This document shows positions 1-64,000 of a stretch of DNA of 64,000 nt, one piece after another. A model generated the notes under the pieces. It had not been told where the DNA came from. It saw only the letters and a program-made list of their open reading frames with translations, and ran no database searches. The stretch spans positions 124,001 to 188,000 of IMG/VR virus record IMGVR_UViG_3300033977_000108; one strand, written 5' to 3'. The position numbers and the translations under genes were made by a program. Every line of letters begins with the position of its first letter. Positions within the stretch are counted from its first letter, which is position 1.

Positions 1-501
1 CCAGAGAGGAGGCGTGGCATCTGTCTGATTCTGCGCGGTTATTGGAAGATTGACGCCACAATAAATTCCACCGAACAAATCAGTGGCGATTTCTACTTCC
101 TTTTCACTCTTTAGATTGACCGCGGCATAAGCTTCTAGTTTTATGCCGGCGATAGGATTATTTCTCCACCAGTTCAGCAGGTCTAAAATGACCAAGCCAT
201 CGTCATTTGGGCTCAATTCCTTGTAAATACTGACTATCTGATCTTCGGTCGGGGTCACAGGACTGCCACAGGCCGTTGTCCAAAGCTGAATCATGTGGCC
301 AATAGCCGCCAAAGTACAATCACCCAGCGTATCGTTGCCGTACATGGGCCAGCTGCTTACTTTGGTTAGCCAATCTATTGAAGACGCTGGCAAGGTCACC
401 TGTGCTTTGGCAGGCTTTATCAGTTTGGTGATATACTTGCTCAATTGCAGAGTGCGAGGGTCTATCTTCGCGGGTTTCTTACCGAGCTTACGATTAGGCA
501 T
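1..501 (-). CDS. Papain-like cysteine protease family protein, 5' part (runs off window start)
   Basis: Hand-translated, not in ORF track: MPNRKLGKKPAKIDPRTLQLSKY...SSIDWLTKVSSWPMYGNDTLGDCTLAAIGHMIQ..., open to base 1; AGGAG RBS; xDW...G(N)D..GDC resembles the papain catalytic-Cys region. Confidence 0.55.
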   Translation of the reverse strand, partial: MPNRKLGKKPAKIDPRTLQLSKYITKLIKPAKAQVTLPASSIDWLTKVSSWPMYGNDTLGDCTLAAIGHMIQLWTTACGSPVTPTEDQIVSIYKELSPNDDGLVILDLLNWWRNNPIAGIKLEAYAAVNLKSEKEVEIATDLFGGIYCGVNLPITAQNQTDATPPLW

Positions 502-520
502 ACGAACTCCTTCAAAGAAT

Positions 521-597
521 TGGTGGCGGGGACTGGATTTGAACCAGTGATTTCTTGATTATGAGCCAAGCGAGATACCAGACTTCTCTACCCCGCT
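521..597 (-). tRNA. tRNA-Met(CAT), initiator-like
   Basis: Full cloverleaf, loop CTCATAA, TTCAAAT T-loop, encoded ACCA end, A1xC72 mismatch and A11:U24 pair. Confidence 0.92.
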
Positions 598-602
598 AAA
601 AC

Positions 603-755
603 TTATTTACCTTGAAACGGAGACTGGGTGGTTCTATACGGCTTCTTGCCGCCGGCTTTGAATACACCAATCTTACCTGGGCCATCACTCTTGCCTGGGG
701 ATGGATTCTTTACAGGATTAGGGCCTTTGGCTGCCCCGGATGCTCTTGCGCCCAT
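603..755 (-). CDS. Basic Gly/Lys/Pro-rich micro-peptide, copy 5 (50 aa)
   Basis: MGARASGAAKGPNPVKNPSPGKSDGPGKIGVFKAGGKKPYRTTQSPFQGK; start refined to ATG just after upstream stop. Confidence 0.75.
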   Translation of the reverse strand: MGARASGAAKGPNPVKNPSPGKSDGPGKIGVFKAGGKKPYRTTQSPFQGK

Positions 756-756
756 G

Positions 757-885
757 TTATTTACCTTTCTTTTGATAAGGTGGCTGTGTGGTACAGTAGG
801 GCTTTTTGCCCCCGCCCTTGAACACACCTACCTTGCCAGGCCCGTCGGACTTACCTGGGCTGGGATTTTTATAGGGATTGGCCAT
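757..885 (-). CDS. Basic Gly/Lys/Pro-rich micro-peptide, copy 4 (42 aa)
   Basis: Hand-translated MANPYKNPSPGKSDGPGKVGVFKGGGKKPYCTTQPPYQKKGK; GGAGG RBS; below ORF-track cutoff. Confidence 0.8.
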   Translation of the reverse strand: MANPYKNPSPGKSDGPGKVGVFKGGGKKPYCTTQPPYQKKGK

Positions 886-896
886 TGGAGGCCTCC

Positions 897-1052
897 TTAC
901 TTGGATTTCTTCTGGAAAGGCGGAGCAGCGCCTTTGAACGCAGGCTTCTTCTCGCCTTTGCCGCCGGCCTTGAACTTGCCCACCTTGCCAGAGCCTGTGG
1001 TTTTCTTCACGGGCTTTTTCTTATCGAACTCGGATGGATTGAACATATCCAT
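897..1052 (-). CDS. Basic Gly/Lys/Pro-rich micro-peptide, copy 3 (51 aa, divergent)
   Basis: Hand-translated MDMFNPSEFDKKKPVKKTTGSGKVGKFKAGGKGEKKPAFKGAAPPFQKKSK; AAGGAG RBS. Confidence 0.75.
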   Translation of the reverse strand: MDMFNPSEFDKKKPVKKTTGSGKVGKFKAGGKGEKKPAFKGAAPPFQKKSK

Positions 1053-1072
1053 TTAGGTTCTCCTTGTTGCGT

Positions 1073-1276
1073 TTATTTGCCCTTGCCGGACTTCGTGAAG
1101 GCGCCGCGAGGCTTGAATGCCTTGGCGGGAGCCTGATTAACCGGAGGTGGCAGAGCATGCGGATCCGTGCCATGGTGTCTTCTTCCTGGCCCTGTAGCAG
1201 TTGGGTTCATGAAACTACCGACTTTCCCTGGACCATCACTTTTACCCGGGCTTGGATTCTTATAAGGATTAGACAT
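1073..1276 (-). CDS. Basic Gly/Lys/Pro-rich micro-peptide, copy 2 (67 aa)
   Basis: MSNPYKNPSPGKSDGPGKVGSFM...; shares motif with the other copies. Confidence 0.8.
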   Translation of the reverse strand: MSNPYKNPSPGKSDGPGKVGSFMNPTATGPGRRHHGTDPHALPPPVNQAPAKAFKPRGAFTKSGKGK

Positions 1277-1769
1277 GTTCGTCTCCTTTATTTTCGTATT
1301 GTTTTAGGTATTCAATCATACCTGATAATTTTCGTATGCTACTGCTGAATAGACCTTCTCCGCAGTTGCAACTAAAGCAAAGAATACCACGTATTCTGCC
1401 TGTTGCATGATCATGATCTGTTTGCCAGCCTTTTGGCCCTGGATCTGTAGTTAGACAGCCTGGATTGGCACAGCGTCTGCCTTGTCTTTCAAACAAGGCC
1501 TCCCACATTTCCTCAGATATACCATATTTCTTCTTTAACATATATCTTCGTTGTATGGAAGCATAGCCTGGCTTTCCTTTCTTTCTTTGCGCATGTATCC
1601 TATCATACGCTTTTGCTTTGTCTGGATTTTTCTTCTCCCATGACTTCTTTTGTTCGTTGCTGCATTTCTTACACCAGCATTTCAGCCCATCTGGTTTCCT
1701 TTTGTCCTTATAAAACGGACCAGGACCGCCACATTTAGGACAAATCTTCGTCTTGATGGGTTCTATCAC
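1269..1769 (-). CDS. Recombination endonuclease VII-like free-standing (homing) endonuclease
   Basis: QGRRCANPGC...TDHDHATGRIRGILCFSCN EndoVII His-Me motif; N-terminal CPKC...CWCKKC; YGISEE motif. Confidence 0.88.
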   Translation of the reverse strand: MIEPIKTKICPKCGGPGPFYKDKRKPDGLKCWCKKCSNEQKKSWEKKNPDKAKAYDRIHAQRKKGKPGYASIQRRYMLKKKYGISEEMWEALFERQGRRCANPGCLTTDPGPKGWQTDHDHATGRIRGILCFSCNCGEGLFSSSIRKLSGMIEYLKQYENKGDEHV

Positions 1770-1951
1770 TAGTTTATCTTTTTCCCAGTTCTTTGTGGCA
1801 TTGCATGAGGATCTCCAGACGGATAAGAATGTCTCAAACCAGGACCTTCTTTCCTTACCTTGCCAGGATTAGGGCCTTTCATGAACGTACCGATGTGCCC
1901 AGAGCCCTCGCCCTTGCCAGATGGCTGGGGATTCTTGTATGGATTCGGCAT
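1769..1951 (-). CDS. Basic Gly/Lys/Pro-rich micro-peptide, copy 1 (60 aa)
   Basis: MPNPYKNPQPSGKGEGSGHIGTFMKGPNPG...GDPHAMP; start refined using GAGG RBS. Confidence 0.75.
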   Translation of the reverse strand: MPNPYKNPQPSGKGEGSGHIGTFMKGPNPGKVRKEGPGLRHSYPSGDPHAMPQRTGKKIN

Positions 1952-1965
1952 TTTAGTCCTCTCTA

Positions 1966-2349
1966 TTATGCAGTCACTGACAGCTCGCAAACTGCGTCAA
2001 CAACCTTAGACGACAGTGGGCCTTCTATTACTGTCAATGGCTCCAACTCATGCGGACCTGAAGATACGAGCACATCTTGGGCCGGCATTGTAGCAGTGAC
2101 GATGACGTTTTCGGTCGGTGCCAGAGCATTGACTGTCACTGTAGTTGAAGCATAAGCAGCGCCAGCTTGGCCTGCTGTACCGCTAAGGGTTAGCGAAGCA
2201 GGCACTGGGACATTGGTCGGGTCCGAACTGGTCAGGCTTACAACCAACGAGCTTACGGGCCAATAATCCAAAGTAACGCCTGCGGTCAAGATAAACGCGC
2301 CGCCGGCTGTAACAGAGGCATTATTAGAAACAAGTGTAAAGTTGAACAT
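1966..2349 (-). CDS. Beta-rich Ig-like domain protein
   Basis: Thr/Val/Ala/Ser-rich alternating strands (VSLTSSDPTNVPVPASLTL...TTVTVNA); GGAGGAAG RBS. Confidence 0.5.
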   Translation of the reverse strand: MFNFTLVSNNASVTAGGAFILTAGVTLDYWPVSSLVVSLTSSDPTNVPVPASLTLSGTAGQAGAAYASTTVTVNALAPTENVIVTATMPAQDVLVSSGPHELEPLTVIEGPLSSKVVDAVCELSVTA

Positions 2350-2390
2350 ACTTCCTCCTGATTGAAGAATTCTGATCTAATTCCTAAACT

Positions 2391-2466
2391 TGGTGGATCC
2401 TGATGGCTCTGCCCCATCCGCCTCCTGGGTGCAAGCCAGGCGTTCTCCTGAATGAACTAAGGACCC
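2391..2466 (-). tRNA. tRNA-Ala(TGC) with non-canonical T-loop
   Basis: GGGTCCT/AGGATCC acceptor with G3:U70, D-stem GTTC/GAAC, CCTGG-CTTGCAC-CCAGG, T-stem GATGG/CCATC with loop GGCAGAG, ACCA end. Confidence 0.85.
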
Positions 2467-2470
2467 ACGA

Positions 2471-2902
2471 TTACCACACCATCCTGACGGCAAAGCCGAA
2501 TCCAGGATAGAGTGTATTATACATGAAGCAAGGTGAACCATCGTCTGGGCAGTCAATCCAATAGAAATCAAATTGGCTCCACCAGCCTATGGGGAACCAC
2601 CATAACGGCCATGGAGGGCCAACAAAGAACCAACGGCCACCATAGAAGAAACGATAGCTGCGACCAACAGCTATGACGCGGCTGGGCCGGAATGTATGGC
2701 CTTTGCCTAAATAGCTTGCGCGCCAGGCAGGCGTGAAGCTGCGTCTGTATGTAGGATGTGGAACCCTTGTTACCCCAGAGGTTCTCACTGCTCCTGAACT
2801 ATGAACAGCTGGTCTGGCTCCGCTTTCTCTTCCGCCCCGCTGGCTAAACGTAGGGGCAGTGCAGAGAAACAAAGCCAATAAAAGCATGACAATTGTTTTC
2901 AT
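2471..2902 (-). CDS. Exported Arg/Gly- and Trp/Tyr/Phe-rich protein
   Basis: Signal-peptide-like MKTIVMLLLALFLCTAPTFS; GGAGG RBS. Confidence 0.65.
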   Translation of the reverse strand: MKTIVMLLLALFLCTAPTFSQRGGRESGARPAVHSSGAVRTSGVTRVPHPTYRRSFTPAWRASYLGKGHTFRPSRVIAVGRSYRFFYGGRWFFVGPPWPLWWFPIGWWSQFDFYWIDCPDDGSPCFMYNTLYPGFGFAVRMVW

Positions 2903-2945
2903 ATTTGCCTCCTCCGTCCTATTAGATGCCAAAGCAGGGCCTTGG

Positions 2946-3242
2946 TTACACTCTCAATCCTTCTATGGGGCCTTTCAGGTCACCCATAGTCAGCATAAAT
3001 CGCAGCACGCAATCCAAAACGCCTGACCAAGGAGCTCTCTTCTCCTCGGTCCGCCAATGAAAAGCCGGCTCATCGGGAAAAAGCAGATACATAATACCAG
3101 AACAGACATATAAAGATTGCCCATCTAGCTTCTGTATCAGGTTATTCTGCACTATTAGCTGACGAACCTTTTCGTGGTCCTGATTCCAGATGTCCATGTG
3201 ACTGATATTGAACAATGACCGAGGGGGCAAAACCAATCCCAT
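2946..3242 (-). CDS. Hypothetical protein
   Basis: ORF in packed minus-strand series with AGGAG RBS. Confidence 0.6.
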   Translation of the reverse strand: MGLVLPPRSLFNISHMDIWNQDHEKVRQLIVQNNLIQKLDGQSLYVCSGIMYLLFPDEPAFHWRTEEKRAPWSGVLDCVLRFMLTMGDLKGPIEGLRV

Positions 3243-3276
3243 GCGACACTCCTAGAGTAGGACGCAGGCCGAGAGC

Positions 3277-3561
3277 TTACTTCTTTGTTTCCAAAGACTT
3301 TATCTTTGCCTCTAAATCGGCAATGACTTTCTTTAAGTCGGCGATGACCTTTTCGTAATCGGACTTCAGCTTTGCAATCGTCTTCTCGTAATCGGCCACC
3401 AACTTGCCGCGCAATGCCGCTTCCTCGGCCCTGATTTTCGTTACCTCGGCCTTTACTCTTGCTTCAAAATCCTCTTCCAGTTGTTTCAAAGATACATGCT
3501 TCACACAGGCAACAATCACTGCCAATGCTAACAACACTGCCAAAGTGGTAATCCAAAACAT
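3277..3561 (-). CDS. Membrane-anchored coiled-coil protein (spanin-like architecture)
   Basis: N-terminal TM helix followed by heptad repeats DYEKTIAKLKSDYEKVIADL. Confidence 0.6.
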   Translation of the reverse strand: MFWITTLAVLLALAVIVACVKHVSLKQLEEDFEARVKAEVTKIRAEEAALRGKLVADYEKTIAKLKSDYEKVIADLKKVIADLEAKIKSLETKK

Positions 3562-3654
3562 GATAAACCTCTCTATTTCATGGGTTTCAGGTATCCTCTC
3601 CTGGTTAGTATAGCCGGAAAGGAGGGCCTGTTCTTACCTAACTCCGCGACTTTA

Positions 3655-3684
3655 ATCCTACCATATAACCGAACTCTATGGCAA
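3655..3684 (-). promoter_or_regulatory. Possible sigma70-type promoter
   Basis: TTGCCA-18 nt-TAGGAT with extended TGn in an intergenic gap. Confidence 0.3.
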
Positions 3685-3699
3685 GTAGCAAAATGATTA

Positions 3700-4881
3700 T
3701 TACGATGGTGGCGTGGATAAGGAAGGCATGCATCCTTCCTGGTTAGTATGGTTGCTTTGTCTTCCTTGTTCCACGGCTGCCTTATTGCGTAAAGCAGCCA
3801 TGATTTCATCGTAAAGTCTTTGGCACTCGCGCACTTCTATTTTCAAGGCGCGGGCGATGTCTCTAAATGGCTGCTCTATCATAAAGCGCGCATATAAGAT
3901 GTAGCGCTCAGAAGGGGACATCGAACGGAATATAGGATCCGCTGTATGATGCACCCAATTTATATCCATCTCATTCAAATCAAAGGATTTATTTATAAGG
4001 CTGAGGTCAGCTGCCCAAGCCTGACCTCGTGTATCTTGTAATTCGCCGCCGGCATCTGGGATTAGGCGTTCGTTTGGTAAGTCTTCATTGTCTATGTTCC
4101 CTGGTCGGTGATCCAATTGCATCAATCCATAGCCTACATCGGTTCCTTTTGCTTCTATGTCAAACAAAGACCGCTCTATAAAATCCTTTAGAAAGTACCT
4201 GAACCATCTCTGTACGACATAGACAAAGCCTATGGGCCCTTTTCCATACTTCTTTGGGCGGGGCGGCCATCTATGTTCCACCTTTTGATAACTGACTACC
4301 GTTTTCCGCTCTCTTTTTGCGGCCAGCAGACCATCGCGGCTAAGCAGGCGAATATACTTAGTACAATCGAACCCAAGTTTAGCACTGATTTCTCTTGGAA
4401 TGACCAGTTCTTCATTTTTGAGCCCATTGATTAGATTAATTACCCTCCCTAATTTATTTGAGTAATGCGGGTCGTACTTCCTAATGGCCCTCAAAAGACA
4501 GGTAACAAGTATTTCATAAATATCATCGGTATCCTGCTCCTTAAAGGCCAGATGCAGGAACTTGGCTGCCATAAACAAGGAGGCCCTATTGACTTTGTCC
4601 TTGCTGTTGATAAAGAACTTGAGAAACGCTATGGTATCACGGTTCCAACCATAAGGGGTAGAGGCCAGATGCCCGCGCGTAATCATGTCTAAGTACTTCA
4701 TCAAATAAGAATGAAAACAACGAATCAACTCGAATAGCCGCTCTTCACGCGCAGGGCCGTCCTCCATTAGGGCATACTCTAAGCCAAGCTGATTGATGTG
4801 TTTCACATCATTGAACTGATCAAACTTGAGTATCTCCCATTTGGCGGCATAATGCCAACTGCTAAGGGTTCGCCTGCGCAT
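3700..4881 (-). CDS. Phage sigma70-like transcription factor with internal insertion
   Basis: Region-2-like DIYEILVTCLLRAIRKYDP; region-4 HTH MSPSERYILYARF...FRDIARALKI...CQRLYDEIMAALR. Confidence 0.65.
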   Translation of the reverse strand: MRRRTLSSWHYAAKWEILKFDQFNDVKHINQLGLEYALMEDGPAREERLFELIRCFHSYLMKYLDMITRGHLASTPYGWNRDTIAFLKFFINSKDKVNRASLFMAAKFLHLAFKEQDTDDIYEILVTCLLRAIRKYDPHYSNKLGRVINLINGLKNEELVIPREISAKLGFDCTKYIRLLSRDGLLAAKRERKTVVSYQKVEHRWPPRPKKYGKGPIGFVYVVQRWFRYFLKDFIERSLFDIEAKGTDVGYGLMQLDHRPGNIDNEDLPNERLIPDAGGELQDTRGQAWAADLSLINKSFDLNEMDINWVHHTADPIFRSMSPSERYILYARFMIEQPFRDIARALKIEVRECQRLYDEIMAALRNKAAVEQGRQSNHTNQEGCMPSLSTPPS

Positions 4882-4888
4882 AAAGTCC

Positions 4889-5482
4889 TTATTTATTCAT
4901 TTTATCAATCACATCCCGTTGGAATGCTGTCAAATCCTTATCCCAGCCAAGATAAGCTCTGCCGATACGGCTCAATACATACGCGTCTGCCTCATTGTCA
5001 TCCGTTAAGTCAACATTCCATCGCTTATAGACTTCTTTCAAGATCAATGATTTCTGGGCGGTGCCTGTCCCAGTGCAGAACTTCTTCACCATTGTTGGCG
5101 GCACCAAAAGGAATTTTATACCATGCTCCCACAGCCAATGCCGGACCAAATAACCTAAACCAGCTATTTGGAATAATGAACTGCCTTTGCTGGAGAAAGA
5201 GAAGTCTTCTATGATTACCAGCGTCTCGTTGATATTGAGTTCGCTGGTCTGCGGCAGACTGGCATCTTCTTCCGAATGACTAACATGGAAAAAAGGGACC
5301 TGCGTCAGATCCAGTAGTTTAGAAATCTCTTTTAGGATGTGATCCATGCGTTCAAGGCCTTCCAGCTTACCTGGCTCAATGATCCCCACCCTTGTGACTA
5401 GATTGCTGGTAGCACACCAGCCGGTTCCTGTCAAACTTAAATCCAAGCCTAAAACACGATTAGGTTGTTTCATGATTGCCAT
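4889..5482 (-). CDS. ruvC: RuvC-like Holliday junction resolvase
   Basis: VLGLDLSLTGTGW, IIED, VKKF.TG.G.A.K, DDNEADA motifs. Confidence 0.85.
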   Translation of the reverse strand: MAIMKQPNRVLGLDLSLTGTGWCATSNLVTRVGIIEPGKLEGLERMDHILKEISKLLDLTQVPFFHVSHSEEDASLPQTSELNINETLVIIEDFSFSSKGSSLFQIAGLGYLVRHWLWEHGIKFLLVPPTMVKKFCTGTGTAQKSLILKEVYKRWNVDLTDDNEADAYVLSRIGRAYLGWDKDLTAFQRDVIDKMNK

Positions 5483-5964
5483 AATCCTTTACCTTTGGGT
5501 TGTTTGGCGATAGTTTCCTCTATCGTTAGCGGCTTCTTTCCTGTCCGCGCCTCCTCCATGATATCAATGAGGTCTTTCACATCACTACGGCGAAAATCCA
5601 TGGGCGTCCAATACCAACCGCCGCCGAGCATGGGTGAGTTCTTCATTATAGGCCGTGTCTTTTCCAACATTTCAGCAAGCCGTTTATATTTCGTATCTCC
5701 AGCCGGCCGCAACTCGGAGATAATGTTCAACATATAGTTCAAGTCCTTATCTTTCAATCTAATATGGACACGCACTACGGTGGGTATACGGCGTTTACCA
5801 CTCTCGATGATCCCAGCTTCTGGGTCAAAGGCGGCGCTGAAATCAATAACAGAAATCTCCTCTCGTACTACTGGATGTGTCGGATGATAATACTGGGCAT
5901 ACCATTTCTTGAGCTCGGCCAGAATACGGTCGCAGTCGCCCGCGAACCACAATGGTTTAGACAT
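5470..5964 (-). CDS. Hypothetical protein
   Basis: Coupled ORF overlapping both neighbours. Confidence 0.65.
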   Translation of the reverse strand: MSKPLWFAGDCDRILAELKKWYAQYYHPTHPVVREEISVIDFSAAFDPEAGIIESGKRRIPTVVRVHIRLKDKDLNYMLNIISELRPAGDTKYKRLAEMLEKTRPIMKNSPMLGGGWYWTPMDFRRSDVKDLIDIMEEARTGKKPLTIEETIAKQPKGKGLWQS

Positions 5965-6520
5965 TATCCCACCCTGATAGCTTTATTCGGCGAAGGTCTC
6001 CGGGGAATATCTGATAGATAGGCTTACCCTTCTCCGTCGCGGCTTCCACGCAGTTATAAGTACCGCTTCCAGTGGATTGACCCACATTATTATAGCTATA
6101 CCTTGAGCCGCTCCATACAGCCACTAGGACATCGCAGGCGTCAATTAGGACAAGATTGCGCTTCTGCATTTGGTTCAGTTCCTTGGCATAGGGGCGGGGG
6201 TCAACCAGAATTGTTTTATAGCATTTACTTAGGATATTCGTATACTGCAGCTGGGCAGATTGTGGCCAGACACACTCTTGGTCTTTACAGGGAATGACAG
6301 CGATTACTTTGACGCCCATTTCCAGCGCGACCTCTGCAGCCCACTGATCTACTCCTAACGCCATGCCGGTGAATAAGAAATCATGTTCAGGGTCTTTGAA
6401 CAGTTCCTGAAACAATTCTTTGAGTGCCTGTTTTATAGGCTTGCACCTATTTGTTTTATTATTATAGCCCCCCACTGGGGAGTGCTTCCCCGGGCGGTGT
6501 CCCGCGATGCTCACCCTCAT
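5957..6520 (-). CDS. YspA/DUF1273-type SLOG family protein
   Basis: SIAGHRP, TGMALGVDQWAAE, RN..LID..DVLVAVW, GT..CV..A motifs. Confidence 0.85.
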   Translation of the reverse strand: MRVSIAGHRPGKHSPVGGYNNKTNRCKPIKQALKELFQELFKDPEHDFLFTGMALGVDQWAAEVALEMGVKVIAVIPCKDQECVWPQSAQLQYTNILSKCYKTILVDPRPYAKELNQMQKRNLVLIDACDVLVAVWSGSRYSYNNVGQSTGSGTYNCVEAATEKGKPIYQIFPGDLRRIKLSGWDNV

Positions 6521-6962
6521 TCTTTAGCTCCTTGAATGTGATTTCCATCTCATGTTCCGGCGGCCTGGGCCAAAACCTTGTCCTGGTCCTTCGGCGGCCG
6601 GATTTGAGCTTCCAAATACTGCAGATACCTAGGATGATCTGTTTATTGCTAGCGCTGTCATCCCAGTCATCTTCGCTCGGCGACGCATCATAGGTATCAG
6701 GATGCGTATGTATGTCGCCAAGGAAAGCCATACCAAAATCACTGGCTTCCTGTTTTGACCTGTTCATGACCGCGGCGTCATAAGTAATTGAGTCGCGTGT
6801 TGCTTCGTGCTCCAAGTCCTGTAGCACCTTGATGTTGATTGTGGAATCCTCTATATTACCCCAGACGGCTTCGGCATACTCCTTAGGATAGGCTTTGAGG
6901 GCCCGCCTTATGAACCCCTTTAGCACTCGCTTGTCAATCATTATCCTAAGTTTGTCGGGCAT
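6462..6962 (-). CDS. JAB/MPN domain metalloprotease (Mov34-like)
   Basis: YPKE...GDIHTHPD...SPSEDD = E...HxH...S..D JAMM motif. Confidence 0.85.
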   Translation of the reverse strand: MPDKLRIMIDKRVLKGFIRRALKAYPKEYAEAVWGNIEDSTINIKVLQDLEHEATRDSITYDAAVMNRSKQEASDFGMAFLGDIHTHPDTYDASPSEDDWDDSASNKQIILGICSIWKLKSGRRRTRTRFWPRPPEHEMEITFKELKNEGEHRGTPPGEALPSGGL

Positions 6963-7071
6963 AAGAGATCCTAATAGATTTCTTTGATATTAAAGGCGCT
7001 GGCACATTCTCCGTGCTTGAATGATAATGCCATATTTATCAGTCACATAGCGGTCTTTTCTGCTTCAACCA

Positions 7072-8049
7072 TTAGCTTAACTCATAGAAATTAGATAGGT
7101 TAACATTCGTCCTGCCCGTCTCCCTATCTTGAAAGAAGAGCGTATAACCCTTCACAGCCGGCCGGGCGCCAGGCATTCTTGGGTCGCTGGCGTATTCAGG
7201 GGTCATGGCCAGGCAGCCCATTTCAAAGGCTACCACGCCATAATCGCACCATACTTTACCGGCTTGGTGCGTATGGCCGGCGCCCACCACACGGAATTCC
7301 TGCAAGCCCAAAGGAGCGCGATACCGCATAAGATAAGACACAAATTCTGTGGCTACCTTATTTGGTATCTTGGAGAACTTCTCCGGGTGTCCGAGAACCA
7401 AGTCCCCGCGCTGCCAAATCCAATTCCATTCGGCGTAGCCATCGGAAATAGGCTTGGCCACCTTTACATGTGGCATTTTCAGCTTATCCACAATAGCAGC
7501 CAAAGGATTTAGAGCATTCTCATTCAGATAAAGCAAGGCTTCCAGTTCATAGCCTTGGATACCCCGTCCCATCAGGTGCTTCTTTAGCCGGTCGTCGTGA
7601 TTGCCGGGCATAATGATAACTTCGGGGAAGGCTTCGGCAATCGCCGTGATGACGGTTGCTGTCCCGATCATTTCCTCCACCGCTGTGAATTTCTGTGCGC
7701 GGTGCGGATAGCGCGAAAAGGCATACAGATCTGATACATCGCCAACGACGACACAAGTATCGACTTTGCCCCTGTTTGTTTCTATCGTATACCGGAACCT
7801 ATCTTCATCATGGTAGGGCACATGCAAATCATTGATAGCCAATATGCGATTGTATTGGTCTGCGTGTTCCACAATCGGCGGATGGATTGGCTTATAATTC
7901 TTCCAGCCTATCCAACTGTGGACGGCGGACATCGCTTGGTCAAAATCCATAGTGTAGATGTCCTTTATGTTGGACGTGAACCGTCCGTTGCTGTCGCGTA
8001 GCGGCTTTACCGCTTCTTTCGTGCTAACTTTGGATGGTTTTTGAACCAT
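7072..8049 (-). CDS. Calcineurin-like metallophosphoesterase
   Basis: NDLHVP, VVVGDVSD, PGNHD, GHTH motifs. Confidence 0.85.
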   Translation of the reverse strand: MVQKPSKVSTKEAVKPLRDSNGRFTSNIKDIYTMDFDQAMSAVHSWIGWKNYKPIHPPIVEHADQYNRILAINDLHVPYHDEDRFRYTIETNRGKVDTCVVVGDVSDLYAFSRYPHRAQKFTAVEEMIGTATVITAIAEAFPEVIIMPGNHDDRLKKHLMGRGIQGYELEALLYLNENALNPLAAIVDKLKMPHVKVAKPISDGYAEWNWIWQRGDLVLGHPEKFSKIPNKVATEFVSYLMRYRAPLGLQEFRVVGAGHTHQAGKVWCDYGVVAFEMGCLAMTPEYASDPRMPGARPAVKGYTLFFQDRETGRTNVNLSNFYELS

Positions 8050-8174
8050 TCTACTTCTGCCTCCCTTTTATGTGCCGCGGCTTTGGAGCCGGGCTTGGAT
8101 AAACGCTTGCCTGAGCTACTAAACAGTACATAGCCGCCCTTTACTTTCCTGATGATGTCAGTTCCCTGATTCAT
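8007..8174 (-). CDS. Small basic protein (55 aa)
   Basis: Hand-translated MNQGTDIIRKVKGGYVLFSSSGKRLSKPGSKAAAHKREAEVEWFKN...; AAGGAG RBS. Confidence 0.6.
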   Translation of the reverse strand: MNQGTDIIRKVKGGYVLFSSSGKRLSKPGSKAAAHKREAEVEWFKNHPKLARKKR

Positions 8175-8574
8175 AGAACTCCTTCAATAACCAATCTCGG
8201 CAATCTTCCCAACAATCAAATCGGTTCTGCTTGGGAAGCCAATGGAACAATAGCTGCTTGGGGCCCACAATGGCGCGTATCTTGCCAATGCCTTCGGCAT
8301 AACCATCTTCCCAGCAGTGGCCGCCGCGCGTGAAAGCAATGTCAGGAGACACGGTGAATAGCACCAAGTGCGTACACAGATTAACTTCTTCTTTGTCTCT
8401 CTTGGCAACCCTCTGTCGATTCCGTTCTGAGGATGTCTGGAATGGATTGTCCGGGCCGGCTTTCTCACGATACCAGCTGGAAACTACCTTGATACCCATT
8501 TTCTCCAATTGCTTGGCATACCTAGCTATCTCAAACTTTCGGCTATAATGGGCCGCTAAATAAACTGCTATCAT
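8158..8574 (-). CDS. Nucleoside 2-deoxyribosyltransferase-like protein
   Basis: VYLAAHY, RD..EV..C..LVLF, GG...EDGYA.G.GK motifs. Confidence 0.7.
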   Translation of the reverse strand: MIAVYLAAHYSRKFEIARYAKQLEKMGIKVVSSWYREKAGPDNPFQTSSERNRQRVAKRDKEEVNLCTHLVLFTVSPDIAFTRGGHCWEDGYAEGIGKIRAIVGPKQLLFHWLPKQNRFDCWEDCRDWLLKEFYESGN

Positions 8575-8834
8575 TTTCCTCCTCGCTTATGTATTTTCAG
8601 TGGGATGCCAAGATAGATACCTGGCTTTCCACTGAGAATCCATTCGGTCTGTTTCTTACAGAAATCAGACAACTCGGCCAAGGTAGAGGCGTTCAACTGC
8701 TGCCCATCCTTGGGGAAAAACATCAATTCCTTGTCCAGGAATATAAAGTTGCCTAATGGCCTATTAGTGCTTGCTTCCTTCACCGCCCAGACATTGGGGC
8801 GGGCCCTCTGTTCCAGTGTGATTTGCCTAAGCAT
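8571..8834 (-). CDS. Hypothetical protein
   Basis: Coupled ORF (ATGA overlap). Confidence 0.6.
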   Translation of the reverse strand: MLRQITLEQRARPNVWAVKEASTNRPLGNFIFLDKELMFFPKDGQQLNASTLAELSDFCKKQTEWILSGKPGIYLGIPLKIHKRGGK

Positions 8835-8860
8835 TCTTGTTTTTCCTTTTTAGTGGCATA

Positions 8861-9019
8861 CTACTTCCCCAATAGTTTCCCCATGATCACATAACCTACT
8901 GTTAACGCGACCACTAAAATAACGCCCTTCATCTTGTCCGGGCCGGGCAACGCTACCCCGGTCCATCGACAACCTGCGCCGATCAGCAATGACAGTACTA
9001 TCCCGATTGCGAACCGCAT
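8861..9019 (-). CDS. DUF1427/XapX-like small two-helix membrane protein (52 aa)
   Basis: Hand-translated MRFAIGIVLSLLIGAGCRWTGVALPGPDKMKGVILVVALTVGYVIMGKLLGK; IG..CR..G..LP.P...GY pattern. Confidence 0.6.
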   Translation of the reverse strand: MRFAIGIVLSLLIGAGCRWTGVALPGPDKMKGVILVVALTVGYVIMGKLLGK

Positions 9020-9022
9020 TAT

Positions 9023-9547
9023 CTACTCCCGAAGGGCCCCATACATTTCCTGATTTATTACTTCATTGTTCAGCAAGAAGAACGCTAAAGTATCCTGAAT
9101 CAAAGGGTCAGACACGTAGTCCAGCCAATCTTCGTGAGATTTCAGATTGGGGATTGAGGTAGGATGGCACTTTACTCTGTAGATGAAAACGGATAGTTCA
9201 GTCTTCTTGGCAGGATGCTTCATCAACCATTCAGGGAATAGGTCTGGGTCGCTCTGCTGGGCCAGTAGGGCGTCCATAGTTTCCCTAAATGCTACAAAGT
9301 AGGTCTTGGTTGGCGCGTGCTTGATAGTCGCGATGTGCTCGTAAAAGCACACAGTATCGCTATCTTTGACATTCAAGCTTGGGTCATTGCTGATAATAGT
9401 TTTCAGGCGCGGGTCCCGCAGCCCTTGGCGCGGATAGACAGCTCCTTGCAAAGGATAGATACGCTGGTCTATCAGCATCAAACCCTGCAAGAACTCCTCG
9501 TTGACAGGCCTTCGGCCGAAGACACCAGTATCTCTAATGGTAGCCAT
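9023..9547 (-). CDS. Hypothetical protein
   Basis: 174-aa ORF in series. Confidence 0.65.
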   Translation of the reverse strand: MATIRDTGVFGRRPVNEEFLQGLMLIDQRIYPLQGAVYPRQGLRDPRLKTIISNDPSLNVKDSDTVCFYEHIATIKHAPTKTYFVAFRETMDALLAQQSDPDLFPEWLMKHPAKKTELSVFIYRVKCHPTSIPNLKSHEDWLDYVSDPLIQDTLAFFLLNNEVINQEMYGALRE

Positions 9548-9561
9548 AATGCTCTCCGATG

Positions 9562-9981
9562 CTATTCTGTGGAAGTTTGTAGCTTGGCCAGTTTGGCCTC
9601 AAGCTCGGCAACTTTAGCCGCCAGCTCGGCCAGTTGGGAAGGAACAACTACTTGATCCAATAGCGGCTTTAGGTCCACTTTAGAATGGGCTTCGGTATTC
9701 ACAGTATTAGCGGCATTCAGGGAAGCAGTCAGACCTTCTTTTGCTTTCTGGGCTGTGCCACGGGTCATTCCCGTGAAGCTCGGTCTTACGGCCTGGCCGC
9801 ACAAGCATACCAGCAACTCGGTCGGTATAGCACCCTCTTCCTGGATGTCAGAGCTTCCATAGCCGCCGGCTCTGAATGTATTGAATGTAAGCCTGGTGAA
9901 GTGCTGCGAACCGCAACGCGGGCAGACTACAGGCTTATTCATCTGCGCCATACGGTCTATGATTGATGGGGTGGCTGACAT
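9562..9981 (-). CDS. Zinc-ribbon plus coiled-coil protein
   Basis: CPRCGS...CLCG; C-terminal heptads; GGAGG RBS. Confidence 0.65.
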   Translation of the reverse strand: MSATPSIIDRMAQMNKPVVCPRCGSQHFTRLTFNTFRAGGYGSSDIQEEGAIPTELLVCLCGQAVRPSFTGMTRGTAQKAKEGLTASLNAANTVNTEAHSKVDLKPLLDQVVVPSQLAELAAKVAELEAKLAKLQTSTE

Positions 9982-10169
9982 GTATCCTCCAATTTATCTA
10001 ATCTTTCATTTATTTCCTTTACTCTCTTACAGATAGGACAGGCTTCTTTGTCCTCGTTTGTTTCGTGCTTGTGTTCCAACAGGTCGATGGTTTGATCACC
10101 GATTACTATGTATCTTGGTGTATTATCCTTACGAGAAAGGATGGTCATAATGTCAGGCTCTACGGGCAT
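9957..10169 (-). CDS. Hypothetical small protein
   Basis: Overlaps both neighbours; CPIC motif. Confidence 0.5.
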   Translation of the reverse strand: MPVEPDIMTILSRKDNTPRYIVIGDQTIDLLEHKHETNEDKEACPICKRVKEINERLDKLEDTCQPPHQS

Positions 10170-10848
10170 GTTTCGGCACCTCCTGAAACACAGCTAAACA
10201 CGCAAGCGTGGGACAGGTCTTGCAATGCAGGCCAGGCGAGGGGTACAGGTGGCCGGCAAGTGCCACATCTACGGCCTTGTGGATGTAGTCCCTAGCCACA
10301 CCTTCAAGGATACCATAAAATGGACAGGCTGTCAACTCTGGTATAGTAATGAATAACAATCCTGCGTTTTTCCTTATGTGGGTGTTATAATGCAGCCAGC
10401 TTGATAAGTCGCCGGGGCTGGGAAAGCCGGTATAGCATGTTGTAAACTTGACGACATAAGTGATAGGCTCCTTATTCCTGGCGCGCGGCTTTCTCGCTTG
10501 CAGTACTCCGAACTCGCCGGTAATCTCAATACCATCAAGGAAGTTAGAGTAGCGACTCATCGGCTGTATGACCTTGTACTTGGAGCGCAACTCGTCCAAC
10601 TGCACACAGAACCTTCTAACGAAGGGAACAGGTATAGGTATCCTATCATCTATCTCCGCCCATTCCCTTTCAAACGCCTCCTGAATGCTATGCCGGTTCG
10701 GCGTGCTGCCGTTGAAACATTGAACCATAAACCATCTAACAGTTTCCATAGCTGCTTGGTTGGTCTGGTCTGGCGGGACTTCATAATTCGACAGGGCTCG
10801 TAGCGGGCACTTTACGAATTCATCAAGATAAGCTTCGGTGATTTTCAT
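10153..10848 (-). CDS. PD-(D/E)XK/Cas4-AddB-like fold protein, catalytic residues apparently degenerate
   Basis: YLDEFVKCPLR at N-terminus, HCKTCPTLAC at C-terminus; no clear D...D/ExK. Confidence 0.5.
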   Translation of the reverse strand: MKITEAYLDEFVKCPLRALSNYEVPPDQTNQAAMETVRWFMVQCFNGSTPNRHSIQEAFEREWAEIDDRIPIPVPFVRRFCVQLDELRSKYKVIQPMSRYSNFLDGIEITGEFGVLQARKPRARNKEPITYVVKFTTCYTGFPSPGDLSSWLHYNTHIRKNAGLLFITIPELTACPFYGILEGVARDYIHKAVDVALAGHLYPSPGLHCKTCPTLACLAVFQEVPKHARRA

Positions 10849-13421
10849 CAGTAACTCTGTTTGATTCGCACGTCTTCACTTGTGGAAGTAGCCCAGTATT
10901 TAGCCATTTCATCATTTGTACATTCTTTGTAGCGGGCGGTTTCCGGGTTCAACTCATAGTATAAACTACCAGCGAAGCCGCTGTCAACCTTTACTTTGTC
11001 AAATACCAGCTCTATAATAGGCTTCCTCTTACCCATTATTACCGTCCCGTCTAAATTGGCGTGCGAGTCTTCCGGTGCGGCATCATCCACCCAGAACAAC
11101 TTGGGATCATTTGGGAAGTCCTTCAAATCATTATAGATACCGATACAGATATTGGCGTCAAAGGCAGGTCCTGAGGAGCCTTTTATGTCTGCGGCCCTCG
11201 GCCGATGGCCAGGCCTCAATGCATCCTTTGGTAGCTCAACCGTCATAACAATAGTCGCGTGATAGCGGTTAGCTATGTTCTTCAATAACTGGGACTTGAT
11301 ACGGACTTTCCTTTCGCCTTCCTCCATCCCGGGCAAATCAAAGAGATGGAAGTTGTCGCCACACGCCACCAAATACTTGCTTGGGTATCTGCTGCGTATA
11401 GAACGCACCCAGCCCTCAAATGCTGGGACCGTCCCAGGCAAAGAAACCGCATCAGCGAGTATCAAGCGTTCGTCCTTTACCACTTCTCGCAGCCATTTTG
11501 TGCCGCTCTCCCAATAGGGGCGGAAACTATCCTCGGTGGAAAGATAATAGCCAGCCTTGCGGAACCATTTGCTCGGCAGGTTATACTTGGAGCCGAGAAT
11601 CCTTGGCACAAACCAATCCAAGGAATCGTCCAAGGAGTGGGACATTACAACTGCGTTGGCATTGTTATCAATCAACTGGTGAGCCAGGCAGGCAATGAAG
11701 CTAGTCTTGCCTTGGTTCTGCTTCCCGGGCAGGGTAATCAGGCAGTCGCCGAATGGCAAACCACCCAGCCGCTCATCAAAGGTAGGCCATCCTGTGATTA
11801 GTTCCTTCTCGTGGACATTCTCTGTGAAGCGGGTAAATAGCTCCTCAAGATGGTCTACCAAGCCATCTGGTTTATAACCAAGGGCTCCGGCATCCAGCTT
11901 CTCCAGTTTCATTTGTGCTTCATTTACAATGGCAACTGCGGCAGACGGGTTCTGTATCAGGCGCTTGGCTACTCCATTTGCCAGCGCTACACGCGCCTCT
12001 TCCAGCTTCGCCCTATCTGCGTCAATCTTACAGGTTACCTCTCGCCATACGGCATCTTCGCTTATACCCGTCCGCTTAGCAAGATTTCTCGCCATCCGTA
12101 GGCGAGTTATGTTGTTGATTTCATTGACGATAAGGTCAATGCTATCTTCGCATACCTTATACGGGTCATCTCCCCGGGCTATGCATTGGGCAACTTGCCA
12201 GGTAAAGACATCCGTCCGTTCCAGGACTTTGAAGGCGTCCAGCCCGTGCTCGCGGATGTAAGCGTCTGGGTCATCAGTGCCCTTCGGCATCACCAGTATC
12301 TCGGCGCGCAGCCCAGGATGCCCACCAAAGTGCTGGCTCAATAACTTGACGAAGCGGTCTGTGCCTGCGGCGCCGGCTTCATCGGCATCCAGGACGAAGA
12401 TAACGAAGTTCTGCCCTGTTTCCAGCAGCAGTTGGAGGTGTTCTGGGGTGAAACTAATACTGCCTACAGCTACTGCGTTCTTCATTCCCCTATCGTAGGC
12501 GGTCACCCTGTCGGCATAGCCTTCAAATATCCATAGCGGAGGCGCCCAGCGCCGGGCTACATCAAAGCCGTACAATCGCTTGCGCTTTTGGTAGATGTCA
12601 TTCTTCTCTACCAGTGTGCCTTCATTCGTCTGTATTTGAGCGGCGGAGTTGATGAACTTCCGCGGGCAGAAGAGAGCGGCAAGCTTGGGACTGTCTTCTC
12701 CTTCTTCTTTCACCATCTTCTCATACTGCTCGTTGTAGACTTCCTTTTTCTCTTCGTATTTCAGGTCGCGGGCGGCAAAGCCAACAGGATTGCCATGCTC
12801 GTCCTTGATAGTAAAGATAAGAGAGTTGGGATTGAAGATAGCCTGATTGTCCAGGTCAACCTGCGCCATAAAGGCCTTATCTACTTTGTGTTGGCTGACC
12901 ATCTGGCGCACATACTCATCGTAGCTGGACACCCAGCCTACGCCACAGATTCGGGGTGTATCTTCCTCCCAGCTATACTTGGCATTGATTGTTTCATCCA
13001 CCAGTGGCGGGCGCGCCATCTCGGAAATGACTTGCGCAGCCGCCCGATAAGCGTGGAAAACATTCATCTCGTGAAGCTCGGCGTCAGACATCTTCGTCAT
13101 GGACTCGGGCACCACGATGCCGAACATATCGGCGAGCGGGATTAGATTATCGGTAATGAATTCTCTGCCGCGCAGTGGCTTCTCTTCCAGCAGGCTGGCG
13201 GCGGTGAAAATATCGCCGCTCGCCCCGCAGCCAAAACAGTGAAACAGTTCCGGAGCGCCCTTGATAATACCACAGGAAGGGTGATTGTCTGTGTGCCCCT
13301 TATTGATACAGCGGAAGCGTCCGCCTGGGGAGACATCGTGCTTGCCGTGGGCTTGGAGATATGCCCCGAGATGCTGCCTGAGTTGGGATTTGATGCCGTT
13401 CAGTTGGTCGATGTTGCGCAT
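10848..13421 (-). CDS. DNA primase-helicase fusion (CHC2 zinc finger, TOPRIM, DnaB-like)
   Basis: C..KGH.D..PS...FHCFGC; FEGYAD, LDADEAG, DPD; Walker A GKQNQGKTS. Confidence 0.9.
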   Translation of the reverse strand: MRNIDQLNGIKSQLRQHLGAYLQAHGKHDVSPGGRFRCINKGHTDNHPSCGIIKGAPELFHCFGCGASGDIFTAASLLEEKPLRGREFITDNLIPLADMFGIVVPESMTKMSDAELHEMNVFHAYRAAAQVISEMARPPLVDETINAKYSWEEDTPRICGVGWVSSYDEYVRQMVSQHKVDKAFMAQVDLDNQAIFNPNSLIFTIKDEHGNPVGFAARDLKYEEKKEVYNEQYEKMVKEEGEDSPKLAALFCPRKFINSAAQIQTNEGTLVEKNDIYQKRKRLYGFDVARRWAPPLWIFEGYADRVTAYDRGMKNAVAVGSISFTPEHLQLLLETGQNFVIFVLDADEAGAAGTDRFVKLLSQHFGGHPGLRAEILVMPKGTDDPDAYIREHGLDAFKVLERTDVFTWQVAQCIARGDDPYKVCEDSIDLIVNEINNITRLRMARNLAKRTGISEDAVWREVTCKIDADRAKLEEARVALANGVAKRLIQNPSAAVAIVNEAQMKLEKLDAGALGYKPDGLVDHLEELFTRFTENVHEKELITGWPTFDERLGGLPFGDCLITLPGKQNQGKTSFIACLAHQLIDNNANAVVMSHSLDDSLDWFVPRILGSKYNLPSKWFRKAGYYLSTEDSFRPYWESGTKWLREVVKDERLILADAVSLPGTVPAFEGWVRSIRSRYPSKYLVACGDNFHLFDLPGMEEGERKVRIKSQLLKNIANRYHATIVMTVELPKDALRPGHRPRAADIKGSSGPAFDANICIGIYNDLKDFPNDPKLFWVDDAAPEDSHANLDGTVIMGKRKPIIELVFDKVKVDSGFAGSLYYELNPETARYKECTNDEMAKYWATSTSEDVRIKQSY

Positions 13422-13423
13422 GA

Positions 13424-13630
13424 TTACTCTATACTTCCATCGGGCTCATCAATATATTTGATAAGAAAAAGCAGTGATGGTAGATCGCCAGCATTGATTT
13501 TGATTACAAGAATTCTGGCCAGCCTATCCAATAAAGATTCATCCGTCTCAAGACCTTTCTTGAGTTCAGCATTTGTCAGAAGTATCATCTTTTCTAGGGC
13601 TCTGTATAACGGTCTCTCTTTCGAGTTCAT
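13424..13630 (-). CDS. Hypothetical protein
   Basis: Short ORF with GGAGG RBS. Confidence 0.55.
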   Translation of the reverse strand: MNSKERPLYRALEKMILLTNAELKKGLETDESLLDRLARILVIKINAGDLPSLLFLIKYIDEPDGSIE

Positions 13631-13642
13631 TTTGTCCTCCTT

Positions 13643-16027
13643 TCAATCCAGCTTCGTATCCAATTTATCTAGTATCCTGGAAAACTCCAGTCCTTTCATG
13701 AACTTATCTATGTCTTCCCAATCTGGCGTTCCATCTTTCTTGGCTGGGAGTTTGATTGTGAGGTTCGCCCGCTCATCGCGGAACTTCCTACCATAGTTGA
13801 ACCGGTAGGATTCATTGGTTATCAGCGTGGCTATAAAGAGCTTACAGGCAGGCGTGATCTTGTCTTCTAACCCTTTCTTGACAGTCAGGACACACGTATC
13901 GTTGGCAACATAGAAATCATCAGGCTGATAGAAAGCCACACCAGGCTGACCATTTGCCAGTACGGTGATCTTTCCACCATTATACTTAGTCTGTCCTTCA
14001 ATCTCTGGGAATAGACCTACAGACCCATTGTCTTTCGTAGTAGCTGCCAGCAACGGATACTTCTTCTCCCCTTCCAGTTTCTCGGCTTCGTATTGGGAAA
14101 TACCGACAGGCCATTCCATGTCGAATAAGTCTCGTAGTTTGAATGGTTTCCAGGTATCCTTCGACGGAAGCTTGGACTTGATAACCACCTGTTTCAACGA
14201 TAGCAGGTAAAGCTCCAGATCTTTGATTGCCTGGCCGAACAAACTCTCTCCTAATTTGGAGTAGTCCGTCTCCAAGTAAGCCTCAGCGCACCACTCATCA
14301 TCGGCTTTTACTACTTTCTTCACTGATTGTCCCGGTACTGTATCTCGCTTCCTATAAGCCGAGATCCATTCTTTCTTTCTTTGTTCCCAGGCGTCGTCGT
14401 GTTTCTCTACGCGCTTCCCCTTGAGCAACCTGAAGTTGTCGTCCTTCCATAGACCAAACCACGTCTCGCGGTCTTCCTGGTGTGGCTGATGGCACTTTAT
14501 AACAAATACACAAGTGACAGCGCCGATGCTTGGGAATAGCTGATTCGGCATGGACATGACAGCTTCCAATGTGTGCTTCTCCATCAGTTCTTTCTTCTTG
14601 GCTGATTTCTGGATCATGCAAGACATTGGAACGATCGCTATTAGCGTCGCGCCTGGTTCGGCTAGCTCGGCAGCTTTCAGCACGAAGTCAAGCTCTGTCT
14701 TGTCTTTTTCCTTCTGTGAGTACGGCGGGTTCAATAAGATCACGTTTATCTTCATCGCTCTTAGCCTTTTCTTTATGTCCTCTGGCAGATCAAGCGTGTC
14801 TTCATTGAACAGATTACTCTTCCCGTCGCCGCGGAAGATCATGTTGGCAGCTGCTAATACGTACATCAGCGTCTCAAGCTCCACACCGGCGAGGCCTTGC
14901 TTCTTGATCCGTTCCTTTATCTTTGGATCGTCGGTCTTGCCCAGCATGTAAGCCATGGCAGCCAGGAGGAAGCCGGCTGATCCGCAGCACGGATCGTAGA
15001 CTACCGATGAGTTGGGATTGAGATTGGCAAGATCGCAGAATAACTCAGTTATGTGCTGTGGTGTCAATACTATGCCAAGCCCTGAACCGTCACCGCCTGA
15101 GTACCGAATGAATTCGCTATAAAGATCACCGAGTACATCCACACCAGCGTCGGACGTCAAAGCAAGCGACATGATGTCGTCAATCATCTGTATGGCTTCC
15201 AGCAGATTGTTGCTAACTGCTGTCTCATCTAGGACTGTTTCTATTTGTCCCAGCATCTTACGCTGCTTTTCATCTGGGATACCAGCCTTGTCCAAGATGT
15301 TCTCAATAGCCTGCTTGCAATTCCTGACCAATTCTTTCTTGCTGGCTACAGTATAACCTTTGGCGAACGCCTTATCCTTGAGGGCAAGCAGGATAGCGGC
15401 TACCAGCTCAGGCTTGAGCGTCTCTTTCAAGCTCATCTTATCACGCAGGAAGTTGTGGAGCTTCTTAGCTAGCTTCTGTATCTCCTCTTTAGTTGGCAGT
15501 CTTGAAGCTTTTACTTCCTGTAGCAACTGCTCGCAATCTGCTATCGACAACAGCTTGTCTACCTTGAGCCGTTCTACCTTCCCATTGCGCCGGGCTCTGA
15601 ACCAGCTTATCCTATGATTGTCCTTTGGCCCGGAAACGGCGAGGCCTAACGTATTCCTCTTCTGCCTGGCGCCTTTCATGTAGCTGATAACCCCATCCTC
15701 AGCATAAGCTGTCTTCTTCAGGTTATCGTTCTCAGTTAGGGTCTCCTTGCTCGTGTGGTGTTCTTTATCTGCCTTACACTCAACAAGGAGTACATCGCCA
15801 CCATTGAAGGGATACACAAGCTCAGGCCTGCCTATGCCCCCTTTACCTGTCTTCGATTTGATAGCATCACGCAGAATCGGATCGTCTGTTCCCTGCACTC
15901 CTGCCCCTATCTTCTCGGAATCGAAACCATGCTCCTTGAGCCAGGTAAGCAGCCACTCTTCAACTGCCCGTTCATTCTTCCGTCTGTAGATTGTCTTGCG
16001 GTTGGGTTTGTAATTGGGATCTACCAT
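13643..16027 (-). CDS. Type IIG-like restriction-modification fusion (PD-(D/E)XK + gamma-class N6-adenine MTase + TRD)
   Basis: GRPE...LLVECK; TP.HI..LF; YDPCCGSAGF; NPPYS; HsdS-like C-terminus. Confidence 0.88.
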   Translation of the reverse strand: MVDPNYKPNRKTIYRRKNERAVEEWLLTWLKEHGFDSEKIGAGVQGTDDPILRDAIKSKTGKGGIGRPELVYPFNGGDVLLVECKADKEHHTSKETLTENDNLKKTAYAEDGVISYMKGARQKRNTLGLAVSGPKDNHRISWFRARRNGKVERLKVDKLLSIADCEQLLQEVKASRLPTKEEIQKLAKKLHNFLRDKMSLKETLKPELVAAILLALKDKAFAKGYTVASKKELVRNCKQAIENILDKAGIPDEKQRKMLGQIETVLDETAVSNNLLEAIQMIDDIMSLALTSDAGVDVLGDLYSEFIRYSGGDGSGLGIVLTPQHITELFCDLANLNPNSSVVYDPCCGSAGFLLAAMAYMLGKTDDPKIKERIKKQGLAGVELETLMYVLAAANMIFRGDGKSNLFNEDTLDLPEDIKKRLRAMKINVILLNPPYSQKEKDKTELDFVLKAAELAEPGATLIAIVPMSCMIQKSAKKKELMEKHTLEAVMSMPNQLFPSIGAVTCVFVIKCHQPHQEDRETWFGLWKDDNFRLLKGKRVEKHDDAWEQRKKEWISAYRKRDTVPGQSVKKVVKADDEWCAEAYLETDYSKLGESLFGQAIKDLELYLLSLKQVVIKSKLPSKDTWKPFKLRDLFDMEWPVGISQYEAEKLEGEKKYPLLAATTKDNGSVGLFPEIEGQTKYNGGKITVLANGQPGVAFYQPDDFYVANDTCVLTVKKGLEDKITPACKLFIATLITNESYRFNYGRKFRDERANLTIKLPAKKDGTPDWEDIDKFMKGLEFSRILDKLDTKLD

Positions 16028-16107
16028 CTTATTCTCCTTAGCCCTCTCGGCGTTCCGGCAAGCCCACGGATTGGCCAGAGTATTGGTTTGAATTTGACTA
16101 CGACTTA

Positions 16108-16116
16108 ATTATACCA
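16108..16116 (-). promoter_or_regulatory. Extended -10 promoter element upstream of the R-M gene
   Basis: TGGTATAAT in the intergenic gap; no clear -35. Confidence 0.55.
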
Positions 16117-16133
16117 TAAGTCCAGGTTTCGCA

Positions 16134-16322
16134 TCAGTCTCTCTTGCCGACCCAGCCATATCTCGCTGCTTCGGCATAAGCATGCTCCGCCCAGCTCTCG
16201 CTCTTCTGACAAATCATAGCAAGGACTTTGGTCTCATTCTTTGTGGCCCAATCTGGCAGCCCTTTCTCCAAGACATATTGGAATAGCACGGCCCTCTCAC
16301 CGGGGATTAGTTTTCCTATCAT
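16134..16322 (-). CDS. Hypothetical protein
   Basis: Coupled short ORF. Confidence 0.5.
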   Translation of the reverse strand: MIGKLIPGERAVLFQYVLEKGLPDWATKNETKVLAMICQKSESWAEHAYAEAARYGWVGKRD

Positions 16323-16782
16323 ATTCCTCCATACAGCGCATCGTTTCCCTTATCCCAACTGCGGCTCTTTCCCTACCATCATTCAACCACATTAGCAATG
16401 CCTCGCTCTCTTCCAGCTTTATTCCAAAGTAAATCTCTCTCGATTCCGTGGTTTCTACTATTGTGGCCCGCCTGTCCAGGCACCAGGAATGCTGTCGCCA
16501 GATGTTATCATCGCTTAGCGCCCAGCCCGTGCAGATGGCATAGCCTTTTCTGTTCCATAAGAGAGCAACGTTGCTATGGCAGGCGCTGTTGTCCATCTTG
16601 TGAAAGCGGAGGTCGTTGTTCATTACTTTGCCTCTTTGCAGCAATGCATTTAGGTGAGGCTCCGGCATGGGAGCTATTTTCTTCCCGCCGGCTTTCAGCA
16701 ACTTTTGGCCAAGAGATAGATAATCAGCATCTACCAGATTGATGAACATATTCCTTATGAATGCTTTGTTTACATCGCGCAT
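16297..16782 (-). CDS. Conserved-looking phage hypothetical protein
   Basis: CHSNVA...CTGWALSDD.IWRQHSW motif. Confidence 0.65.
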   Translation of the reverse strand: MRDVNKAFIRNMFINLVDADYLSLGQKLLKAGGKKIAPMPEPHLNALLQRGKVMNNDLRFHKMDNSACHSNVALLWNRKGYAICTGWALSDDNIWRQHSWCLDRRATIVETTESREIYFGIKLEESEALLMWLNDGRERAAVGIRETMRCMEEYDRKTNPR

Positions 16783-16783
16783 C

Positions 16784-17140
16784 CTACGCGCCCCTTCTTA
16801 CTCTTATCTTCTGCGCCAGCCATATCCCCGTTCTACTTCCTGGCTTTGGCCTTATATTCTTCGCTTCTATCGCGCGCCATTCATACTTGCCTTTGGTCAG
16901 CTGATTGAAGTTCAATGCAGCGTCCATATCGTGCATGAAATGGAAGCCGGAGCGGTAATAACGTCCTCTTCCATCTCTTACGCGCCGCTGCTTGGTGGTC
17001 AGCCATCTACCTATTGGCACTTCCAAGCTGCCATTATATCCGTGGAATAGAAAGCAGAGCTTGTTGTTCTTGATTCGGAAAGCTTTGAAGCCTATCATCC
17101 GCCTCCTTATGGAGTTTGTTCCTCTCCTCGTAGAAGTCAT
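16784..17140 (-). CDS. Basic hypothetical protein
   Basis: Arg/Lys-rich ORF in series. Confidence 0.6.
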   Translation of the reverse strand: MTSTRRGTNSIRRRMIGFKAFRIKNNKLCFLFHGYNGSLEVPIGRWLTTKQRRVRDGRGRYYRSGFHFMHDMDAALNFNQLTKGKYEWRAIEAKNIRPKPGSRTGIWLAQKIRVRRGA

Positions 17141-17167
17141 CCCTGAGTATAGCCAGGGACAGAGGAT

Positions 17168-17443
17168 CTAATTTCCCCAGTGGCCCAGACAGGTTCCTGC
17201 TCCTAGAAGTTTGCCCGTCTTATCAAACTGCCAATCCCTGGCGCCTATGTAGACGTTAATATCGCCGTCTTCATCAATCATAAAGACATCTATGGGGACT
17301 AGTTTCACCAACATTGGCAGGATGAGGTCTTCATTCAGCTCGCGGGTAATCTTCTTCAGCACGCTGCTTTTTATTCCTATTTTCCGTAGCTTTAGGCTCG
17401 CTCTTTCTACTGCTTTCTTTATCTTTGTTTGTTTACTCTTCAT
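17168..17443 (-). CDS. Hypothetical protein
   Basis: GGAGG RBS. Confidence 0.6.
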   Translation of the reverse strand: MKSKQTKIKKAVERASLKLRKIGIKSSVLKKITRELNEDLILPMLVKLVPIDVFMIDEDGDINVYIGARDWQFDKTGKLLGAGTCLGHWGN

Positions 17444-17594
17444 TTTGCGCCTCCGTTTTCTCGTCCGGCATTCCTATTCCTAAATGCGACCACCGGCGAT
17501 GACCGCACTCGCACACTGATACTTCTTTCGGATTTCGGGCTTGGCAGAGATGGCAAATCCAATCGCTGTCAAGTTCCAGGGCTTGTTTCTTCAT
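17433..17594 (-). CDS. Zinc-ribbon micro-protein (RanBP2-like WxCxxC...CxC), 53 aa
   Basis: Hand-translated MKKQALELDSDWICHLCQARNPKEVSVCECGH...; fills the gap exactly. Confidence 0.55.
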   Translation of the reverse strand: MKKQALELDSDWICHLCQARNPKEVSVCECGHRRWSHLGIGMPDEKTEAQNEE

Positions 17595-17814
17595 TCGGCT
17601 TTGTCCCTTCATAGGTGTAAATTAATGATGGAGGCAGGGAAACGAACCTGCAAGGTTCCAGTTCAATGGAGTAGAATTCACGCGTGCTATAATCCGACAG
17701 GCGACAAATGTACCTTCGGTGGGGATGTGCATCATAGGAATTCAATACCAGTATTAGTTCCCCAGTCAGCACATGTTTTACTTTCGTTCCGTTCACGATT
17801 ATCTCTTCCATCAC
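17569..17814 (-). CDS. Hypothetical protein (SH3-like beta barrel?)
   Basis: Coupled ORF; GTKVKH..TGE pattern. Confidence 0.5.
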   Translation of the reverse strand: MMEEIIVNGTKVKHVLTGELILVLNSYDAHPHRRYICRLSDYSTREFYSIELEPCRFVSLPPSLIYTYEGTKPNEETSPGT

Positions 17815-18062
17815 GCCGCTTTCTCCTCTCGCAGGGCTTGTAATTCCTTCTCCCTGCGTAGTTTACGCTCCTCTAACTTCGCATTTAGTGCGTCGATTTT
17901 CTTGTCTATTTCGGCGGCGACCTCGGCGGGCTGTAAAGAGACAACCCTATCCCTCCATACGCGAAGTTCGGAAAGAATAGCGCGGTCAATAGCGTCTATT
18001 ACCACGGGTACGAGGGAACCGCTAAATAGATTATCGTTGCCGTAAGCAGCGACAATCTCCAT
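17811..18062 (-). CDS. Coiled-coil hypothetical protein (start uncertain)
   Basis: C-terminal part of the 289-aa track ORF; the upstream part overlaps another gene out of frame. Confidence 0.45.
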   Translation of the reverse strand: MEIVAAYGNDNLFSGSLVPVVIDAIDRAILSELRVWRDRVVSLQPAEVAAEIDKKIDALNAKLEERKLRREKELQALREEKAA

Positions 18063-18148
18063 AACTTCTCGTATACTGCTGGCGACATTATCGGCCTCGG
18101 GTCCGAGGACTTCAAATAAATCGGAAGCTTCAACCTCTGGCAGCCGGC

Positions 18149-18709
18149 CTATAAGGGAAGGTTTGGCAGATCTTCCAGAGCGAACACTACCACCCGCCGG
18201 TTCATGTCGTTTGAGATTACCAGGGCTCCAGCCTGGGACCCTATTCTCTTCGCATCGGCACGTACCTTCTCCAGTTCGCTCAGGAACACCACCGGATTGC
18301 TTCTGGCTTGATGTTTTGTATCCAGGGTTATTTTGTCCAGGTACAGGTGGTCTCCATTTCTTGCCGTTCTCCCGGAGTTGCTCGTAGCTTTTATCACAGC
18401 GTCTTGGGTTCTTTTCTCTGTTCGCCGTGCTATCCTGGCTACTTCTTGCCGCTTGCGGTCTTTGTTCCGGCGTTCGTCCGCCCGCGCTTTCAGCCTGGCA
18501 GCATGGAGCAGGCGTTTCTCTAGCTCCAATTGGGGGTGCTTCGCTCCCTTCACGAGGGGCCGCCAGTGATGTGGGACCTCGGCTGTGGCAAACAGGTTGT
18601 CCGGCGACAGCCGGCACAGGTAGCACAGCGGCGGCGTTCGCCAGCGTTTTGAGTTGCGACATTGTTCCCATACTTCGCATGGTGCCGATTCCTTAGGCAG
18701 CAGACTCAT
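18149..18709 (-). CDS. Zn-finger plus PD-(D/E)XK-like (resolvase-like) protein
   Basis: CEVWEQC...CYLC; GD...D.ITLDTK...EL.KV..DA pattern. Confidence 0.5.
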   Translation of the reverse strand: MSLLPKESAPCEVWEQCRNSKRWRTPPLCYLCRLSPDNLFATAEVPHHWRPLVKGAKHPQLELEKRLLHAARLKARADERRNKDRKRQEVARIARRTEKRTQDAVIKATSNSGRTARNGDHLYLDKITLDTKHQARSNPVVFLSELEKVRADAKRIGSQAGALVISNDMNRRVVVFALEDLPNLPL

Positions 18710-19757
18710 TGGCTGCTTCCTCAAGCGCAGGCTCAGTGCCATCCACCGCCTGCTTTATCTCATTGAATAGCTTGGGGTCATCTTTCATTTTACGATAGAA
18801 ATTATAGTCCCCTTGTGCTTTCACATCGCCGTATTGAAGCCAGGCGCCGCTCTTGGTAATGACTTTGGCGGCTTTGGCGGCGTCAAAATAGTCATAGATG
18901 GAGCTGAAGCCCTCATCAAAGATGTAGGTAAGATTAGTAGCTAACCACTGCCGGCTTAGATTGTTCTTGGCCGTGAAGGCTTTGATTTTGAAGCCGTAGC
19001 ACCTATCGTTGGCGTCCTTCAGCTTCTCAATGATAGATAATTCCAGGCGGATAGAACCGAAGAAAGGCAACGCTCGGCCGCCCATAGTAACAAACTTCTG
19101 CTGGCCGGTTGGATTGTAGCCGATGTAAGACCGGGTCTGATTTATCCAAACGACGCAGGCGCGCTTCTTTACATTCTTCCTGAGGAAGCTGGACATCAAG
19201 CCAGCGATACCACACATCTTGTTTGCCTCATCGGCACTCTTCTCCAAGTTCGTCTTCAGGTCCAAGGCCGCCAAAGAATCAAGTACAACTAAATCAAAGA
19301 CTTTGGCTGCTGATTTCACCAAATCGAGAACCTCTTCAGCGGACAGCACTTCCTCCGGGCGGATAATTCTGACCGCCGGTGTCGTCTGGTCCTGCTCTGG
19401 GTCGGTGATAATACCAATCCTGTGGAGATAATCGAGCGTCATAGTGCGCTCGGTGTCGATTATAACCGTCCGTAGCTTCTGCTTCTGGAACGCTGCCACA
19501 AAATGTAGCCCCAGACTTGTCTTTCCTACTTCAGTTTCCTTGCTGTAAATCTCAACATCTCTGCCAAGCGGAAGGCCTTTCAATGCCTGGTGTAAAATCA
19601 CATCCAGTTGTGGAAAACCGGTGGATACACAGGCAACGCTCATATCCGGGGCATTTTCCGCCAATTCCACAAGCCCACTCAAGCCAGCTTTTGCCAAATC
19701 TTCTTCTAACTCCTTCTCAACATTGATGTTATCCTGTTCTGTTTTCTTCTTGGACAT
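18693..19757 (-). CDS. recA: RecA/UvsX-like recombinase
   Basis: STGF..LD, GLP.GR.VEI, GKTS, VVLDSLAAL, INQTR, GGRALPFFGSIRL, KSGAW. Confidence 0.92.
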   Translation of the reverse strand: MSKKKTEQDNINVEKELEEDLAKAGLSGLVELAENAPDMSVACVSTGFPQLDVILHQALKGLPLGRDVEIYSKETEVGKTSLGLHFVAAFQKQKLRTVIIDTERTMTLDYLHRIGIITDPEQDQTTPAVRIIRPEEVLSAEEVLDLVKSAAKVFDLVVLDSLAALDLKTNLEKSADEANKMCGIAGLMSSFLRKNVKKRACVVWINQTRSYIGYNPTGQQKFVTMGGRALPFFGSIRLELSIIEKLKDANDRCYGFKIKAFTAKNNLSRQWLATNLTYIFDEGFSSIYDYFDAAKAAKVITKSGAWLQYGDVKAQGDYNFYRKMKDDPKLFNEIKQAVDGTEPALEEAANESAA

Positions 19758-19770
19758 TGTTCTCCTTGCT

Positions 19771-19944
19771 TTAGTCCAGCTTCAGCTGGACGGAGTAAAC
19801 CTCGGCTATCTCTTCGCTTTCAAAAACATCCCCGATAGCATCTTCTAGGTACTCAATCAAGTCCTGTAGTTTCTCTGGGGCCAGTGCCTTGAGATAATCT
19901 GCGACTTGCTTTTCATTGCGATCAAAATCAATTTCGATTGTCAT
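19771..19944 (-). CDS. Small acidic protein (57 aa)
   Basis: Hand-translated MTIEIDFDRNEKQVADYLKALAPEKLQDLIEYLEDAIG...; AAGGA RBS. Confidence 0.6.
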   Translation of the reverse strand: MTIEIDFDRNEKQVADYLKALAPEKLQDLIEYLEDAIGDVFESEEIAEVYSVQLKLD

Positions 19945-20004
19945 GATTGTCCTTATTGCCCACAGGGGCTAAAGATTGGAGCTACGATGGCTGAATTTTG
20001 AATA

Positions 20005-20316
20005 TTACAACTCCCTATCACTTCCATAGGATAGGTCCTCGGGTCCCTGGGTCAGGTCCTCGGGAGTTGGTTCTATAACCTTTGTCGGTATTTGTGGCGG
20101 TGGATAAGGATACCAACCAAGCCATAAATAGCACGCTAAATGGTTCTCGCATGCGTGAACAAAGGCTCTCATTGGGGTTTGATAGACCATCGTATCAAAT
20201 GCCAATATCGACAAGGGGCCATGTGAGTGTTCTGCCGTCCCATCGGCACCAATGCCCATATAAGCACAAGGTCGTCCAATCAAATTCCTGATGTCGTATG
20301 CGTATTGATTAATCAT
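20005..20316 (-). CDS. Hypothetical protein (start uncertain)
   Basis: Track ORF 20005..20379 trimmed to an internal ATG. Confidence 0.45.
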   Translation of the reverse strand: MINQYAYDIRNLIGRPCAYMGIGADGTAEHSHGPLSILAFDTMVYQTPMRAFVHACENHLACYLWLGWYPYPPPQIPTKVIEPTPEDLTQGPEDLSYGSDREL

Positions 20317-20468
20317 TGCAGCACCGTGCAAAAGCAGCGCGATGTAGCCAAGCTCTCTACAACCCGTGTTTTGTGGCAAGAGGAAAGGAGGAAAGCTCTC
20401 GCCAAGGCTTCACTGCCCAGCTCCTGGTCTCCGGACCAAGGGTGCACACCAAGTGCTCGCGCGGCAAA

Positions 20469-20822
20469 TCAAAGTACCTCTATCTCGACGTTGTGGTCCT
20501 CATGCAGCTTACGAATACTCAAAAGTAACTCGCCATCTTTATATGTGGCTTGGGTAGTGCTTGGGTCCGAGTTCGCTGGAGGGCCTATTTTGTATTTCCA
20601 CTCTTCCACCACGTCGCCGATCTTCTTTTTGATTATCACATAGATAAGCCCGTCCCGCACTGTGATCGTAGTATTTGCCGCGTCCTCAGGGGGCATAGCA
20701 ATGGAAATCAAATGCTCGGTTGGAGTACTGCTAAGTTTTATTTCTTTATCCAGAAATTCTTTCTGTGGATCCGCAGGCATGGATAGGTCAAAGTAGTTCT
20801 TGATGCTTTTCCAGAAGTTCAT
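20469..20822 (-). CDS. Hsp20/alpha-crystallin small heat-shock-like protein
   Basis: TITVRDGLIYV...ATYKDGELLLSIRK alpha-crystallin signature. Confidence 0.7.
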   Translation of the reverse strand: MNFWKSIKNYFDLSMPADPQKEFLDKEIKLSSTPTEHLISIAMPPEDAANTTITVRDGLIYVIIKKKIGDVVEEWKYKIGPPANSDPSTTQATYKDGELLLSIRKLHEDHNVEIEVL

Positions 20823-21048
20823 ATATTTTCCTTGATGAACTGAATTGGGTCCTACTCTAAGTCAGCAGCCGGTAGAACAACCAAAAACCCGCAACAACAT
20901 TGACAATCAGCAATCAATAACCAACAACATCAACAAGATTGTGAGCGATGTGCCCTCAATAGGTACATGTTGCCTCATTGCTATCTTTATCGCCGCATCA
21001 GAAGCTATTAGCGGCTAGCTGCTCGCCCTCATTTCGGACCCAAACTTG

Positions 21049-21216
21049 TTAGCGCCTCCGGTGTTTCTTCTTCGGAGGCCGTGGCATTCTGCCGTGCGAC
21101 CCAGCCCAGAAGTGCCCATAGTTGATGCAGCAATCGGTACAGACTACCTGCTTACATCCGTAGCACAGATCGCGGGCTGGGTGGCAGTTCGCATTACAAC
21201 TGAAACATTTGGCCAT
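21049..21216 (-). CDS. Cys-rich zinc-finger micro-protein (55 aa)
   Basis: MAKCFSC...CYGCKQVVCTDCC...H; GAGG RBS. Confidence 0.6.
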   Translation of the reverse strand: MAKCFSCNANCHPARDLCYGCKQVVCTDCCINYGHFWAGSHGRMPRPPKKKHRRR

Positions 21217-21231
21217 AGGTCTCAACCTCGG

Positions 21232-21304
21232 TAGTCGGGGCCGGATTCGAACCGCCAACGCCTGCCTTTTTAGGACAGTGCTCTATCATTGGAGCTACCC
21301 GTCT
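21232..21304 (-). tRNA. tRNA-Phe-like with anticodon AAA (possibly degenerate)
   Basis: Cloverleaf, loop CTAAAAA, GGCGGTTCGAATCCG T-arm; single mismatches in acceptor and T stems; CCA incomplete (ACCG). Confidence 0.7.
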
Positions 21305-21450
21305 TTACTCTCCTTGGTTTGGGTCGCCAGTTGCGCCCATCTGATACATAATCCCTACACATAGAGGCAGCTACATACAGAAGCTCCACGAGAAGAAGTA
21401 TCCATAGACTATCTCGCCTTCTATATTTCATAACTGCCCCTCGTTATCTT

Positions 21451-21520
21451 AGCGGGCGGCTGGAACTCAACCAGCGCCCTGGGCTTATGGAGCTACCAGC
21501 CAGGGTCTGACGCGCCCGCT
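21451..21520 (-). ncRNA. tRNA-like structured element
   Basis: 8-bp AGCGGGCG/CGCCCGCT closing stem, 5-bp GCTGG/CCAGC arm with 7-nt loop TTGAGTT, internal hairpin. Confidence 0.5.
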
Positions 21521-21523
21521 ATA

Positions 21524-22054
21524 CTATTCCTTCTCGCTTATTGGCGGTATGCCAAGTTCCGCCCTAATGGCATTGAGGCGGTCTATCAAACCACTGCTGA
21601 GAAAGTCTATACCAAATGCCAGGCCGCCTCCACGCTCCATTGAAGCATTGCTTATAGGGGTCTTTCCTTCCAGCATTTCAGCCCATTTTCTTAACTCATC
21701 TAGATTGTCAAACCAGATGGCGGTCTCCCGCATTTCCTTTTCAATGTCTGCGTCAGATGCGTTTTGTGCTTCCCAGCCGTCGCAGCCGGAACATGAGCCA
21801 TACCACCATTCATAGAATGAATACTTGCCGTCTTTCCTGGCAAGAATGGAGGCATGCCCTTGGTAATCGGCCTCGCTGTCTTCCCAGATGATTTCCCAGT
21901 CGCCCCAGATGCGGCCGGCTATCTTCCCGTAGCGGCACCCAGATGCGATTGTTTCGTTCCAATGCTTACCGATAAGCTTATCTACAGCCTTCGGTTTTAT
22001 TTTCCTTACTATAGCCTTTTCCTTTGTTGATTTGGCCTTTTTCTTCTTGGACAT
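21524..22054 (-). CDS. Hypothetical protein
   Basis: Start refined to MSKKKK with GGAGG RBS; YGSCSGCD motif. Confidence 0.7.
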   Translation of the reverse strand: MSKKKKAKSTKEKAIVRKIKPKAVDKLIGKHWNETIASGCRYGKIAGRIWGDWEIIWEDSEADYQGHASILARKDGKYSFYEWWYGSCSGCDGWEAQNASDADIEKEMRETAIWFDNLDELRKWAEMLEGKTPISNASMERGGGLAFGIDFLSSGLIDRLNAIRAELGIPPISEKE

Positions 22055-22179
22055 TTTGCCTCCATAAGAACTTATGCCGCACGCCGGACTGCTCCCCGGT
22101 GAAGATCGGTTCGCATGCTGGCGACGTCTGTCCAGGCCGGCTCCGCAGCCTAACAACAGCCCACTAGCGGCGCCTAAAC

Positions 22180-22521
22180 TTAGTTCGGGAAGCTCAGTTC
22201 CAGCTGCTTCTCGTCTTTCTTCTCTTCCATTTGCAGCTCGCCCAATACGGCATCATTCTGGTCGTAGCCAATGACCATTGTAATGGCGTTCGTCTTCTTT
22301 ATGGCATTGTCCAGCGTCCTTATCTCTCGGGCCAGGCCCGTGATAAGAGAGTCCAAAGCCTTGGCGTTATAAAGCGGCTCAATGATTTGTGTCTTATCCA
22401 CATTGGCGCCGTACAACCGCGTGGAACGGGTGGCATTCTCATTTCGCAAGGCGACGAGTTCCTGGTGCCTTGTTTCCAGCGTCTTTTTCCAGTTTATGGC
22501 TTCACTTATACAAATTTGCAT
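22180..22521 (-). CDS. DIP1984-like coiled-coil protein
   Basis: ISEAI...L...IRTLDNAIKKTN pattern. Confidence 0.5.
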   Translation of the reverse strand: MQICISEAINWKKTLETRHQELVALRNENATRSTRLYGANVDKTQIIEPLYNAKALDSLITGLAREIRTLDNAIKKTNAITMVIGYDQNDAVLGELQMEEKKDEKQLELSFPN

Positions 22522-22530
22522 GTTTTCCTC

Positions 22531-22746
22531 TTATTCTGAAGCAGTATCATAGCTTTTGTTGCAGATGATACCCTGAATCTCGAAGTCTCCATCTATAGTA
22601 TCTCCAATAAATGTCACGAAATCCTTCTCTTTCAATGATTTGGCTTTCGTTAGAGCTGTTTCAAGGCTGTCTGCGTTTATTTCCAGCGATAGTAAGCTCC
22701 TGGAGATCGCATAAACCACATAGGTGTTGTTGTTCTTGTTAGCCAT
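22531..22746 (-). CDS. Hypothetical protein
   Basis: AGGAG RBS; A.SLE.AL.KA motif. Confidence 0.6.
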   Translation of the reverse strand: MANKNNNTYVVYAISRSLLSLEINADSLETALTKAKSLKEKDFVTFIGDTIDGDFEIQGIICNKSYDTASE

Positions 22747-22755
22747 TACTACTCC

Positions 22756-22971
22756 TTAGACGATTCTATCCTCCAATATGATTGGAGAATCTTTCCTTAT
22801 TTCTGGCGTCAGTGGCACGTCCTTTGCTTCTGGCACATCGAAGTTCGGGAAGCATCCCTTGGTAAGCAAGCGTTTCATTCTATCTACATCGGCTTTTAGG
22901 TCCAATATGGCAATCCCAATCGTGGAGTCACCCCATGTCTGAGCAAATTCTTTCCACGCATTCTCTTTCAT
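22756..22971 (-). CDS. Hypothetical protein
   Basis: Start refined to MKENAW just downstream of the promoter. Confidence 0.55.
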   Translation of the reverse strand: MKENAWKEFAQTWGDSTIGIAILDLKADVDRMKRLLTKGCFPNFDVPEAKDVPLTPEIRKDSPIILEDRIV

Positions 22972-22980
22972 ACATCCTCC

Positions 22981-23008
22981 ATTATACCACAACCAACGGC
23001 TGTGTCAA
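22981..23008 (-). promoter_or_regulatory. Consensus sigma70 promoter
   Basis: TTGACA-16 nt-TATAAT with extended TG. Confidence 0.8.
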
Positions 23009-23025
23009 GGGCATTAGCCACCACA

Positions 23026-23295
23026 TCATATATACTTCGGAGTATCATAGCCCACATCGACAAGATATTTCTTGCCTGGTTTGTCTGGGTCGCCGTCCAA
23101 TTCGTCCCAGACTTGGAATATCGAGGCAGTACTATCAAGGTCTCTTATTATTTCCATCGCTTTTTGGGCGGCCTCAAGAGGGTCTTTGGCGTCTATGTCG
23201 ATGTCCCATACAACATACCAGGACTTCAGCTTGCGCCTCTTACCAGATATAGCCTTCTTTGGTTGCCGTCTTTTGGTCTGACATGTAGACCTCAT
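23026..23295 (-). CDS. Hypothetical protein
   Basis: IDIDAKDPLEAAQKA motif. Confidence 0.55.
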   Translation of the reverse strand: MRSTCQTKRRQPKKAISGKRRKLKSWYVVWDIDIDAKDPLEAAQKAMEIIRDLDSTASIFQVWDELDGDPDKPGKKYLVDVGYDTPKYI

Positions 23296-23437
23296 CTGGC
23301 GTCTCCTTCACGATTAACTGGCATCCATTGACAAGCTCCAGCTCTGTGTGGTCATTTACCCGGCAGGCAGTGACAATGTGTTCAAGAGCTATGTATACCG
23401 GCTTGCGGTCGATTAAGGTTAGTTGTTTGACAATCAT
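23240..23437 (-). CDS. FlbD/SwrD-family-like small protein
   Basis: LTLIDRKPVYIALEHI...TELELVNG..LIVKETPDEV. Confidence 0.55.
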   Translation of the reverse strand: MIVKQLTLIDRKPVYIALEHIVTACRVNDHTELELVNGCQLIVKETPDEVYMSDQKTATKEGYIW

Positions 23438-23880
23438 TAGACATCCCTCCGGCTACGCTTGAAGCCCTCGGCCTCAGTGTAGAGGAATTTCTTACAGATA
23501 TTCACCCTTTCATCTATGCAGTCAATAAGTCCTTCCAGGAGTTCTTTCCAGGCGACAAAACCTCCGCTGAGCTTTCTGCGGAAGGCGTCCCTGTCTAACT
23601 CTGTCATGTCCTTGCTCTTTGCCGGCAGGAAAGCAGAACTCTTGGAGCGTTCCACCAGGGCGGAAGCCAGCGATAACTGGGCTACCACCTTTACTCGCCA
23701 GCTATTTACTTCATCCATGTGTAGTTCAATGGAAGCTACATCCGATGACAGTACTTTTGTCTCCAGCAGGTCTTCCAGCGGAGCAAAACGGGATGACCAT
23801 TCTGCATCCAAGGTGGAGCAAGCTGCGGTCAAGTCCTCGACTGACATAATAGCCAAAGCATCAGAGATTGTTGTTATCAT
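23437..23880 (-). CDS. Helical hypothetical protein
   Basis: AGGAG RBS; amphipathic helices. Confidence 0.65.
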   Translation of the reverse strand: MITTISDALAIMSVEDLTAACSTLDAEWSSRFAPLEDLLETKVLSSDVASIELHMDEVNSWRVKVVAQLSLASALVERSKSSAFLPAKSKDMTELDRDAFRRKLSGGFVAWKELLEGLIDCIDERVNICKKFLYTEAEGFKRSRRDV

Positions 23881-23897
23881 AGCTCTCCTACAGTGAG

Positions 23898-24180
23898 GCG
23901 GAGTCGCCAGTTTATGAGTGGGCGACTCCGCATTTCTTACCCCGGCATGAGCGAGGCACCGACAGCGTTAGCGGTCGAGCGGAAGCCGCGGCCACAATGA
24001 GGAATCCGACAAGGATTTCTGCCGTAACGGAGAGAATTTAGTGCTGGCACTAAATTCTCGTAGTGGAGGGCGGAAATCCGAGGGCGGATTCTGAATGTCT
24101 TGTGGATAAGCGGCTCCGCGAGAGTTGAAGGCAGCAGAGCTGCCTTCAGCTGCCCGCGTAGCGAAGGGGCCGAGCGGAAC
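23898..24180. other. Hairpin-rich intergenic region with DnaA box (origin or ncRNA candidate)
   Basis: 11-bp, 13-bp and 10-bp inverted repeats, GAGGGCGGA direct repeat x2, TGTGGATAA at 24101-24109. Confidence 0.45.
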
Positions 24181-24184
24181 ATTA

Positions 24185-24448
24185 CTAACAGTTCAACCTT
24201 TGGCATAGATCATCTATTTCTTCCGGGCTGAGCGGGGTGATTTTCTTTGTGAAGTGCGCCGGAAAGATAAGTATAGGTTCCCTGTTTTCCAATTCAGCTT
24301 CTCTTAATTCCTGTTCGAGATTGTTTTGCCAGTAGCGCAAGGCAGCCAGCACAGTAGCCACTTGCCTATCGGTCAAGAAGCGTCTGTGTAATCTACCCGT
24401 TGTCTTCGTCTTTAGTCTCTTCAGATTGTGCATTGCTGGACCCATCAT
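24185..24448 (-). CDS. Hypothetical protein
   Basis: ATVLAALRYWQ...L..EEIDDLCQRLN motif. Confidence 0.6.
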   Translation of the reverse strand: MMGPAMHNLKRLKTKTTGRLHRRFLTDRQVATVLAALRYWQNNLEQELREAELENREPILIFPAHFTKKITPLSPEEIDDLCQRLNC

Positions 24449-24590
24449 CTAAATCATTCTCGTGGAAGTTGGGGACGTTGCAGGAGCCGTCCTCTGTCAT
24501 TTCCAAATCGGTTGGCCCTTCTGTGGGCGGGTCTGGCAAAACAAATGGTTCAGTGGCTTTTCCCATGGTAGTTTTCTCCTTTATGCCCAT
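24393..24590 (-). CDS. Acidic hypothetical protein
   Basis: Short ORF between neighbours. Confidence 0.4.
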   Translation of the reverse strand: MGIKEKTTMGKATEPFVLPDPPTEGPTDLEMTEDGSCNVPNFHENDLDDGSSNAQSEETKDEDNG

Positions 24591-24988
24591 GAACGGTGGG
24601 CTTCCTCAATGGTTTCCACGCCATCGTATTCGTCAATCACCCATTCTATCCCGTCGGGTATCTTGACTACTTTTAGATTGGCGAAGAACCCATTGGCTCT
24701 CTTTCCAAGCTCCTCTACTACGGCTACCAAATCCTTATCGTCTCGTGGTATGTCTCCGCTGCAGAGCAAGTGATCCCCCATCTCTTTCTCATCCATAAAA
24801 GGCTTATCATAAGCCAAAAGAGTCTTTGTGGATTTCATTGCTTCCGAGCGAGTTACAGGGGAATACTGTTGGCGCATACAGTCGTAGATATACCAGTAGA
24901 GCTTTTTTCCTTTCCTCTTTGCGTATGCTTCAAGAGCGAGTGGGGACAGACTAAAGCCACCGAAGCATGTGTTTATAACAATTTTCAT
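24581..24988 (-). CDS. Conserved phage hypothetical protein
   Basis: MKIVIN.CFGGFSLS...R.D..LV.VVEELG...DEYDG.E motif. Confidence 0.75.
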   Translation of the reverse strand: MKIVINTCFGGFSLSPLALEAYAKRKGKKLYWYIYDCMRQQYSPVTRSEAMKSTKTLLAYDKPFMDEKEMGDHLLCSGDIPRDDKDLVAVVEELGKRANGFFANLKVVKIPDGIEWVIDEYDGVETIEEAHRSWA

Positions 24989-24989
24989 G

Positions 24990-26171
24990 CTATTCATCCT
25001 CCTCGGGGATGGTATTCAGCATCAAATACCTTAACTCTGGGTATTCCATTGCTACGCATGGGGCCTTATAACGACAATAGCGACATTGCCATGCCCCAAT
25101 TATCTTATGCTTGGCTTCCCATTCTTTGTACTTTTTGTCGGTGATTAGCCCTTTGCCCTTCAGGTCTTCCACCTTCTCGGCCGTGTATTTGTATTGATAT
25201 TCAGCCGGAGGCATGTAGCCAGCAGGCAGTTCAGCTATTTCGAGCCGGACCGCTTCCCAGAAATCAGCACCGGCTTTCTTTGACGCCTCGTCTAAATTGC
25301 CTTCATTGTCGGCAACTAATAGTGGGGGCTGTACGCCCCTGAGCATCAGCCGTCTCTCAGCCTCATCTATGGCTCTTTGCCAGGCATCCTGTAAAGTCTT
25401 GTATCGTTGGTAGATATTCTCAATGGTAAATACTTTCCAAGGTATGCCATCTACAGATGGGTAATGTAAACCGTCGGTATCCATGTAAATACCGATGTCA
25501 AACTCTCTTCTATTGCGGCCGGTCCGGTCTACATAGAGGAGCTTGCCACCTAACTCACCATTGCCCATCAGGTCAAGTTGCGGCTGATACACTTGGATGC
25601 GATTCCTATGGCGCGCGGCGGCTTCAGGATTGTCGCGGGCCTCTTTGGCGCAAATCTCAATCGCGTCTTTCATACGCGCGCCTGTCCGCAGCTCATTCAA
25701 ATAGACTACGAGTTGCAGCATGTGCTCAAGCTTTGGTTTGCCCTCTTTCACGATGCGCTTACTGGCAAAATACCCATCAAAGCTTTTGATTTCAGCAATC
25801 AATCCTTGCTGTGTATCTTTGTCCAGGAGCACACCATCAAGCTCAAATGCCAGCTTTACGTCCTCAACCCAAACTTTTACGCCGGAAGCTACGCAGATGT
25901 TGGCGGCTATTGCTTGCTCGAAGACATCCTTTTCTACCGCCTTGCCTAAACGGACAATTTGACAGCCCGTGGCGTCCATTGGATTGGTGATAGGCTGCCC
26001 TGTCATTCTGAGATAACTGGCTCTATGGCACCCGCCCACAATGTCTGATTCGGTCTGGTCTAATAGGCAAGCGGAAGCTTCTGACGGCCAGACGGCGGGG
26101 AGCTGAGAGATACGGGGCTCCCAGTTCTCCATGGAAAGTAATATTTTGTCTAATTCCTCAAATACGCGCAT
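24990..26171 (-). CDS. Cas4-like PD-(D/E)XK exonuclease
   Basis: C.R..Y, ELDGV, AEIKS, Q...Y, WQCRYCRYKAPC. Confidence 0.8.
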   Translation of the reverse strand: MRVFEELDKILLSMENWEPRISQLPAVWPSEASACLLDQTESDIVGGCHRASYLRMTGQPITNPMDATGCQIVRLGKAVEKDVFEQAIAANICVASGVKVWVEDVKLAFELDGVLLDKDTQQGLIAEIKSFDGYFASKRIVKEGKPKLEHMLQLVVYLNELRTGARMKDAIEICAKEARDNPEAAARHRNRIQVYQPQLDLMGNGELGGKLLYVDRTGRNRREFDIGIYMDTDGLHYPSVDGIPWKVFTIENIYQRYKTLQDAWQRAIDEAERRLMLRGVQPPLLVADNEGNLDEASKKAGADFWEAVRLEIAELPAGYMPPAEYQYKYTAEKVEDLKGKGLITDKKYKEWEAKHKIIGAWQCRYCRYKAPCVAMEYPELRYLMLNTIPEEDE

Positions 26172-26190
26172 TTGCTAACCTCCATCGCGT

Positions 26191-26201
26191 ATTATACCAC
26201 A
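26191..26201 (-). promoter_or_regulatory. Extended -10 promoter element
   Basis: TGTGGTATAAT followed by GGAGG RBS of the exonuclease. Confidence 0.55.
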
Positions 26202-26464
26202 TCAGGGCCCCAGCCAAAAGATACATCAGACGGTCCTTTTGCATGGAACAAGATCTGTTCTATCTCATTTGGGAAGGGCAGATTCATCTGCCTTGCGTGC
26301 AGGCAAAACATGAGAAGCCCCCAATCTCTGGGGCTTGGGGTGGGGCTCATAGTATCCCTAATCGCAGCAATGAGCAGGTCAACCTTGTCCGGCTGCATAC
26401 GCGGCACTTCGCTGGGGTCAAAGCCAACTACTTCGGCAGTTTCCTGTAAGTTATCCCAGTCCAT
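26192..26464 (-). CDS. Hypothetical protein
   Basis: Start refined to MDWDN. Confidence 0.5.
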   Translation of the reverse strand: MDWDNLQETAEVVGFDPSEVPRMQPDKVDLLIAAIRDTMSPTPSPRDWGLLMFCLHARQMNLPFPNEIEQILFHAKGPSDVSFGWGPDVV

Positions 26465-26684
26465 TTTGTTTCTCCAAGTGTGGCTCCGGCGGCCATTCGA
26501 CAACATTCAATGTTTGATTACCGCGGGTGACTCTAAACCTTCCTGAACCATCGCGTAGCAGTTCTATGCGGGCTTCGGTAATCCAAGTATTGGCCTCTAC
26601 AACAAGTTCTTGACTGGCAAGTCTATGTACGAGTTTGCGCCTGCGCGAATCGCTTGCGTAGATTCTACCTATGAGGGCTGCCAT
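26451..26684 (-). CDS. Hypothetical protein
   Basis: Coupled ORF. Confidence 0.55.
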   Translation of the reverse strand: MAALIGRIYASDSRRRKLVHRLASQELVVEANTWITEARIELLRDGSGRFRVTRGNQTLNVVEWPPEPHLEKQNGLG

Positions 26685-26686
26685 AT

Positions 26687-27034
26687 TTACCAGAACGACT
26701 TCGTTTCGCCGGATAAGTAATGGATGTAGCCTTGAGGACCATTAACGAAGCGGGGGCCCCTTTTATCTAATAGCTGCCCTGGTTGTACTTCCCTACTATA
26801 CACTTCTGGGGTCTTAGTCCCATCCTCATCGCGCTGTGGGTGCCATCTGTCGCCGCAGCAGGGGCAGTCTATGCCGCTCTTGCAGCCATAAAAGTATAAT
26901 CCCAGATCCTCTGCCCGGCAGTTTGCATCGTAGCTATTTATTGCTTCTATTACGACAAAACATGAGATACCCTTGGCAGAGTCTGTATCGAATTTGCCAA
27001 AGCCGTTATTCTGATCGAAACAAAAGAAAGGCAT
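26687..27034 (-). CDS. Conserved phage hypothetical protein
   Basis: F.QNN..G.F...IEA...DCPCCGDRW motif. Confidence 0.7.
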   Translation of the reverse strand: MPFFCFDQNNGFGKFDTDSAKGISCFVVIEAINSYDANCRAEDLGLYFYGCKSGIDCPCCGDRWHPQRDEDGTKTPEVYSREVQPGQLLDKRGPRFVNGPQGYIHYLSGETKSFW

Positions 27035-27035
27035 A

Positions 27036-27434
27036 CTAAATCTCCCTACCAATATCCTCACCGGCCTCAACTGCCTTGCCGGAATTTGTAGCCGTAAGGC
27101 CAGTAGATTGAAATGTATCCAGGACTTTCTCAGACAATAGACATCTCAATGGTAAAACTTGTACTCGTTGTGTGCTGAAATAGGCGCGCTCTGGGGTACC
27201 GAGCATGTCCCTGCCCATGCCCACTGGCGTTTCTTTGCCAAACAAGCTTGTCGTTATAATGAGCAAGGCAGGATATTCCTCATCCACTGAGAGGGGAACG
27301 TTGGTATTGAACGGTGTCTTATAACCCCGGAGTACGAAAGTAGTCTCGGATTCTGCTGCTACGGCCTGCCTTATTTCTTTGGTCTGTTCCGCATTCTTTG
27401 CTACTCTAACACTGACATAAACATCAAGGAGCAT
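27036..27434 (-). CDS. Hypothetical protein
   Basis: Coupled to the AAA ATPase stop. Confidence 0.55.
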   Translation of the reverse strand: MLLDVYVSVRVAKNAEQTKEIRQAVAAESETTFVLRGYKTPFNTNVPLSVDEEYPALLIITTSLFGKETPVGMGRDMLGTPERAYFSTQRVQVLPLRCLLSEKVLDTFQSTGLTATNSGKAVEAGEDIGREI

Positions 27435-29515
27435 TAGACCTCCCTATCTGTTTCCAAGATGCCCTGGCTATACATCTCTTGCCGGTGTTTCCGCAGCCCG
27501 TTCCTATCTCTACCGCGCTCACGCCACTCCTTTGGACAATACCCGAAGTGCGTGACATATTCCAGTGCCAGGTCTATCAGAGCTTCTATCAGCTGCGTAT
27601 TCGGCAGGATATTATCCATTGATAGTTCCCAATCAGCGCGTGTGATTTCTGCCGAATCGGCTGCCTTTCTTTGCTCTGTCTTGGATAACTTCTTTATCTC
27701 CGGGTCTTCCAAGATGCGAAAGATAGCGTTGTTTAGGGCGTCTTTTGCTACTACTTCTATGTCGGCGCCGGTCCAAACATGGTCGGCCCAGATTAGGCGG
27801 CCTAAACCATGCTCTTTATTCTCCAACTTTGCCGTCTCTTTCAGATCCTTCGCCCAACGGAGATGATGCTTCTTGGCGATAGCTTGAAGCAGTTCGGCTC
27901 TGCCTTCACTATTTACCTCGGAAGGGGGCAGAGCTGGCAAAACAGCATCGAAGCGACCAGACCGGATTAGAGCGGTGTCCAATACATCTGGTCTGTTTGT
28001 GGCACCGATAATCACAATCTTACCTGCCCGGCTGTCATCGGACAAAAAGGTCATTAGTGAGTTGAATACCCGGGAAGAAGTCCCAGAGTCTCCTATTGAG
28101 GTTCGTCCGGCGGAGAGAACAGAATCTAATTCATCAAGGAACAGAATGACAGGAGCGGCAGATTCCACAGCCTCCAAGAACTTGCGCGTCTTTGTCTCCG
28201 TTTCTCCCACAATGCCGCCGAAGAGCCTGTCAAGGTGGCCTATCATGAAATTCATTCTGGCTTCTTTGGCTAAGGCATTTGCTAAGAAGGTCTTACCGGT
28301 TCCTGGCGGACCGGTCAGGAGCACACCTTTGCTGCATGACCGCTTGTCGCCCACCATCAAGGGACGGATAATCATCCGCCTGAAGTATAACTTCAACTCT
28401 TCGTGGCCGCCTACCAGGTCGAAGCCATGCTCCGGTTCATAAAACTCAACCAGACCTTGATATTCCTCTTCAATAGCCCGCTGCTTTCGGGCGCGGATGG
28501 CCGTGAAATCGACGGGCACATTATCCAGCCAGGACTGCATCAGAACATCCTCTAAATGGCATCTTGACATGCCTGCGGATTGGACGGCGAACAGATGCTC
28601 ATCTACGCCTTCGGCATAGGCCACATCATGGACGTTCCTGCTGGCTATTCTTACAGGATGGCCTTCTTTAGAGTATCTTCGGACCATCTCGGTGAAGTTG
28701 TGCAGCCATTCTTCACGCTCCTCCAGCTTTGGGTGCTTCACAAGGATGCTGCTTACTCTTGAAGAGCCTCCACTGATGCTGTCATGAATATCCGTGGAGT
28801 GGCGGCTGAGAATGATTATCATGTTCTTATTGCCAATGGCTTCATCTGCCGCCCAGTTGCGCAGGTGTACTATAGGCAGCCTATCGGTTAGGTTCAGTTG
28901 GGACATCTGCCCGTTAGGGAAGATGGCATCCCCATCTTTGAATATAATCCTAAAGCATGTCTCAGGTTTCCCGACTTCCCCCTTCTTCCTTGCGGCCTGG
29001 TTCTTCTCGTATAGAGCTTTAGACGCGGCGAACCACATACTCAGCGTCTTCAAACAAGCCATCAAATCGGGCGGGTGGATAATCAGATTCCACGGTACCA
29101 TGCTGTCGTCGCTATCCTTTGCCTCATCGGGATAGCAGGCAGCCATGATAGTCTCCCAGTCTTTACGGGATTTCTCATGGACAAAAGTCAGCCCCTCATT
29201 CAGGCTATAGCAGGCCATTACACGATTGTCGGCTTGCAGGATTTCTTTCTTTTGAGCGGCTGTAGTGGCTTTCATTAGTCTATAATTTACATCCAGTTTG
29301 GTAGCGAGAAGGTCTATAATATGAGATCTACAGCCGCTATTGTCCTGGTAGTCGTTGATGTTCCCGTGGAGAATAAAGGTATGGGCTATCTTCGCTTTAT
29401 AGTCGCGGGCTAATTTACGGATGGCTTCCGGCTCAGGAAACTCATAAGCCTTTGTCTCTTCCACCGCGTCCTCTGATTCGGGCTTTTTGGTCTTATTTTC
29501 TTCGTCCGGCATCAT
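27434..29515 (-). CDS. AAA+ ATPase (classical clade, degenerate N-terminal AAA-like domain)
   Basis: GVLLTGPPGTGKT, LFLDELD, GATNRPDVLD.ALIRSGRFD; N-terminal FILHGN. Confidence 0.92.
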   Translation of the reverse strand: MMPDEENKTKKPESEDAVEETKAYEFPEPEAIRKLARDYKAKIAHTFILHGNINDYQDNSGCRSHIIDLLATKLDVNYRLMKATTAAQKKEILQADNRVMACYSLNEGLTFVHEKSRKDWETIMAACYPDEAKDSDDSMVPWNLIIHPPDLMACLKTLSMWFAASKALYEKNQAARKKGEVGKPETCFRIIFKDGDAIFPNGQMSQLNLTDRLPIVHLRNWAADEAIGNKNMIIILSRHSTDIHDSISGGSSRVSSILVKHPKLEEREEWLHNFTEMVRRYSKEGHPVRIASRNVHDVAYAEGVDEHLFAVQSAGMSRCHLEDVLMQSWLDNVPVDFTAIRARKQRAIEEEYQGLVEFYEPEHGFDLVGGHEELKLYFRRMIIRPLMVGDKRSCSKGVLLTGPPGTGKTFLANALAKEARMNFMIGHLDRLFGGIVGETETKTRKFLEAVESAAPVILFLDELDSVLSAGRTSIGDSGTSSRVFNSLMTFLSDDSRAGKIVIIGATNRPDVLDTALIRSGRFDAVLPALPPSEVNSEGRAELLQAIAKKHHLRWAKDLKETAKLENKEHGLGRLIWADHVWTGADIEVVAKDALNNAIFRILEDPEIKKLSKTEQRKAADSAEITRADWELSMDNILPNTQLIEALIDLALEYVTHFGYCPKEWRERGRDRNGLRKHRQEMYSQGILETDREV

Positions 29516-29768
29516 GCTCCTTTAGTTCCAGATTTAGCCCTAGGAAGTCGGCTGGACCATTGGTGACTGGAGTGTTCCTAGGAAACATCTCCATGCCGAA
29601 ATAAAAGGCCAGGTATTGCTTCAAGGCTTCGTCAAGCGTGAGAACTCCCGACAATACACGATTGACGAAGGGTACCCAGTTTGGGTCTTCTTCCACCCTC
29701 TCCATGTCTATTTCCACTTTGCCGGTGAGGGTGAAGATTACGGTCTTTATGTCCTCATCGTTCCTCAT
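29493..29768 (-). CDS. Hypothetical protein
   Basis: Coupled ORF within the module. Confidence 0.55.
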   Translation of the reverse strand: MRNDEDIKTVIFTLTGKVEIDMERVEEDPNWVPFVNRVLSGVLTLDEALKQYLAFYFGMEMFPRNTPVTNGPADFLGLNLELKEHDAGRRK

Positions 29769-30434
29769 CTACACCTCCCTTACCAAATCAAAGTTCGGTG
29801 CTGGGAAGCCGGTAACCTGAACCAATCCGGTTTCATCTATGGTTATTTCTGTTTGCTGCTGGGTAAAATCAGCAAGCGTGTATCTATTACTAAATAAGCG
29901 GAACTCCTGGTTCGTTGAAGAACTTAGTGGTCGGTTATCTGGCCGCCCCCTCATATAGCGCCCCATTATAGCGAAGTCTAAGTAGTAAGTACTCAAGAGG
30001 TTCCAGGTGGCTACTTTGCTGGTATACGGTTTGTTAGCCGACGTCTCAATAACCGCTTTGCCCTCCTCCGTAATACATAGTGTCTGGTATTGGCCGGCTT
30101 CCAATTCTTTGAGGGAATAACCAGTGAACATTCCAATGCTGAAGTTTGGTATTGCCTCCCTCACTTGCTGGGAAACGGCCAATACATTCTGTGCTTGATG
30201 CATGGGCTCGCCGCCGGACCAGGTAAGACCTTCCAAATTATTGGCTCGCGCTTCAGTCTCTATCCATTTGGCAAGATATTCATTATCCTCCCAGCATGGA
30301 TGGCCTGGGTTTGGATTGTGCGTTTCCGTATTGAAGCAGCCGGGGCAATTCAATAGACAGCCTTGGACCCAGATTATAGCCCGCTTGCCTGGTCCATTGA
30401 CGCGCGTTTCTGATAGCCTTGCGTGTATTAGCAT
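29769..30434 (-). CDS. Radical SAM / 4Fe-4S protein of the NrdG-PflA activase type
   Basis: VNGPGKR.IIWVQGCLLNCPGCFN (CxxxCxxC); SGGEP; SS.NQ. Confidence 0.88.
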   Translation of the reverse strand: MLIHARLSETRVNGPGKRAIIWVQGCLLNCPGCFNTETHNPNPGHPCWEDNEYLAKWIETEARANNLEGLTWSGGEPMHQAQNVLAVSQQVREAIPNFSIGMFTGYSLKELEAGQYQTLCITEEGKAVIETSANKPYTSKVATWNLLSTYYLDFAIMGRYMRGRPDNRPLSSSTNQEFRLFSNRYTLADFTQQQTEITIDETGLVQVTGFPAPNFDLVREV

Positions 30435-30856
30435 TGATGCTCCTTGTTGTCGGCGCCGGAGATAATAAGCTTCGTCATCGCGCTGATTTGGTTCTGTAAG
30501 TCGCGATTGTCCTCGTAGACTTTGTAAGTAGTCTCATCAACTACGAGCATCTTTACCCTACATTTCGGGCAAATAATCCCTATGATGTCGATAAAGATAT
30601 CACCGGCTATCTCTTCTTTCTCCACCTTGCCGTCTATAATAAGCGATTGGAAGCCCCTGCGATAACTGCCTTCCAGCGAGTAAGTCAGCCCCTGACAGGA
30701 GGGACATTTTATAGGGTCAGTCTGAACCTTGCTATCAGGTATCATAACTATGGCAGTTGGTATCCAACTGGGCTCCTGCTCGGGGGGCTTTGGCGTTTCG
30801 GGCTTCGCGTCCGAGACTTGTTCTACCGGATTGTCTTCTGGTTTATCTTCCGCCAA
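30428..30856 (-). CDS. Zinc-ribbon protein
   Basis: CPSC...CPKC. Confidence 0.6.
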   Translation of the reverse strand: MAEDKPEDNPVEQVSDAKPETPKPPEQEPSWIPTAIVMIPDSKVQTDPIKCPSCQGLTYSLEGSYRRGFQSLIIDGKVEKEEIAGDIFIDIIGIICPKCRVKMLVVDETTYKVYEDNRDLQNQISAMTKLIISGADNKEHQC

Positions 30857-31031
30857 GAGTCACCTTCTGGGTCTGCTGCGTTTCATAGAATTCTGGCTTG
30901 GTTTTCTCTTCCAGTGTGCGGCCGAGCTTGGCAAATATCTTCGCCAAGTCCTTACAGCCTGGACCGTGCCCGCCTTGGATATCAACCTCAGCGTCGCCGT
31001 TTTCACCAATGGTTACAACGATTTGTGGCAT
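30843..31031 (-). CDS. DUF2997 family protein
   Basis: I.VTI..NG...V..QG..G..C......LG......KPEFYE. Confidence 0.8.
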   Translation of the reverse strand: MPQIVVTIGENGDAEVDIQGGHGPGCKDLAKIFAKLGRTLEEKTKPEFYETQQTQKVTLGGR

Positions 31032-31309
31032 TGTTCCTCCTTCCAATCAGTATAGAATCTTCCTATGCGGATGAATAGGATACCAGTCTTTGATCCCGTC
31101 CATTTACGCACGGCCTTTGCTACACCACGAAGAGTGAGTTTGTCCAGCATGATAGCTTTCTCCAGAGATTCTATATGCTGTAGTGTAGCCTGCTGATGCG
31201 ATGCGTGCTCCAAATACCCCGCGGTATGCGGTCCATACCTCTGCATCTCTATGTCATCTTCGTGTACGATCTGCTCCCACTTGGCGATAAGGGCTTCTAC
31301 GTAGCTCAT
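31013..31309 (-). CDS. Hypothetical protein
   Basis: Coupled ORF. Confidence 0.55.
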   Translation of the reverse strand: MSYVEALIAKWEQIVHEDDIEMQRYGPHTAGYLEHASHQQATLQHIESLEKAIMLDKLTLRGVAKAVRKWTGSKTGILFIRIGRFYTDWKEEQCHKSL

Positions 31310-31488
31310 TTACCGCTCCCTTCCTGTTTGGTACAAGCACTTTCCTTCTTGATGGTCTTGTCGAGATTCTTCAGGGCTTTTCTTAACTGCCTGTTGCCTC
31401 CAAGTTCCCTTATGGCCTTCTTCAGGCCCTTACGCGCCTTCCGCAAGACCCTAAGCATCCTTTGGTTAGGCATTAGCATATCCTTCAA
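31306..31488 (-). CDS. Basic hypothetical protein
   Basis: Lys/Arg-rich helix. Confidence 0.45.
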   Translation of the reverse strand: MKDMLMPNQRMLRVLRKARKGLKKAIRELGGNRQLRKALKNLDKTIKKESACTKQEGSGK

Positions 31489-31717
31489 TCGGGAACTCGG
31501 GTGGATTAGGCCGTGGGGCTACCTGGCCTATGTGATAATCGGCGTAGGCCTGCAGTGCATCCAGACGCATCTGCTCTTCTGCACTTATCGTCCCTGAAAT
31601 GCTTTTGTCGATTAGGACGCCACGTTCATGATTTGTCAGCGCCCAATTCTCCTCAAAGTGAAGGAAGTCAGCCAAGTTCATCACGCCCTCAAGTTCCCTC
31701 GGCAATTGTCTAGGCAT
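31466..31717 (-). CDS. Hypothetical protein
   Basis: Coupled ORF. Confidence 0.5.
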   Translation of the reverse strand: MPRQLPRELEGVMNLADFLHFEENWALTNHERGVLIDKSISGTISAEEQMRLDALQAYADYHIGQVAPRPNPPEFPIEGYANA

Positions 31718-32123
31718 TGTACACCAATTGGATTTTCACACCCTTGTCGGTTTTTATTTCCCGTTTGCTTGCCAGCGTCAATCCGCGCGCTCGGGCGAGC
31801 TTGGCTGCTTTCCTGGCGGCATACTTCTGCTTGAGCTTCCCTACCCATTTGCTATTGAAGCGCCCGCGGTCATACTCTGAGATGATGGCTACATACTTGC
31901 CATTCTCTTTCTTGAAGCCAAGGTCATTGGAAGACGAGCCGACATACTTACGGGGAACTATGATATCGGCTTTCTGTTCCCGCTTGTCTCCGTGGTAGCC
32001 TTCCAGCTGCTGAGCCTCCTTATTCACCTGTATTGCCTGGGACGAAAAGCCCATATCTTGCAGGGCACCGACTAGGCAGGCTTCATCAGTCATTTCTAAT
32101 TCATAGTTATGGTAAGCCGACAT
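31710..32123 (-). CDS. DUF1257 (Ycf35-like) family protein, copy 1
   Basis: MS.Y......D...L..AL.DMG...L.GY.G...ADI...NDLGF....Y..I..EYD...LKQKYA. Confidence 0.8.
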   Translation of the reverse strand: MSAYHNYELEMTDEACLVGALQDMGFSSQAIQVNKEAQQLEGYHGDKREQKADIIVPRKYVGSSSNDLGFKKENGKYVAIISEYDRGRFNSKWVGKLKQKYAARKAAKLARARGLTLASKREIKTDKGVKIQLVYNA

Positions 32124-32194
32124 TGCTAACCTCCTGTAAATTGTCTCCTATCCAGGTTATCTGCCCTCTTTGGTCAGCTTCTTTAGGAATAAAG

Positions 32195-32464
32195 TCAGGT
32201 TCTGTTCTTCTCGCTTTGCTTTTTCCGGCATTTTTGCCCTCGCGTCCGGGGAGTTATCAGTTCGACGTTCAAATCCTTGGCTACACAATGAGAATCGCCC
32301 CTAACCACATCTTGTATGATTCTTAACCTTTCGTTGTCATAGGTTTCAAGCGCATCCATCAAGGCGTACTGGATGATATTTTGAAGCTCATGAATCTTTT
32401 CAGCAATGTTCAGCAAATTATTATAGGCTGTATATCTACCTAACGGTAGCCTAATCTTTTTCAT
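32195..32464 (-). CDS. Hypothetical protein
   Basis: ORF between the two DUF1257 genes. Confidence 0.5.
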   Translation of the reverse strand: MKKIRLPLGRYTAYNNLLNIAEKIHELQNIIQYALMDALETYDNERLRIIQDVVRGDSHCVAKDLNVELITPRTRGQKCRKKQSEKNRT

Positions 32465-32847
32465 ACATTATACACCAATTGGATTTTTCTGCCTACCGTC
32501 CTCTGGGCTTGTAGGGTCAGCCCTTTCTGGCGCGCAAGTTTCATAGCCTTGCGCTTCTGATAGTGCTGTTTGACGCGATTGATAAAGTCTTTATTGAGGG
32601 CACTATCCATAGATTCTTTCACTAATCCCAGCTCGCCCTTCGAGTTCTTGACGAAGCCGGCTTCATACCGGTTCCCTACCCCAGAATTCGCGGGCAGTTT
32701 GATCTTCACTTCCCGCTTGTTCTGCCATGGGCTTTTGATGGTCAGATTTTCTCCTATCTCTACTTTGCATCCTATGTCTTCCAGCGCCTTGGCAAGTAGC
32801 TCTTCGTCTTCTACGCCCGCGCATTCTTGTTTTGAATAGTGACTCAT
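32461..32847 (-). CDS. DUF1257 family protein, copy 2
   Basis: MSHYS...DEELL.KALEDIG...GF.....KQHY....A.KLAR.KGLTL...IQLVYN, paralogous to copy 1. Confidence 0.75.
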   Translation of the reverse strand: MSHYSKQECAGVEDEELLAKALEDIGCKVEIGENLTIKSPWQNKREVKIKLPANSGVGNRYEAGFVKNSKGELGLVKESMDSALNKDFINRVKQHYQKRKAMKLARQKGLTLQAQRTVGRKIQLVYNV

Positions 32848-32854
32848 TGTCCTC

Positions 32855-33550
32855 CTAAAATGCCACCGTGGGTTCGGTATGGTCTGCCTTGTAAAACGAC
32901 TTTAGCAGGCTGGATATCCTCCTGCTATAGACGCCGCGCTCTACAAGTATTACATCCGGTACTCTGCCGGCGAAGTCTTTCAGTTTGACGTAGCTCTCTC
33001 GCGAATGTCCCTTGTCTTTCAGTGCGGCCAGGATTTCAGGTATGTTCTTCTGCGAGAGATCAAACCAGTTTGGATTCGTACCGGAATCTATTAGTATCTG
33101 CTGTAAAGCGATGTCGTATCTAAAGGAAAAGTAGGCGGTATAATGACAGAATGAACACCATGTCGGTTCATACGGGTGCCTATCAAAGTGCTCCTTCAGT
33201 CTAATCAGCTCGGCGGAGATGAGGCTCCCTCGCTGTATGGTATTGATGTCATATTTGCTTTTGAATCTGGAGTTTACGCCGGTTCGTATTACTTTCCTTT
33301 GACCGTGTGTGTCCATTATTGTGGTGTTCAATTCTTCATAGTCCTTTGGGTCAATGGCGGTATCCGTAAGGAATGCTGCCTGTATGAGGTTCTGGCATTC
33401 CGTACAAAAGTGGCCGTAGATTAGCTGCCTCGTAAGGGTCGGAGCGTGGCCCACTTTCTTGTATTCCTTGTCCTCCTTTGTTATGTCGCCCGTGGCCCAA
33501 GGGCTGAACCGAATGCTTGGCACATCGCCATCATAGAATAATTCTATCAT
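32855..33550 (-). CDS. Hypothetical Zn-binding protein
   Basis: HFCTEC...WCSFC. Confidence 0.6.
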   Translation of the reverse strand: MIELFYDGDVPSIRFSPWATGDITKEDKEYKKVGHAPTLTRQLIYGHFCTECQNLIQAAFLTDTAIDPKDYEELNTTIMDTHGQRKVIRTGVNSRFKSKYDINTIQRGSLISAELIRLKEHFDRHPYEPTWCSFCHYTAYFSFRYDIALQQILIDSGTNPNWFDLSQKNIPEILAALKDKGHSRESYVKLKDFAGRVPDVILVERGVYSRRISSLLKSFYKADHTEPTVAF

Positions 33551-36500
33551 AAGACCCTCTCATTCAGCAGCTCTTCGGTACCAAAGTCCAGGTTCTGCGT
33601 TATCTCCAGGTCTTCTCCAGCCTCTCTGAAGAAATCCAGGATGTGGGACCTGTCATCCAGCACGCGATTTACAAACCAGCGTATGTCCAGCGCGCTCGCC
33701 CTGACATTGATTACCTTGCGGTCCAATGCCTGCTCGGCAGCCGCCACTTTGGCATAAAAGGTATTGTAAACATGGTCATCAACTGTATTCTCCATCACAA
33801 GCAAATAGACATCACAGAACCTCTCCTCCTTCGTCGGTGTCATTACTCGGCTCCACGCCTGCGCCTGTAGCCCAGGCTGCCATAGCAAGTCGGTACAAAT
33901 CACTGATTTGGCAGCAGATAAGTCAACACCCTCTCTTATTTCCATCGTACCGGCTATCCAAAGATGTCTCTCTGGGTCGTCGCGGAAAGTGTCAAACGCT
34001 TCCCTGCGCTCTTCATCATTCCAGCTACCATCAAAGACGATGGGATTATAGCTAGCGAACTCTTTGGCAAGGGACTCCCTCATGGCTATAAAGCCGGATA
34101 GGATAACTATTTTCTCCCCTGCCATGGTTCTTTCCAGTACTATTCTCTTTATGTCGTCCATTTTGCCGCCGCCAGGCGGGCCGTGGTAAATAGGAGCCCT
34201 TGGCGGTTTCATCTTGGCCAGTACTTTATTGAAGTGTTCTGGGCAGGTAGCCGCGATGCGCATCTTGCTCATCTGCGAAATGACCATGGCGGGATTCACC
34301 AGATGGTGCTGTTGGGCGGCCTGCTGGGACAGCGTATTGAATTCTGTCTCAAACTGATTGATAGAAGATACAACCAGAGCCGCTTGTAAGGGATGCATCT
34401 TGGAGGCTACCCGATGCATTCTCGGCTTTGGTATGTGCAAGCCCAGCCTCTCCAGTGAGGACAGTACCAGCGGGTCTTCGTAACTTCTGCGCACCATCTT
34501 GGGTGCCATCAATTCCCAGAACTTGATCGGATTCTTCAGATATGGCAGCATCTTGCGGCTGTCTTTCAGCCCGCCGCGCTTATAGACCACATACTCGCAG
34601 AATTCATTATAGAAATCCGTGGCGCCGGCCGTTCCTTGATAGGGGAATGAAGCGGAGCCACCCTTGAAAATCCAGTGTAGCGGCCAATAGGCATCCGAGG
34701 GCGTATTCGGCATCAAAGTGCCCGTCATGCCCAGATGATGCTTGCCTCGGAATGTGCGTATTGCCTTCCCTACATCGCTTCCCTCCGATTTTATGGTATG
34801 AACTTCATCTACGATGACGGTGGGAAACCTATCCTTTATTCTGCGATAGACTGGGGGCACCCAGACACTATCTACCAATCCACACTCGCGGCACATGCGG
34901 CCTTTTATTGCTCTCGGATCGCAGTTCCTATGGACTTTTAGATTCAAGTCGCTCCATACATTCAGCTGCTTTGTCGTAGTCGTTTGCTTCAACTCAAAGC
35001 CTTTGGATTCAATGATTTTCTTGGATCGCCAGGCTGCTCCTCTCATTCGCCGGTTATCATATCTGCGAACACAGGCGGGATTTACGCACATGTACCCAAA
35101 GTTCCCGGCTTCTTCATGCCCCTTTACCGGCGCCTTATGAAACTCCAGCGGCATCTTCATCAGCAGATTCTTCTGCCCGGTGAGGGGGTCTTCGGAGATT
35201 AGTTTTGGCACATAAGGCCAAACCAAGGTGGAGCCGCAGTGCGGGCACTTGTGCTCATTTAGCACATCAGTCTTACCTTCCGTAAATCTAAAGCGTAGAT
35301 AACCTCTGCGTGCCTTCCTGTCCTTCTTTCCGGCGTCGTCCACGCCTCGGCCGGCTTGCCGCGGGCCGCCCTTGATCCAGGAGTAAGTCATCAAGTAAAT
35401 CTTCCCTGGCTTCTTCAAGTCTGCCAGACTATCTACTATGACATACTGTCCGAAGTATGGCAACACCTTGCTCAAGGCGTCCAAGTCCTTCTTCGTGAAG
35501 ATTCTGGCATTCCTTGGGCCTATCCAGGCGCACTTGTCCGAGCCCCACAACCAGGTCAGCACAGCAGATTCTCTGGTCTTCCCTTGTCTCATTGGCTTTA
35601 GGTCGGCCGCATTATCCTTAGTGGCCATCTGCGGGACATCAACATGGGAGTGGTCAAACAGGGCATCACCAAATACCTCCAGCTTTTCAGTGTAGTAGTT
35701 TATTAGTTCCGGGTATTTTGCAGGCACGCACTTCTTCGGGTCGTAGATTACCCTTTCGTCATAGGCGAAGTAGGTCTCCAGCGGAGTAGCGTTTTCATGG
35801 AAAGTCGTCCATTCAAATACGCTGGGTCCGCTGATAACCAGCTTTATGTTGGGGCGGATTGGCTCACGGAAAATCTTCACAATGCCATCCTGTCCGCTGC
35901 GTGAAGTATCTACTACTTGGTATCTCTCGCCCTTCTGAAAGATAAGCTCTTTGGCGGCTTGCTTGTGCTGTCCGGCATGCCCTTGATAGCCACTGTGTCC
36001 CGTGGGACCTTCCGGGGGTACATAGGTCGGTTCGGCTACAAAGTCGGCTTTGCAAGTAAGCACCATCCCGGCTTCCACTTTGTCGAATAGAGGCCTTGTA
36101 TCTTTGTATTCTGGCAAGAGGTAAGGCGTATTTTCTCTTTCCAGTCGCCTCTTCTCTTTCTTTAGCCAGTTGCCCAGGGTCGTGGATAGATTTACTTCTA
36201 AGCCATAGCTTTCCAATAACCTGGCTATTGGATGCTTGTTTAGTTCGGCATCTATTAGCATCCAAGCTCGGCTCTGTAAGGTCAGTTTTCTATGGCTAAT
36301 GTCAGATAAGATTTGCAGTTCAAGCTCGTCGTCTGGTTTATCAGGATCCGGGCGCTCTATTAGCAGCGCATGCAGTTCTTGGAGCAGCAAAGCCGACATT
36401 ACATCATTGGGAGAGATAACTATACGGCTGCCGCCTTTGTGTAGCGTCACGGAAGGCTTCTCTACCAATGCTAACGGCTGTATGATCTTCTGTTTCTTGG

Positions 36501-36597
36501 CCTTACTATGTATCACTGGGTCCTGCTTCTTGGCTGCTTGTTCTCCTGGGAACAAATCAGCCATCAGGGATAGCTGTCCTTTTATCTCCTTCTTCAT
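33547..36597 (-). CDS. Large SNF2-family SF2 helicase with Zn-finger insertion
   Basis: MRQGKT, IVDEVH, GMTGTLMPN, EGVDL, QAWSRV; inserted CPHC, CVNPAC, CREC. Confidence 0.8.
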   Translation of the reverse strand: MKKEIKGQLSLMADLFPGEQAAKKQDPVIHSKAKKQKIIQPLALVEKPSVTLHKGGSRIVISPNDVMSALLLQELHALLIERPDPDKPDDELELQILSDISHRKLTLQSRAWMLIDAELNKHPIARLLESYGLEVNLSTTLGNWLKKEKRRLERENTPYLLPEYKDTRPLFDKVEAGMVLTCKADFVAEPTYVPPEGPTGHSGYQGHAGQHKQAAKELIFQKGERYQVVDTSRSGQDGIVKIFREPIRPNIKLVISGPSVFEWTTFHENATPLETYFAYDERVIYDPKKCVPAKYPELINYYTEKLEVFGDALFDHSHVDVPQMATKDNAADLKPMRQGKTRESAVLTWLWGSDKCAWIGPRNARIFTKKDLDALSKVLPYFGQYVIVDSLADLKKPGKIYLMTYSWIKGGPRQAGRGVDDAGKKDRKARRGYLRFRFTEGKTDVLNEHKCPHCGSTLVWPYVPKLISEDPLTGQKNLLMKMPLEFHKAPVKGHEEAGNFGYMCVNPACVRRYDNRRMRGAAWRSKKIIESKGFELKQTTTTKQLNVWSDLNLKVHRNCDPRAIKGRMCRECGLVDSVWVPPVYRRIKDRFPTVIVDEVHTIKSEGSDVGKAIRTFRGKHHLGMTGTLMPNTPSDAYWPLHWIFKGGSASFPYQGTAGATDFYNEFCEYVVYKRGGLKDSRKMLPYLKNPIKFWELMAPKMVRRSYEDPLVLSSLERLGLHIPKPRMHRVASKMHPLQAALVVSSINQFETEFNTLSQQAAQQHHLVNPAMVISQMSKMRIAATCPEHFNKVLAKMKPPRAPIYHGPPGGGKMDDIKRIVLERTMAGEKIVILSGFIAMRESLAKEFASYNPIVFDGSWNDEERREAFDTFRDDPERHLWIAGTMEIREGVDLSAAKSVICTDLLWQPGLQAQAWSRVMTPTKEERFCDVYLLVMENTVDDHVYNTFYAKVAAAEQALDRKVINVRASALDIRWFVNRVLDDRSHILDFFREAGEDLEITQNLDFGTEELLNERVL

Positions 36598-36782
36598 TCT
36601 ACATCAAGTCCCGGTCTTATGCTGAGCTTAAAACCCAGACCACCGCGGGTCCGGGTAAAGTATAGATAAGCAATGTCCAGCAGCACTCCAACAGCTACGA
36701 CGGCCATCATCCATCCTGATCTCCGTGCCCAAATCAGCGCGGCACCTATCACGCTGCCCTCCTGCGGAAACTTCTTGCCCAC
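36594..36782 (-). CDS. Small membrane protein
   Basis: Hydrophobic helix. Confidence 0.45.
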   Translation of the reverse strand: MGKKFPQEGSVIGAALIWARRSGWMMAVVAVGVLLDIAYLYFTRTRGGLGFKLSIRPGLDVE

Positions 36783-37405
36783 TTATTCTTGGCTTTCCAT
36801 TTCAATTTGGCCGGCCGGGACATGCCTGTCCGGTCATAGAATAGTTTAGCTACATCATAGCCGCTGGACGGCTCGGTCATTGTGCGCTCTATCTCCGGTA
36901 ACGGAAGACCCAGCTCCAGCTGTTGTCCTCTGCCTGCCTTCTTGCATCTGCGCTGCTTATTGGCTATGAAGCCATAGAGTTCATCGCAATAGTCCTCCAC
37001 CAGAGCTTTCCTTTTGCGTTTCATTTTATCTAAGAACTCCGGCAGCTTGCAGAACTCGGCTAATCCTGATAGCTCATAATGTACATCAAAGCATAGCAGC
37101 TTCATTTCGTTATCAGAAAGCTTTTTGCTCTTCGTTGCGCGTTTCTTGCTATAGTAGACAACCTTTCGTGTCCTATCTCCCCAGGAATCAGGGTCGTACG
37201 AGCGGGCCCTGAATAAGTAGCAGTAAGCCTCCCAGAACTCCTGCGGAGTAATCGCATTCCCCAGCCCGAAGCATTGATAGCAATAAGTGGCGTCCTTTAT
37301 CAGCATTAGCCACGGCAGCTTGCTCCGGTCGTAGTTCGCTGGCGCACCTTCAAGCAGGTTCAGTTCTTCCAGTTTAGGTATCGCTGTGCGGGTTTCGTCT
37401 GGCAA
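36749..37405 (-). CDS. Hypothetical protein
   Basis: 218-aa ORF in series. Confidence 0.65.
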   Translation of the reverse strand: MPDETRTAIPKLEELNLLEGAPANYDRSKLPWLMLIKDATYCYQCFGLGNAITPQEFWEAYCYLFRARSYDPDSWGDRTRKVVYYSKKRATKSKKLSDNEMKLLCFDVHYELSGLAEFCKLPEFLDKMKRKRKALVEDYCDELYGFIANKQRRCKKAGRGQQLELGLPLPEIERTMTEPSSGYDVAKLFYDRTGMSRPAKLKWKAKNKWARSFRRRAA

Positions 37406-37697
37406 GGATGTCTTTTTCCTCCTTGGTTAGTTTATTCGTTGAATAAATCCTGAATGGTTCCGGCGGTTTCAAATACAGCCTCATCTTATTGCCCAGTTTC
37501 CTGTAAGTCTTGCGCCGTATGGCCGGCCGGACGACTATCCATCCGAACGGCATCTCGACAGGCTCTCTTCTTATTAGGGCGGCTATCCAGGCATCGCGTA
37601 CAACCTGAACGAATTTCCTGGACTTGCGCTTGGACAGCCCAAGAGTGCTGGCCAGCCATAGCGTCCCCTTGAACTCACTTTTTCCAGTAGTCGGCAA
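37374..37697 (-). CDS. HU/IHF-like DNA-binding protein
   Basis: LA..LGLSKR.....V......I..AL...EPVE.PFG...VRP..R pattern. Confidence 0.65.
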   Translation of the reverse strand: MPTTGKSEFKGTLWLASTLGLSKRKSRKFVQVVRDAWIAALIRREPVEMPFGWIVVRPAIRRKTYRKLGNKMRLYLKPPEPFRIYSTNKLTKEEKDILARRNPHSDT

Positions 37698-38243
37698 TGG
37701 TGACCTCCGTCTCGCCTTTTATAGTTTTGATGGTGTCGTGATAGACGGCATCCATACACCCTTTCACTATGGCCGCCACTGGCTCGGCATGATCTTCTCT
37801 GGCATGTACTATGATTTCATCATGTACGCAGGCGAGTAGATGGGCTTCGTAGATACGGGGCTTCCTTAGGTCTCCACCGTGTAAAGCCAGGCTAATCATA
37901 GACATAGCCCGCTTCAGCATGTCTACGCACTCGCCTTGGATGGGCTGATTGCCAGCCCAGCGGCCTACCTGTGCTCTCTTGGCTTCCTTATCGGGGTCAT
38001 CCTGGTCTATCTTGCGGTAGAACCGCTTCCTGCCGCGCCGTGTGGTAGAATACCAGAACTTCAATGCCATTGCCTTCTGGTCGTCCAGCCACTTACGGAG
38101 TTTGAAGGCTTTGGCGAACCATCTATCAATAAGCTCGCCGGCTTTATCATTGGTCATCCAGGCGGGATTAGGCTCGCCATTGGGCAGGAATTGCTTCTTG
38201 CCGCGATTGGCAAGTGCGGCTACGCGGGGAGCTTTGGCGCCAT
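37675..38243 (-). CDS. polA: DNA polymerase A, C-terminal subunit exon 2
   Basis: N.PIQG...D..K, motif C VHDE; upstream in-frame GAKAPRV completes motif B YG after splicing. Confidence 0.9.
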
Positions 38244-38908
38244 CAATATGTTACGATAGAACCGCATCCGTTCTATCTCTCTATGTTCCCATAGAGTTCA
38301 GACCATATCATTGCCCAATTGCTTGGGCACCAGGCGTTTCGGGAGCGCTGCTCCCTACTCCCTTGCGGGATGGTCGTTGCGCCTTCGGAAGATTATCCTG
38401 GCAGTGATGTTCTCGTCTGTGGCATTTTACGCATAACAACTCAAAGTTGTTATCCGTGTTATTGGTGCGGTCATGGTCTCTATGGTGAACATTCCATTGG
38501 GCATGGCTCGCATCCTGCAGGTCCTTGCCGCAGCGTTCGCAATAACGTCGCTCTGCCTTTATTTGACGTCTTCTTCGCATAAAGTAGCGTATGCCTGTCT
38601 TATATTGCGAATCATCCTGCCCGATATCATTGGTACCGCCACTCCCTACATTTATTATGTGCCCCTGCCTTAATCTATACGCCTTCATTACTCGTCTCAT
38701 TGTCTCTCTTTTATTGTCTTCTTTACAGAGCACGCAGACTTTCTGAGCCGGGCCTGTTGGCGTATAGCTTTTGTAGCATCTGATACATATTCTCGTAGGA
38801 AACGATACCATAAATCCTCCGCTTGGTTCAGGATTGTCCGTTCCGGACTTCCCCTGAGTTAACCTGGTTCTTCTATGCTTATTATAGCGTAGCCTCGTGT
38901 TTGAAAAC
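38244..38908 (-). mobile_element. Group I intron (IA-like) carrying an HNH endonuclease
   Basis: P1 with U.G splice pair; P AACTCAGGGGAA, Q AATCCTGAACCAAGC, R GCGCAACGACCA, S GATATGGTCTGAAC (P7 GACCA/TGGTC); terminal G at 38244. Confidence 0.9.
38308..38811 (-). CDS. Intron-encoded HNH homing endonuclease
   Basis: CERCG...VHHRDHDRTNN...NFELLCVKCHRREH; own GGAGG RBS. Confidence 0.9.
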   Translation of the reverse strand: MVSFPTRICIRCYKSYTPTGPAQKVCVLCKEDNKRETMRRVMKAYRLRQGHIINVGSGGTNDIGQDDSQYKTGIRYFMRRRRQIKAERRYCERCGKDLQDASHAQWNVHHRDHDRTNNTDNNFELLCVKCHRREHHCQDNLPKAQRPSRKGVGSSAPETPGAQAIGQ

Positions 38909-39287
38909 AAGGGACGCCAAATGTGATGTTCTTCGTCTGGCTCCGCAGCGTGACGAATTGGGCATGATCGGGATGGCTTTCGTCCTTATAGGCTTTGTAG
39001 AAGATGTCATAGCCAATACCTTCTATGTCGCTGGTCATAAAGCAATGGATGTCCTTATCCGAGTTCAGCGCATTAGTTAGCCAGGTGTCTCTTGAACAAT
39101 CAGCCATACTCTTGATTTCTATCTGTGAATAGTCGGCATCCAGTATCTTCCATCCTGGCGCCGCGCGTATTGCTTCCCTGGTGCTGGGCACCCGCCAATA
39201 GATGGCATACCTGCCATTCTGGCGGGGGCCTTCAAGCCAGAACTCTTTCTTGCCTATGTTCCCGAGATACTTGCTTGGTGCTGCCAA
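38909..39287 (-). CDS. polA: DNA polymerase A, C-terminal subunit exon 1
   Basis: REAIRAAPGWKILDADYSQIE (motif A), DIH, RSQTKNITFGVP (motif B start). Confidence 0.9.
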
Positions 39288-39538
39288 AGCGCCTCCCTGT
39301 CATACTTATAAACAAACTTCGCGCGCTCTACCCGGAACGGACCTACTTCGGCGAACTTGAGTTTGGGATCCAGTTCCAATTGGCGCTCCAGGCCGGTGAA
39401 GACAGCTTCGAGTTCCTTGCTCGTCGGCAGTGGCACAACTTTCTTCCCTGTGTGGTATATCACACGCCAGTTCTCCTCTTGGAGCCACACAAGGATGTAG
39501 TTCACGCACACCTTTTTCCTTCGGTACGTTTGTTTCAC
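39254..39538 (-). CDS. Hypothetical protein inside the polA split
   Basis: Coupled ORF. Confidence 0.6.
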   Translation of the reverse strand: MKQTYRRKKVCVNYILVWLQEENWRVIYHTGKKVVPLPTSKELEAVFTGLERQLELDPKLKFAEVGPFRVERAKFVYKYDREALWQHQASISGT

Positions 39539-39771
39539 TAATCCTCTTCTGGTAGAAGCTCTCGTAATCTATCGCAGGCGGCGTCCCAACGATTTACATC
39601 GGCCTGTAGGGTGGCCTTTTGCTTGGCCACAATGGTGGAGGCATCAAGCCCCTGGCTTAGATTGAATACTACATTGCTGAGGAAGGTACCAGCTAATCCT
39701 ACTTCGCTAATAGCCTTCCTCAATCTGGGAGGAATACTGTGGACTTTATAAGCTTTATTCTGTTGGGGCAT
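39538..39771 (-). CDS. Hypothetical protein inside the polA split
   Basis: Start refined to MPQQNK. Confidence 0.55.
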   Translation of the reverse strand: MPQQNKAYKVHSIPPRLRKAISEVGLAGTFLSNVVFNLSQGLDASTIVAKQKATLQADVNRWDAACDRLRELLPEED

Positions 39772-40255
39772 CTTTCTTCTTGCCTGCCGGCGACCCAAAT
39801 CCGACATGGCGTTCCTCCGTTTCGTTGTCGTCCTCAGTCTCAAAGAACCGGGTCAGGTCTCCTGAGCCACTGGCGACTGCTTCCATGTGGGCCTTCTCGG
39901 CTCTCATCATGTTGCGCTGATCGCGCCGCGTAAAGATAGACTCCAGCACTACTTGTCCTGTCTCATTTCTAAAGGGCATCCACTGCAGTTCCTGGGCAAC
40001 CAGTGGGAAAACGCCAGCTGCCTGCTCCAGGAATTCCGTTTGCAGTTTCACTGATTTGGCGGACGCCGCCAGTGCTTCAGAGCCAATCACCTGTGCATCG
40101 CGAAAGGCTCTATCAGCTGCACGCGCCGTCTTTACTTCCAGGTCTCTGGCTATCTCCAGGTCGGCGAATAAATGTAGCAGCTTCTCTTTCTGTTCTAATT
40201 CCTTTATGTCATCCACGATTAGTTGGATGATCTTGAATGTTCGCTTAATTGCCAT
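39755..40255 (-). CDS. Helical hypothetical protein inside the polA split
   Basis: 166-aa ORF overlapping the polA-N stop. Confidence 0.65.
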   Translation of the reverse strand: MAIKRTFKIIQLIVDDIKELEQKEKLLHLFADLEIARDLEVKTARAADRAFRDAQVIGSEALAASAKSVKLQTEFLEQAAGVFPLVAQELQWMPFRNETGQVVLESIFTRRDQRNMMRAEKAHMEAVASGSGDLTRFFETEDDNETEERHVGFGSPAGKKKDAPTE

Positions 40256-41624
40256 AGGGTTCTAACTCCAATCCTTTCAGCGCGTTGGCGCCAAGTGTCT
40301 CTACGACTTTGAGTTCTTCATCGGTAGGTTGCTCCCTGACATCCTCAGGTCTTGGTATCTGTTGAATGTCAGAGGCATACCTTCCTGTGGAGGTGCCTCG
40401 TCCTATTTGCCTCTTTGCCGTCGGCGTATCCCCAGAGCCCATTTGTTCCATGTGGGGTATCAGGGTGCCTAGAACGGGGTGCCGCTTATCCAGCAAGTTC
40501 TGTCCGTAGGTGGATGTTATCTTCTGGCATTCCGTGTATTCAGCCAGCAGTTGGGCTATTTCACTGTCCAGGGCGGCAAGGGTCTCCCTCTTTACATCCT
40601 TCAACTTTATGCCCATCAGTTCCAGGGCTTCCAGCTTTTGGGAGGGCGAGTCAAGGTCAAAGCTGTCTACTACCGGCATTATCGTCAATTGCTTTCGGCC
40701 TTTTAGGTTCAGGGCGTCGTTGTATAACTTGGTTACCGCCTCTTCTATTTCCTTCTGGCGCCGGACATAAGGAAGAATAGACAGCATTAGGATGTCCTCG
40801 TCCAGGCGTATGCCTGTTGCTGTTGCTCGCTCACGGTATTCCTTTTCTACGACGCCTTCCATCTCGGCTGTAACATGTATCTGTAGGAATTCGTCTCTGG
40901 CGGCTCTGCCAAGGTTCCATTGGGAGAGTGCCTTTGTCTGCGCTTCATAGATGGGGAACAACAGGAAGACATCGCGCGCGGCATAATAGAGCATCTCTTT
41001 GGTGAATTTTCCAATGGCAGCAAAGTTAGCGAAGGAATCCCTTACCGTCTTGGTGATTATATAATGGGGTGGGTATTTCATTGCCAGGTCTTTGATGCTT
41101 ACTCTTACGCCCGGGTAGCCGGCGGTGATAAGCTGCTCCGCCAACATAGTATCAAATAGCCTGCAAGTAGAGCCTCCCAACCGGATATTGTATTTCTGCA
41201 GCGCGAACTCATAGTCAAAGACAAGGTTCTGGCCTATCAATAAGGCCTTGTCGTTGCCTATCCTGGGCTCCAGGAATAAAGCTAACCCTGGGTCTATCAA
41301 GTAGATACATTCCGGTACGCCCCATTGAAGCAGGACTACTTCTGATGTGGCACCCAAAGGATCCAGGCCTTCTTTACCACCTGCCCCGCTGGTTTCACTA
41401 TCGTAGCCGTGGATAGAAAACCGGTCCATGTATTTGAAGATAGGGTCAAGATCCGTCGGCGAGTTGACAAGCAATAAGTGGTCGGACTCTACGACGCCCG
41501 GGTCAAAGTACTTGTCAAACCAATCCGGGCTGCCTATTACTTGATAGTTTATCTCTATCTTGCTCTCATAAGCAGCCACGTTTTCAAAGCCGGTGAGCTT
41601 CTTGTAGCTTTTGAAGCCTCTCAT
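40245..41624 (-). CDS. polA: DNA polymerase A, N-terminal subunit (3'-5' exonuclease + thumb)
   Basis: ExoI YDSET, ExoII NLVFD, ExoIII YAARD, LDSP.Q, TGR...QQIPR; lacks motifs A-C. Confidence 0.9.
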   Translation of the reverse strand: MRGFKSYKKLTGFENVAAYESKIEINYQVIGSPDWFDKYFDPGVVESDHLLLVNSPTDLDPIFKYMDRFSIHGYDSETSGAGGKEGLDPLGATSEVVLLQWGVPECIYLIDPGLALFLEPRIGNDKALLIGQNLVFDYEFALQKYNIRLGGSTCRLFDTMLAEQLITAGYPGVRVSIKDLAMKYPPHYIITKTVRDSFANFAAIGKFTKEMLYYAARDVFLLFPIYEAQTKALSQWNLGRAARDEFLQIHVTAEMEGVVEKEYRERATATGIRLDEDILMLSILPYVRRQKEIEEAVTKLYNDALNLKGRKQLTIMPVVDSFDLDSPSQKLEALELMGIKLKDVKRETLAALDSEIAQLLAEYTECQKITSTYGQNLLDKRHPVLGTLIPHMEQMGSGDTPTAKRQIGRGTSTGRYASDIQQIPRPEDVREQPTDEELKVVETLGANALKGLELEPYGN

Positions 41625-42130
41625 CTTTTGGACCTCCGCTTCTTTGATTTCGCTTTCTTGGACTTTTTGTAGCCTTCATAGTCCCACCCAAGAAATGTCT
41701 GCAGGTTCTTATACTCATAATCGGATAATGGCTCGGCTATCTTCATCGGGTCGTCGCTGATTTGGTCAGGCATGTCATTCAGTTCGGTGGGTCGGAGACC
41801 CATCTTGATGAGGGCTGCTGTGAAGATGTAGGCAATGGCATTCCACGCCAACTGGGAGGCGTGAGGTTCATTGCGTCGGCCGCATTTGAGCTTGGCCAAA
41901 TGGCGCTCCATTGAATCAATGTATTGGCTCAACGGCATGCCTTTCTCCCAGTTTCTAGCGTCATATTTAAGGGCACCGTCTTCCCAGATGCGGGAAATCA
42001 TAAGTACTACCCAACCTGGTACAAGGTGCGGTGCGCCTTTGCCATACTGCATGTCTCGTTGGGCGCCTGTATTCCATACTTTCCTGATGCCTGAGTCTTC
42101 AAGGGCGTCTTGTTTCTTTGATTTCTTCAT
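41621..42130 (-). CDS. dATP/dGTP diphosphohydrolase-domain (DUF5664-like) protein
   Basis: TGAQRD...G....GALKY..RNWEKGMP......S..RH...H...AWN. Confidence 0.8.
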   Translation of the reverse strand: MKKSKKQDALEDSGIRKVWNTGAQRDMQYGKGAPHLVPGWVVLMISRIWEDGALKYDARNWEKGMPLSQYIDSMERHLAKLKCGRRNEPHASQLAWNAIAYIFTAALIKMGLRPTELNDMPDQISDDPMKIAEPLSDYEYKNLQTFLGWDYEGYKKSKKAKSKKRRSKR

Positions 42131-42708
42131 ATTACCCTTTCTGGGAATAGCTCACAGACTTCCATAGCAAGCTTTGATGGCCGTTTTTTGCCGCGCCTCT
42201 TGGTGGCGGCTCCCGATTTGATAAAGAGATTGCGGGCATTGAACTCGTTCTTTACCCCGCTGATTGTGTTAGCTGGTTGATTGGCATCCATCCACGCATC
42301 CCAATCTATCACCACCGGCAGGGCTGCATCATTGCGTGCATCGTAGATGAAGAAGTTCCATCTTGGATACAGCCCTTTCCAATACCCTATACTCTCATAA
42401 GCGCTATCTTTGCCATCAATTATGTGTGGATCTGTACCAGAGTTGCCGGGGGTGCAATCGGATGACCAGAAGAATTGCGTGCGCCAAGGTAGCACCTCCA
42501 TGCTAAAAGAATGCCCTACGGGGCCATACCATTGAGTATCTCCTGGCTTCTTTATCAGGACTATATAGCCTGCTAGCTTCTTTAGCTTTTCATTGCGGGT
42601 TTCCTTCTCTTTGTCAGTCATTATTCCTCCGCTGATCATATAACACTGTGCGGCTCGGCAGTACAGCCGATACCATTTCTCTGATGTTTCATGCCCCTGT
42701 GCTGCCAT
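42127..42708 (-). CDS. Hypothetical protein (start uncertain)
   Basis: ORF in series. Confidence 0.6.
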   Translation of the reverse strand: MAAQGHETSEKWYRLYCRAAQCYMISGGIMTDKEKETRNEKLKKLAGYIVLIKKPGDTQWYGPVGHSFSMEVLPWRTQFFWSSDCTPGNSGTDPHIIDGKDSAYESIGYWKGLYPRWNFFIYDARNDAALPVVIDWDAWMDANQPANTISGVKNEFNARNLFIKSGAATKRRGKKRPSKLAMEVCELFPERVI

Positions 42709-43129
42709 GGCCTTTATCTCCTCTGTCCGATGGTGAGAGCTCGGCTACCGGAACAATATCGCCGTCAAATACTGGGATAGGTACTATCTGTGCTATGCGA
42801 GTGCCTGGGTTCAGATATACCCATGCGTCGGAGAAGTTCAACAAGTCTATCAGTATCTCTCCGCGGTATCCGTTATCAACCACGCCGGCGACAACAGCAA
42901 TCCCATATTTATGCGGTCCGCTGCTTCTATCTCGTACCAAGCCGCCCCAGCCCACTGGGAATTCCATGGCTATGTTAGTATGCGCCAAGGCAGTCTCGTG
43001 TGGAGGTATGATTACTTCTTCTGACAAAGTAAGGTCAAATCCTAGGTCTCCTTTGTATGATCTTGCGGGAAGGAAGGCATAGGTTTGTTCTTCGTCCGTT
43101 CCTGTAAACTTGACCTTAATGTTTAGCAT
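42689..43129 (-). CDS. dut: Trimeric dUTPase
   Basis: G.DL, RSS, GVVD.GYRGEI, RIAQ, RG..G.GSTG. Confidence 0.92.
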   Translation of the reverse strand: MLNIKVKFTGTDEEQTYAFLPARSYKGDLGFDLTLSEEVIIPPHETALAHTNIAMEFPVGWGGLVRDRSSGPHKYGIAVVAGVVDNGYRGEILIDLLNFSDAWVYLNPGTRIAQIVPIPVFDGDIVPVAELSPSDRGDKGHGSTGA

Positions 43130-43131
43130 TT

Positions 43132-43914
43132 TTATCCTTTCGGAACGATATCTTCGTATTTTCTCCATCGGCGGGCGCCGCTGGAATAGGTAACATAGCA
43201 GGACTCTCTTTCTAGTACAAACCCTAATTCCAGCCCAAGGCGGCAATAAAGTGCCCCTTTTGGCCAGTTATAAGAGCTTTGATAGTGCCGGTTTATTGAT
43301 TTTGGGTCATACAAGGCATCAAATCTCTCCTCGAACCATTCCCAATGGGTACCGGGTACGGTAACCAATGCTACACGGCCGCTAACGAAAACGGAAGCGC
43401 CACTGGATTTCAAACTTGCTGGTATGTGGACCGACTCGTAGCCGTGCTTGTCAATTTCCCAGTCCCCATAGGCATAGCGGCGTACAATGGCGGGCAGTTG
43501 ATTTGGATGATAGTTTTTCTGCCTCTCGCGTCGCAGCAACTCTGCGGTAATTGCTTGTCGCATGAGATCCACAAAGCACAGCTTGCCGGTAGTGAGAGTA
43601 TACTCTCCGTTTAGAATCTCTCTGGCCTTTGATAGAGCATTGTAATACCTATGCCCGGCCTTTTCGCCCCAGCCATCTTTCAGCCGTTGGCCCAATTCGT
43701 CGTCGGTCTTGCCCTCCATGAACTTCAAATAGCGCGTCAATTTGTATCGGTTCTTATTCGGGTCGGGATAGACCTTGACTTCATGTGTTTCTTCCTCTAT
43801 TGTATCTATGAGCCCATGTATCTGTCCAATAGCACTATTGAAGTCTTGTGGCACATCCAAATTTGGGAGCCAATCAGTCGCTGGTTCTATAGGTTCCCTA
43901 TCATCGCCGGCCAT
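43132..43914 (-). CDS. Hypothetical protein
   Basis: 260-aa ORF. Confidence 0.65.
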   Translation of the reverse strand: MAGDDREPIEPATDWLPNLDVPQDFNSAIGQIHGLIDTIEEETHEVKVYPDPNKNRYKLTRYLKFMEGKTDDELGQRLKDGWGEKAGHRYYNALSKAREILNGEYTLTTGKLCFVDLMRQAITAELLRRERQKNYHPNQLPAIVRRYAYGDWEIDKHGYESVHIPASLKSSGASVFVSGRVALVTVPGTHWEWFEERFDALYDPKSINRHYQSSYNWPKGALYCRLGLELGFVLERESCYVTYSSGARRWRKYEDIVPKG

Positions 43915-44987
43915 AATACCTCCTTTGTTGTCTGAATAATCAAGTCATTGATGAGCTTGAAGTCCGGGCTCTCCGGCACCGCGAAGTCCTTGATTTCATT
44001 GATTTTATTTATCATTTCATCGGCGTAATCTACAGCCTTTTCGTAAGACCAGGTACCTTGGCGTATGCTAAGGAGCTCTTGGGCATCCGGCCGGCGGACA
44101 AGGAGTTTGCCTTCAGTCAGGATTTCATAGCCGGTGCGGAGCAGACGGATAAGATGGGCGGCATGCCTTGTATCGTATCCGAACTTGACCTCTGATTCGT
44201 GTCTCTTTGGATCTCGGCGGGCCATCCATTCAGTGTATTGCTGCCGCTTCTTCTTGGCCTCCTTGAACTTCAGCTCGTCGAAGACCAAGCACTTTCCGTT
44301 CAGGTACTCCTTCTCTCTGAAGAACATCATTGATCTCTCATCTGGCTCGGCGAGGCCTGTATCTTCCATCTGGCTTAGATAGGCATCCATAGGCTCTGTC
44401 TTTGGTTGCTGCCTCCAGGATAGATAGCAGTCCAAGCTTGTTGAAGGGAGTTGCATCTTTGAAGCGAACTCATTCTCCATGCGTTCCACCACATTACTGC
44501 CAAAGCGCCATTGTACCCATTCTCTACACACCTTCTCATTTATTACCAATGGCCATAGTATTTCCATCGCTCGCAGCTCTTGGCTTATCCATCTCTTGTG
44601 ATTATGTATCCTATGAAGCTGGGCAGAAGCATATCCGACATAGGTTTTGGCGCATCTCTGGGATAGGAAAGCATCCCTATGGTGTATAAGTGGCGCGAAT
44701 TCAAGCCGGCACAATAGAATATCCTCGGGATCTACAAACAACATCTCCAAGACATTCGGGTTGTTGGCGATTGCCAAATGGGCAAATTGTCGGAGCGAAT
44801 AGTAGGCGCAATCTTCATCATTCTTGGTGTCAAGTATATCAAAGGCTCTCAGGCCGAGGAAGTATTCCTCCGGCGGAATGAAAATGCCACGATAGTCATA
44901 GTCGGATTCCGGTGTACTGAAACCGTAAGCCCTACTACCTGATAGTATTTTGTAGATAAGATGCTTTTCAGCCAGTCCTTTGTCCAC
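43887..44987 (-). CDS. Pol-beta-superfamily nucleotidyltransferase (RlaP-like)
   Basis: GSRAYG..TPESDYDYRG.F, NPN.LE.LF, YD...A.H..RLL. Confidence 0.85.
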   Translation of the reverse strand: MDKGLAEKHLIYKILSGSRAYGFSTPESDYDYRGIFIPPEEYFLGLRAFDILDTKNDEDCAYYSLRQFAHLAIANNPNVLEMLFVDPEDILLCRLEFAPLIHHRDAFLSQRCAKTYVGYASAQLHRIHNHKRWISQELRAMEILWPLVINEKVCREWVQWRFGSNVVERMENEFASKMQLPSTSLDCYLSWRQQPKTEPMDAYLSQMEDTGLAEPDERSMMFFREKEYLNGKCLVFDELKFKEAKKKRQQYTEWMARRDPKRHESEVKFGYDTRHAAHLIRLLRTGYEILTEGKLLVRRPDAQELLSIRQGTWSYEKAVDYADEMINKINEIKDFAVPESPDFKLINDLIIQTTKEVLWPAMIGNL

Positions 44988-44988
44988 G

Positions 44989-45420
44989 CTATAGTGCCTC
45001 CGTCAACGCATGTGACTCCTTTAGGTCTTTGTCTAATACCTTATCTAGTGCTTGGTGCAATTTCTTCCTCACGGTCTCATTATCATCACGCAGGCAATAG
45101 ATATCTCCTGTCAGTTCAATCTCTACTTTAGCATAGGTAGCTATGGAGCCTTCCACTTTGCCTCTATTTTCAACCGGAGTATCTCCAGCCAGGTACAACA
45201 GTGCCTGCCCGAACTCCATGGCTTGCGCACCTGTCAGATTAGCTACAGTCGTTTTCGATCTGGACCAGTAGCCTTCGATACTCAGTCTTATGTTATCGTC
45301 GTCGGCTTTGGTCAATTCCAGATTTCGTAGTCGTGCCCTGGTGGCAGAACCCGGCCAGCCAGTTGCCTTTACTTCTAGAACTATCTTGCCCGGCGCACTT
45401 TTATCTATCCAGCGACTCAT
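44989..45420 (-). CDS. Hypothetical protein
   Basis: LTGAQAMEFGQAL motif. Confidence 0.6.
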   Translation of the reverse strand: MSRWIDKSAPGKIVLEVKATGWPGSATRARLRNLELTKADDDNIRLSIEGYWSRSKTTVANLTGAQAMEFGQALLYLAGDTPVENRGKVEGSIATYAKVEIELTGDIYCLRDDNETVRKKLHQALDKVLDKDLKESHALTEAL

Positions 45421-45686
45421 AACTTGTTCTCGCCGGTTAGATCCGCGGCGCTTGGTATGTCCCGTATGTGCAGCTCTGTATCCTCCCCAAAACCTAAACC
45501 GGCATAGATTTGCTCCGCTGTAATTGGCAGCAGATTGGAGATAACAACGGTGATTTTCAATCGACCGGGCCTCGCATCCTTGTCGAGGAAGGCAGTTGCT
45601 TCCAGCATGGAGTTCGGGTCAATCAATGGGGTGCCATCAGAGCACTCAAAAATCGGCCAGAAGGTTATTGTCTTCGCTTGGTTCAT
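45417..45686 (-). CDS. Hypothetical protein
   Basis: AGGAG RBS. Confidence 0.55.
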   Translation of the reverse strand: MNQAKTITFWPIFECSDGTPLIDPNSMLEATAFLDKDARPGRLKITVVISNLLPITAEQIYAGLGFGEDTELHIRDIPSAADLTGENKL

Positions 45687-45873
45687 AGTCTCCTATACAT
45701 TCTCCTTTATGCCCCCTTATTCGGGCGCAGTGGATAATCAAAGACACCTTACCGTTGCTGATATAGCCATAGCCCGGGCATTTATCGCCCAGCAGCCAAT
45801 GAAAAAGCCTCACATACCAGGGAGACATGTGAGGCGTATCTAACCAATACTTTCGTATTGTATTATTAAGCAT
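45646..45873 (-). CDS. Hypothetical protein
   Basis: Coupled to the RNR stop. Confidence 0.45.
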   Translation of the reverse strand: MLNNTIRKYWLDTPHMSPWYVRLFHWLLGDKCPGYGYISNGKVSLIIHCARIRGHKGECIGDYEPSEDNNLLADF

Positions 45874-48450
45874 TCATCCTCCTCCGCATTTGTTATACGG
45901 GCAGACTAGGCATCTTACGCAGCCCTCGGCCCGCACCAAAGTGTATCTGCCGCATTGGGGGCATATCTTATCCAACTCCTCCCCTACCGGAGGGCCTGTG
46001 TATTCCTCTATCGGGGGCTTGGGCTCGGCCGTCGCTGCTGTCTCAGTGGGTACCACGGCCTGTGTAAAGTACTCCTGGGCCATTTCCAATACCTGGGCTA
46101 TGGCCTGGGCAATGGAAGTCAAAATATTGCCTCTGAGCACAATAGTGCTCTGACCAAGCGTTCTGTTAAGCTGCTTCTGTATCTTTTGGATGGGAATCCT
46201 TGAGCGTAGCAGCAAGCTCAACAGTCTGCCTGTCAGCTCCCAGGCCTCATTGCCGGAGTTTTCCCTAATAAAGACTTCAAGGATGCATTTCAGGTCGGGA
46301 TCGTAGTTTACCGTGACATAGACGGTGCCGTGGGGCGTATTTATCTTCCAAGTGGCGCCTGGTAGGAGATCCGCCCTATGAATGTATCCATTTGCTTCCA
46401 CTTTCTCGGCGGGTGCCTCTACGATTTGGGGCAGTTCTTCTATTTTGGATGCTGCTGGCTCTACTTTTGCCTCCTTTTTCAACAGTACCCCTTCTCGGCA
46501 TCCGTCCCTGTATACAGTGACCGATTTACAGCCCAGTTCATGGGCAAGTTCGTACACTTGTCGTACATCTTCTATTGTGGCAGCGTGGGCCAGGTTCACG
46601 GTCTTTGATACACCGTTGTCGCAGTACTTCTGGAAGGCAGCCTGCATCCTAACATGTTCTTCTGGCGTGACTTCGTGGGCTGCGACTGCGTAATCCGGCC
46701 AAAACTTGGCTTCCAATCCAGCCACAATGTCTTTCCGACTATTATCATCCCATGCTTCCTTGAACCAATGGACATACTCACGCGTGCCGACTGTATCCTG
46801 CCGTTTCATTTCGTAAGCAAAGACCGGTTCAATACCTGAGGAGCACTCGGCAAGCAGGGAGATGGTTCCTGTTGGGGCTATTGTAGTTACTTGGCAATTC
46901 CTTACGCCATACCGGACTGCTCGGTTATATAGCCCTTCCTTTGGATCATAGTCGAAGTTGGTATTGGCGTAATCGTATTCGAGCTTATTTAGCTTCTCAC
47001 AAAAGAAAGAACTGCTGTCATAACTGGCAGTATTATACTGTGGATAGGCCCCATACTTAGCAGCGAGTTCTGTGCTTGTATACCACGCCCAGTAATCAAT
47101 GAATAGCATCACCCTCTCTGCCAAGTCGAGAGAGTCTTTGGAGCCGTAGCGTATGCCAAGCATCAGCAGCAAGTCAGCCCAGCCCATTACGCCTAATCCC
47201 ACCGGTCGGCTATCCAGGGTGACCTTCTTGATTTCCGGTATAGGATATTCATTGATATCTATAACAGCGTTTAGATAGTAGATGGCGGCTATTACTGTCC
47301 CTTTCAGCCGGCCCCAGTCAATCCTATTGACAACAGGGTTTTCCGTCTTCGTGAATGCGCCCCAACCTTCCTTCACAAACTTGGACAGGTTTATTGAGCC
47401 CAGGATGCAAGATGAATAAGGCACTTGCCAGTATTCGCCGCATGGATTGGATGTAGCTATCTTGCCCATCTGCGGCACTGGATTATCCTGGTTGATGCGG
47501 TCGATAAACGCTACTCCAGGTTCCCCGGAGGCCCAGGCGGACTCTACTATGCGCTCCCAGACCTCTTTAGCAGGGAGAGAGTAGATCTCAACACCGTCTT
47601 TCCCCTGCCGACCCGCGAATTTAGCATTGAGGCTGCCTCTTGGATCTGTTACCCGATAGGTGCCAGTTGTCCATTCTGAGTTATGCACCTCGTATTGATG
47701 GTCGTTTTCTACCGCCTGCCAGAATTTGTCTGTGATTTTCACTGTCAGGTTGAATTCACTATAAGGTGCCACCCAATCAGTGAAATGGAGTACCTCCTCT
47801 GCCCCCTCTTTCCCGAACTTGTAGTCATCCATTAGCTTCTTCACGAGAGCGGGCTTTGTTTCGCGCTTACAGTCAATAAAGTGAAGGATTTCCGGGTGAT
47901 GAACGGACATTTGGCCCATCATGGCACCGCGTCGGCGCCCGCCTTGGGCGATGGTGCGGTTCATAGTTTGAAAGGCGGTCATGAAAGACAGCGCGCCGGA
48001 TGATACGCCACCGCTGGAGGTGATAGTTCCTGTGGTGCGCAGGTCGCTGAAGTCCATACCAATGCCACCACCTAACTTTCCTATGATCGCGCCTTCCCTC
48101 ACAGCTTGGTAAATCTCTCGTATGGAGTCGCCGACCGGCAGGATGAAGCAAGCACTGCCCATCTCTATTTTATTGCCTATATTGAAGTAAACAGGCAGGT
48201 TAGCAAGGAACTCCTGATTGTATTGCATGCGATAGTATTCGTTTGCCCAGTATGTATAGTCAGATGCCAGGTTCGCAATAACCTTGGGCTGCGCGTCCGT
48301 CTTTTGGGTAGGGTCAACGGTAAATCTGGCCAGCCGGGCTGATACCCTATCGCACATGCCCTCAAAGGTCTCGGCAATCTTCCCGTCTTTGTCCCTCATC
48401 AAGCAGAAAGCTTCAAGCACCGCTTGTGTATTAGGTTGTAGTTTTTTCAT
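45874..48450 (-). CDS. nrdJ: Class II (B12-dependent) ribonucleotide reductase with C-terminal TSCPD/Zn-ribbon
   Basis: SACF, GGG.G.DFS.LR, GG.RRGA.M, NPCGE, C.LGSINL, TIAPTGTIS, S.GIEP, SKTVN; no beta subunit nearby. Confidence 0.92.
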   Translation of the reverse strand: MKKLQPNTQAVLEAFCLMRDKDGKIAETFEGMCDRVSARLARFTVDPTQKTDAQPKVIANLASDYTYWANEYYRMQYNQEFLANLPVYFNIGNKIEMGSACFILPVGDSIREIYQAVREGAIIGKLGGGIGMDFSDLRTTGTITSSGGVSSGALSFMTAFQTMNRTIAQGGRRRGAMMGQMSVHHPEILHFIDCKRETKPALVKKLMDDYKFGKEGAEEVLHFTDWVAPYSEFNLTVKITDKFWQAVENDHQYEVHNSEWTTGTYRVTDPRGSLNAKFAGRQGKDGVEIYSLPAKEVWERIVESAWASGEPGVAFIDRINQDNPVPQMGKIATSNPCGEYWQVPYSSCILGSINLSKFVKEGWGAFTKTENPVVNRIDWGRLKGTVIAAIYYLNAVIDINEYPIPEIKKVTLDSRPVGLGVMGWADLLLMLGIRYGSKDSLDLAERVMLFIDYWAWYTSTELAAKYGAYPQYNTASYDSSSFFCEKLNKLEYDYANTNFDYDPKEGLYNRAVRYGVRNCQVTTIAPTGTISLLAECSSGIEPVFAYEMKRQDTVGTREYVHWFKEAWDDNSRKDIVAGLEAKFWPDYAVAAHEVTPEEHVRMQAAFQKYCDNGVSKTVNLAHAATIEDVRQVYELAHELGCKSVTVYRDGCREGVLLKKEAKVEPAASKIEELPQIVEAPAEKVEANGYIHRADLLPGATWKINTPHGTVYVTVNYDPDLKCILEVFIRENSGNEAWELTGRLLSLLLRSRIPIQKIQKQLNRTLGQSTIVLRGNILTSIAQAIAQVLEMAQEYFTQAVVPTETAATAEPKPPIEEYTGPPVGEELDKICPQCGRYTLVRAEGCVRCLVCPYNKCGGG

Positions 48451-48685
48451 TATTCTCCTTTGCTCTATGGGCCACCTCTATTAGCGCGTGGCCCAGCTCT
48501 TCAGCTTTTTCTGGATTGAGAAATAAGGTTGCCCTGTATCCATTCCTGGGGCCGATCATGCGTAGTCTAACTCCGTATTCTTGACCCAGAAATCCGAAGC
48601 GGCTTGCCCATACCACTACTTTAGAATTGGCCGTGCTCCAACAAACGCCTTGTATAGTAATGGATTGATCGGTTTCAGGGTCCAC
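48431..48685 (-). CDS. Hypothetical protein (paralog of upstream gene)
   Basis: GTG start with AGGA; GP..GY...L.PE.AEELGH motif. Confidence 0.55.
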   Translation of the reverse strand: MDPETDQSITIQGVCWSTANSKVVVWASRFGFLGQEYGVRLRMIGPRNGYRATLFLNPEKAEELGHALIEVAHRAKENNEKTTT

Positions 48686-48917
48686 TATGTATTCCTGCGG
48701 CTTTGGTGCCCTTAAGCCTCGCCTCTGAAGCCTGCGAGAGCAATAAGTGGCCAAGCTCCTCTGCTTCTTCTGGGGATAGCAATTGGTGTTTGGCATAGCC
48801 TCCCAGCGGGCCGCAAAGGATAAGGCTAACAGTGTTCGCGCTACGCACATCCACATAAGCCAGGCCCCTCATGATGCCTCTAAACCTCAGTTCTGTGCCA
48901 CCATACCAGTGTATCAT
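48675..48917 (-). CDS. Hypothetical protein (paralog of downstream gene)
   Basis: GPLGGY...LSPEEAEELGH motif. Confidence 0.55.
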   Translation of the reverse strand: MIHWYGGTELRFRGIMRGLAYVDVRSANTVSLILCGPLGGYAKHQLLSPEEAEELGHLLLSQASEARLKGTKAAGIHSGP

Positions 48918-48986
48918 GCGGCTTTCTTACTCCTTCCGTTATCAACTCTGTCGGCGAAGTATTCCTTGCCCACACTGTCTCTGTGT

Positions 48987-49679
48987 TCATAGAGGCTCGC
49001 CCTTCTTGAGCTTATCCAGCACAGCTTTCAGGTAGCCGAGCAGCCTTTCGGCATTGCCGAACTTTTCCTCCGACCATTGATAGATAGGATGGTCGCTGCG
49101 CAGCACAAAGGCTGGGTGGGGCATGCAGTAGAACAGCACACCAGGAAGTAACCTATCATTGGTGAACCAATCGCCTTGCCCATAAGGATTGTCTGCCCCG
49201 GCGAACTGCTCCTGAGCCACCGCCCCAAGCAATACAACCACTTTCAGGTTAGGCATAGCACGCAGGACATTCAGGCAGCGAGGGAAGCACACAGCCAGTT
49301 CTTCCTTGTCCGGTGGCCTGAATTCACCCTTGCCAGGCTCTTTCGGGTCTTTCTTCACACGCGGCGTAATACATTGGAGAACATTGCCGATAAAACTGTC
49401 TTTATCGGCGTTTATCCCCAGGAAACTACACCACTTATTCAGCAAGTTGCCGCCTTCTCCCATCATGGCTCGGCCGGTTTCCCACTCTTTGTCGGCCGGC
49501 ATAATGCCTATCCAAGCAAGGCTGGCCTTCGGATTACCGCGCCATACGAAGCCATAGTTATTGGGGAACTTGTAGCCCAAAGCGCAATCGCGGCACTTGC
49601 CGGTATAGCGCTTTATTGTCTGTACTACATCTTCCTTCTTGCTGGCAGGGAGCTCTAATCCAAGATTCAATTGGTTCAT
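48987..49679 (-). CDS. Uracil-DNA glycosylase family 4-like
   Basis: C..C.L, GNP.A...IG..P, N...C, RPP..E...C, HPA..LR. Confidence 0.85.
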   Translation of the reverse strand: MNQLNLGLELPASKKEDVVQTIKRYTGKCRDCALGYKFPNNYGFVWRGNPKASLAWIGIMPADKEWETGRAMMGEGGNLLNKWCSFLGINADKDSFIGNVLQCITPRVKKDPKEPGKGEFRPPDKEELAVCFPRCLNVLRAMPNLKVVVLLGAVAQEQFAGADNPYGQGDWFTNDRLLPGVLFYCMPHPAFVLRSDHPIYQWSEEKFGNAERLLGYLKAVLDKLKKGEPL

Positions 49680-49822
49680 GGCGGCGGTATCCTATTGAAG
49701 ACGGAGTCTCTTAATGCGCCCCGCCACACAGCCATAAGAGCCAAGGTGAAGCCGCACAAAAGCAGTAGATAGAACTCCCTGTGTATCATCTCCGATAGTA
49801 AAAACCTTATGAAGCGCTTCAT
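49676..49822 (-). CDS. Small membrane protein (48 aa)
   Basis: Hand-translated; ATGA overlaps at both ends. Confidence 0.6.
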   Translation of the reverse strand: MKRFIRFLLSEMIHREFYLLLLCGFTLALMAVWRGALRDSVFNRIPPP

Positions 49823-50322
49823 ACTTTGTTGCCAATCACGGTCCCAGGGGATGTATCAACAATCTTTATTTGTATGCCGGCTTCGTCCAGCATTTCCTTG
49901 GCAATCAATAGATCGGGCCCCCAGCGTGGATTGTCGTATTCTGGCGGTGTTGTGACAATCCTCTTTATCCCAGCCTGGATTATCGCCCTGGCGCAGTCCG
50001 TGCAGCAAAGGCTCATAAGATAGATGGTGCAACCCTCCATAGGGATGCCTATCCTTGCCGCATTGTAAATAGCGTTGCGCTCCCCGTGTTCGTACCACCG
50101 GTATTTCAGCGGGCGTTCGTTCCGCGCTTTGACATTGTCATTCAGCCCGCGGCACAAGCCATTGTAGCCCGTCGCCCGTACTACATGGCTGTCGTCAGCG
50201 ATAACAGTGCCTATTTTAGTTGATTCGTCTTTGCTCCAGCCTGAGATGTATCGCGCCAGTTCCAGAAGCCGTACATCCCAGTTCACTTTTTCACTCATCT
50301 TTCCTCCTATGATTGCACGCAA
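49819..50322 (-). CDS. dCMP deaminase
   Basis: S.D...KIG, TGYNG, EHGERNAI, C.DCA.AI.Q.GIK. Confidence 0.9.
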   Translation of the reverse strand: MRAIIGGKMSEKVNWDVRLLELARYISGWSKDESTKIGTVIADDSHVVRATGYNGLCRGLNDNVKARNERPLKYRWYEHGERNAIYNAARIGIPMEGCTIYLMSLCCTDCARAIIQAGIKRIVTTPPEYDNPRWGPDLLIAKEMLDEAGIQIKIVDTSPGTVIGNKV

Positions 50323-51470
50323 GCCAATAGGTAGGTTGCAGTCTGCTCAGCGTTGTCATTGTCTAATAGCAAGACCCTCGTGCTATCAGTAGTAGTAGTA
50401 ATAGTCAGCACATTGCCGCTATTCTTCAGCATTATGGGGGTCAAGTATCTGGCATTCAAGTACATAGTATGTGCCAGTTTCTGGGCTGGGTCGGCGCCGT
50501 TGACTGATGCGCTGAAACTACCAGTCGTCCTGCCGCCAGTGCTCAAGCTCAAGGTATTACCCTTGAGTACGATTTTTATCTTGCCGTCGTCGGCGAAAGG
50601 TATCGCGCGCTGTAAGGCCTGCCGCAGTATATTATAGTCTATTTTGAAGGAGCTGCCAGCTATTTTATGAGCCTGTTCCAGTGCCAGGTTAGGGTTGGGG
50701 AAAGGCTCGGTGAGCAAGGAAACCCCAAAGAATACTCTCGCGAACTTGAAGAATACCTTGGTTGGTTTTCCGTCCTCGCCCTTGTCAAACACTACCTGGA
50801 CTAACTCCTCCTTGGCTCTGGATAGCAGAGACTTCAGAAAAGCTAATCCATAGCCTGGAATCAAGGCTTGGTGGCCAGGCCCTGGAGACTTCTCGTCTTT
50901 TGAATAGGCAACGGCCAGGATGTTCCCGTCGGTTGCCTCAGCAACGTAGCCATCCTGCACTGTTTTCAGATTGACGCCGGACATAGCTATAGTCCGGCTC
51001 GCAGTAGTGCAGAATTCGGTCCTGGCAATCATCTCGGTCAACTTGTCGGCCTCCATTTCAAATAGAGGCTTTTCCTTGAACGGCATAGTATCTACCAGAG
51101 ACTTTATGCCTGGATCGCCGGCGCCACCCAGCACCATGCCCTTGCCCAGGCTGGACTTGAAGTCAAGGTTGCCGCTATTGCTGGCTGACAATTCCACTTC
51201 CTCTTCTTCCGGCAAGTTATAGAGAAAGTCCGTCAGCAATCGGGGACGAATAGTTACCGAGCCAAGGGTCTCCACTTCCACGGGCAGGCTGACTAATGTC
51301 TTTGCTATCATGTCGGTAGAGAACATTAGCAGCCTCTGATTGCCTTTATCTTTCTCGCCCAGCGTGTACATGTAGAGCCAGCTGCTGGGTAAGTCTTCTC
51401 TCTTTCCTATTGTTATGGCCGCTTGGGTCAGGGCCTCAAAGAATTCACCGGCCTTGGTTTTTAGTTTCAT
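50307..51470 (-). CDS. dnaN: DNA polymerase III beta sliding clamp-like
   Basis: 387 aa; T.F...L.GV.L, ATDG..LA, FPN, NARYL patterns. Confidence 0.75.
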   Translation of the reverse strand: MKLKTKAGEFFEALTQAAITIGKREDLPSSWLYMYTLGEKDKGNQRLLMFSTDMIAKTLVSLPVEVETLGSVTIRPRLLTDFLYNLPEEEEVELSASNSGNLDFKSSLGKGMVLGGAGDPGIKSLVDTMPFKEKPLFEMEADKLTEMIARTEFCTTASRTIAMSGVNLKTVQDGYVAEATDGNILAVAYSKDEKSPGPGHQALIPGYGLAFLKSLLSRAKEELVQVVFDKGEDGKPTKVFFKFARVFFGVSLLTEPFPNPNLALEQAHKIAGSSFKIDYNILRQALQRAIPFADDGKIKIVLKGNTLSLSTGGRTTGSFSASVNGADPAQKLAHTMYLNARYLTPIMLKNSGNVLTITTTTDSTRVLLLDNDNAEQTATYLLACVQS

Positions 51471-52162
51471 TGGCCCCCTTTAGCTGTCTTCTCCTTCTTG
51501 AGTTTTATCATGCAGTCGGCGCAGAATACGCCGTTGTATTCACGTTGGGCTCTTGCCAGCACCGCAGTAGCTGACATTTCCTGGCTGTCGTGTTTGTAGG
51601 CGGTGATTTCGTTACCGCACTTCTCGCACTTATGCTTTGGCACGGCCCATTCTGGGAGCTCTGGTATCTCTAACAGCTTCTTGCTTTCTTTGTCGTACCT
51701 CACCCAGAAACGAGGCAAGTCATAGAGATAGCGGCCCAGTCCGAAGGGCACGCAGGCACGCTTGAAGGCCTGGGCTTCGGCCGAGGTGGCTCCGTTCTCA
51801 TCGCTGGCCTTGTCTTCGCCCAAGCTGGTGTGGTCTACCCTGTTTGCGTAGTTGCCGTGTGGGAAAAGTATGGTTACGGTGGCCTCTACGATTATTTTAT
51901 CGCCCGTGGTCCAGACTATATAACTAGAAGTCCAGTTTGTCGGCCCGACTATGACATTTAGACGGTCAATGTAGGCGCGCGGGTCGGCGTGGGCAACAAC
52001 CATCGCTTTGCATTTATCCCCTTCGCCTCTAACGAGTTGCGGTTTCCACTTGATATCGTCCCTGTCAAAAGGCTCGCTGAGCCTTGCCAGTATCTCTTTC
52101 CTCTTTGCTTCGTTGTTATTTTCCACCTGTTCATCTGTGGTGGTTTCTATGGTATCACTCAT
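51467..52162 (-). CDS. Rad52/22-family (Sak) single-strand annealing protein
   Basis: L..PF...DI.WK, R...DRLN..VG..NW, AFKRA.V.FG.GRYLY. Confidence 0.88.
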   Translation of the reverse strand: MSDTIETTTDEQVENNNEAKRKEILARLSEPFDRDDIKWKPQLVRGEGDKCKAMVVAHADPRAYIDRLNVIVGPTNWTSSYIVWTTGDKIIVEATVTILFPHGNYANRVDHTSLGEDKASDENGATSAEAQAFKRACVPFGLGRYLYDLPRFWVRYDKESKKLLEIPELPEWAVPKHKCEKCGNEITAYKHDSQEMSATAVLARAQREYNGVFCADCMIKLKKEKTAKGGQ

Positions 52163-52282
52163 TGGGGGTCCTCCTTCTTGATTTCTCACGCAGTTTGGCT
52201 AAGCGCTTCCTTTGGCGCCTATGCACAGCAGCCAATTGTTTATGGCTGCGCAGTCTGGTATTTCCATCGCGGCTTGGCCTAT

Positions 52283-52552
52283 TCACTTTACCTTATCCAA
52301 CACATCCATTGCGTATTTCGGAATGCCCTGGGGCTCCACGCGAACCGCCTGCCAGGCAGCCGGCCCGTGGTTAGTGTCGTTCCATATCTTGAAAAGGGCT
52401 CTGTGTATAACATTGTCAGGATATAGTATAACAGCTTGGAACCTTTCCTTATTGATTTTCAGTACCCTGCCAAAGGATGGCATTCCGCAATTGCTAGCAT
52501 AGACAAAGAAGTCGCCTACCGTTAATTCTTTGAGGTATCGGTCTGTCATCAT
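52283..52552 (-). CDS. Paralog family X member 5
   Basis: D...EL.VGDF.VY ... V.P.GIP..AMDVLDK. Confidence 0.65.
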   Translation of the reverse strand: MMTDRYLKELTVGDFFVYASNCGMPSFGRVLKINKERFQAVILYPDNVIHRALFKIWNDTNHGPAAWQAVRVEPQGIPKYAMDVLDKVK

Positions 52553-52875
52553 TTTGCCTTATCTAAGATAGACATTATCTTGTCTGGTACCTCCCGGGGG
52601 GAAATTACTATAAACGCACGGCGGGAAATACTGGCTTTGTAATAAGGCTTTGGCTTTAGCACGGATTTCATGAGCTTTGGGTCCCACATGGTTCTGCCCG
52701 GCGCGGCAACCGCTACCGTAAGACTGTCATCCTGTATCATCGTTATTTTGGCTACGCGCATGCTTACGCTTTGTCCATAACCCGCGCTCGCATAGACTAT
52801 AAAATCTCCTCTGTGCACCAGCCGGCCGAGAAAGTCGGTATCTGGTTCTAGGATGTTGGTAGTTCCATCTGACAT
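52549..52875 (-). CDS. Paralog family X member 4
   Basis: DFLG..V..GDFIVY ... ISP.EVP..IM.ILDK. Confidence 0.65.
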   Translation of the reverse strand: MSDGTTNILEPDTDFLGRLVHRGDFIVYASAGYGQSVSMRVAKITMIQDDSLTVAVAAPGRTMWDPKLMKSVLKPKPYYKASISRRAFIVISPREVPDKIMSILDKAK

Positions 52876-53243
52876 GGATCTGTCTCCTCCAGTACTTTTG
52901 CTATTACTTCCTCTGGGATGGCAGCTGTTACACACTCCTCATCACTGTCGCAGGCTCTGAATTGAAAGAATACACCTTCCTCATCAATTATCATCTGCAA
53001 TGAATCTACAGATATGGGCTCGGCTTTTATGACCGAATCACCGTAGCATTGCAAGCCCGTGCAGCCTGTATAGTTATGTGACAGCAATTGGGAGTCTTCT
53101 TTCAGGAGCTCCTTGAAGGCGTGCAGACGCCTCATAATCAGTTCGGCTAGCGGCTCGTCCAGGTCCAATACGCAATACCAGGGAACTTTTGCCTCTCCCC
53201 CATACCAAGCGAAGCTTATTACGGGTACGATTAGCTGCTGCAT
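52848..53243 (-). CDS. Hypothetical protein
   Basis: GAGGAGG RBS. Confidence 0.6.
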   Translation of the reverse strand: MQQLIVPVISFAWYGGEAKVPWYCVLDLDEPLAELIMRRLHAFKELLKEDSQLLSHNYTGCTGLQCYGDSVIKAEPISVDSLQMIIDEEGVFFQFRACDSDEECVTAAIPEEVIAKVLEETDPCQMELPTS

Positions 53244-53306
53244 TTGTCCTCCTCTTCGAACCGGAGGAGTACCCCGTTATCCACGGCCCCCGCTAGATAA
53301 ATGCGC

Positions 53307-53600
53307 TTACCGTTGCCGTCTCTCTGCGGCAGACTTTTTGCCATGTTTCATCTCCTTCAGTAGGGCGTCTATAAGTGCTGTGGATTCATACCTTGTAATC
53401 TCCATCCAAATACCGACAGCATAAGACACGCCTTCTATAAATCCATACTCGAATCGAATACGATCTCTCACGTCTACGAGCAGTGCTTTCCACTCCTTGG
53501 ATCTGGAGATCCTCTGAGCCATGGTCAAAGCATCATCAGATATCCATGTCGGCAGTGGCTTCTGGTTGAGCTTGCGACCTACTACCAGTACTGTTGGCAT
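53307..53600 (-). CDS. Hypothetical protein
   Basis: Coupled ORF. Confidence 0.5.
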   Translation of the reverse strand: MPTVLVVGRKLNQKPLPTWISDDALTMAQRISRSKEWKALLVDVRDRIRFEYGFIEGVSYAVGIWMEITRYESTALIDALLKEMKHGKKSAAERRQR

Positions 53601-53925
53601 ACTTGGGCCTCACTGTATCTAGCAAAGTCATGAACCGATTAGGTATTTTCTCCGGTTCTATTACAACCATGTCATTTGGTTTATTCAGTACCTTCTCACG
53701 GATTAGCATCTTTGGCTTATAGTCGGTATCCACATTGCATCGGATGCTTATATAGCCAAGTCTCACTTTGCCATTATCGTAGTACTTCCTATCGTGCCAT
53801 GTGGAGTAGTGCTTCCTGGGTACGACCTCGATGACTCTTGCCAGGTTCAATCCGTTGGCGTAGTAGATAACGAAATCCCCAGGCTTAATCTCGTGATCGA
53901 GCTTGTCTAAGACGTCGGTTTCCAT
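53536..53925 (-). CDS. Paralog family X member 3
   Basis: DKLDHEIKPGDFVIY ... IEPEKIP..FM.LLD. Confidence 0.65.
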   Translation of the reverse strand: METDVLDKLDHEIKPGDFVIYYANGLNLARVIEVVPRKHYSTWHDRKYYDNGKVRLGYISIRCNVDTDYKPKMLIREKVLNKPNDMVVIEPEKIPNRFMTLLDTVRPKYANSTGSRSQAQPEATADMDI

Positions 53926-54179
53926 GAGTTTAACGCCAGCCTAATGTTATCCGGGATGATGTCCGGATGGATGATGACAGAGCGCGCGGAATCATTCACC
54001 ACTTGTCTGTGCACTTTGTCCTTATCGTACCACCCTGATCCGTAAGCCACCACGGAGGGCTTGTGCTCTCCGATGGCTATTACTTTACCCACTCGGAGAT
54101 CGCCCATGTACTTGCCCTGCTTACACTGGAAAATCAGATAGCAGCCGATGGTAAGTTCGTGGTCAAACATGTCTTTCAT
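53907..54179 (-). CDS. Paralog family X member 2
   Basis: DMFDHELTIGCYLIF ... IHPDIIP..I..AL. Confidence 0.6.
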   Translation of the reverse strand: MKDMFDHELTIGCYLIFQCKQGKYMGDLRVGKVIAIGEHKPSVVAYGSGWYDKDKVHRQVVNDSARSVIIHPDIIPDNIRLALNSWKPTS

Positions 54180-54469
54180 AAGATTGGTTTCTCCTTATCC
54201 AGTACATCCATCGCCTGTTTGGGAACGCCTTCTGGGGCTACCCTCAGAGCTTGTCTTAGGTACATTTCGCCCGGTGGGACGGGTGGCTTGGGATATGCAC
54301 CGCTATTGTATGCCCATAGTGTTGTTCGATAGAGCTGGGGTCCGAACACAGCCACTCTAACCTTATGTGGCGGGGTGATCTTGAGGATCCTTGCCCAGTT
54401 GAGATTGGTTGAGGCCTTGACGATGAAATCGCCGGGCTTTAGTTCAAGCCCCAAGTCGTCGTAGAGCAT
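54176..54469 (-). CDS. Paralog family X member 1
   Basis: DDLGLELKPGDFIV ... VAPEGVP..AMDVLDK. Confidence 0.65.
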   Translation of the reverse strand: MLYDDLGLELKPGDFIVKASTNLNWARILKITPPHKVRVAVFGPQLYRTTLWAYNSGAYPKPPVPPGEMYLRQALRVAPEGVPKQAMDVLDKEKPIL

Positions 54470-54517
54470 ACGGTCTTCTTCTCCAGCTTGTCCATTATGA
54501 ATTCCGGCAGGGCGCCA

Positions 54518-54913
54518 TCATTGCTTATCGCGGGCGATATTAGCTGCATGTTGCCCCTCTTTCTCGATGTAGTAGCGGGTCTCCCAGGGCGAGATAGAGT
54601 CCTGGTTACCATGCTTGGCGATGTCCTCCGTATATGGAGTACTACCATTGGGTGGGAACGCGGGACCCGTGCAGTATACGATTAGGTCAAAGTACTCCCC
54701 GTCATTCACCATGATATCGCCAGTAACGGCGATCCCTTCCGAACCCGATGCACTCGCAGAAGCACTACTGAGTGCCATATTTATCATATTCCTCAGCCTG
54801 GTCAGCCCTTCTGTATTGCCTACTATGAATGAGGCATCATGCCAGACACCAGGCCCGAATACATGCAGTGTAGGGGCCTGTACAAAGCGCTGGCTGCAGA
54901 CTATGTCTTTCAT
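54518..54913 (-). CDS. Hypothetical protein
   Basis: WH..S.IVGN.EGL..L...DGE.F motif. Confidence 0.6.
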   Translation of the reverse strand: MKDIVCSQRFVQAPTLHVFGPGVWHDASFIVGNTEGLTRLRNMINMALSSASASASGSEGIAVTGDIMVNDGEYFDLIVYCTGPAFPPNGSTPYTEDIAKHGNQDSISPWETRYYIEKEGQHAANIARDKQ

Positions 54914-55593
54914 GTGGACCCTCCCAGTATACAGGCGGAGTATAGATCGGCAATACTAATCAATACGGCCAGGGGATTCGTGGTATGCCCAGTGGTAGAG
55001 GTCTCAGTACGACCCGCAAAGCCAAAATGGGCATCCGAGTACCCTCCCTCGGCAAATAGCAAGGACCCAGCCTGCAATTCAGTAAGCTGTATCCCGTGCT
55101 TCGCCAGCTCCTGGATGAGCTTCACCTCCTCGGTGACGTACCTAAAAGCGCCATCTTTATACCTGAACTCCTGGCCCTTCTCATTGTCCTTAAGCTGGGC
55201 AAGCTCCTCGGCCGTAAGCTTCTCGTACTTCCAGATCTTGGCAAAGTCGTGGATGTAGCAGCCAATGATAATATCACTGATGCTCACGGCTCCCCAGTCT
55301 CCGGCGTATAACTGCTTTATATCCAGGCAGATGCCAATCATCTGCCGGACGTGGTCGGATAGCCCACCGGACCACTTGTGATGCAGGCGCACGCTGGCTG
55401 GTGCATGCTGGAACTCCGGGTGTGCCAGGTGGAAGGCAAGCCACTTCTCTGCCTCCGTCTGGGGGCTGATCTCGGACAGCCAGTCACATGTATTGGTCTT
55501 ACTATAACGATACCTGACCATCCGTGCTCCCTGCTCCTCCATGTAGGCCATAGCTGCGCGGATGTCTATGCGAACAATATTGCTATCGCTCAT
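54910..55593 (-). CDS. HD-domain phosphohydrolase (YhaM-like)
   Basis: PAS...HH.W.GGL.DH, IHDFAK, ADL.S. Confidence 0.82.
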   Translation of the reverse strand: MSDSNIVRIDIRAAMAYMEEQGARMVRYRYSKTNTCDWLSEISPQTEAEKWLAFHLAHPEFQHAPASVRLHHKWSGGLSDHVRQMIGICLDIKQLYAGDWGAVSISDIIIGCYIHDFAKIWKYEKLTAEELAQLKDNEKGQEFRYKDGAFRYVTEEVKLIQELAKHGIQLTELQAGSLLFAEGGYSDAHFGFAGRTETSTTGHTTNPLAVLISIADLYSACILGGST

Positions 55594-55801
55594 CTTGCGT
55601 ACTCGTCCAGTTGATCTTGAAGTACGGGCCCTCTACATCGAAAGGGTTCGGCCCCCAGCGCTTTCCATAGCGCAATACCCGCTTGGCAGGCCCCTTGCAC
55701 TTTGGGCATACCTGGTCCTTCTCATAGTCATCGAAAGTATGCCGCTCCTCAAACTCGGTCTTACAGTCTGGGCTACGGCATTCATACTGGTAGATAGGCA
55801 T
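55583..55801 (-). CDS. FmdB-family zinc ribbon protein
   Basis: MPIYQYEC..C...FE...CPKC. Confidence 0.8.
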   Translation of the reverse strand: MPIYQYECRSPDCKTEFEERHTFDDYEKDQVCPKCKGPAKRVLRYGKRWGPNPFDVEGPYFKINWTSTQDER

Positions 55802-56175
55802 TATTTCTCCTCTGGCAGCAGCTCTACTTCGCCGGTCAATGAGACAAAGTATTGTCGGCCTGGTTTCATGCCCTTGACTTCTTTCTTTAGCACAGCATCA
55901 ATAGCCATGCCGGCGAATTTGGCTATAGTGTTCATCAGCTTGCCGCCTAATTGAGGCACCACTCTTGGATTATCCCCGCGTATGGCCAGCATGGGAAGAA
56001 TGATACCAGGTGATCTCTTTTCGCCTGGGACTACCTTGCCATAGAGCAGGGCAAAGAAGTTCTCATTTCCTGGGCCGGCGCAAAGATGGATGATGGCATA
56101 GTGTCCTGTCTTTATGGCGGTCTTTCTATCAGGCGTTACTGTTATCAGTGCGTGTGTCAGAACTATTGGATCCAT
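55801..56175 (-). CDS. Hypothetical protein
   Basis: Coupled ORF. Confidence 0.55.
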   Translation of the reverse strand: MDPIVLTHALITVTPDRKTAIKTGHYAIIHLCAGPGNENFFALLYGKVVPGEKRSPGIILPMLAIRGDNPRVVPQLGGKLMNTIAKFAGMAIDAVLKKEVKGMKPGRQYFVSLTGEVELLPEEK

Positions 56176-56177
56176 CT

Positions 56178-56807
56178 TTATTCCATCCCTTCATAAAACT
56201 GCTCATTTTCGTCCCAATCCAAGGCCGTATCTAATTGTATGGCGCAAGTATCCAGCCAGTTTACTCCTTCCAGCGTCTCCATGTCAAGCTCCCGATTATC
56301 GGTAATGCTGTGAATCGCATTCATGAACTTCGTAAGCTCGCCCTTGAACAGATGGGATAGCTTCCTGACTTTGTATTCGTCGGCATCTTCAAAGGTATCC
56401 TTCTCCCGCAGCGCCCCTTCTACATACAGCCTATCTTCCAGGTCGGCAATGGCCTGTCTCCAACTGAATGGCGCCGTGTGCTTTACAATAACGCGTGCGG
56501 GGGATTGATGAAAGTCGCGCACAGCTCGCTTGCGGGCTATCTTGATGCCTTTCTTACGAATGAACTGGTCTGGCCCATAGCGTCCCGGCAGCCCAGGGCT
56601 GCATCTGGCCAATCCTACTACCCACTCAGATGTGGGGTCATCCTCTGTTGGCTTCTTGGTTAGATAGGCGGCTACTATCCGCCTATTGTGGAAGCTCCCC
56701 GGCTCAAATAGGACAACGGATAACTCCTTTGTTATCTGTAGCTCCGGGGCCGCTAACTCCGACTCGGAAATACTGCCCATGGCTCCTCCTAATGGTTCAG
56801 CCGCCAA
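56178..56807 (-). CDS. Hypothetical protein
   Basis: GLARCSP..DQF..KKG..IA..RA motif. Confidence 0.6.
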   Translation of the reverse strand: MAAEPLGGAMGSISESELAAPELQITKELSVVLFEPGSFHNRRIVAAYLTKKPTEDDPTSEWVVGLARCSPGLPGRYGPDQFIRKKGIKIARKRAVRDFHQSPARVIVKHTAPFSWRQAIADLEDRLYVEGALREKDTFEDADEYKVRKLSHLFKGELTKFMNAIHSITDNRELDMETLEGVNWLDTCAIQLDTALDWDENEQFYEGME

Positions 56808-59002
56808 GCCAGTAAGCTATTCCGCTTGGACTGCTGATTATTCTTTACTGCTATTTCCAGGGCTGACCTGCTACCCAGGAAGATTATGAGCTTCTTTGCC
56901 CTTGTAGCTGCAGTGTAAATCAGCTGTCGCTGGAGCATAATGTAGTGCGACCTCAGCAAGACGACTATTACGCAATCGTATTCACTGCCTTGGCTCTTAT
57001 GTATGGTAGTAGCATAAGCCAGCTGTAGATCCTTTGCGTCCTCATAGGGATACAGAACTTCCTGGCCGTCAAAGTCAATGGTCAGTGTCTCCTCCGTGGA
57101 GTCTGCTCCTTTTATGATACCAATATCGCCATTATAGACGTTTAGATCATAATTATTTACTATCTGCATGACCCGATCACCGACTTGAAGGGCTCGCGAT
57201 AGCTCAACCACTAGCTTGCCATTGGGGTTGATTAAGTCGCGCAGAAAGACATTTAGTTCATTGACGCCGGCTCTGCCGCCCTTCATTGGTACTAATACTT
57301 GTACCTGTTTCTTCGGGTTGAGCTTGAACTTATCGGGTATTCTATCTTCTATGAGTTTTTGCAGCGTTGTTTTAATCCAGGCCTCCTGCTTGTCCTTTCC
57401 TTTGACCGCCTCTATAAAGTAGCTGTCGGACAAGTCGCCAGCATTGGCCGGCGGGAAGGAGGGCATCTCTCCGCGCCTGATGGCGTGGGCGTTGCGGACA
57501 ATAAGGCTGGTCTCGGCCTGTCTAAAGACCTGCGTTAGCTTCACGGTCTCTATCTTTCTACTCTCCAGTAGGGACTTCAGGACGCTTCCTGGACCTACGG
57601 CCGGCAGCTGCTCTGGGTCGCCTATAAGTAGAACGGTAGTGCCCAAAGCTATGGCTTTGAACAGATGGCAGGCCAACTCAGCATCTACCATGGAGAATTC
57701 ATCTACCACCAGAATGTCAGCATCCAAGAAGTTGTCTTTGTTGCGGCCGAACCTGCCCTCATTGGGCTTGAATTCCAGCAGCCTATGTATTGTCTGTGCC
57801 TCATGCCCGGAGACTTCGCTCAATCGCTTGGCGGCTCGGCCGGTTGGCGCAGCAAGGCTTACCTTAAGCCCTAAGTCTTTGGCTAGGGAGACGAGCGCCC
57901 TTATCGTTGTGGTCTTGCCGGTGCCAGGGCCACCAGTTAGGATAGAGATGGACCTTTTCAGGGCGTTCTTTACAGCCCTTTGCTGGTCTTCGGTCAATAT
58001 CAGTGGGGTTTGGCCATTGGGGACCGCTATACTTTTGGGTATTGGTATGTCAATCAGCATCAAATGTTGGAGCAGACAGGTCACATCTTCAGCTATACTC
58101 TTCTCTGCTTGAAGCAGGTGTGGAAGATAGGACAACTCTACATCGCCAGCTTTGGTCTTCATTGTTTCTTTTGCTACGTAGCCCTTCTCTATGGCGCCTT
58201 TCAATGAGGCTCTTGCCTCTTCTGGCAGCACGCCTATCAGCCTGGCAGCACGCTGTATCAATAACTCCTCTGGAATGAACATGTGCCCATCATTGGCCGC
58301 TTCATCCAGCAGATAGGCAAAGCTTGCCTCCAGGCGTTCAGGCGAGTCCTCCGGCCATTTCATCTTCTGGGCCATTTCGTCCGCGCGCTTGAAGCCAATG
58401 CCGGGCACAGACATCAGTCTGTATGGGTTGGCTTTCAGTATGTCAACAGCGTCCCCGCCAAACGTTATGTGCACACGATGCGTCCACACTGTGCTGATAC
58501 CATATTTCGCAAGGAACAATGCCAGCTGGCGCTCTATACGGTCCCGGCGCCAGGCCTTAGCAATGCGTGAGGCCGTAAGCTCTTTGATACCGGGTACTTT
58601 GGTGAGCTGCTCTGGATGGTTCTGCAGTACGTTCTCAAGCTCTGCAAGCGTTGGGAAGCGCAGGGCTATGGCCGTGGCTTTTATCGGTCCAACCCCTGGG
58701 ATCTCTCTGGCCAGATAATCCCGGATAGCCTCGATAGTAGTGCCGATAACACGAGCGGCCACAGCAACTTGGAACTGCTCACCATACGTTGGGTTGTTCA
58801 CCTTCTCGCCATTGATCTCGATCAGTTCGTCCGGCCCGACGAGAGGCAGAGTGCCAACCACCGTTATCTGCTCGGCGGCACCCTTAGAGATGAATTCGCC
58901 GATAGCGAAGTTACCTCTCCGGTACTTCACGTCGGTCAGATAGCCTTGTAGTGATTCCATCTTATCTCCCGTGCACCCATACATTGTTTGGTAGGTCTTC
59001 AA
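56789..59002 (-). CDS. recD2: ATP-dependent RecD2-like SF1B helicase
   Basis: GVGP..A, NPY.L..V.GIGFK.AD, TGGPGTGKT, APTGRAA, VDE.SM, GD..QL..VG.G, YA.TIHKSQGSE. Confidence 0.95.
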   Translation of the reverse strand: MKTYQTMYGCTGDKMESLQGYLTDVKYRRGNFAIGEFISKGAAEQITVVGTLPLVGPDELIEINGEKVNNPTYGEQFQVAVAARVIGTTIEAIRDYLAREIPGVGPIKATAIALRFPTLAELENVLQNHPEQLTKVPGIKELTASRIAKAWRRDRIERQLALFLAKYGISTVWTHRVHITFGGDAVDILKANPYRLMSVPGIGFKRADEMAQKMKWPEDSPERLEASFAYLLDEAANDGHMFIPEELLIQRAARLIGVLPEEARASLKGAIEKGYVAKETMKTKAGDVELSYLPHLLQAEKSIAEDVTCLLQHLMLIDIPIPKSIAVPNGQTPLILTEDQQRAVKNALKRSISILTGGPGTGKTTTIRALVSLAKDLGLKVSLAAPTGRAAKRLSEVSGHEAQTIHRLLEFKPNEGRFGRNKDNFLDADILVVDEFSMVDAELACHLFKAIALGTTVLLIGDPEQLPAVGPGSVLKSLLESRKIETVKLTQVFRQAETSLIVRNAHAIRRGEMPSFPPANAGDLSDSYFIEAVKGKDKQEAWIKTTLQKLIEDRIPDKFKLNPKKQVQVLVPMKGGRAGVNELNVFLRDLINPNGKLVVELSRALQVGDRVMQIVNNYDLNVYNGDIGIIKGADSTEETLTIDFDGQEVLYPYEDAKDLQLAYATTIHKSQGSEYDCVIVVLLRSHYIMLQRQLIYTAATRAKKLIIFLGSRSALEIAVKNNQQSKRNSLLAWRLNH

Positions 59003-59393
59003 GCAGGGGCTTTACTTGTTCCCACTTCAGCCCTCCACAGCCGCAACCGGGGCGTGGCAGGTGGAAGATGAAATTGGGGGAATCCTCCGCCAGGTGCAGC
59101 AATTGGGTGGCCGATTCCTTTATCCTCTTCAGAATAGAAGGCTTACGCCAGTCTTCCTTGGTAGGGAATGCAAGCATCTTGCCATTGTCCAGCCAGCACA
59201 CTCTATTGCCGAATTCACCCAGATGCAAAGCCAATTGCATAGGAACTAACGGCGCTCGGCGTTGGGCTTCCAGTGCCACGCCAGCACCCATCACAGCCCT
59301 CCCGTCCTTCCTGACACATCCATTGGTTGTAATACAAATCACATGGCCAGGCTCGCCATAGCGTTCCCACAGATCACCGGGTACCTCGATCAT
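58962..59393 (-). CDS. Macrodomain ADP-ribose hydrolase (DarG-like)
   Basis: TTN...VMGAGVA, FPTK.DW...S, PRPGCG.GGL.W..V..LL. Confidence 0.85.
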   Translation of the reverse strand: MIEVPGDLWERYGEPGHVICITTNGCVRKDGRAVMGAGVALEAQRRAPLVPMQLALHLGEFGNRVCWLDNGKMLAFPTKEDWRKPSILKRIKESATQLLHLAEDSPNFIFHLPRPGCGCGGLKWEQVKPLLEDLPNNVWVHGR

Positions 59394-59806
59394 ATGCCGT
59401 GCTCCCTCTTGAAGGCGCCTACCCGTATATATTCGGTGGTAGCCTCCTCTACAGCAGGGCTCTCGAACGCGTAGGTCACCACGGTGGTGACCACAAAGTC
59501 GGAGCCACAGTTGGAACAGGTGACATTATGTTCGCCGCTTTCGAAGATGCTTTCAGATATGTCATACGGCTCGTGTAGAGTTTTACATTTGGGGCAGCGT
59601 ACCCTGCGCTCGTGGATTGTTGCTTCCTTCCTGTCCCTTAGGTTCTCGCAGGGGACACACAGGGCTTTGTGCCCTGATTCGAACGCAATACAGGCGTCAC
59701 ACTGGTAGCAGCTCTCGCCGTTGGCTACCTGCGCCCTTTTGTATGAATCCCAGTCTGTCTCGCCAGTGACTGGATCAGTATGGTCCGCGAGTCTTGTTAT
59801 GCTCAC
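59390..59806 (-). CDS. Multi-Zn-finger protein
   Basis: CYQC, C.PC, CPKC, CSNC. Confidence 0.65.
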   Translation of the reverse strand: MSITRLADHTDPVTGETDWDSYKRAQVANGESCYQCDACIAFESGHKALCVPCENLRDRKEATIHERRVRCPKCKTLHEPYDISESIFESGEHNVTCSNCGSDFVVTTVVTYAFESPAVEEATTEYIRVGAFKREHGI

Positions 59807-59824
59807 AACTGACCTCCTCTTCTA

Positions 59825-60106
59825 TTACCGGAGCCCTCCAATAGTATCCAGGGCGAATTTTAGACCGGCAGCCTGCTTCATGTCATTGTTGGTGCTTATA
59901 GGCTGTCCTGGCTCAATGGGGTCGTCAGGCAGTTCGTCAATCATCTTCCAGATGGCACTAGCATAGCAGTAGACTCTTTGTCCTTCGGCATAATGATACC
60001 AGGCGCCCCGTTCGTAGCCTGCCAGTGGGGCATTGTTCCGCCGACAAAGGAAGCAGACAGCCTCGGTAGCCTGCTCAAGCAGGTCCTTCTTTTCCTCGTT
60101 GGTCAT
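59825..60106 (-). CDS. Hypothetical Zn-binding protein
   Basis: Start refined to MTNEEKK; CFLC...W.H...C.AS.I. Confidence 0.55.
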   Translation of the reverse strand: MTNEEKKDLLEQATEAVCFLCRRNNAPLAGYERGAWYHYAEGQRVYCYASAIWKMIDELPDDPIEPGQPISTNNDMKQAAGLKFALDTIGGLR

Positions 60107-60221
60107 TTGGCTCCTTCTTTTTGCCGATGTAAATCTCAAGCGTAGCTTTCAGATTCTCTATCTGTTCGTGGAGCCGCGCTATTTGGCGCAGCTTCTTCTT
60201 ATTCTTCAGCACCTGCTTCAT
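60075..60221 (-). CDS. Small basic coiled-coil protein (48 aa)
   Basis: Hand-translated; ATGA overlap with the NADAR stop. Confidence 0.45.
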   Translation of the reverse strand: MKQVLKNKKKLRQIARLHEQIENLKATLEIYIGKKKEPNDQRGKEGPA

Positions 60222-60685
60222 CGCTTCAGCTTATCCCTCACTTTCATCAGTATCTTACCCAAGTGGTTCTCGCCGCCGACATTCTTGCATTTGGGGCAGG
60301 TGCAGTTTCCCCACCGGTTGTCGTGCCACCAGTTTCCCTCTATTAGCGTGGCGTCGCCTGTCGCTAACAGCTTCTCTTTCAAGAACTTATCCTGGAATTT
60401 GATGGTAACAATCTCTTCCATTACCTGTAGGGCCAGCTCTGGCGACCAATCGGGGCGCAGGCGTATAGAGTCTCCCAATTTCTTGGCTTGGGCGGGATGC
60501 AAGTTGCAGAACAGTGCCCGTGTTGCGGTGTCAGTAGGCACTACTTTGGCTGCTTGATAGGCATTCTCTGAAGATCGGTAGGTAAGTCCTTCATATACAA
60601 CCTCCTGCAGATGGAAGTTGGATGCCCACTCAAATTCGCCCTTAAATTCACCTATGATTTCCATTGAATGGTTGTAGTCTCCCAT
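60218..60685 (-). CDS. NADAR (DUF1768/YbiA) family protein
   Basis: SNF, SEN.YQA.K, AKKLG, LLATG...IEGN...D..WG, G.N.LG..LM.VR. Confidence 0.92.
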   Translation of the reverse strand: MGDYNHSMEIIGEFKGEFEWASNFHLQEVVYEGLTYRSSENAYQAAKVVPTDTATRALFCNLHPAQAKKLGDSIRLRPDWSPELALQVMEEIVTIKFQDKFLKEKLLATGDATLIEGNWWHDNRWGNCTCPKCKNVGGENHLGKILMKVRDKLKR

Positions 60686-60908
60686 GGCGTTTCATTCTCT
60701 TACGCACGCGATCCGTAATGGCATCGTTTCTCCTCCAGATAAACCCGAACTGACCATCTTTGATGGCTGCTTCGGCGGTGTGGACCAAGCCGCAGTCGCA
60801 GCAGGCCATATCATGTGTTTCCATTAGAAGTGGATAGAATCTGCCTTCTGTTCTTACCTTGAAGTAATCACGCACTAGGCTTCCTCCCTCAAAAGCAGGC
60901 AACGCCAT
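60648..60908 (-). CDS. Small Cys-containing hypothetical protein
   Basis: CCDCGLVH motif. Confidence 0.55.
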   Translation of the reverse strand: MALPAFEGGSLVRDYFKVRTEGRFYPLLMETHDMACCDCGLVHTAEAAIKDGQFGFIWRRNDAITDRVRKRMKRHGRLQPFNGNHR

Positions 60909-60917
60909 GCAGCTTTC

Positions 60918-61172
60918 CTATGCCTGCGCGCTCTCCTTTGTGGGCATTAGCAAGACTTGCTTTGATTTTACTTTGTCTTCGTAGAGGTCGGCCAGGCCGC
61001 TCAATAGCGCGCGCACATCTCTTGGCGCAGTCTCATTTGTATTGGAGAATTTCATAAGGGTCGGGGGCTTCACGCCCCAGATGAAGCCAATGATACACAT
61101 CTCGCGCTTGTTTGCCAGGTCTGTCACATAGCCAGCCATGGCTATCAGTTCGTCGCCTTCGGCTTCGGTCAT
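60918..61172 (-). CDS. Hypothetical protein
   Basis: Coupled ORF. Confidence 0.55.
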   Translation of the reverse strand: MTEAEGDELIAMAGYVTDLANKREMCIIGFIWGVKPPTLMKFSNTNETAPRDVRALLSGLADLYEDKVKSKQVLLMPTKESAQA

Positions 61173-61480
61173 GCTGCCAACTCCATGGGTATATTTGTTT
61201 CAACGGGGTCTACCAGTATGTAGGGCTCCATTACTGGGTCTTCCCTATACTGGCTGTCATACAATACTTCGCCGTTGACAGTGACGGTTAGAATGCCATC
61301 CTTTACGACGACATAGCCATCCTTGTCGTCGCAGGTATAGTAGAATGCTAAATCACTTACCCATTCTGGCGCGTTTCTTCTTATCCACGGACCTTCTATG
61401 CCCGTCAGGCGCGCCAGTATTCCTTCCGCATCTATGCTTGTTACGAACAACTGGTTCAATCGGTTCGGTAGGGTCAGCAA
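61169..61480 (-). CDS. Hypothetical protein
   Basis: Coupled ORF. Confidence 0.5.
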   Translation of the reverse strand: MLTLPNRLNQLFVTSIDAEGILARLTGIEGPWIRRNAPEWVSDLAFYYTCDDKDGYVVVKDGILTVTVNGEVLYDSQYREDPVMEPYILVDPVETNIPMELAA

Positions 61481-61832
61481 CAGATTCTCCTTTATGTGGT
61501 TGGGGGAGCATTGATGATAATTTCAGGCAGTTGTCGCAGTATAGCAGCCCTCCGGCTTTACTACCGCGGCAGTGAAAGCAGAGGTCTCCCCTTATGTATC
61601 TCTTCAGCTCGGCTTCGGTCAGGAATTCTTCGTCCCTGCACCACGGGCTGCAGAAGACCCTCTTATCCCCCAAAATAGTGTATCTGAAGAAGCCTATCAG
61701 TCTATGACAGGCATCACACTTTTCAGGTGGCTTTATCGGACGCGGCGTCGGAGAAGACCGCGCTCTCCCACTTCCCGGGCGAAGCAGGGCGCTCATCTCT
61801 TCCAGGGCTTCTAGGCTGGGATAATCCTTCAA
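61353..61832 (-). CDS. Zn-finger protein
   Basis: CDAC...FCSPWC; CFHC...CDNC. Confidence 0.55.
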   Translation of the reverse strand: MKDYPSLEALEEMSALLRPGSGRARSSPTPRPIKPPEKCDACHRLIGFFRYTILGDKRVFCSPWCRDEEFLTEAELKRYIRGDLCFHCRGSKAGGLLYCDNCLKLSSMLPQPHKGESVADPTEPIEPVVRNKHRCGRNTGAPDGHRRSVDKKKRARMGK

Positions 61833-62061
61833 GTTTCACCTCAAATTCTTTCTTATCCAGCTCGGCGCGCATGATATCAAACGGTTCATCAAACACCAGC
61901 AGCCGCAGCAAGTGGAGCAGCACCAGCTTGTAAATCCTATCATCGGCAAAATGCATGTACCAATCAGCCGCTGCTCCAAGCAGGGCCACCGGGTTGGTTG
62001 GTGGAAATGGATCCTCTATAAGGCAGCGGATCGTTTCAATTGTTTTGGGCTGTAGTTGCAT
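61723..62061 (-). CDS. Hypothetical protein
   Basis: ORF in series. Confidence 0.45.
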   Translation of the reverse strand: MQLQPKTIETIRCLIEDPFPPTNPVALLGAAADWYMHFADDRIYKLVLLHLLRLLVFDEPFDIMRAELDKKEFEVKLEGLSQPRSPGRDERPASPGKWESAVFSDAASDKAT

Positions 62062-62134
62062 TGGCTTCCCTCAGCTCCTTCGGCCCGGGCGGCGTAGATT
62101 AGAAATAGGAGCGTATGAGGGCGCCAGTATGTGA

Positions 62135-62497
62135 TCACCCTGCTGGACTATTAGAACTCTCATGCTTCTTCTCCTCCGCTAGGACCATAGCTTGCCATTC
62201 GCGCATTGGCTTGATGGAGATGTCTTGTATGGCGTACCCCCGCTCTCGATATATGTCGATATCTGTTATCATTGCGGACTCTTTGTCCCACCAGCATTCG
62301 CCTCCCCAAACTACGTCGCCGTTGTCCAGCGTCAGCTTGGGGTTCTTCTGGCCTGCTTCCCGCATAGCAGGGCAAAGGCCCATGGCATCTTCGGACGGCA
62401 CCTCTTCGCCCTCATAAATGCCGTAACCAAGAAAATAAACCACCTTGGCATTGCTATCAACCAGGTATACAACACCGATGCGATCACCTTTGGTCAT
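62135..62497 (-). CDS. Conserved phage hypothetical protein
   Basis: Start refined to MTKGDRIG; G.G.Y.G...NP...LD.G..VWG.ECWW. Confidence 0.7.
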   Translation of the reverse strand: MTKGDRIGVVYLVDSNAKVVYFLGYGIYEGEEVPSEDAMGLCPAMREAGQKNPKLTLDNGDVVWGGECWWDKESAMITDIDIYRERGYAIQDISIKPMREWQAMVLAEEKKHESSNSPAG

Positions 62498-62531
62498 TGC
62501 TCTCCTGCGGCATTCCATGCCATCGCTGTGT

Positions 62532-62771
62532 TTATGTGTTCTCTTTCTTACCAAGGAGGTCTTTGCACTCCTGGCATCTGACCTGTCTTGGACCCCCATT
62601 CGCGGGGTTATAGTCGAGTTCCACTTCGTGCCCGCAGGAAAGTACATAAGTCCATACTCTGTAGTCGTCCGTATTGGTTAGCACATACCTCATGGTGGTC
62701 TGTTTGACCACCGATCTCCAGGGTACCTGGGGCTCATCTATCTTAGTCCACAACTTGCTCCACCAACTCAT
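62532..62771 (-). CDS. Small Zn-binding protein
   Basis: LSCGH...CQEC. Confidence 0.55.
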   Translation of the reverse strand: MSWWSKLWTKIDEPQVPWRSVVKQTTMRYVLTNTDDYRVWTYVLSCGHEVELDYNPANGGPRQVRCQECKDLLGKKENT

Positions 62772-63271
62772 AGTTCCCTCTCTGGTATTGGATTGTATTC
62801 CCTCTGCTCTGGCCTGATGCACAGAGTATCAATTGCCTTCATCGCCTTTTGCTCGGCTGCTAAGTCCCACTCATTGACCACGCCTAAGGCCTTGGACAGG
62901 GCGGCGCGGATGGTATGCAGGAAGTTATTCGCGTCCTCGCGCCTGATTATCTGGTCGCCAATCGTTGTCCACTGCTCCTCGTCGCCTTCAAACAGCCGGC
63001 ACAGAGAAACAGCTGCGCTTTCAGCACACCACAAAGCATTGAACATCCTTGGGGATGCAGCTATAAAGCAGGGTAGCTCGGGAGAGCTATCGCACACAGC
63101 TACGGTTCTCCCATTGATATCCTTGACCTCAATATCTCGGGCGTACCAATCAGGCGCCTCCCTCAACTCCTCCCGGAGTCTGGCCCAGAAGTTAGGGGGC
63201 TCTATTATCATAGGCGGAACTTTAGGGGGCTCTATTATCATAGATGGAGCTGTCGAATTAGTTGAGCCCAA
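62768..63271 (-). CDS. Hypothetical protein
   Basis: IAASPRM..AL motif; N-terminal repeat. Confidence 0.55.
   Translation of the reverse strand: MGSTNSTAPSMIIEPPKVPPMIIEPPNFWARLREELREAPDWYARDIEVKDINGRTVAVCDSSPELPCFIAASPRMFNALWCAESAAVSLCRLFEGDEEQWTTIGDQIIRREDANNFLHTIRAALSKALGVVNEWDLAAEQKAMKAIDTLCIRPEQREYNPIPEREL
63192..63243. repeat. Two-copy direct repeat (22 bp, period 30)
   Basis: TTAGGGGGCTCTATTATCATAG at 63192-63213 and 63222-63243; encodes MIIEPP twice. Confidence 0.85.
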
Positions 63272-63285
63272 TTGCGGCCTCCAGC

Positions 63286-63975
63286 CTACCGTTGTCGATC
63301 CGCCCGGTTTTTATTCTCACTGCTGATTCCTTTCAGTTTATCCCAGACCCTGAATGCTGGGGTCGGCAGCCTGGGCAACAGCGACCTACAAGGGGATAGA
63401 GAATAGTCGTAAATGATAGGACTGACATTTCCCCTAACTGGGACATAGTTACTCAATTTCAGCGGGCTGCCAGAATCCATGTTATGACTGCCATACCATG
63501 CGCTATTCCCGGCTTCAGCCAGTATTTTTGCCACTTCTGCTACATCGGCAAGGCTGAAGCGATAATCGTGTCCGCCGACTGGTATCTCCGTCATCGCCAG
63601 TAGCTCTTTGATCTTCGCGTCTTCGCAGGTAAGCGGGACCCGTATGATTATTCCTTTCATGTAGGCACCAACCAAGCGCTCGGCGGCTACCAGAATGCCA
63701 CCGTAGGACGCTTCGTTATCAGGTAAGGTAGGGTAAAGCCTCGTCGCGCAAAGCGCCTCTGGCCCTGATACTAGTATTAGTAGAGCGTTGTTGTGCATCG
63801 CCAGTCGTATTGCGGCGGAGAGGTTCTTCCCCTCTGCATCCAGCAGGTTATTCGGGTCCTGCATCAGATAGTAGATTACATCGAATTCTGTCTGACCCAA
63901 GGTTGCGTTTACCCATCTAAGTCGCTGGCTGTCATATACCGAGAACACGGCGGCATAGAGCAGGTCATCCGTCAT
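63286..63975 (-). CDS. Hypothetical protein
   Basis: 229-aa ORF. Confidence 0.6.
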   Translation of the reverse strand: MTDDLLYAAVFSVYDSQRLRWVNATLGQTEFDVIYYLMQDPNNLLDAEGKNLSAAIRLAMHNNALLILVSGPEALCATRLYPTLPDNEASYGGILVAAERLVGAYMKGIIIRVPLTCEDAKIKELLAMTEIPVGGHDYRFSLADVAEVAKILAEAGNSAWYGSHNMDSGSPLKLSNYVPVRGNVSPIIYDYSLSPCRSLLPRLPTPAFRVWDKLKGISSENKNRADRQR

Positions 63976-64000
63976 AAAGACTTCTGCTCTGGGCGGAGTA

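Follow-up and report, generated by a model that had tools for sequence, protein, structure and literature searches.

A phage gene module of a AAA+ ATPase, Ycf35-like proteins, DUF2997 and an NrdG-like radical SAM enzyme that lacks an NrdD partner in its own genome

The complete 204.6-kb genome of a jumbo phage from peat (IMG/VR record IMGVR_UViG_3300033977_000108) encodes, within 27434-32847 of the 64,000-nucleotide stretch analyzed here (the window; positions 124,001 to 188,000 of the record), a compact block of genes on the minus strand that includes a large AAA+ ATPase, an activase-type radical SAM protein, a four-Cys zinc ribbon, a DUF2997 protein and two diverged DUF1257 (Ycf35-like) paralogues (Table 1). 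Adjacent genes overlap by 1-23 nt or are separated by 0-7 nt, with the exception of one 71-nt gap. The block lies in the replication and recombination region of the phage, which also includes a RecA gene; the ribonucleotide reductase (RNR) in the window is class II. The observation on which this work builds, a preliminary description of these genes from sequence alone, is confirmed: all named genes exist at the stated coordinates, the degenerate first domain of the ATPase is supported, the class II assignment of the RNR holds, and so does the absence of a glycyl-radical enzyme, which we extend from the window to the whole genome. In the table and below, loci carrying homologues of the module are numbered with the prefix L; L001 and L002 are cut-outs of this same genome and do not represent independent relatives.

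Table 1. Genes of the module and its neighborhood, in window coordinates.
Position	Strand	Product	Observations
27434-29515	-	Two-tier AAA+ ATPase, 693 aa: degenerate N-terminal AAA-like domain plus p97-D2-like domain predicted to be active	PF00004, E 4e-33, residues 398-525; best solved relatives VAT/p97 D2 domains, E 1e-62; Walker A, Walker B, sensor 1 and arginine-finger region present; found in 56 of 63 module loci
29493-29768	-	91-aa protein between the radical SAM and AAA genes	No family match; homologues at the same position in 10 loci of window-like phages
29769-30434	-	NrdG/PFL-AE-like radical SAM enzyme, 221 aa, non-RNR branch	Fer4_12, 96.7 bits; NrdG TIGR02491, 84.7 bits, below the cut-off of 126.1
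30428-30856	-	Four-Cys zinc-ribbon protein, 142 aa (TTG start)	Two CxxC pairs in the sequence; Pfam zinc-ribbon matches sub-threshold only; homologues between DUF2997 and the radical SAM gene in 11 loci
30843-31031	-	DUF2997 protein, 62 aa counted from the ATG	PF11211, 27.6 bits (cut-off 24.1); family alignment has an invariant Cys and near-invariant Gly residues
31013-31309	-	98-aa protein	No family match; iterated profile found it in only 3 entries, two of them L001 and L002; membership of the module doubtful
31466-31717	-	83-aa protein	No family match; found in 4 entries (the window, L001, L002 and L009); in L009 about 4.2 kb from the radical SAM gene, beyond the AAA gene
31710-32123	-	DUF1257 (Ycf35-like) paralogue B, 137 aa	PF06868, 46.1 bits (cut-off 22.2); AF2 model pLDDT 93.6; matches AlphaFold DB Ycf35/DUF1257 clusters, E 7e-9; no significant PDB fold match
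32195-32464	-	89-aa protein between the two DUF1257 genes	No family match; found in only 3 entries, two of them own-genome cut-outs
32461-32847	-	DUF1257 (Ycf35-like) paralogue A, 128 aa	PF06868, 33.6 bits (cut-off 22.2); 50% identical to its orthologue in L009
32855-33550	-	231-aa protein, syntenic with the module in window-like phages	No family match; homologues in 11 loci, always between the SNF2-like helicase and DUF1257; protein atlas gave no lead
33547-36597	-	SNF2-like helicase, 1016 aa; syntenic neighbor that may or may not belong to the module	Helicase_C, 33.6 bits; SNF2-rel_dom sub-threshold; directly upstream in the window and L007, L009, L011, L015, L017, L019, L021 and L045
45874-48450		Class II RNR	TIGR02504, 584 bits (cut-off 400)

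The ATPase is built in two tiers. A profile of its N-terminal 355 residues aligns with the family's own AAA domain (hhalign probability 88%, E 3e-6, 173 columns), but Walker A is replaced in this upper tier, while the catalytic motifs of the lower tier are intact. The two DUF1257 copies are only 33% identical to each other, whereas each is 50-54% identical to its orthologue in the window-like phage locus L009, showing that the duplication is older than this phage. The predicted DUF1257 fold gave no functional lead, with a best VIA-align Z of 6.2, below background.

The genes form a conserved module rather than a chance cluster. We identified 63 distinct loci that carry this radical SAM family next to DUF1257 or DUF2997, drawn from uncultivated phages, Acidobacteriota mobile elements, several other bacterial phyla, a Streptomyces isolate and a Methanoregula archaeon; Streptomyces gossypiisoli is among the carriers. 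DUF2997 is present in 55 of these loci, DUF1257 in 54 and the AAA gene in 56, and 43 hold all four core genes on one strand; across the set, the genes are almost always on the same strand. DUF2997 lies upstream of the radical SAM gene in 52 of the 63 loci, with a median gap of 12 nt. In six loci the radical SAM gene sits next to an AAA gene with no detectable DUF1257 or DUF2997. Bacterial versions of the module add an Hsp70-like ATPase and a WD40 protein, one phage group carries a RecA/KaiC-like gene inside the module, and sister branches of the radical SAM family sit beside TldD/PmbA peptidase genes. We found no description of this module in the searchable literature.

Several lines of evidence separate the radical SAM enzyme from the activases of anaerobic RNR. 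Beyond its sub-threshold NrdG score, it branches outside the NrdD-linked NrdG clade, which is well supported (SH-aLRT 96) and excludes 60 of 63 module sequences. The preliminary description had named an nrdD elsewhere in the genome, together with loss of linkage in other genomes, as grounds for rejecting its reading; neither was found, as the complete genome encodes no NrdD and no glycyl-radical domain, and the genes stay linked elsewhere. NrdD is likewise found in 0 of 25 related phage records with the module, in 0 of 5 cyanobacterial genomes and in 0 of 4 other bacterial genomes with the family, yet is present in 18 of 23 phages with ordinary, short NrdG. Activase-type chemistry nonetheless remains plausible: the NGPGxR, CX3CX2C and SGGEP motifs are invariant in a full-length family alignment, and the best solved relative is the PFL-activating enzyme (E 1e-17, against E 0.004 for QueE).

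DUF2997 and DUF1257 are the ancient core pair of the module, with the AAA+ gene as a usual companion and the radical SAM gene as an optional add-on. The pair is adjacent in 5 of 5 cyanobacterial genomes, is fused in the 62-kb phage of locus L029, and occurs with an AAA gene but no radical SAM gene in the cultured phages RHph_I4 and SM1. Across 151 Anaerolineae-class genomes, 3 of the 4 with the long radical SAM type also have DUF2997, which occurs in 10 of the 151 overall. This layered history, the synteny of the upstream 231-aa gene and its helicase neighbor, and the Hsp70-like and WD40 additions in bacteria were all missed in the preliminary description.

Based on these observations, we tentatively favor a model in which the block is a self-contained, horizontally mobile protein-remodeling module. 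Its hub would be a classical-clade AAA+ ATPase with an inactive upper tier and an active p97-D2-like lower tier, which we infer forms a hexamer. DUF2997 and DUF1257 would be its constant companions and probably form one complex, which in this phage lineage would contain two different DUF1257 subunits. In this phage and many relatives the module has gained a dedicated NrdG/PFL-AE-like enzyme that, we propose, binds SAM on its CX3CX2C [4Fe-4S] cluster, makes a 5'-deoxyadenosyl radical, and abstracts a hydrogen from a protein of the module rather than from an RNR. In this view the likeliest acceptor is the Gly-x-x-Gly-x-x-Cys loop of DUF2997, whose gene is translationally coupled to that of the enzyme, and the AAA+ motor would then load, unfold or recycle this complex or its client, in the phage during the replication and recombination stage. 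The chaperone-type and peptidase neighbors of related loci fit a protein-directed theme. Our data establish the identities of the genes, their linkage, the absence of an RNR partner and the separate phylogeny of the radical SAM enzyme; complex formation, a protein substrate, the acceptor site and the biological role are inferences.

This model has clear weaknesses. No biochemical or structural evidence links the radical SAM enzyme to any protein substrate, and a prediction of the complex gave no answer. The DUF2997 motif is just as conserved in cultured phages and cyanobacteria where no radical SAM gene exists, and its Cys therefore has a role independent of the enzyme. The six loci with a radical SAM gene and an AAA gene but no detectable DUF1257 or DUF2997, and the lack of a functional lead from the DUF1257 fold, also count against it. 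Known glycyl-radical motifs and domains are absent, and many carriers are aerobes, in which a stable glycyl radical would not survive. The earlier interpretation, an ATP-driven remodeling machine with DUF1257/DUF2997 adaptors and a radical modification step, carried and duplicated by a phage possibly for host takeover or anti-defense, is partly supported: the conserved module, the co-occurrence of DUF1257, DUF2997 and the AAA ATPase in phages and bacteria, the unpartnered activase-like enzyme and the duplication all hold, while the adaptor role, the modification of a residue, and a role in takeover or anti-defense are not shown.

Among the alternatives, one possible but doubtful reading is that DUF2997-DUF1257 is not the substrate but a redox or iron-sulfur partner, acting as an electron donor, cluster guard or cluster-repair factor for a [4Fe-4S] protein, and that the enzyme's true target is another phage or host protein handled by the AAA+ motor, for example a RecA/KaiC-like ATPase or a replication factor. 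The cyanobacterial DUF2997-ycf35 pair is reported to be clustered with the [4Fe-4S] ferredoxin gene fed7 (PMC4284462), although no CxxCxxCxxxC motif lies within 1.5 kb in the 5 genomes we checked. Conservation of the DUF2997 motif with or without the radical SAM gene is consistent with this idea, as are the position of its invariant Cys at a helix N-cap in a low-confidence model, the RecA/KaiC-like gene inside some phage modules, the location of the window module in the replication block with its RecA gene, and the reported interaction of cyanobacterial Ycf46 with KaiC (PMC13683863). However, one Cys per 60-aa protein is a poor cluster site, and no cofactor motif was recognized.

An equally doubtful proposal, concerning biological role, is that the module is a counter-defense or establishment device of mobile elements, with chromosomal versions serving as conflict or stress systems, rather than a replication accessory. 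The module is carried by phages and by an integrated element next to a PRTRC cassette, DUF3150, a toxin-antitoxin pair and a DUF6094 gene; it is patchy within the Anaerolineae class, in 4 to 10 of 151 genomes; and its bacterial Hsp70-like and WD40 partners resemble the chaperone-based conflict systems described in PMC7159879, although that paper does not describe this module. Against this, PADLOC returned no match beyond the generic AAA domain, no nuclease, toxin or pore effector domain is seen, and the module is conserved in ordinary cyanobacterial and plastid genomes as ycf35/ycf46.

Less likely still, the enzyme may act on a small molecule as QueE does, yielding a nucleotide, cofactor or signal that the AAA+/DUF1257/DUF2997 proteins use or sense. 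The Fer4_12 family also contains QueE, there is a weak match to the QueE-like phrog_2076 (E 8.5e-7), the gene lies in a nucleotide and replication block, and no protein substrate was identified. Yet no NCBIfam QueE model matches, PFL-AE is by far the better match among solved structures, the genome has no QueC and no TGT/DpdA, and the recurring neighbors are chaperone-type ATPases, WD40 proteins and peptidases rather than metabolic enzymes. Finally, although NrdG is the nearest named family, automatic annotation calls the homologues NrdG, and a host NrdD cannot be excluded because the host genome is unknown, the idea that this is simply a phage NrdG for the host's anaerobic RNR, incidentally placed beside the other genes, is largely refuted by its score, its separate clade, its conserved linkage to DUF2997 and AAA across phyla, the lack of NrdD in 9 bacterial genomes with the family, the phage's own class II RNR, and the tendency of phages with true NrdG to carry NrdD themselves.

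The radical SAM enzyme shares with NrdG and the PFL-activating enzyme (Fer4_12/COG0602) its small size, N-terminal NGPGxR motif, CX3CX2C cluster motif and SGGEP SAM motif, but has a mid-sequence insertion and a conserved C-terminal extension (R-Y, E, TGFP), and no NrdD, PFL or Gly_radical partner occurs in any carrier genome tested. The concept of a small protein as the dedicated substrate of an activase-type radical SAM enzyme recalls GrcA/YfiD-type glycyl-radical proteins, a resemblance that is functional speculation only, since no Gly_radical domain or RVxG[FYW] motif is present and the DUF2997 and DUF1257 folds are unrelated to it. Like the two-tier unfoldases Cdc48/p97/VAT, the ATPase has a second AAA-like tier and an intact second region of homology in its p97/VAT D2-like domain; unlike them, its upper tier has lost its P-loop, it has no Cdc48-type N domain, its pore loop 1 has an aliphatic residue where most unfoldases have an aromatic one, and the phage encodes no peptidase partner.

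An AAA-DUF1257-DUF2997 trio also occurs in one block in Rhizobium phage RHph_I4 and Pseudomonas phage SM1, close to the replication genes of a large siphovirus-type genome, but with a single DUF1257 copy, no radical SAM gene anywhere in those genomes, and only about 30% AAA identity to the window protein over the ATPase domain. In cyanobacteria and red-lineage plastids, the counterparts are Ycf35 (DUF1257), DUF2997 and Ycf46, the last by name alone, as homologues of our AAA protein are labeled SpoVK/Ycf46/Vps4 family by JGI. In cyanobacteria the AAA gene and the radical SAM gene are unlinked to the DUF2997-DUF1257 pair, whereas here everything lies in one operon-like block on a phage, with DUF1257 duplicated and a zinc ribbon added.

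The window is bases 124001-188000 of a complete 204,633-bp virus record with direct terminal repeats. All genes of the region lie on the minus strand, and stops and starts overlap or abut at nearly every junction, so that the block reads as one operon-like unit. The surrounding genes form a replication and nucleotide block: a primase-helicase, an HsdM-like methyltransferase, RecA, a PolA-like polymerase, DnaN, RecD2 and a class II (B12-dependent) ribonucleotide reductase that passes the NrdJ cut-off. The region is found in a peat metagenome run, and the nearest bacterial relatives of the radical SAM and DUF proteins come from peat and soil Acidobacteriota MAGs, which suggests an acidobacterial host. 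Coordinates are collected in the table, where handles beginning with L denote loci retrieved in our survey of the radical SAM family.

Features of the module, its neighbors and loci from the survey; window genes from the helicase to the DUF7296 protein are in the direction of transcription
Source	Coordinates	Strand	Feature
Window	33547-36597	-	SNF2-like helicase
Window	32855-33550	-	231-aa protein (p231)
Window	32461-32847	-	DUF1257 copy A
Window	32195-32464	-	89-aa protein
Window	31710-32123	-	DUF1257 copy B
Window	31466-31717	-	83-aa protein
Window	31306-31488	-	60-aa Lys/Arg-rich ORF with a TTG start and no homolog found; doubtful, may not be a gene
Window	31013-31309	-	98-aa protein
Window	30843-31031	-	DUF2997 protein
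Window	30428-30856	-	Four-Cys zinc-ribbon protein
Window	29769-30434	-	221-aa radical SAM protein
Window	29493-29768	-	91-aa protein (p91)
Window	27434-29515	-	693-aa AAA+ ATPase
Window		-	132-aa protein
Window	26687-27070	-	DUF7296 protein (103.6 bits), two genes downstream of the AAA gene
Window	13643-16027	-	794-aa protein with an HsdM-like DNA methyltransferase domain, in the replication block
L007	6007-9118		Module of the closest relative of the window module
L006	5910-13426		Module and flanking genes in a Bryobacterales genome
L026	6233-7153		Example of the phage group with ParB-like and RecA/KaiC-like genes
L027	8728-9594		Example of the phage group with ParB-like and RecA/KaiC-like genes

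Pfam searches confirm AAA, Fer4_12/Radical_SAM, DUF2997 and both DUF1257 copies above their thresholds. The AAA+ ATPase matches PF00004 (E 4e-33), and its ATPase domain is closest to the D2 domains of VAT and p97 (E about 1e-62). Walker A, Walker B, sensor 1 and the second region of homology with its arginine fingers, read directly in the family alignment, are all kept, placing the protein among the classical AAA+ ATPases (COG0464, SpoVK/Ycf46/Vps4 group), and its homologs are named SpoVK/Ycf46/Vps4 by JGI; a relation by orthology to cyanobacterial or plastid Ycf46, however, is supported only by this shared generic name and by the shared partners. A profile of the N-terminal 355 residues, built from 49 family members, aligns with the family's own AAA domain (hhalign probability 88%, E 3e-6, 173 columns), with non-P-loop residues at the P-loop position, and the preliminary description's claim of a degenerate first domain is therefore reasonable. 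The family is large and sits mostly on 200-230 kb contigs. Several homologs on other large contigs (P0126, P0170, P0174, P0176, P0179, P0190, P0215 and P0227) are interrupted by inteins with homing-endonuclease domains, suggesting that the gene is important to these phages.

The radical SAM protein scores 96.7 bits against Fer4_12 and carries the hallmarks of the glycyl-radical-enzyme activase superfamily: the N-terminal NGPGxR motif, the CX3CX2C cluster motif and the SGGEP SAM motif are invariant in a 36-sequence alignment. It belongs to a full-length family of about 200-aa proteins that are 40-47% identical to it, and its best solved relative is pyruvate formate-lyase activating enzyme (PFL-AE; E 1e-17), with QueE far weaker (E 0.004). 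The public gene call for this gene (P0001) is only 144 aa, starting at internal Met78 and so lacking the cluster motif, while the 221-aa ORF aligns from residue 1 with 35 homologs. Despite its hallmarks, the protein is not an RNR activase. It scores 84.7 bits against the NrdG model TIGR02491, below the curated cut-off of 126.1, and lower still against the other NrdG models. The NrdD family PF13597 is absent from the complete phage genome, from 25 of 25 IMG/VR records that carry the module (11 of them at least 95% complete) and from 9 of 9 bacterial genomes with the family, but is present in 18 of 23 records that carry the ordinary short NrdG type. In a quick tree of 149 sequences, the NrdD-linked sequences form their own clade (SH-aLRT 96), and 60 of 63 module-linked sequences fall in the other part of the tree; the window sequence lies in a 30-row clade (SH-aLRT 99) of which 27 rows are module-linked. 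A substrate of the usual activase kind is also missing, as the glycyl-radical domain PF01228 is absent from the genome even at E <= 1. Finally, no NCBIfam QueE model matches, only a weak QueE-like phrog match was found, and the genome has no QueC or TGT, so a deazaguanine pathway is excluded and the QueE reading is rejected.

The cluster is more than a chance association. We retrieved 80 viral and 80 genomic loci with the radical SAM profile and scanned their six-frame ORFs with iteratively built profiles; after removal of duplicates, 63 loci have DUF1257 or DUF2997 within 3 kb of the radical SAM gene. DUF2997 is present in 55 of these and lies upstream of the radical SAM gene in 52, with a median gap of 12 nt. 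DUF1257 is present in 54 and an AAA gene in 56, and all four genes are present in 43, almost always on one strand. Carriers include many uncultivated phages, Acidobacteriota, Chloroflexota, Planctomycetota, Verrucomicrobiota, Thermodesulfobacteriota, candidate-phyla bacteria, Streptomyces gossypiisoli TRM 44567 (L136, with DUF2997, radical SAM, AAA and DUF1257) and Methanoregula. Nine loci share the window's own order of SNF2, p231, DUF1257 (one or two copies), DUF2997, zinc ribbon, radical SAM, p91 and AAA. The closest relative of the window module, L007, has two tandem radical SAM paralogs (230 and 225 aa) and a NUMOD3 homing-endonuclease gene inserted between the p231 homolog and DUF1257. 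An apparent AAA-DUF1257 fusion in locus L092 is rejected as a probable frameshift, since its DUF1257 part lacks the nearly invariant Met-Ser start. Megablast of the region against GenBank phages, a scan of viral contigs with the single AAA protein, and tblastn of DUF1257 copy B and of the C-terminal half of the radical SAM protein against GenBank phages all found nothing, and no cultured phage with the four-gene set was found.

Within the module, DUF2997 followed directly by DUF1257 is the oldest unit. The pair is adjacent in 5 of 5 cyanobacterial genomes examined, and a review reports it as a cluster with ferredoxin fed7 (PMC4284462). It is fused into one 210-aa protein in a complete 62-kb phage, and the cultured phages RHph_I4 and SM1 have AAA, DUF1257 and DUF2997 together but no radical SAM gene anywhere. 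In 151 Anaerolineae-class genomes, DUF2997 occurs in 10 and the long radical SAM type in 4, three of which also have DUF2997, on the same contig. The radical SAM gene is therefore an accessory that joined an older DUF2997-DUF1257-AAA set. It also occurs directly beside an AAA gene without the two small proteins, and a relaxed HMM search of these loci for hidden DUF1257 or DUF2997 genes found none.

Other carriers extend the module in different ways. Bacterial operons add a divergent Hsp70-like ATPase and a WD40 protein, and acidobacterial versions add DUF3150 and lie next to a PRTRC ubiquitin-like cassette on an apparent integrated element. In the Bryobacterales locus L006, the module is followed by a DUF3150-like gene and a PRTRC cassette (PRTRC_E, Prok_Ub, Prok-E2_D, ThiF) and preceded by a PIN/PhdYeFM pair, Sipho_Gp157 and DUF6094, and looks like part of an integrated mobile element. 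In one phage group (the L023-L043 group of loci), a ParB-like gene precedes the AAA gene and a RecA/KaiC-like gene sits between AAA and DUF2997; cyanobacterial Ycf46 is reported to interact with KaiC. A sister clade of the radical SAM family in Myxococcota and Pseudomonadota (L106, L122, L124, L131, L134, L135 and L138) is always preceded by a long TldD/PmbA-like peptidase gene, and in two of these genomes the radical SAM ORF extends about 510 aa upstream.

Both DUF1257 copies pass the PF06868 gathering score (46.1 bits for copy B and 33.6 bits for copy A, against 22.2), and copy B gives a confident AF2 model (pLDDT 93.6). The model matches AlphaFold DB Ycf35/DUF1257 clusters (E 7e-9 to 1e-7), but Foldseek and VIA-align searches found no meaningful solved relative (best E 0.05 and best Z 6.2, below background). 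The N-terminal Met-Ser of DUF1257, a Gly-Phe pair, one Tyr and one Gly are invariant or nearly invariant; the Met-Ser is nearly invariant across 38 sequences that are otherwise about 20-50% identical, hinting at a functional mature N-terminus. DUF2997 scores 27.6 bits against the PF11211 cut-off of 24.1 and has the conserved G-x-x-G-x-x-C motif, with an invariant Cys and near-invariant Gly residues. Its AF2 model is of low confidence (pLDDT 60.6) and shows a hairpin followed by a helix whose N-cap carries the invariant Cys; poor folding alone would fit an obligate complex subunit. Two alignment rows from GenBank phage loci were left out of structure prediction, an alignment for modeling the natural DUF1257-DUF2997 fusion was badly stretched by global alignment and was set aside, and a three-chain prediction of the radical SAM protein with DUF1257 and DUF2997 gave no answer and is not used as evidence. 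Protein-atlas searches with the 231-aa protein and the zinc ribbon gave no leads.

The linkage pattern puts the AAA+ motor at the hub of the module, with DUF2997-DUF1257 as its usual companions and the radical SAM enzyme as a dedicated extra. Three observations make a protein substrate more likely than a small molecule: all characterized close relatives of the enzyme abstract a hydrogen from a protein glycine, every recurrent neighbor is a chaperone-type ATPase, a scaffold or a peptidase, and no metabolic partner is present. The tight coupling to DUF2997 makes this protein our first candidate for the acceptor. While the linkage, the missing NrdD partner and the separate tree placement are results of the analysis, SAM cleavage, hydrogen abstraction from a protein glycine and the identity of the acceptor are inferred. 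Against these inferences, the DUF2997 motif is equally conserved where no radical SAM gene exists, and many carriers are aerobes; an iron-sulfur or redox partner role for the DUF2997-DUF1257 pair is a serious rival. In the phage, the module may act as a replication accessory, an establishment function or a counter-defense device. In searches against PADLOC 2.0 models of known anti-phage defense systems, only the AAA domain matched, to the IetA and TRIP13 models, and the other nine proteins had no match.

A bolder reading, which we consider unlikely on present evidence, is that the DUF2997-DUF1257 (Ycf35) complex is a new kind of radical-bearing or radical-modified small protein with its own NrdG-like activase and its own AAA+ handler. 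It would represent a branch of activase biology with no glycyl-radical enzyme, spreading on phages and mobile elements, and its stripped-down form would be the long-unexplained ycf35/ycf46 genes of cyanobacteria and plastids. Knowledge of the enzyme's substrate would define a new radical SAM reaction context and give the first functional handle on Ycf35, DUF2997 and Ycf46-like ATPases, which have been open reading frames of unknown function in cyanobacterial and plastid genomes for decades. The family is also routinely mis-annotated as NrdG, which can lead to false inference of anaerobic nucleotide metabolism in phage and metagenome studies.

In the searchable literature, including work on DUF1257, DUF2997, Ycf46 and phages, DUF3150/PRTRC and conflict systems, we found no description of the module or of this radical SAM branch, and NCBIfam has no model for the branch. 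For cyanobacterial Ycf46, the literature we found reports only a KaiC-interacting, stress-induced AAA ATPase (PMC13683863). Activase-type radical SAM enzymes are known only as partners of glycyl-radical enzymes, QueE aside. Here, a whole sister family shows conserved linkage to an AAA+ ATPase and two domains of unknown function across phages, integrated elements, at least eight bacterial phyla and archaea, and has no reductase or lyase partner in the carrier genomes tested. While the parts belong to known superfamilies, and two of them to named but uncharacterized families (Ycf35 and DUF2997), what is new is an activase-type radical SAM enzyme with a non-canonical, still unidentified partner set.

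What the first reader, a model, noticed from the sequence alone, without database searches (positions are those of the whole stretch)
37675..41624. Family A DNA polymerase split into two genes with three unrelated ORFs in the break
Seen: the N-gene ends soon after TGR...QQIPR and the C-gene resumes at REAIRAAPG; in intact PolA these motifs are only a few residues apart. The roughly 960-bp gap holds three coupled ORFs with no nuclease motif, no group I/II intron signature and no intein residues that I can see. Each half has an extra terminal tail of 25-35 aa. All catalytic motifs are intact. Inference: a heterodimeric PolA assembled in trans, with the tails as a possible interface and the inserted ORFs as possible accessory subunits (a beta clamp is also encoded).
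Basis: partly seen in the sequence, partly recalled or inferred. Interest (0 to 1): 0.78.

Follow-up and report, generated by a model that had tools for sequence, protein, structure and literature searches.

The report
Split jumbo-phage DNA polymerase plus intron
The only DNA polymerase of this 205-kb peat phage is encoded as two proteins, with a conserved small gene of unknown function between the halves and a self-splicing intron inside the second half. A whole clade of uncultured large phages shares the split, so it is a working design and not damage.

Summary
The split is real, but the DNA holds three PolA pieces, not two. Break 1 (957 nt, window 40244-39288) is a true gene fission. It lies between QQIPR and motif A, in a surface loop of a 67-aa insert specific to this clade.

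About 30 relatives (35-51% identical, contigs up to 232 kb) share the fission. In every locus examined a 133-178 aa gene lies between the halves, and wherever a sequence was available it is homologous to ORF1. ORF2 and ORF3 occur only in this genome and are cargo.

Three fused relatives carry them contiguously. On the tree, the two full-length fused relatives tested nest inside the split clade, so they are secondary re-fusions.

It interrupts motif B (FGVP|YG). P1 covaries in three phages, and the joined exons give an uninterrupted 315-aa protein.

The ORF1 family has no detectable relative by sequence or fold. Its role as a third subunit is inferred, not shown. Split PolAs are already published (MEP401, T7-like cyanophages), so this is a new variant of a known kind. 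Moderate interest.

The parts
40245..41624 (-). PolA-N gene (459 aa). It holds the 3'-5' exonuclease, the thumb and the first part of the palm up to TGR...QQIPR, then a 34-aa tail (predicted strand plus two helices).
   Evidence: PF01612 E 5e-12 and PF00476 profile positions 14-132. About 30 homologues of 419-468 aa. The tail is conserved as PRPE.Y..V.D..EL..V...F...L across the clade.
39755..40255 (-). ORF1 (166 aa), a member of a conserved family of small proteins encoded between the two PolA halves. Candidate accessory subunit; function not known.
   Evidence: Its start overlaps the N-gene stop. Homologues sit at the same place in every split locus with DNA. The profile finds 73 clusters, about 60 of them standalone proteins of 133-171 aa. 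The AF2 model has pLDDT 88: a 63-residue helix, a beta hairpin, a helix and an acidic tail. No Pfam, PDB or fold match. Codon-usage score 0.27, like the phage's own genes.
39538..39807 (-). ORF2 (89 aa), found only in this genome. Cargo gene in the break.
   Evidence: GGAGGA lies 6 nt before the ATG. No homologue in the relatives' loci or elsewhere in this genome. In-frame codon score 0.09, against an off-frame maximum of -0.14.
39254..39538 (-). ORF3 (94 aa from GTG; gene callers elsewhere start it later, giving 83 or 69 aa), found only in this genome. Cargo gene in the break.
   Evidence: Only a self-hit among 5.8 billion proteins. In-frame codon score 0.18. The Atlas lead to PRiA4_ORF3 scores 0.71, below the tool's trust level.
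38909..39287 (-). PolA-C exon 1. TTG start, a 36-aa head (predicted three strands), motif A DADYSQIE and motif B up to KNITFGVP plus the first base of the Tyr codon.
   Evidence: PF00476 profile positions 141-198. GGGAGG lies before the TTG. Splice point derived and checked.
38244..38908 (-). Group I intron (665 nt) in motif B of PolA-C.
   Evidence: RF00028 full-length match at 29.9 bits, E 9e-5, below the gathering score of 50. The last exon base is U, paired to G in P1, and the last intron base is G. P1 covaries: CCUU/GAGG here, CCAU/GUGG in L004, CCGU/GCGG in phage DES1. Minimum-free-energy folds give P1-P9. 48 nt of the core are about 90% identical to the PolA introns of phages PPWS1 and DES1. 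The joined exons read FGVPYG, as in intron-less relatives.
38308..38811 (-). HNH homing-endonuclease gene (167 aa) inside the intron.
   Evidence: PF01844 at 24 bits (cut-off 21.4) and phrog_25862 E 8e-32. 63% identical to the intron ORF of L004 and E 2.5e-31 to that of phage DES1. Codon score -0.02, unlike the phage's own genes.
37675..38243 (-). PolA-C exon 2: the rest of motif B (Y)GAKAPRVAALA, the fingers, motif C VHDEIIV and the C terminus.
   Evidence: PF00476 profile positions 233-380, E 5e-23. The spliced product is 315 aa with no stop and aligns in one piece with intron-less relatives.
41621..42130 (-). Upstream neighbour coupled to PolA-N: a dATP/dGTP diphosphohydrolase-type gene (context, same operon).
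   Evidence: PF18909 E 6e-15. The same gene precedes PolA-N in relatives.
50307..51470 (-). Beta sliding clamp gene (context).
   Evidence: PF02767 E 6e-10 and PF00712 E 2.5e-6.

Best explanation
This is the replicative family A DNA polymerase of a jumbo phage, inherited as a fissioned gene.

Inferred mechanism:
- The enzyme is made as two polypeptides: N (exonuclease, thumb and first palm segment) and C (motif A, fingers, motif C).
- They assemble by rebuilding the palm and a 67-aa alpha/beta insert specific to this clade. The N tail supplies one strand and two helices; the C head supplies three strands. The cut lies in a loop of that insert.
- All genes in the cluster are same-strand and overlapping, so they are probably co-transcribed and translationally coupled.

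ORF1: a conserved gene of this family lies between the halves in every split locus examined. It most likely encodes a partner of the polymerase, either an assembly or bridging subunit or a processivity or adaptor subunit. This role is inferred from linkage and conservation only.

The space behind ORF1 is a landing pad for extra genes. Here it holds the orphans ORF2 and ORF3; elsewhere it holds HNH genes, a ligase or small ORFs.

In this phage and its closest relative, the C gene has separately been invaded by a mobile group I intron with an HNH homing endonuclease, at the FGxxYG codons of motif B. The intron must splice out of the mRNA to give the 315-aa C subunit.

The confidence given is for the two-chain enzyme plus the intron. 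The partner role of ORF1 alone I put at about 0.5-0.6.
For: Shown:
- The split, the ORFs, their overlaps and their ribosome-binding sites.
- Of 33 clusters 35-51% identical to the N gene, 31 are 419-468 aa long.
- All 13 loci examined have the order N, a 133-178 aa ORF, C. ORF1 homology was demonstrated for the 11 whose sequence could be tested.
- The ORF1 family is present once per genome in both complete relatives searched. Between the window and L004 it is 69% identical, against 51% for the N gene.
- The window holds no terminator-like or promoter-like site on the coding strand within break 1.
- This is the only polymerase found in a complete 204.6-kb genome: no PolB and no Pol III alpha.
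- The exonuclease motifs and motifs A, B and C are all present.
- Fused relatives P0010, P0012 and P0034 carry tail and head contiguously, 87 aa against 20 aa in standard PolAs.
- The P0010 model (pLDDT 93, pTM 0.91, Z 32 to Pol I structures) shows the insert as ordered, with the break in its least confident loop.
- The fused forms nest inside the split clade (branch supports 99 and 98; AU test p 0.0002). The fission is therefore older than the fusion and stable.
- Intron evidence.
- The assembly stands in one 125.8-kb contig at depth 61 with no variants.
Against: - There is no RNA or protein data. No RNA run was listed.
- The complex prediction of N + C + ORF1 homologue gave no answer: ipSAE 0.00, partner pLDDT 41, controls not run.
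- The ORF1 family has no similarity to any known accessory factor.
- The fused relative lacks the ORF1 family within 22 kb, so the polymerase fold itself can do without it.
- In two loci another gene sits between N and the ORF1 homologue.
- The Rfam score of the intron is below the family's gathering score.
Confidence: 0.8

Rival explanations
1. ORF1 is not a polymerase subunit. It is a passenger: the surviving gene of the mobile element that originally split the gene, or an unrelated replication or host-takeover gene. It stays where it is only because the site tolerates insertions.
For: The break is plainly a landing pad: HNH genes, a ligase and orphan ORFs sit there. Phage MEP401 has an unrelated 78-aa ORF at almost the same cut. 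The fused relative has no ORF1 homologue nearby. No binding was predicted.
Against: The family keeps its position next to N, and usually overlaps the N-gene stop, across 23-69% sequence divergence. It has conserved residues (W92, G100, E105, F108, T109, R111, R114, R118) and the phage's own codon usage. All other cargo in the break varies. The model shows no nuclease fold.
Confidence: 0.3
2. Break 1 is also removed at the RNA level (an unrecognised intron, or trans-splicing), so one polypeptide is made.
For: A related group I intron sits just upstream of motif A in the T7-like phage PPWS1. Rfam's group I model is weak on phage introns: the real one here scores only 30 bits.
Against: No Rfam match in the gap even at E 10. 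Coding ORFs tile the gap with overlaps. In relatives only 0-18 nt are non-coding between N, the ORF1 homologue and C, which leaves no room for a ribozyme core. The C gene has its own ribosome-binding site and start, which is an ATG in L004.
Confidence: 0.03
3. The halves are joined after translation by a split intein.
For: Split inteins with intervening endonuclease genes are known in phage replication genes ('fractured genes', PMC2677866; MIJ3 PolB, PMC6892783).
Against: The N tail starts with Pro and is 34 aa long. The C head does not end in His-Asn followed by Cys, Ser or Thr. Both tails are retained, contiguous and folded, in the fused relatives, so they are polymerase sequence and not intein.
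Confidence: 0.02
4. The polymerase is a decaying pseudogene or an assembly artefact.
For: Three pieces and a TTG start could look like decay.
Against: The same architecture occurs in dozens of independent metagenomes. All catalytic motifs are kept, codon usage is in frame, and it is the only polymerase found in a complete genome with terminal repeats. One contig at even depth 61 shows no variant.
Confidence: 0.02

Closest known systems
Split DNAP of OM43 phages MEP401/MEP402 (Zobellviridae; gp13 / gp14 / gp15; PMC10580990, OP830906)
   Same: PolA cut inside the polymerase domain just before motif A: gp13 ends ...TGRLSSSSPNLQN...IKTLF..., and gp15 starts MILNADAKALEW. A small ORF of unknown function lies between the halves and the genes abut tightly. 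The phage is cultured, so such an enzyme works.
   Different: The cut lies about 10 residues further on, after the R..F segment. There is no 67-aa insert. gp14 (78 aa) is unrelated to the ORF1 family. It is a 43-kb podovirus in a different PolA lineage, so the fission is independent.
Exo/pol split PolA of T7-like cyanophages (S-SBP1, S-TIP37; PMC10201439, PMC12695635)
   Same: A family A replicase encoded as two adjacent genes that are predicted to reassemble into the standard fold.
   Different: There the cut is at the domain border between exonuclease and polymerase, with no gene in between. Here the catalytic palm itself is divided and a conserved gene sits in the break.
Group I (IA2-type) introns with HNH genes in phage PolA genes (Xanthomonas phage DES1, Pectobacterium phage PPWS1, cyanophage Pf-WMP3 I-PfoP3I, PMC3428280; phiI/W31 of Bonocora and Shub 2004, from my own knowledge)
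   Same: The same core sequence (48 nt about 90% identical). An HNH ORF sits in a peripheral loop. The intron interrupts a conserved PolA motif. In DES1 it is in motif B, one codon away from the site here, with a homologous HNH protein (E 2.5e-31).
   Different: The host here is a jumbo phage with an already fissioned polymerase. Splicing and homing were not tested.
Gene fission by homing-endonuclease genes in T4-related phages (split gp43, nrdA/mobE; review PMC2988022; details from my own knowledge)
   Same: Essential replication genes are split at conserved sites where endonuclease genes land, and the products reassemble. The relative L007 carries two HNH genes and a duplicated 54-aa copy of the C head in the break.
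   Different: Those are family B polymerase or RNR genes. No endonuclease gene lies in break 1 of this window, and the conserved resident gene is not a recognisable nuclease.

Membership tests
Family A DNA polymerase (Pol I-like, with proofreading) | Polymerase motifs A (DYSQIE), B (R..K...FG..YG) and C (HDE) | tested here: met
   DADYSQIE. RSQTKNITFGVP|YG, complete only after the intron is removed. VHDEIIV. PF00476 matches in all three pieces.
Family A DNA polymerase (Pol I-like, with proofreading) | 3'-5' exonuclease domain with Exo I-III acidic residues | tested here: met
   PF01612 E 5e-12. D75 and E77 are at least 90% conserved and D218 is invariant; Y214 is at least 90% conserved in the clade.
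Family A DNA polymerase (Pol I-like, with proofreading) | Klenow-like fold of the assembled enzyme | tested here: inconclusive
   The fused relative P0010 models as Pol I (Z 32, 540 residues aligned). The two-chain assembly of the split form was not modelled successfully.
Family A DNA polymerase (Pol I-like, with proofreading) | Polymerase activity | not testable with these tools
   Needs expression of N + C.
Group I intron | Match to the RF00028 covariance model at the gathering score | tested here: not met
   29.9 bits against a gathering score of 50, E 9e-5, full-length match. The accepted intron of phage PPWS1 scores no better, 32.2 bits.
Group I intron | 5' splice site after a U paired to G in P1; terminal G; P1 supported by covariation | tested here: met
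   CCUU|GU..ACGAGG with a U.G pair at the splice site, and the intron ends ..AUAUUG. Position -2 and its partner read U-A, A-U and G-C in three introns.
Group I intron | Conserved core helices P3-P9 | tested here: met
   The Rfam alignment and independent minimum-free-energy folds of the ORF-less introns give P2, P3 (ACCAGG/CCUGGU; ACUAGG/CCUAG in DES1), P4/P5, P8, P9 and P9.x.
Group I intron | Exon ligation restores the reading frame | tested here: met
   379 + 569 nt give 315 codons with no stop, reading FGVPYGA as in intron-less relatives.
Group I intron | Self-splicing | not testable with these tools
   No RNA run was listed.
HNH homing endonuclease | HNH motif over the Pfam cut-off, encoded inside a mobile intron, with a sporadic distribution | tested here: met
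   PF01844 at 24 bits (cut-off 21.4). phrog_25862 E 8e-32. Within the clade it is present only in the window and L004, and also in the unrelated phage DES1.
Split intein | N-intein starting with Cys/Ser/Ala; C-intein ending in His-Asn followed by Cys/Ser/Thr; intein blocks A, B, F and G | tested here: not met
   The tail starts PEDV and the head ends ..WRVPST|REAIRA. The tails persist in the fused proteins.
Exo/pol-split T7-like PolA (S-SBP1 type) | Cut between the exonuclease and polymerase domains | tested here: not met
   The cut lies at PF00476 profile positions 132/141, within the polymerase domain.
MEP401-type split PolA | Cut just upstream of motif A with a small ORF in between | tested here: met
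   This is the same architecture, but the intervening ORFs are not homologous and the polymerases are only distantly related, so it is a parallel case and not the same family.

The most novel reading that the evidence does not exclude
The ORF1 family is an obligate third subunit of a three-part family A replicase. Its 63-residue helix would pack on the conserved amphipathic helices of the N tail. Its small beta-hairpin/basic-helix module (FT.R..RN..R) and acidic tail would hold the reconstituted insert together, or would tether the enzyme to DNA, the clamp or the helicase. This would be a new kind of polymerase accessory factor that arose together with the fission and was lost when the gene re-fused.
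Probability: 0.3. Interest if true: 0.7.

Novelty: new variant of a known kind. Interest (0 to 1): 0.5.

Why it matters
- It shows that a family A polymerase can be cut through its catalytic palm, not only at a domain border, and stay that way across a deep and widespread clade of large phages.
- It gives the first comparative handle on the "small unknown ORF inside a split DNAP" that was noted but left unexplained in the OM43 phages. Here the ORF belongs to a conserved, confidently modelled family of 73 clusters that can be tested as a polymerase partner.
- The nested fused forms are a natural control (same enzyme, one chain, no ORF1) for asking what the split and the extra protein are for.
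- Practically, annotation pipelines call these genes "hypothetical" or truncated PolA (as in phage DES1) and miss the intron.

Tried and rejected
- Complex prediction on N + C + ORF1 homologue of relative L052: no answer (ipSAE 0.00, partner pLDDT 41), so it is not used as evidence either way.
- ORF1 family against Pfam, PHROGs, PDB sequences, the ESM Atlas, Foldseek PDB/BFVD/AFDB and VIA-align: nothing beyond long-helix matches. There is a weak, untrustworthy resemblance of helix/hairpin/helix to MADS-box domains (E about 1.4, TM 0.13-0.37).
- ORF3's Atlas lead to PRiA4_ORF3 (score 0.71) is not backed by Pfam.
- RNA evidence: no RNA run was listed. The only DNA run is probably the source sample.
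- Cultured relatives: none above about 31% identity in 50,697 phage records.
- Frameshift fusion of N to ORF1 was considered and rejected. The ORF1 frame is closed two codons before its ATG.
- The Rfam alignment's own P1 and splice point (after AACAU) was rejected in favour of the junction that restores FGVPYG and shows covariation.
- A first intron alignment cut off the 3' core, which lies inside the end of the HNH ORF. It was redone.

Full report
**Where the window lies.** The window is bases 124001-188000 of a 204,633-bp virus record with direct terminal repeats, rated complete. It comes from a peat metagenome. The region is the replication module, all on the minus strand:
- RNR, RlaP, dUTPase and a dATP/dGTP diphosphohydrolase-type gene;
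- the polymerase cluster;
- a 1016-aa SNF2-type helicase;
- further off, a DnaG-DnaB fusion, RecA, a beta clamp and a RecD2-like helicase.

No family B polymerase and no Pol III alpha is found in the genome, and the PolA matches are only the pieces discussed here. This is therefore the phage's only recognisable DNA polymerase.

**Anatomy.** Reading the minus strand:
- PolA-N, 41624..40245, 459 aa. It holds the exonuclease domain and PF00476 profile positions 14-132, and ends ...TGRYASDIQQIPR plus 34 aa.
- ORF1, 40255..39755, 166 aa. Its ATG lies inside the last codons of N.
- ORF2, ATG 39807..39538, 89 aa, behind GGAGGA.
- ORF3, GTG 39538..39254, 94 aa, sharing TAGTG with the ORF2 stop.
- PolA-C exon 1, TTG 39287..38909, behind GGGAGG. 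It has a 36-aa head, REAIRAAPG, motif A DADYSQIE and motif B up to KNITFGVP.
- A 665-nt group I intron, 38908..38244, containing an HNH gene, 38811..38308.
- PolA-C exon 2, 38243..37675: (Y)GAKAPRVAALA..., motif C VHDEIIV and the C terminus.

On the coding strand of break 1 there is no promoter-like or terminator-like site. The counts for the whole scan are at or below the shuffled expectation. Codon usage supports all the ORFs in their frames: ORF1 0.27, ORF2 0.09, ORF3 0.18, against an off-frame maximum of -0.14. It marks the HNH gene as foreign, at -0.02.

- Rfam gives a full-length RF00028 match at 29.9 bits (E 9e-5). This is below the gathering score, but the homologous element in the closest relative (33.5 bits) and the annotated intron of Pectobacterium phage PPWS1 (32.2 bits) score no better.
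- I placed the splice sites by the protein. Fused and intron-less relatives read FGVPYGAG. Joining ...GGCGTCCCTT to ATGGCGCC... gives KNITFGVPYGAKAPRVAALA.
- The last exon base is U and the last intron base is G.
- P1 is CCUU|GU...ACGAGG, with the U.G wobble at the cut.
- The same helix reads CCAU|UG...CAGUGG in relative L004 and CCGU|UA...UAGCGG in Xanthomonas phage DES1. Position -2 and the first two intron bases change together with their partners.
- Folding the ORF-less introns independently gives P1, P2, P3, P4/P5, P8 and P9 in each.
- The in-silico ligated gene is 948 nt, or 315 aa, with no stop. It aligns as one segment with intron-less relatives, for example residues 7-315 against P0010 residues 455-762 at 48% identity.
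- 48 nt of the core are about 90% identical to the PolA introns of PPWS1 and DES1.
- DES1 carries a homologous HNH protein (E 2.5e-31) and is also interrupted in motif B, three bases away from the site used here.
- Within the clade only the window and L004 have the intron, the patchy pattern expected of a mobile element.

This part is a new member of a known kind.

**The first break is a true, old gene fission.**
- The N gene has 33 clusters of relatives at 35-51% identity. Thirty-one of them are 419-468 aa long. They come from contigs of up to 232 kb with the same gene order.
- Standard PolAs have 20 residues between QQIP and DYSQIE. The fused relatives P0010, P0012 and P0034 have 87. The window has 35 (N) + 52 (C) = 87.
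- An AlphaFold2 model of fused P0010 (pLDDT 93, pTM 0.91; Z 32 to Pol I structures) shows the insert as ordered:
  - strand 418-421 and helices 425-434 and 436-446, corresponding to the N tail;
  - loop 447-453, the least confident part of the insert, corresponding to the break;
  - strands 454-459, 462-467 and 477-482, corresponding to the C head.
- The N tail is conserved across the clade as PRPE.Y..V.D..EL..V...F...L.
- In the split enzymes this small unit must therefore be rebuilt from the two chains. It rests on a model of a relative, not on a model or measurement of the complex.

**The break cannot be an intron.**
- Rfam finds nothing in it at E 10.
- In relatives the N gene, the middle gene and the C gene overlap or are 0-18 nt apart, which leaves no room for a ribozyme.
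- It is not a split intein. The termini lack the intein residues, and both tails stay in the fused proteins.
- It is not an assembly error. One 125.8-kb contig at depth 61 carries it without variants, although that run is probably the source sample.

**Direction of change.**
- I built a maximum-likelihood tree of the N part with seven standard PolAs as outgroup. The two fused proteins form a pair deep inside the split forms (supports 99 and 98).
- The AU test rejects a tree that keeps all split forms together without them (p 0.0002). The group was named after I had seen the tree.
- One old fission followed by one re-fusion is the simplest reading.
- The fused P0010 gene lies in an island next to an integrase, between ABC-transporter genes and a FecR gene. 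This is a bacterial context, and no ORF1 homologue lies within the 22 kb read.

**What lies in the break.**
- ORF1 is the constant. In all 13 loci examined a 133-178 aa ORF lies between N and C, usually overlapping the N-gene stop. It is homologous to ORF1 in the 11 loci whose sequence could be tested (for example E 2e-14 to the L005 copy at 29% identity).
- A profile of the family finds 73 clusters at 50% identity among 1.84 billion representatives. About 60 of them are standalone proteins of 133-171 aa.
- Three distant members that I looked up (E 4e-30, 4e-17, 3e-10) sit between PolA-N and PolA-C, or next to cut genes on short contigs.
- There is one copy in each of the two complete relatives searched.
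- Everything else in the break varies:
  - nothing more in five loci;
  - ORF2 and ORF3 here;
  - 67- and 134-aa ORFs in L054, and a 75-aa ORF in L057;
  - seven ORFs including a ligase-like gene in the P0029 locus;
  - two HNH-type genes plus a 54-aa duplicate of the C head in L007.
- ORF2 and ORF3 have no homologue anywhere. They are cargo, not conserved subunits.

**What ORF1 might be.**
- Its model is confident (pLDDT 88, above 90 for residues 11-130). It shows a single 63-residue helix (20-82), a beta hairpin (93-105), a helix (110-130) carrying the conserved FT.R..RN..R, and then a disordered acidic tail. In some members the tail ends in GF.
- No sequence or fold search gives a credible relative.
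- The one complex prediction I could run returned "no answer".
- Fixed position, coupling to N, conservation on a par with the polymerase and native codon usage favour a functional partner of the polymerase. I put that at roughly 0.5-0.6, and at about 0.3 for the strong form of an obligate third subunit.
- The main rival, at about 0.3, is that ORF1 is a tolerated passenger at an insertion-prone site. The fused relative does without it. However, any deletion that re-fuses the halves must remove it, so its absence there is weak evidence.

**Comparison with what is known.**
- Czernecki et al. 2023 reported the exo/pol split of T7-like cyanophage PolAs as the first PolA fission (PMC10201439). That cut is at a domain border and has no gene in it.
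- I read that locus. gp13 ends after TGR...PNLQN...IKTLF and gp15 starts at motif A, so the cut is within about ten residues of the one here. There is no insert, and gp14 is unrelated to the ORF1 family.
- PPWS1's intron also sits just before motif A.
- The stretch before motif A is thus a recurrent breakpoint. That fits the usual habit of homing elements to target conserved DNA; this point is from my own knowledge.
- New here are a deep, conserved fission through the palm in a clade of jumbo phages, a conserved and modelled protein family tied to it, and evidence for a later re-fusion. I did not find this described, but my literature search was limited to open-access full text.

**Verdict.** This is a new variant of a known kind, of moderate interest.

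Noticed in passing
window 41621-42130 (-); G000:C1:196720-197796 = L066:1312-2592 (-): The gene coupled to the start of PolA-N is a MazZ-type dATP/dGTP diphosphohydrolase (PF18909, E 6e-15). The genome also has a divergent adenylosuccinate-synthetase homologue (PF00709, E 6e-67). That homologue is far below the NCBIfam cut-offs for both PurA (184 vs 402 bits) and PurZ (51.5 vs 300 bits). Relative G001 has one too; G002 does not. This may point to 2-aminoadenine (Z) DNA or another purine pathway. It is not established.
   Followed up: partly
L007:6256-8291 (same in L012): In this 215-kb relative the break holds a reverse-strand 211-aa HNH-type gene, the ORF1 homologue, a 54-aa ORF that duplicates the C-gene head (LGIKDGKEYYY...WRV) and a 197-aa HNH-like gene. 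These are the marks of repeated endonuclease-gene insertion at the break.
   Followed up: partly
L064:6029-18900 (JGI contig of 26 kb): The fused PolA P0010 lies in an integrase-bounded island between ABC-transporter and FecR genes. Its neighbours are an AEP-TOTE/DEAD primase-helicase, an RNase H-like gene (RVT_3), a DUF123 gene and HU. A jumbo-phage-type polymerase has apparently been captured by a small integrative element.
   Followed up: partly
L056 (Xanthomonas phage DES1, OK624832, 7821-10441): The DES1 PolA is annotated as two 'hypothetical proteins' flanking an 'HNH nuclease'. It is a PolA interrupted in motif B by the same kind of group I intron. The intron is not annotated in the record.
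   Followed up: yes
P0029 locus (ENA contig of 204 kb, gene table only): Here 3.2 kb with seven ORFs, including a 361-aa gene with a faint DNA-ligase hit, separate PolA-N from PolA-C. No DNA was available to check.
   Followed up: no
L052:10753-11359 and L054:9702-11320: In two relatives the large helicase downstream of the polymerase cluster shows a weak LAGLIDADG_3 hit. This may be an intein or an endonuclease insertion in that gene. The window's copy (33547-36597) shows none.
   Followed up: no
L023:6051-6816 (204-kb IMG/VR contig): A distant PolA (25% identical) has a homologue of the intron's HNH protein (E 9e-14) right after its motif A/B piece. This suggests another PolA interrupted near motif B.
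   Followed up: no
window 13643-16027 (-): A 794-aa protein joins an N6 DNA methylase domain to a type I specificity (S) domain in one chain.
   Followed up: no
window 37374-37697 (-): A 107-aa basic ORF overlaps the end of PolA-C by 23 nt, at the place where relatives encode an HU-like protein (Bac_DNA_binding). It has no Pfam hit here.
   Followed up: partly

What the first reader, a model, noticed from the sequence alone, without database searches (positions are those of the whole stretch)
38244..38908. Group I intron in polA with exactly predictable splice sites
Seen: exon CCUU pairs with intron GAGG, giving the U.G pair at the 5' splice site (38909/38908). P, Q, R and S elements are present, with a compensatory P7 (GACCA/TGGTC instead of GACTA/TAGTC) and a terminal G at 38244. 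Splicing joins CCT-T and AT-GGC to give KNITFGVPYG, restoring motif B with Phe at the position equivalent to E. coli Pol I 762, and a 315-aa subunit.
Basis: seen in the sequence. Interest (0 to 1): 0.6.

Follow-up and report, generated by a model that had tools for sequence, protein, structure and literature searches.

The report
Self-splicing intron in phage DNA polymerase
The only DNA polymerase gene of an uncultured 205-kb peat phage is interrupted, inside the codon of a key active-site tyrosine, by a 665-base group I intron that carries its own HNH homing-endonuclease gene; this is a well-supported but fairly ordinary kind of phage element.

Summary
Window 38244-38908 (- strand, 665 nt) has every sequence feature of a group I intron of subgroup IA2. 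It sits in the C-terminal subunit gene of a split family A DNA polymerase, in a 204.6-kb phage genome with terminal repeats.

- **RNA model evidence:** Rfam's general model hits only below its cut-off (29.9 bits against 50). A model built solely from 10 ORF-less relatives in other viral contigs hits both halves of the element (72.6 bits, E 2.5e-16; 42 bits, E 7.7e-9). It hits nowhere else in the genome.
- **Fold:** P3, P4, P5, P6/P6a, P7, P7.1, P7.2, P8 and P9 are all intact. The family shows strong covariation: 92.5% of cells paired against 66.9% in shuffles.
- **Splice sites:** intronless homologues read FGVPYGAKAP without interruption. Their alignment to the window leaves out exactly one Tyr, the split codon T(38909)+AT(38243-38242).
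- **Same-site relative:** a related contig (L025) has the orthologous intron at the same position, with a compensatory change in P1.
- **Intron ORF:** an HNH endonuclease gene (38308-38811) lies in the P6a loop.

Splicing itself is not shown, because no RNA data exist. This is a new member of a known kind, with modest interest.

The parts
40245..41624 (-). polA N-terminal subunit gene (459 aa): 3'-5' exonuclease plus the first third of the polymerase domain
   Evidence: Pfam DNA_pol_A_exo1 (46.5 bits) and DNA_pol_A profile positions 14-132. 45% identical to the polA-N of relative L025.
38909..39287 (-). polA C-terminal subunit, exon 1. It starts at TTG 39287 (GGGAGG 4 nt upstream), holds motif A (DADYSQIE), and ends with ...ITFGVP plus the first base of the Tyr codon.
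   Evidence: Pfam DNA_pol_A positions 141-198. tblastn of P0002 residues 5-124 maps to 39266-38910.
38244..38908 (-). Group I (IA2) intron, 665 nt
   Evidence: RF00028 at 29.9 bits, E 3e-5. Family model R1 gives 72.6 and 42 bits. Boundaries come from homologue alignment and from the same-site intron in L025.
38893..38912 (-). P1: exon CCUU and intron GU (38912-38907) pair with ACGAGG (38898-38893). U38909 and G38896 form the wobble at the 5' splice site.
   Evidence: RNAfold. P1 covaries with the exon in L025: CCGU/GCGG.
38862..38867 (-). P3, 5' strand. It pairs with 38335-38330.
   Evidence: 14/14 sequences keep standard pairs at 5 of the pairs, with 2-4 pair types at four of them. RNAalifold predicts it independently.
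38828..38857 (-). P4-P5-P4' hairpin (the P and Q elements): P4 is 38857-38852/38833-38828 and P5 is 38847-38845/38839-38837.
   Evidence: About 90% identical to the introns of phages DES1 and PPWS1. Invariant in the family.
38814..38826 (-). P6 (38826-38825 with 38383-38382) and the P6a 5' strand CGGAGGAU (38821-38814, pairing with 38393-38386). P6a contains the endonuclease gene's Shine-Dalgarno GGAGG.
   Evidence: Pair table. P6 C-G changes to G-C in three relatives.
38308..38811 (-). HNH homing-endonuclease ORF (167 aa plus stop). It starts in the P6a loop and runs through P6a', P7, P7.1, P7.2, P3' and P8. Its TGA lies in J8/7.
   Evidence: PHROG 25862 HNH endonuclease, E 8e-32. Pfam HNH 22.4 bits against a cut-off of 21.4. 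43% identical to the intron ORF of phage DES1.
38301..38375 (-). 3' core: P7 (38375-38371/38305-38301), P7.1 (38370-38367/38362-38359), a GUA linker, P7.2 (38355-38350/38346-38341), P3' (38335-38330) and P8 (38329-38323/38318-38312).
   Evidence: R1 match at 72.6 bits. Pair tables with compensatory changes.
38255..38296 (-). P9 (38296-38290/38285-38279, GGAA loop) and P9.1 (38277-38270/38262-38255)
   Evidence: RNAfold z = -5.3. P9 is paired in 14/14 sequences with up to 4 pair types. P9.1 covaries with L025.
38244..38244 (-). Terminal G of the intron (omega G), which marks the 3' splice site
   Evidence: Sequence. It lies 4 nt after the family-conserved AACAU, as in DES1 and L012.
37675..38243 (-). 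polA C-terminal subunit, exon 2 (AT GGC GCC ..., then motif C HDEI; stop at 37675-37677)
   Evidence: Pfam DNA_pol_A positions 232-380, 81.7 bits. tblastn of P0002 residues 126-297 maps to 38241-37678.

Best explanation
The element is a mobile group I intron of subgroup IA2 in the polA-C gene of an uncultured jumbo phage.

Proposed mechanism (inferred from the anatomy):
1. In the pre-mRNA, the guide sequence GAGG pairs with the exon end CCUU to form P1, with a U-G wobble at the splice site.
2. The core (P3-P9, including the P3/P7 pseudoknot and P7.1/P7.2) folds.
3. A free guanosine attacks after U38909.
4. The terminal G38244 then takes the G site, and the exons are ligated. This recreates a UAU codon for the Tyr of motif B (equivalent to E. 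coli Y766) and gives an open frame of 315 codons.

Unspliced RNA would yield a 142-aa product, because the exon-1 frame runs to a TAA in J3/4 and loses the rest of motif B and motif C. This is the only recognisable DNA polymerase in the genome, so the phage must splice.

The intron carries an HNH endonuclease gene in the P6a loop. That enzyme presumably nicks or cuts intronless polA alleles of co-infecting relatives near the insertion site, so that repair copies the intron in (homing). Its ribosome-binding site lies inside P6a and its reading frame overlaps the 3' half of the ribozyme. Folding for splicing and translation of the endonuclease are therefore likely to compete.

Shown here: the anatomy, family membership, the splice-site positions by homology, and the presence of the ORF. 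Inferred: catalysis, homing, and the coupling between translation and splicing.
For: - Sequence and Rfam: RF00028 sub-threshold hit spanning 38279-38935, E 3e-5.
- Independent model: R1, built from other contigs only, hits 38278-38403 (72.6 bits, E 2.5e-16) and 38720-38869 (42 bits, E 7.7e-9). It hits nothing else in the window or in the 204.6-kb genome.
- RNAalifold on 10 ORF-less relatives predicts P3, P4, P5, P6, P6a, P7.1, P7.2, P8 and P9. Of 43 pairs, 27 keep pairing through changes on both sides.
- Formal pair count over 23 family matches: 92.5% of cells paired against 66.9% in shuffles; covariation score 0.568 against 0.173 (0/500 shuffles reach it) and 0.03-0.10 for slid partners.
- Every one of these helices is a standard helix in the window, and P7 is compensated (C-G in place of U-A).
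- Splice sites: intronless P0002, P0004 and P0006 read FGVPYG without a break. tblastn leaves out only the Tyr. The syntenic intronless allele L022 reads GTG CCT TAT GGA.
- L025 has the orthologous intron after CCG T and before AT GGC GCC, with P1 compensated.
- HNH ORF.
- Only polymerase: PF00476 is found in three pieces only, and there is no PF00136 match.
- Literature: IA2 introns with an HNH ORF that starts in P6a and spans P7 are shown to self-splice in other phage polA genes (PMC3428280).
Against: - No RNA evidence: the only public run holding the sequence is a DNA run, probably the source sample.
- RF00028 stays below its gathering score (29.9 and 26.2 bits against 50).
- No convincing P10 pairing between the guide region and the first bases of exon 2 was seen by eye.
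- P5 is only 3 conserved base pairs.
- The candidate P2 (CUAU/AUAG) overlaps the outer P1 stem that RNAfold prefers, so the P1/P2 region is not settled.
- The start codon of polA-C is a TTG.
Confidence: 0.88

Rival explanations
1. The intron is a decayed, splicing-dead relic. The polA-C gene would then be a pseudogene, or the polymerase would be assembled from separate exon-1 and exon-2 polypeptides, making a three-piece enzyme.
For: polA in this clade is already tolerated as separate subunits. Gene callers produced a separate 160-aa exon-2 protein, P0001. RF00028 scores below its cut-off. There is no RNA evidence.
Against: All core helices are intact, and the one P7 difference is compensated on both strands. 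All 58 columns that are invariant in the family alignment are kept in the window. A break here would cut the O-helix between FGVP and YG and leave the Tyr codon split. No other polymerase exists in a genome assembled at about 61x depth. The exon-2 ORF called by software starts 28 codons after the homology begins.
Confidence: 0.07
2. It is a group I intron, but it splices at other positions than 38909/38908 and 38244/38243.
For: In relatives the terminal G lies at variable distances (3-6 nt) after the conserved AACAU, and the 5' splice site is often followed by UAA rather than GUU. P10 is not evident.
Against: Only this pair of sites satisfies three conditions together: a U that can form a U-G pair in P1, a G as the last intron base, and an open frame that reproduces FGVPYGAKAP with no extra or missing residue. 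L025 uses the same positions with a compensated P1. The nearest alternative, exon 1 ending at 38906, would add a Cys inside the F-G-x-x-Y-G spacing that all homologues keep.
Confidence: 0.03
3. It is a free-standing HNH endonuclease gene inserted between two polymerase gene fragments, or an intein, and not an RNA intron.
For: An HNH ORF lies between two polA fragments. GenBank records of relatives annotate just that arrangement.
Against: Ribozyme halves flank and overlap the ORF and score strongly with a structure model. The ORF is out of frame with exon 1, and the exon-1 frame meets a stop 16 codons into the insert, which excludes an intein. ORF-less versions of the same RNA exist in many contigs.
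Confidence: 0.02

Closest known systems
IA2 group I introns with HNH genes in phage family A DNA polymerase genes: Pf-WMP3 (I-PfoP3I), PhiI/W31 (I-TslI), SPO1/SP82/Bastille (I-HmuI, I-HmuII, I-BasI), phiL7
   Same: The host gene family is the same, and the insertion lies in a highly conserved catalytic motif. P7.1 and P7.2 are joined by GUA. The HNH ORF begins in P6a and runs into P7 and beyond. A ribosome-binding site sits in intron structure (PMC3428280, compared).
   Different: The insertion site differs. The sites listed in PMC3428280 are E. coli positions 674, 676 and 881; here it is inside the codon equivalent to Y766 of motif B. Here the ORF reaches further, to J8/7. The host is a 205-kb uncultured phage whose polA is split into two subunit genes. 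Splicing and nicking are not tested here.
Unannotated introns of the same sequence family in isolates: Xanthomonas phages DES1 and MK21, Ralstonia phage BOESR1, Pectobacterium phage PPWS1
   Same: The P3-P9 core is the same: the P4-P5 stretch is about 90% identical to DES1 and PPWS1, and R1 scores 79-151 bits on these loci. DES1's HNH protein is 43% identical. DES1, MK21 and BOESR1 also interrupt motif B. BOESR1 uses the same CCUU/GAGG P1.
   Different: The positions differ by 1 to 6 nt within motif B: BOESR1 lies between the Leu and Tyr codons, DES1 in the codon before Tyr, and MK21 one codon earlier. PPWS1 sits at the SSSNP/NLQN site. MK21 and BOESR1 have no ORF in P6. Their records list two polymerase CDSs rather than an intron.
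Orthologous intron in metagenomic relative L025 (contig of P0003)
   Same: The gene is the same (polA-N 45% identical and the intervening 166/172-aa gene 46% identical) and so is the insertion point (CCN T | AT GGC GCC). The P2-containing 5' region and the P9.1 hairpin also match.
   Different: L025 has a short ORF-less P6. Instead it carries an insert of about 530 nt in the P5 loop, with a 177-aa ORF on the opposite strand. P1, P7, P7.2, P8 and P9.1 differ by compensated changes.
Phage T4 td / nrdB / sunY introns (classic IA2 phage introns)
   Same: They share the IA2 architecture, with an endonuclease ORF looped out of the core in a nucleotide-metabolism or replication gene. This rests on prior knowledge and was not tested here.
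   Different: The host genes differ, the endonuclease families differ (GIY-YIG for I-TevI and I-TevII), and no detectable sequence similarity was sought or found.

Membership tests
Group I intron (catalytic RNA) | Conserved core helices P3-P9, including the P3/P7 pseudoknot, in the canonical order | tested here: met
   All helices were located and are standard pairs in the window. RNAalifold on relatives predicts the nested ones. The family pair count gives 92.5% paired and a covariation score of 0.568 against 0.173 in shuffles. P7 covaries in three forms.
Group I intron (catalytic RNA) | 5' splice site after a U that forms a U-G wobble in P1 with an internal guide sequence | tested here: met
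   U38909 pairs with G38896 within CCUUGU/ACGAGG. The pairing is compensated in L025 as CCGU/GCGG.
Group I intron (catalytic RNA) | Terminal G (omega G) at the 3' splice site | tested here: met
   G38244. The position is fixed by homologue alignment and by L025.
Group I intron (catalytic RNA) | Score at or above the Rfam RF00028 gathering threshold | tested here: not met
   29.9 bits (local search) and 26.2 bits (genome search) against 50. The related intron of PPWS1, whose record annotates an intron-mobility HNH endonuclease, also scores only 32.2 bits, so the general model is weak for this family when an ORF is inserted.
Group I intron (catalytic RNA) | Guanosine-dependent self-splicing with exon ligation | not testable with these tools
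   No RNA run holds the sequence. This needs in vitro transcription or cDNA.
Subgroup IA2 | Extra helices P7.1 and P7.2 between P7 and P3', joined by G-U-A (criterion as given in PMC3428280) | tested here: met
   The stretch reads UCCC-GCAA-GGGA, then GUA, then GGGAGC-AGC-GCUCCC, at 38370-38341. Both helices covary in the family.
HNH homing endonuclease (intron-encoded) | HNH (beta-beta-alpha-metal) motif with flanking CxxC pairs, encoded inside the intron | tested here: met
   Pfam HNH 22.4 bits against a cut-off of 21.4. PHROG 25862, E 8e-32. 43% identity to DES1's intron ORF, including CERC...HH...N...C..CH.
HNH homing endonuclease (intron-encoded) | Site-specific nicking or cleavage of the intronless allele near the insertion site | not testable with these tools
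No solved relative was found by sequence.
Family A DNA polymerase (host gene) | Motifs A, B and C in order once the exons are read in succession | tested here: met
   Pfam DNA_pol_A positions 141-198 (exon 1) and 232-380 (exon 2), searched exon by exon. Motif B is completed only across the junction.

The most novel reading that the evidence does not exclude
The more unusual feature may be the host gene rather than the intron. This phage clade splits its only family A polymerase inside the polymerase domain, after the NLQNIP-like motif and before motif A, into two subunit genes. A conserved gene of unknown function (166 aa) separates them, and it could be an accessory subunit. The published PolA split cited here is at the exo/pol boundary (PMC10201439). 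Two further features add to this. The intron sits at a polA site (the Tyr766 codon) that is not among the three sites listed in PMC3428280. Its endonuclease frame overlaps the whole 3' half of the ribozyme, so translation and splicing could act as a mutually exclusive switch.
Probability: 0.3. Interest if true: 0.55.

Novelty: new member of a known kind. Interest (0 to 1): 0.3.

Why it matters
- **Annotation:** gene callers split this polymerase subunit into fragments. The database holds a 160-aa exon-2 protein, and GenBank records of several cultured phages with the same intron family list two "DNA polymerase" CDSs and no intron. Recognising the intron restores the correct 315-codon gene. It also gives a family-specific RNA model that finds such introns where Rfam's general model falls below its threshold.
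- **Biology:** motif B (the O-helix) of phage polA emerges as a hot spot. One intron family occupies at least five neighbouring positions there. At one site the same ribozyme has taken up different endonuclease genes in different loops, which is a clean natural example of separate intron and endonuclease mobility.
- **Scope:** none of this changes what is known about how group I introns work.

Tried and rejected
- **Rfam at gathering thresholds:** only three tRNAs, no intron.
- **RNA evidence:** the run search found one DNA run from a peat metagenome, probably the source, and no RNA run. Laying it showed one 125.8-kb contig identical over 37600-39400, with no intronless variant and no joints. 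This confirms the assembly only and is not independent.
- **PDB sequence search with the HNH protein:** nothing meaningful, best E 0.54.
- **P10:** I looked by eye for pairing between the bases 5' of the guide sequence and the start of exon 2 and found none convincing.
- **A second intron as the cause of the polA-N/polA-C split:** rejected. Neither RF00028 nor R1 hits there. The three intervening ORFs overlap start-to-stop like ordinary genes. One of them is conserved in L025.
- **tblastn of the gene upstream of polA-C in L022 against the window:** no significant match.
- **My first helix table:** it picked wrong arms for P5, P6, P7, P7.1 and P8 and was redone with anchored contexts.
- **Joined exons:** Exons were searched separately by reference, and the junction was judged from intronless homologues. 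No complex prediction was run for the two polymerase subunits, because the C subunit would have needed the joined sequence.

Full report
**Setting.** The window is bases 124001-188000 of a 204,633-bp IMG/VR virus record with direct terminal repeats, so it comes from a complete jumbo-phage genome. The only public run that holds the region is a peat metagenome. The window is a replication module, with all genes on the - strand: ribonucleotide reductase, primase/helicase, a methyltransferase, an exonuclease V/Dda-like helicase, a processivity factor and an SNF2-like helicase. Its polymerase has only distant relatives among deposited phages, about 26% identity to crAss-like phage polA.

**The host gene.** Pfam DNA_pol_A is found in three pieces and nowhere else in the genome, and no family B polymerase is present.
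- 40245-41624 (459 aa) carries the 3'-5' exonuclease and profile positions 14-133.
- 38909-39287 carries positions 141-198, including motif A (DADYSQIE).
- 37675-38243 carries positions 232-380, including motif C (HDEI).

The first break is a true gene split. Three small overlapping ORFs lie in it, and one of them is 46% identical to the gene at the same place in a relative. The second break is the finding under review.

**Check of the observation.** On the - strand, exon 1 ends ...TTT GGC GTC CCT T at 38909, and the insert begins with G at 38908. Exon CCUU (38912-38909) pairs with GAGG (38896-38893), and U38909 pairs with G38896 as a wobble.
- RNAfold of the first 54 nt gives this same helix, continued by two pairs into the intron (CCUUGU/ACGAGG) and by a 6-bp outer stem.
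- The insert ends with G38244 and is followed by AT GGC GCC AAA.
- The classic P/Q elements (P4, UCAGGG/UCCUGA) and R/S elements (P7 with its junctions) are present. P7 reads GACCA/UGGUC where most relatives have GACUA/UAGUC.

**Is it more than chance?** Rfam's general model RF00028 finds the element only below threshold: 29.9 bits against a gathering score of 50, E 3e-5 in a local search, and no hit at gathering level.

A BLAST search showed that the P4-P5 stretch is about 90% identical to unannotated sequence in Xanthomonas phage DES1 and Pectobacterium phage PPWS1. In both, an HNH gene sits between the two parts of a gene: two polymerase CDSs in PPWS1 and two hypothetical CDSs in DES1. A pattern scan of viral contigs then gave 17 loci with the same core, many of them ORF-less introns of roughly 250 nt.

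- **RNAalifold.** From 10 ORF-less members, RNAalifold predicted P3, P4, P5, P6, P6a, P7.1, P7.2, P8 and P9 by itself. Of 43 pairs, 27 are kept through changes on both sides.
- **Independent model.** A covariance model built from these 10 sequences only, without the window, hits the window at 38278-38403 (72.6 bits, E 2.5e-16) and 38720-38869 (42 bits, E 7.7e-9). These are the two halves of the ribozyme on either side of the inserted ORF. It hits nothing else in the window or the genome.
- **Pair count.** On 23 family matches, 92.5% of pair cells are standard pairs against 66.9% in shuffles. The covariation score is 0.568 against 0.173 (0 of 500 shuffles reach it) and 0.03-0.10 when partners are slid. 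That alignment was fitted to the model, so it leans towards the structure. The MAFFT-based tables, which were not fitted, show the same picture. P3 is paired in 14 of 14 sequences at five of its positions, four of them with 2-4 pair types. P9 is paired in 14 of 14 at all seven positions, five of which vary (up to 4 types). P7 occurs in three compensated forms.

**Anatomy in the window.**

| Element | Coordinates (- strand) |
|---|---|
| P1 | 38912-38907 / 38898-38893 |
| Candidate P2 (CUAU/AUAG) | overlaps the outer P1 stem, so this part is unsettled |
| P3 | 38867-38862 / 38335-38330 |
| P4 | 38857-38852 / 38833-38828 |
| P5 | 38847-38845 / 38839-38837 |
| P6 | 38826-38825 / 38383-38382 |
| P6a | 38821-38814 / 38393-38386 |
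| P7 | 38375-38371 / 38305-38301 |
| P7.1 | 38370-38367 / 38362-38359 |
| GUA linker | between P7.1 and P7.2 |
| P7.2 | 38355-38350 / 38346-38341 |
| P8 | 38329-38323 / 38318-38312 (GCAA loop) |
| P9 | 38296-38290 / 38285-38279 (GGAA loop) |
| P9.1 | 38277-38270 / 38262-38255 |
| Tail | UAACAUAUUG, ending at G38244 |

P7.1 and P7.2 joined by GUA is the criterion used in the literature for subgroup IA2 (PMC3428280).

**Splice sites.** Each exon was searched by reference.
- A word search with exon 2 found intronless proteins of 297-316 aa (P0002, P0004, P0006) that read ...FGVPYGA... without interruption.
- tblastn of P0002 against the window maps residues 5-124 to 39266-38910 and residues 126-297 to 38241-37678. 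Exactly one residue, Tyr125, is unaccounted for. It corresponds to the split codon T(38909) + AT(38243-38242).
- The syntenic intronless locus L022 (polA-C, two small genes, then an SNF2-like helicase, as in the window) reads GTG CCT TAT GGA at this place.
- No other combination gives an open frame with the conserved F-G-x-x-Y-G spacing while also having a U before the 5' site and a G before the 3' site (reasoned).
- P0002's FGVPY aligns with FGVLY of Taq polymerase. From prior knowledge this is Taq F667/Y671 = E. coli F762/Y766.

**An orthologous intron.** The contig of P0003 (L025) has the same gene order: polA-N 45% identical, a 172-aa gene 46% identical, then polA-C. Its polA-C is interrupted at the same point...GGT GTT CCG T | TAAUCC... 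and ...GUAACAUAAGUG | AT GGC GCC....
- The exon there has CCGU and the guide GCGG, against CCUU/GAGG here. A synonymous exon change is matched by a change in the intron.
- P7, P7.2, P8 and P9.1 also differ by compensated changes.
- L025 has a short ORF-less P6. It carries a large insert in the P5 loop with a 177-aa ORF on the opposite strand. The ribozyme and its endonuclease genes therefore have separate histories.

**The intron ORF.** ATG 38811 is preceded by GGAGG, and the ORF runs to TGA 38310-38308 (167 aa).
- It matches PHROG 25862 (HNH endonuclease, E 8e-32) and Pfam HNH just above its cut-off. It is 43% identical to DES1's intron ORF, with an N-terminal CxxC...CxxC and a C-terminal CERC...HH...N...C..CH motif.
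- It is out of frame with exon 1. The exon-1 frame stops at a TAA in J3/4.
- The Shine-Dalgarno sequence is the 5' strand of P6a.
- The last 40 or so codons are the ribozyme's P6a', P7, P7.1, P7.2, P3' and P8. PHROG homology ends at residue 140. A ribosome translating the endonuclease would therefore unfold the catalytic core. This is an inference, but similar arrangements are discussed for PhiI, W31 and Pf-WMP3 (PMC3428280).

**Comparison with what is known.** Group I introns, mostly IA-type and often with HNH genes, are common in phage DNA polymerase genes (PMC3428280, PMC11878797).
- The polA sites listed in PMC3428280 are E. coli positions 674, 676 and 881. The present site, inside codon 766, is not among them. 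I did not find it described, but my literature search was limited.
- In sequence databases the same intron family occupies several neighbouring positions of motif B:

| Locus | Position in motif B |
|---|---|
| L019 (T7-like) | in the Phe codon of KTF|IYG |
| MK21 | between codons +6 and +7 |
| DES1 | in codon +7 |
| BOESR1 | between Leu and Tyr, with the same CCUU/GAGG P1 |
| This phage and L025 | in the Tyr codon |

- PPWS1 carries the intron at the SSSNP/NLQN site, which I take to correspond to the 674-type site.

The element is therefore a new member of a known kind.

**What remains open.** Splicing and endonuclease activity are inferred, not shown, because no RNA data exist. The DNA run only confirms the assembly. 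The TTG start of polA-C rests on a GGGAGG 4 nt upstream and on the N-termini of homologues. The P1/P2 region has two alternative folds, and no P10 was found.

**Verdict.** Interest is modest: the intron itself is ordinary for phages. Three side features are worth a note: the insertion site, the ORF overlap with the ribozyme's 3' half, and above all the split of polA inside its polymerase domain with a conserved intervening gene.

Noticed in passing
window 39254-41624 (- strand): polA is split inside the polymerase domain. The N subunit (40245-41624) ends just after an IQQIPR (NLQNIP-like) motif, and the C subunit starts at 39287. Three ORFs without family hits lie between them: 166 aa (39755-40255), 101 aa (39538-39843) and 94 aa (39254-39538). 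The 166-aa protein is 46% identical to the gene at the same place in relative L025, so it may be a polymerase accessory protein. The published PolA split (PMC10201439) is at the exo/pol boundary, not here.
   Followed up: partly
L025 3290-4047; ORF at 3319-3852 (- strand of the locus): The orthologous intron at the same Tyr codon in a relative has no ORF in P6. It has an insert of about 530 nt in the P5 loop that encodes a 177-aa protein on the antisense strand. Pfam gives only weak helix-turn-helix hits, and a C..C...HH...C..CH pattern is visible by eye. An antisense endonuclease gene inside a phage group I intron is unusual.
   Followed up: partly
L027 (Ralstonia phage BOESR1) 1400-1640; L028 (Xanthomonas phage MK21) 1370-1650; L001 (Xanthomonas phage DES1) 2470-3175; L019 900-1500: Introns of the same family interrupt motif B of the DNA polymerase at four other positions within about 20 nt of each other. 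The three GenBank records (L027, L028, L001) list two CDSs (named DNA polymerase in BOESR1 and MK21, hypothetical protein in DES1) and no intron. L019 is an unannotated viral contig.
   Followed up: partly
L018 727-909 (-) and L012 6008-6208 (-): Each of these viral contigs has a second, weaker match to the family model R1 (72 and 50 bits). These phages therefore carry more than one intron of this family.
   Followed up: no
window 524-597, 2394-2466, 21232-21304 (all - strand): Three tRNA genes reach Rfam's gathering score (60.4, 45.0 and 42.5 bits).
   Followed up: no
window 24990-26171 (- strand): A 393-aa ORF has a weak PHROG match (E 6e-9) to a family labelled 'CRISPR/Cas system associated'.
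   Followed up: no
L004 (contig of 202,880 bp) 9404-9712 (- strand): Another phage contig of about 200 kb carries an ORF-less intron of the same family in a very AT-rich region. The interrupted gene was not identified.
   Followed up: no
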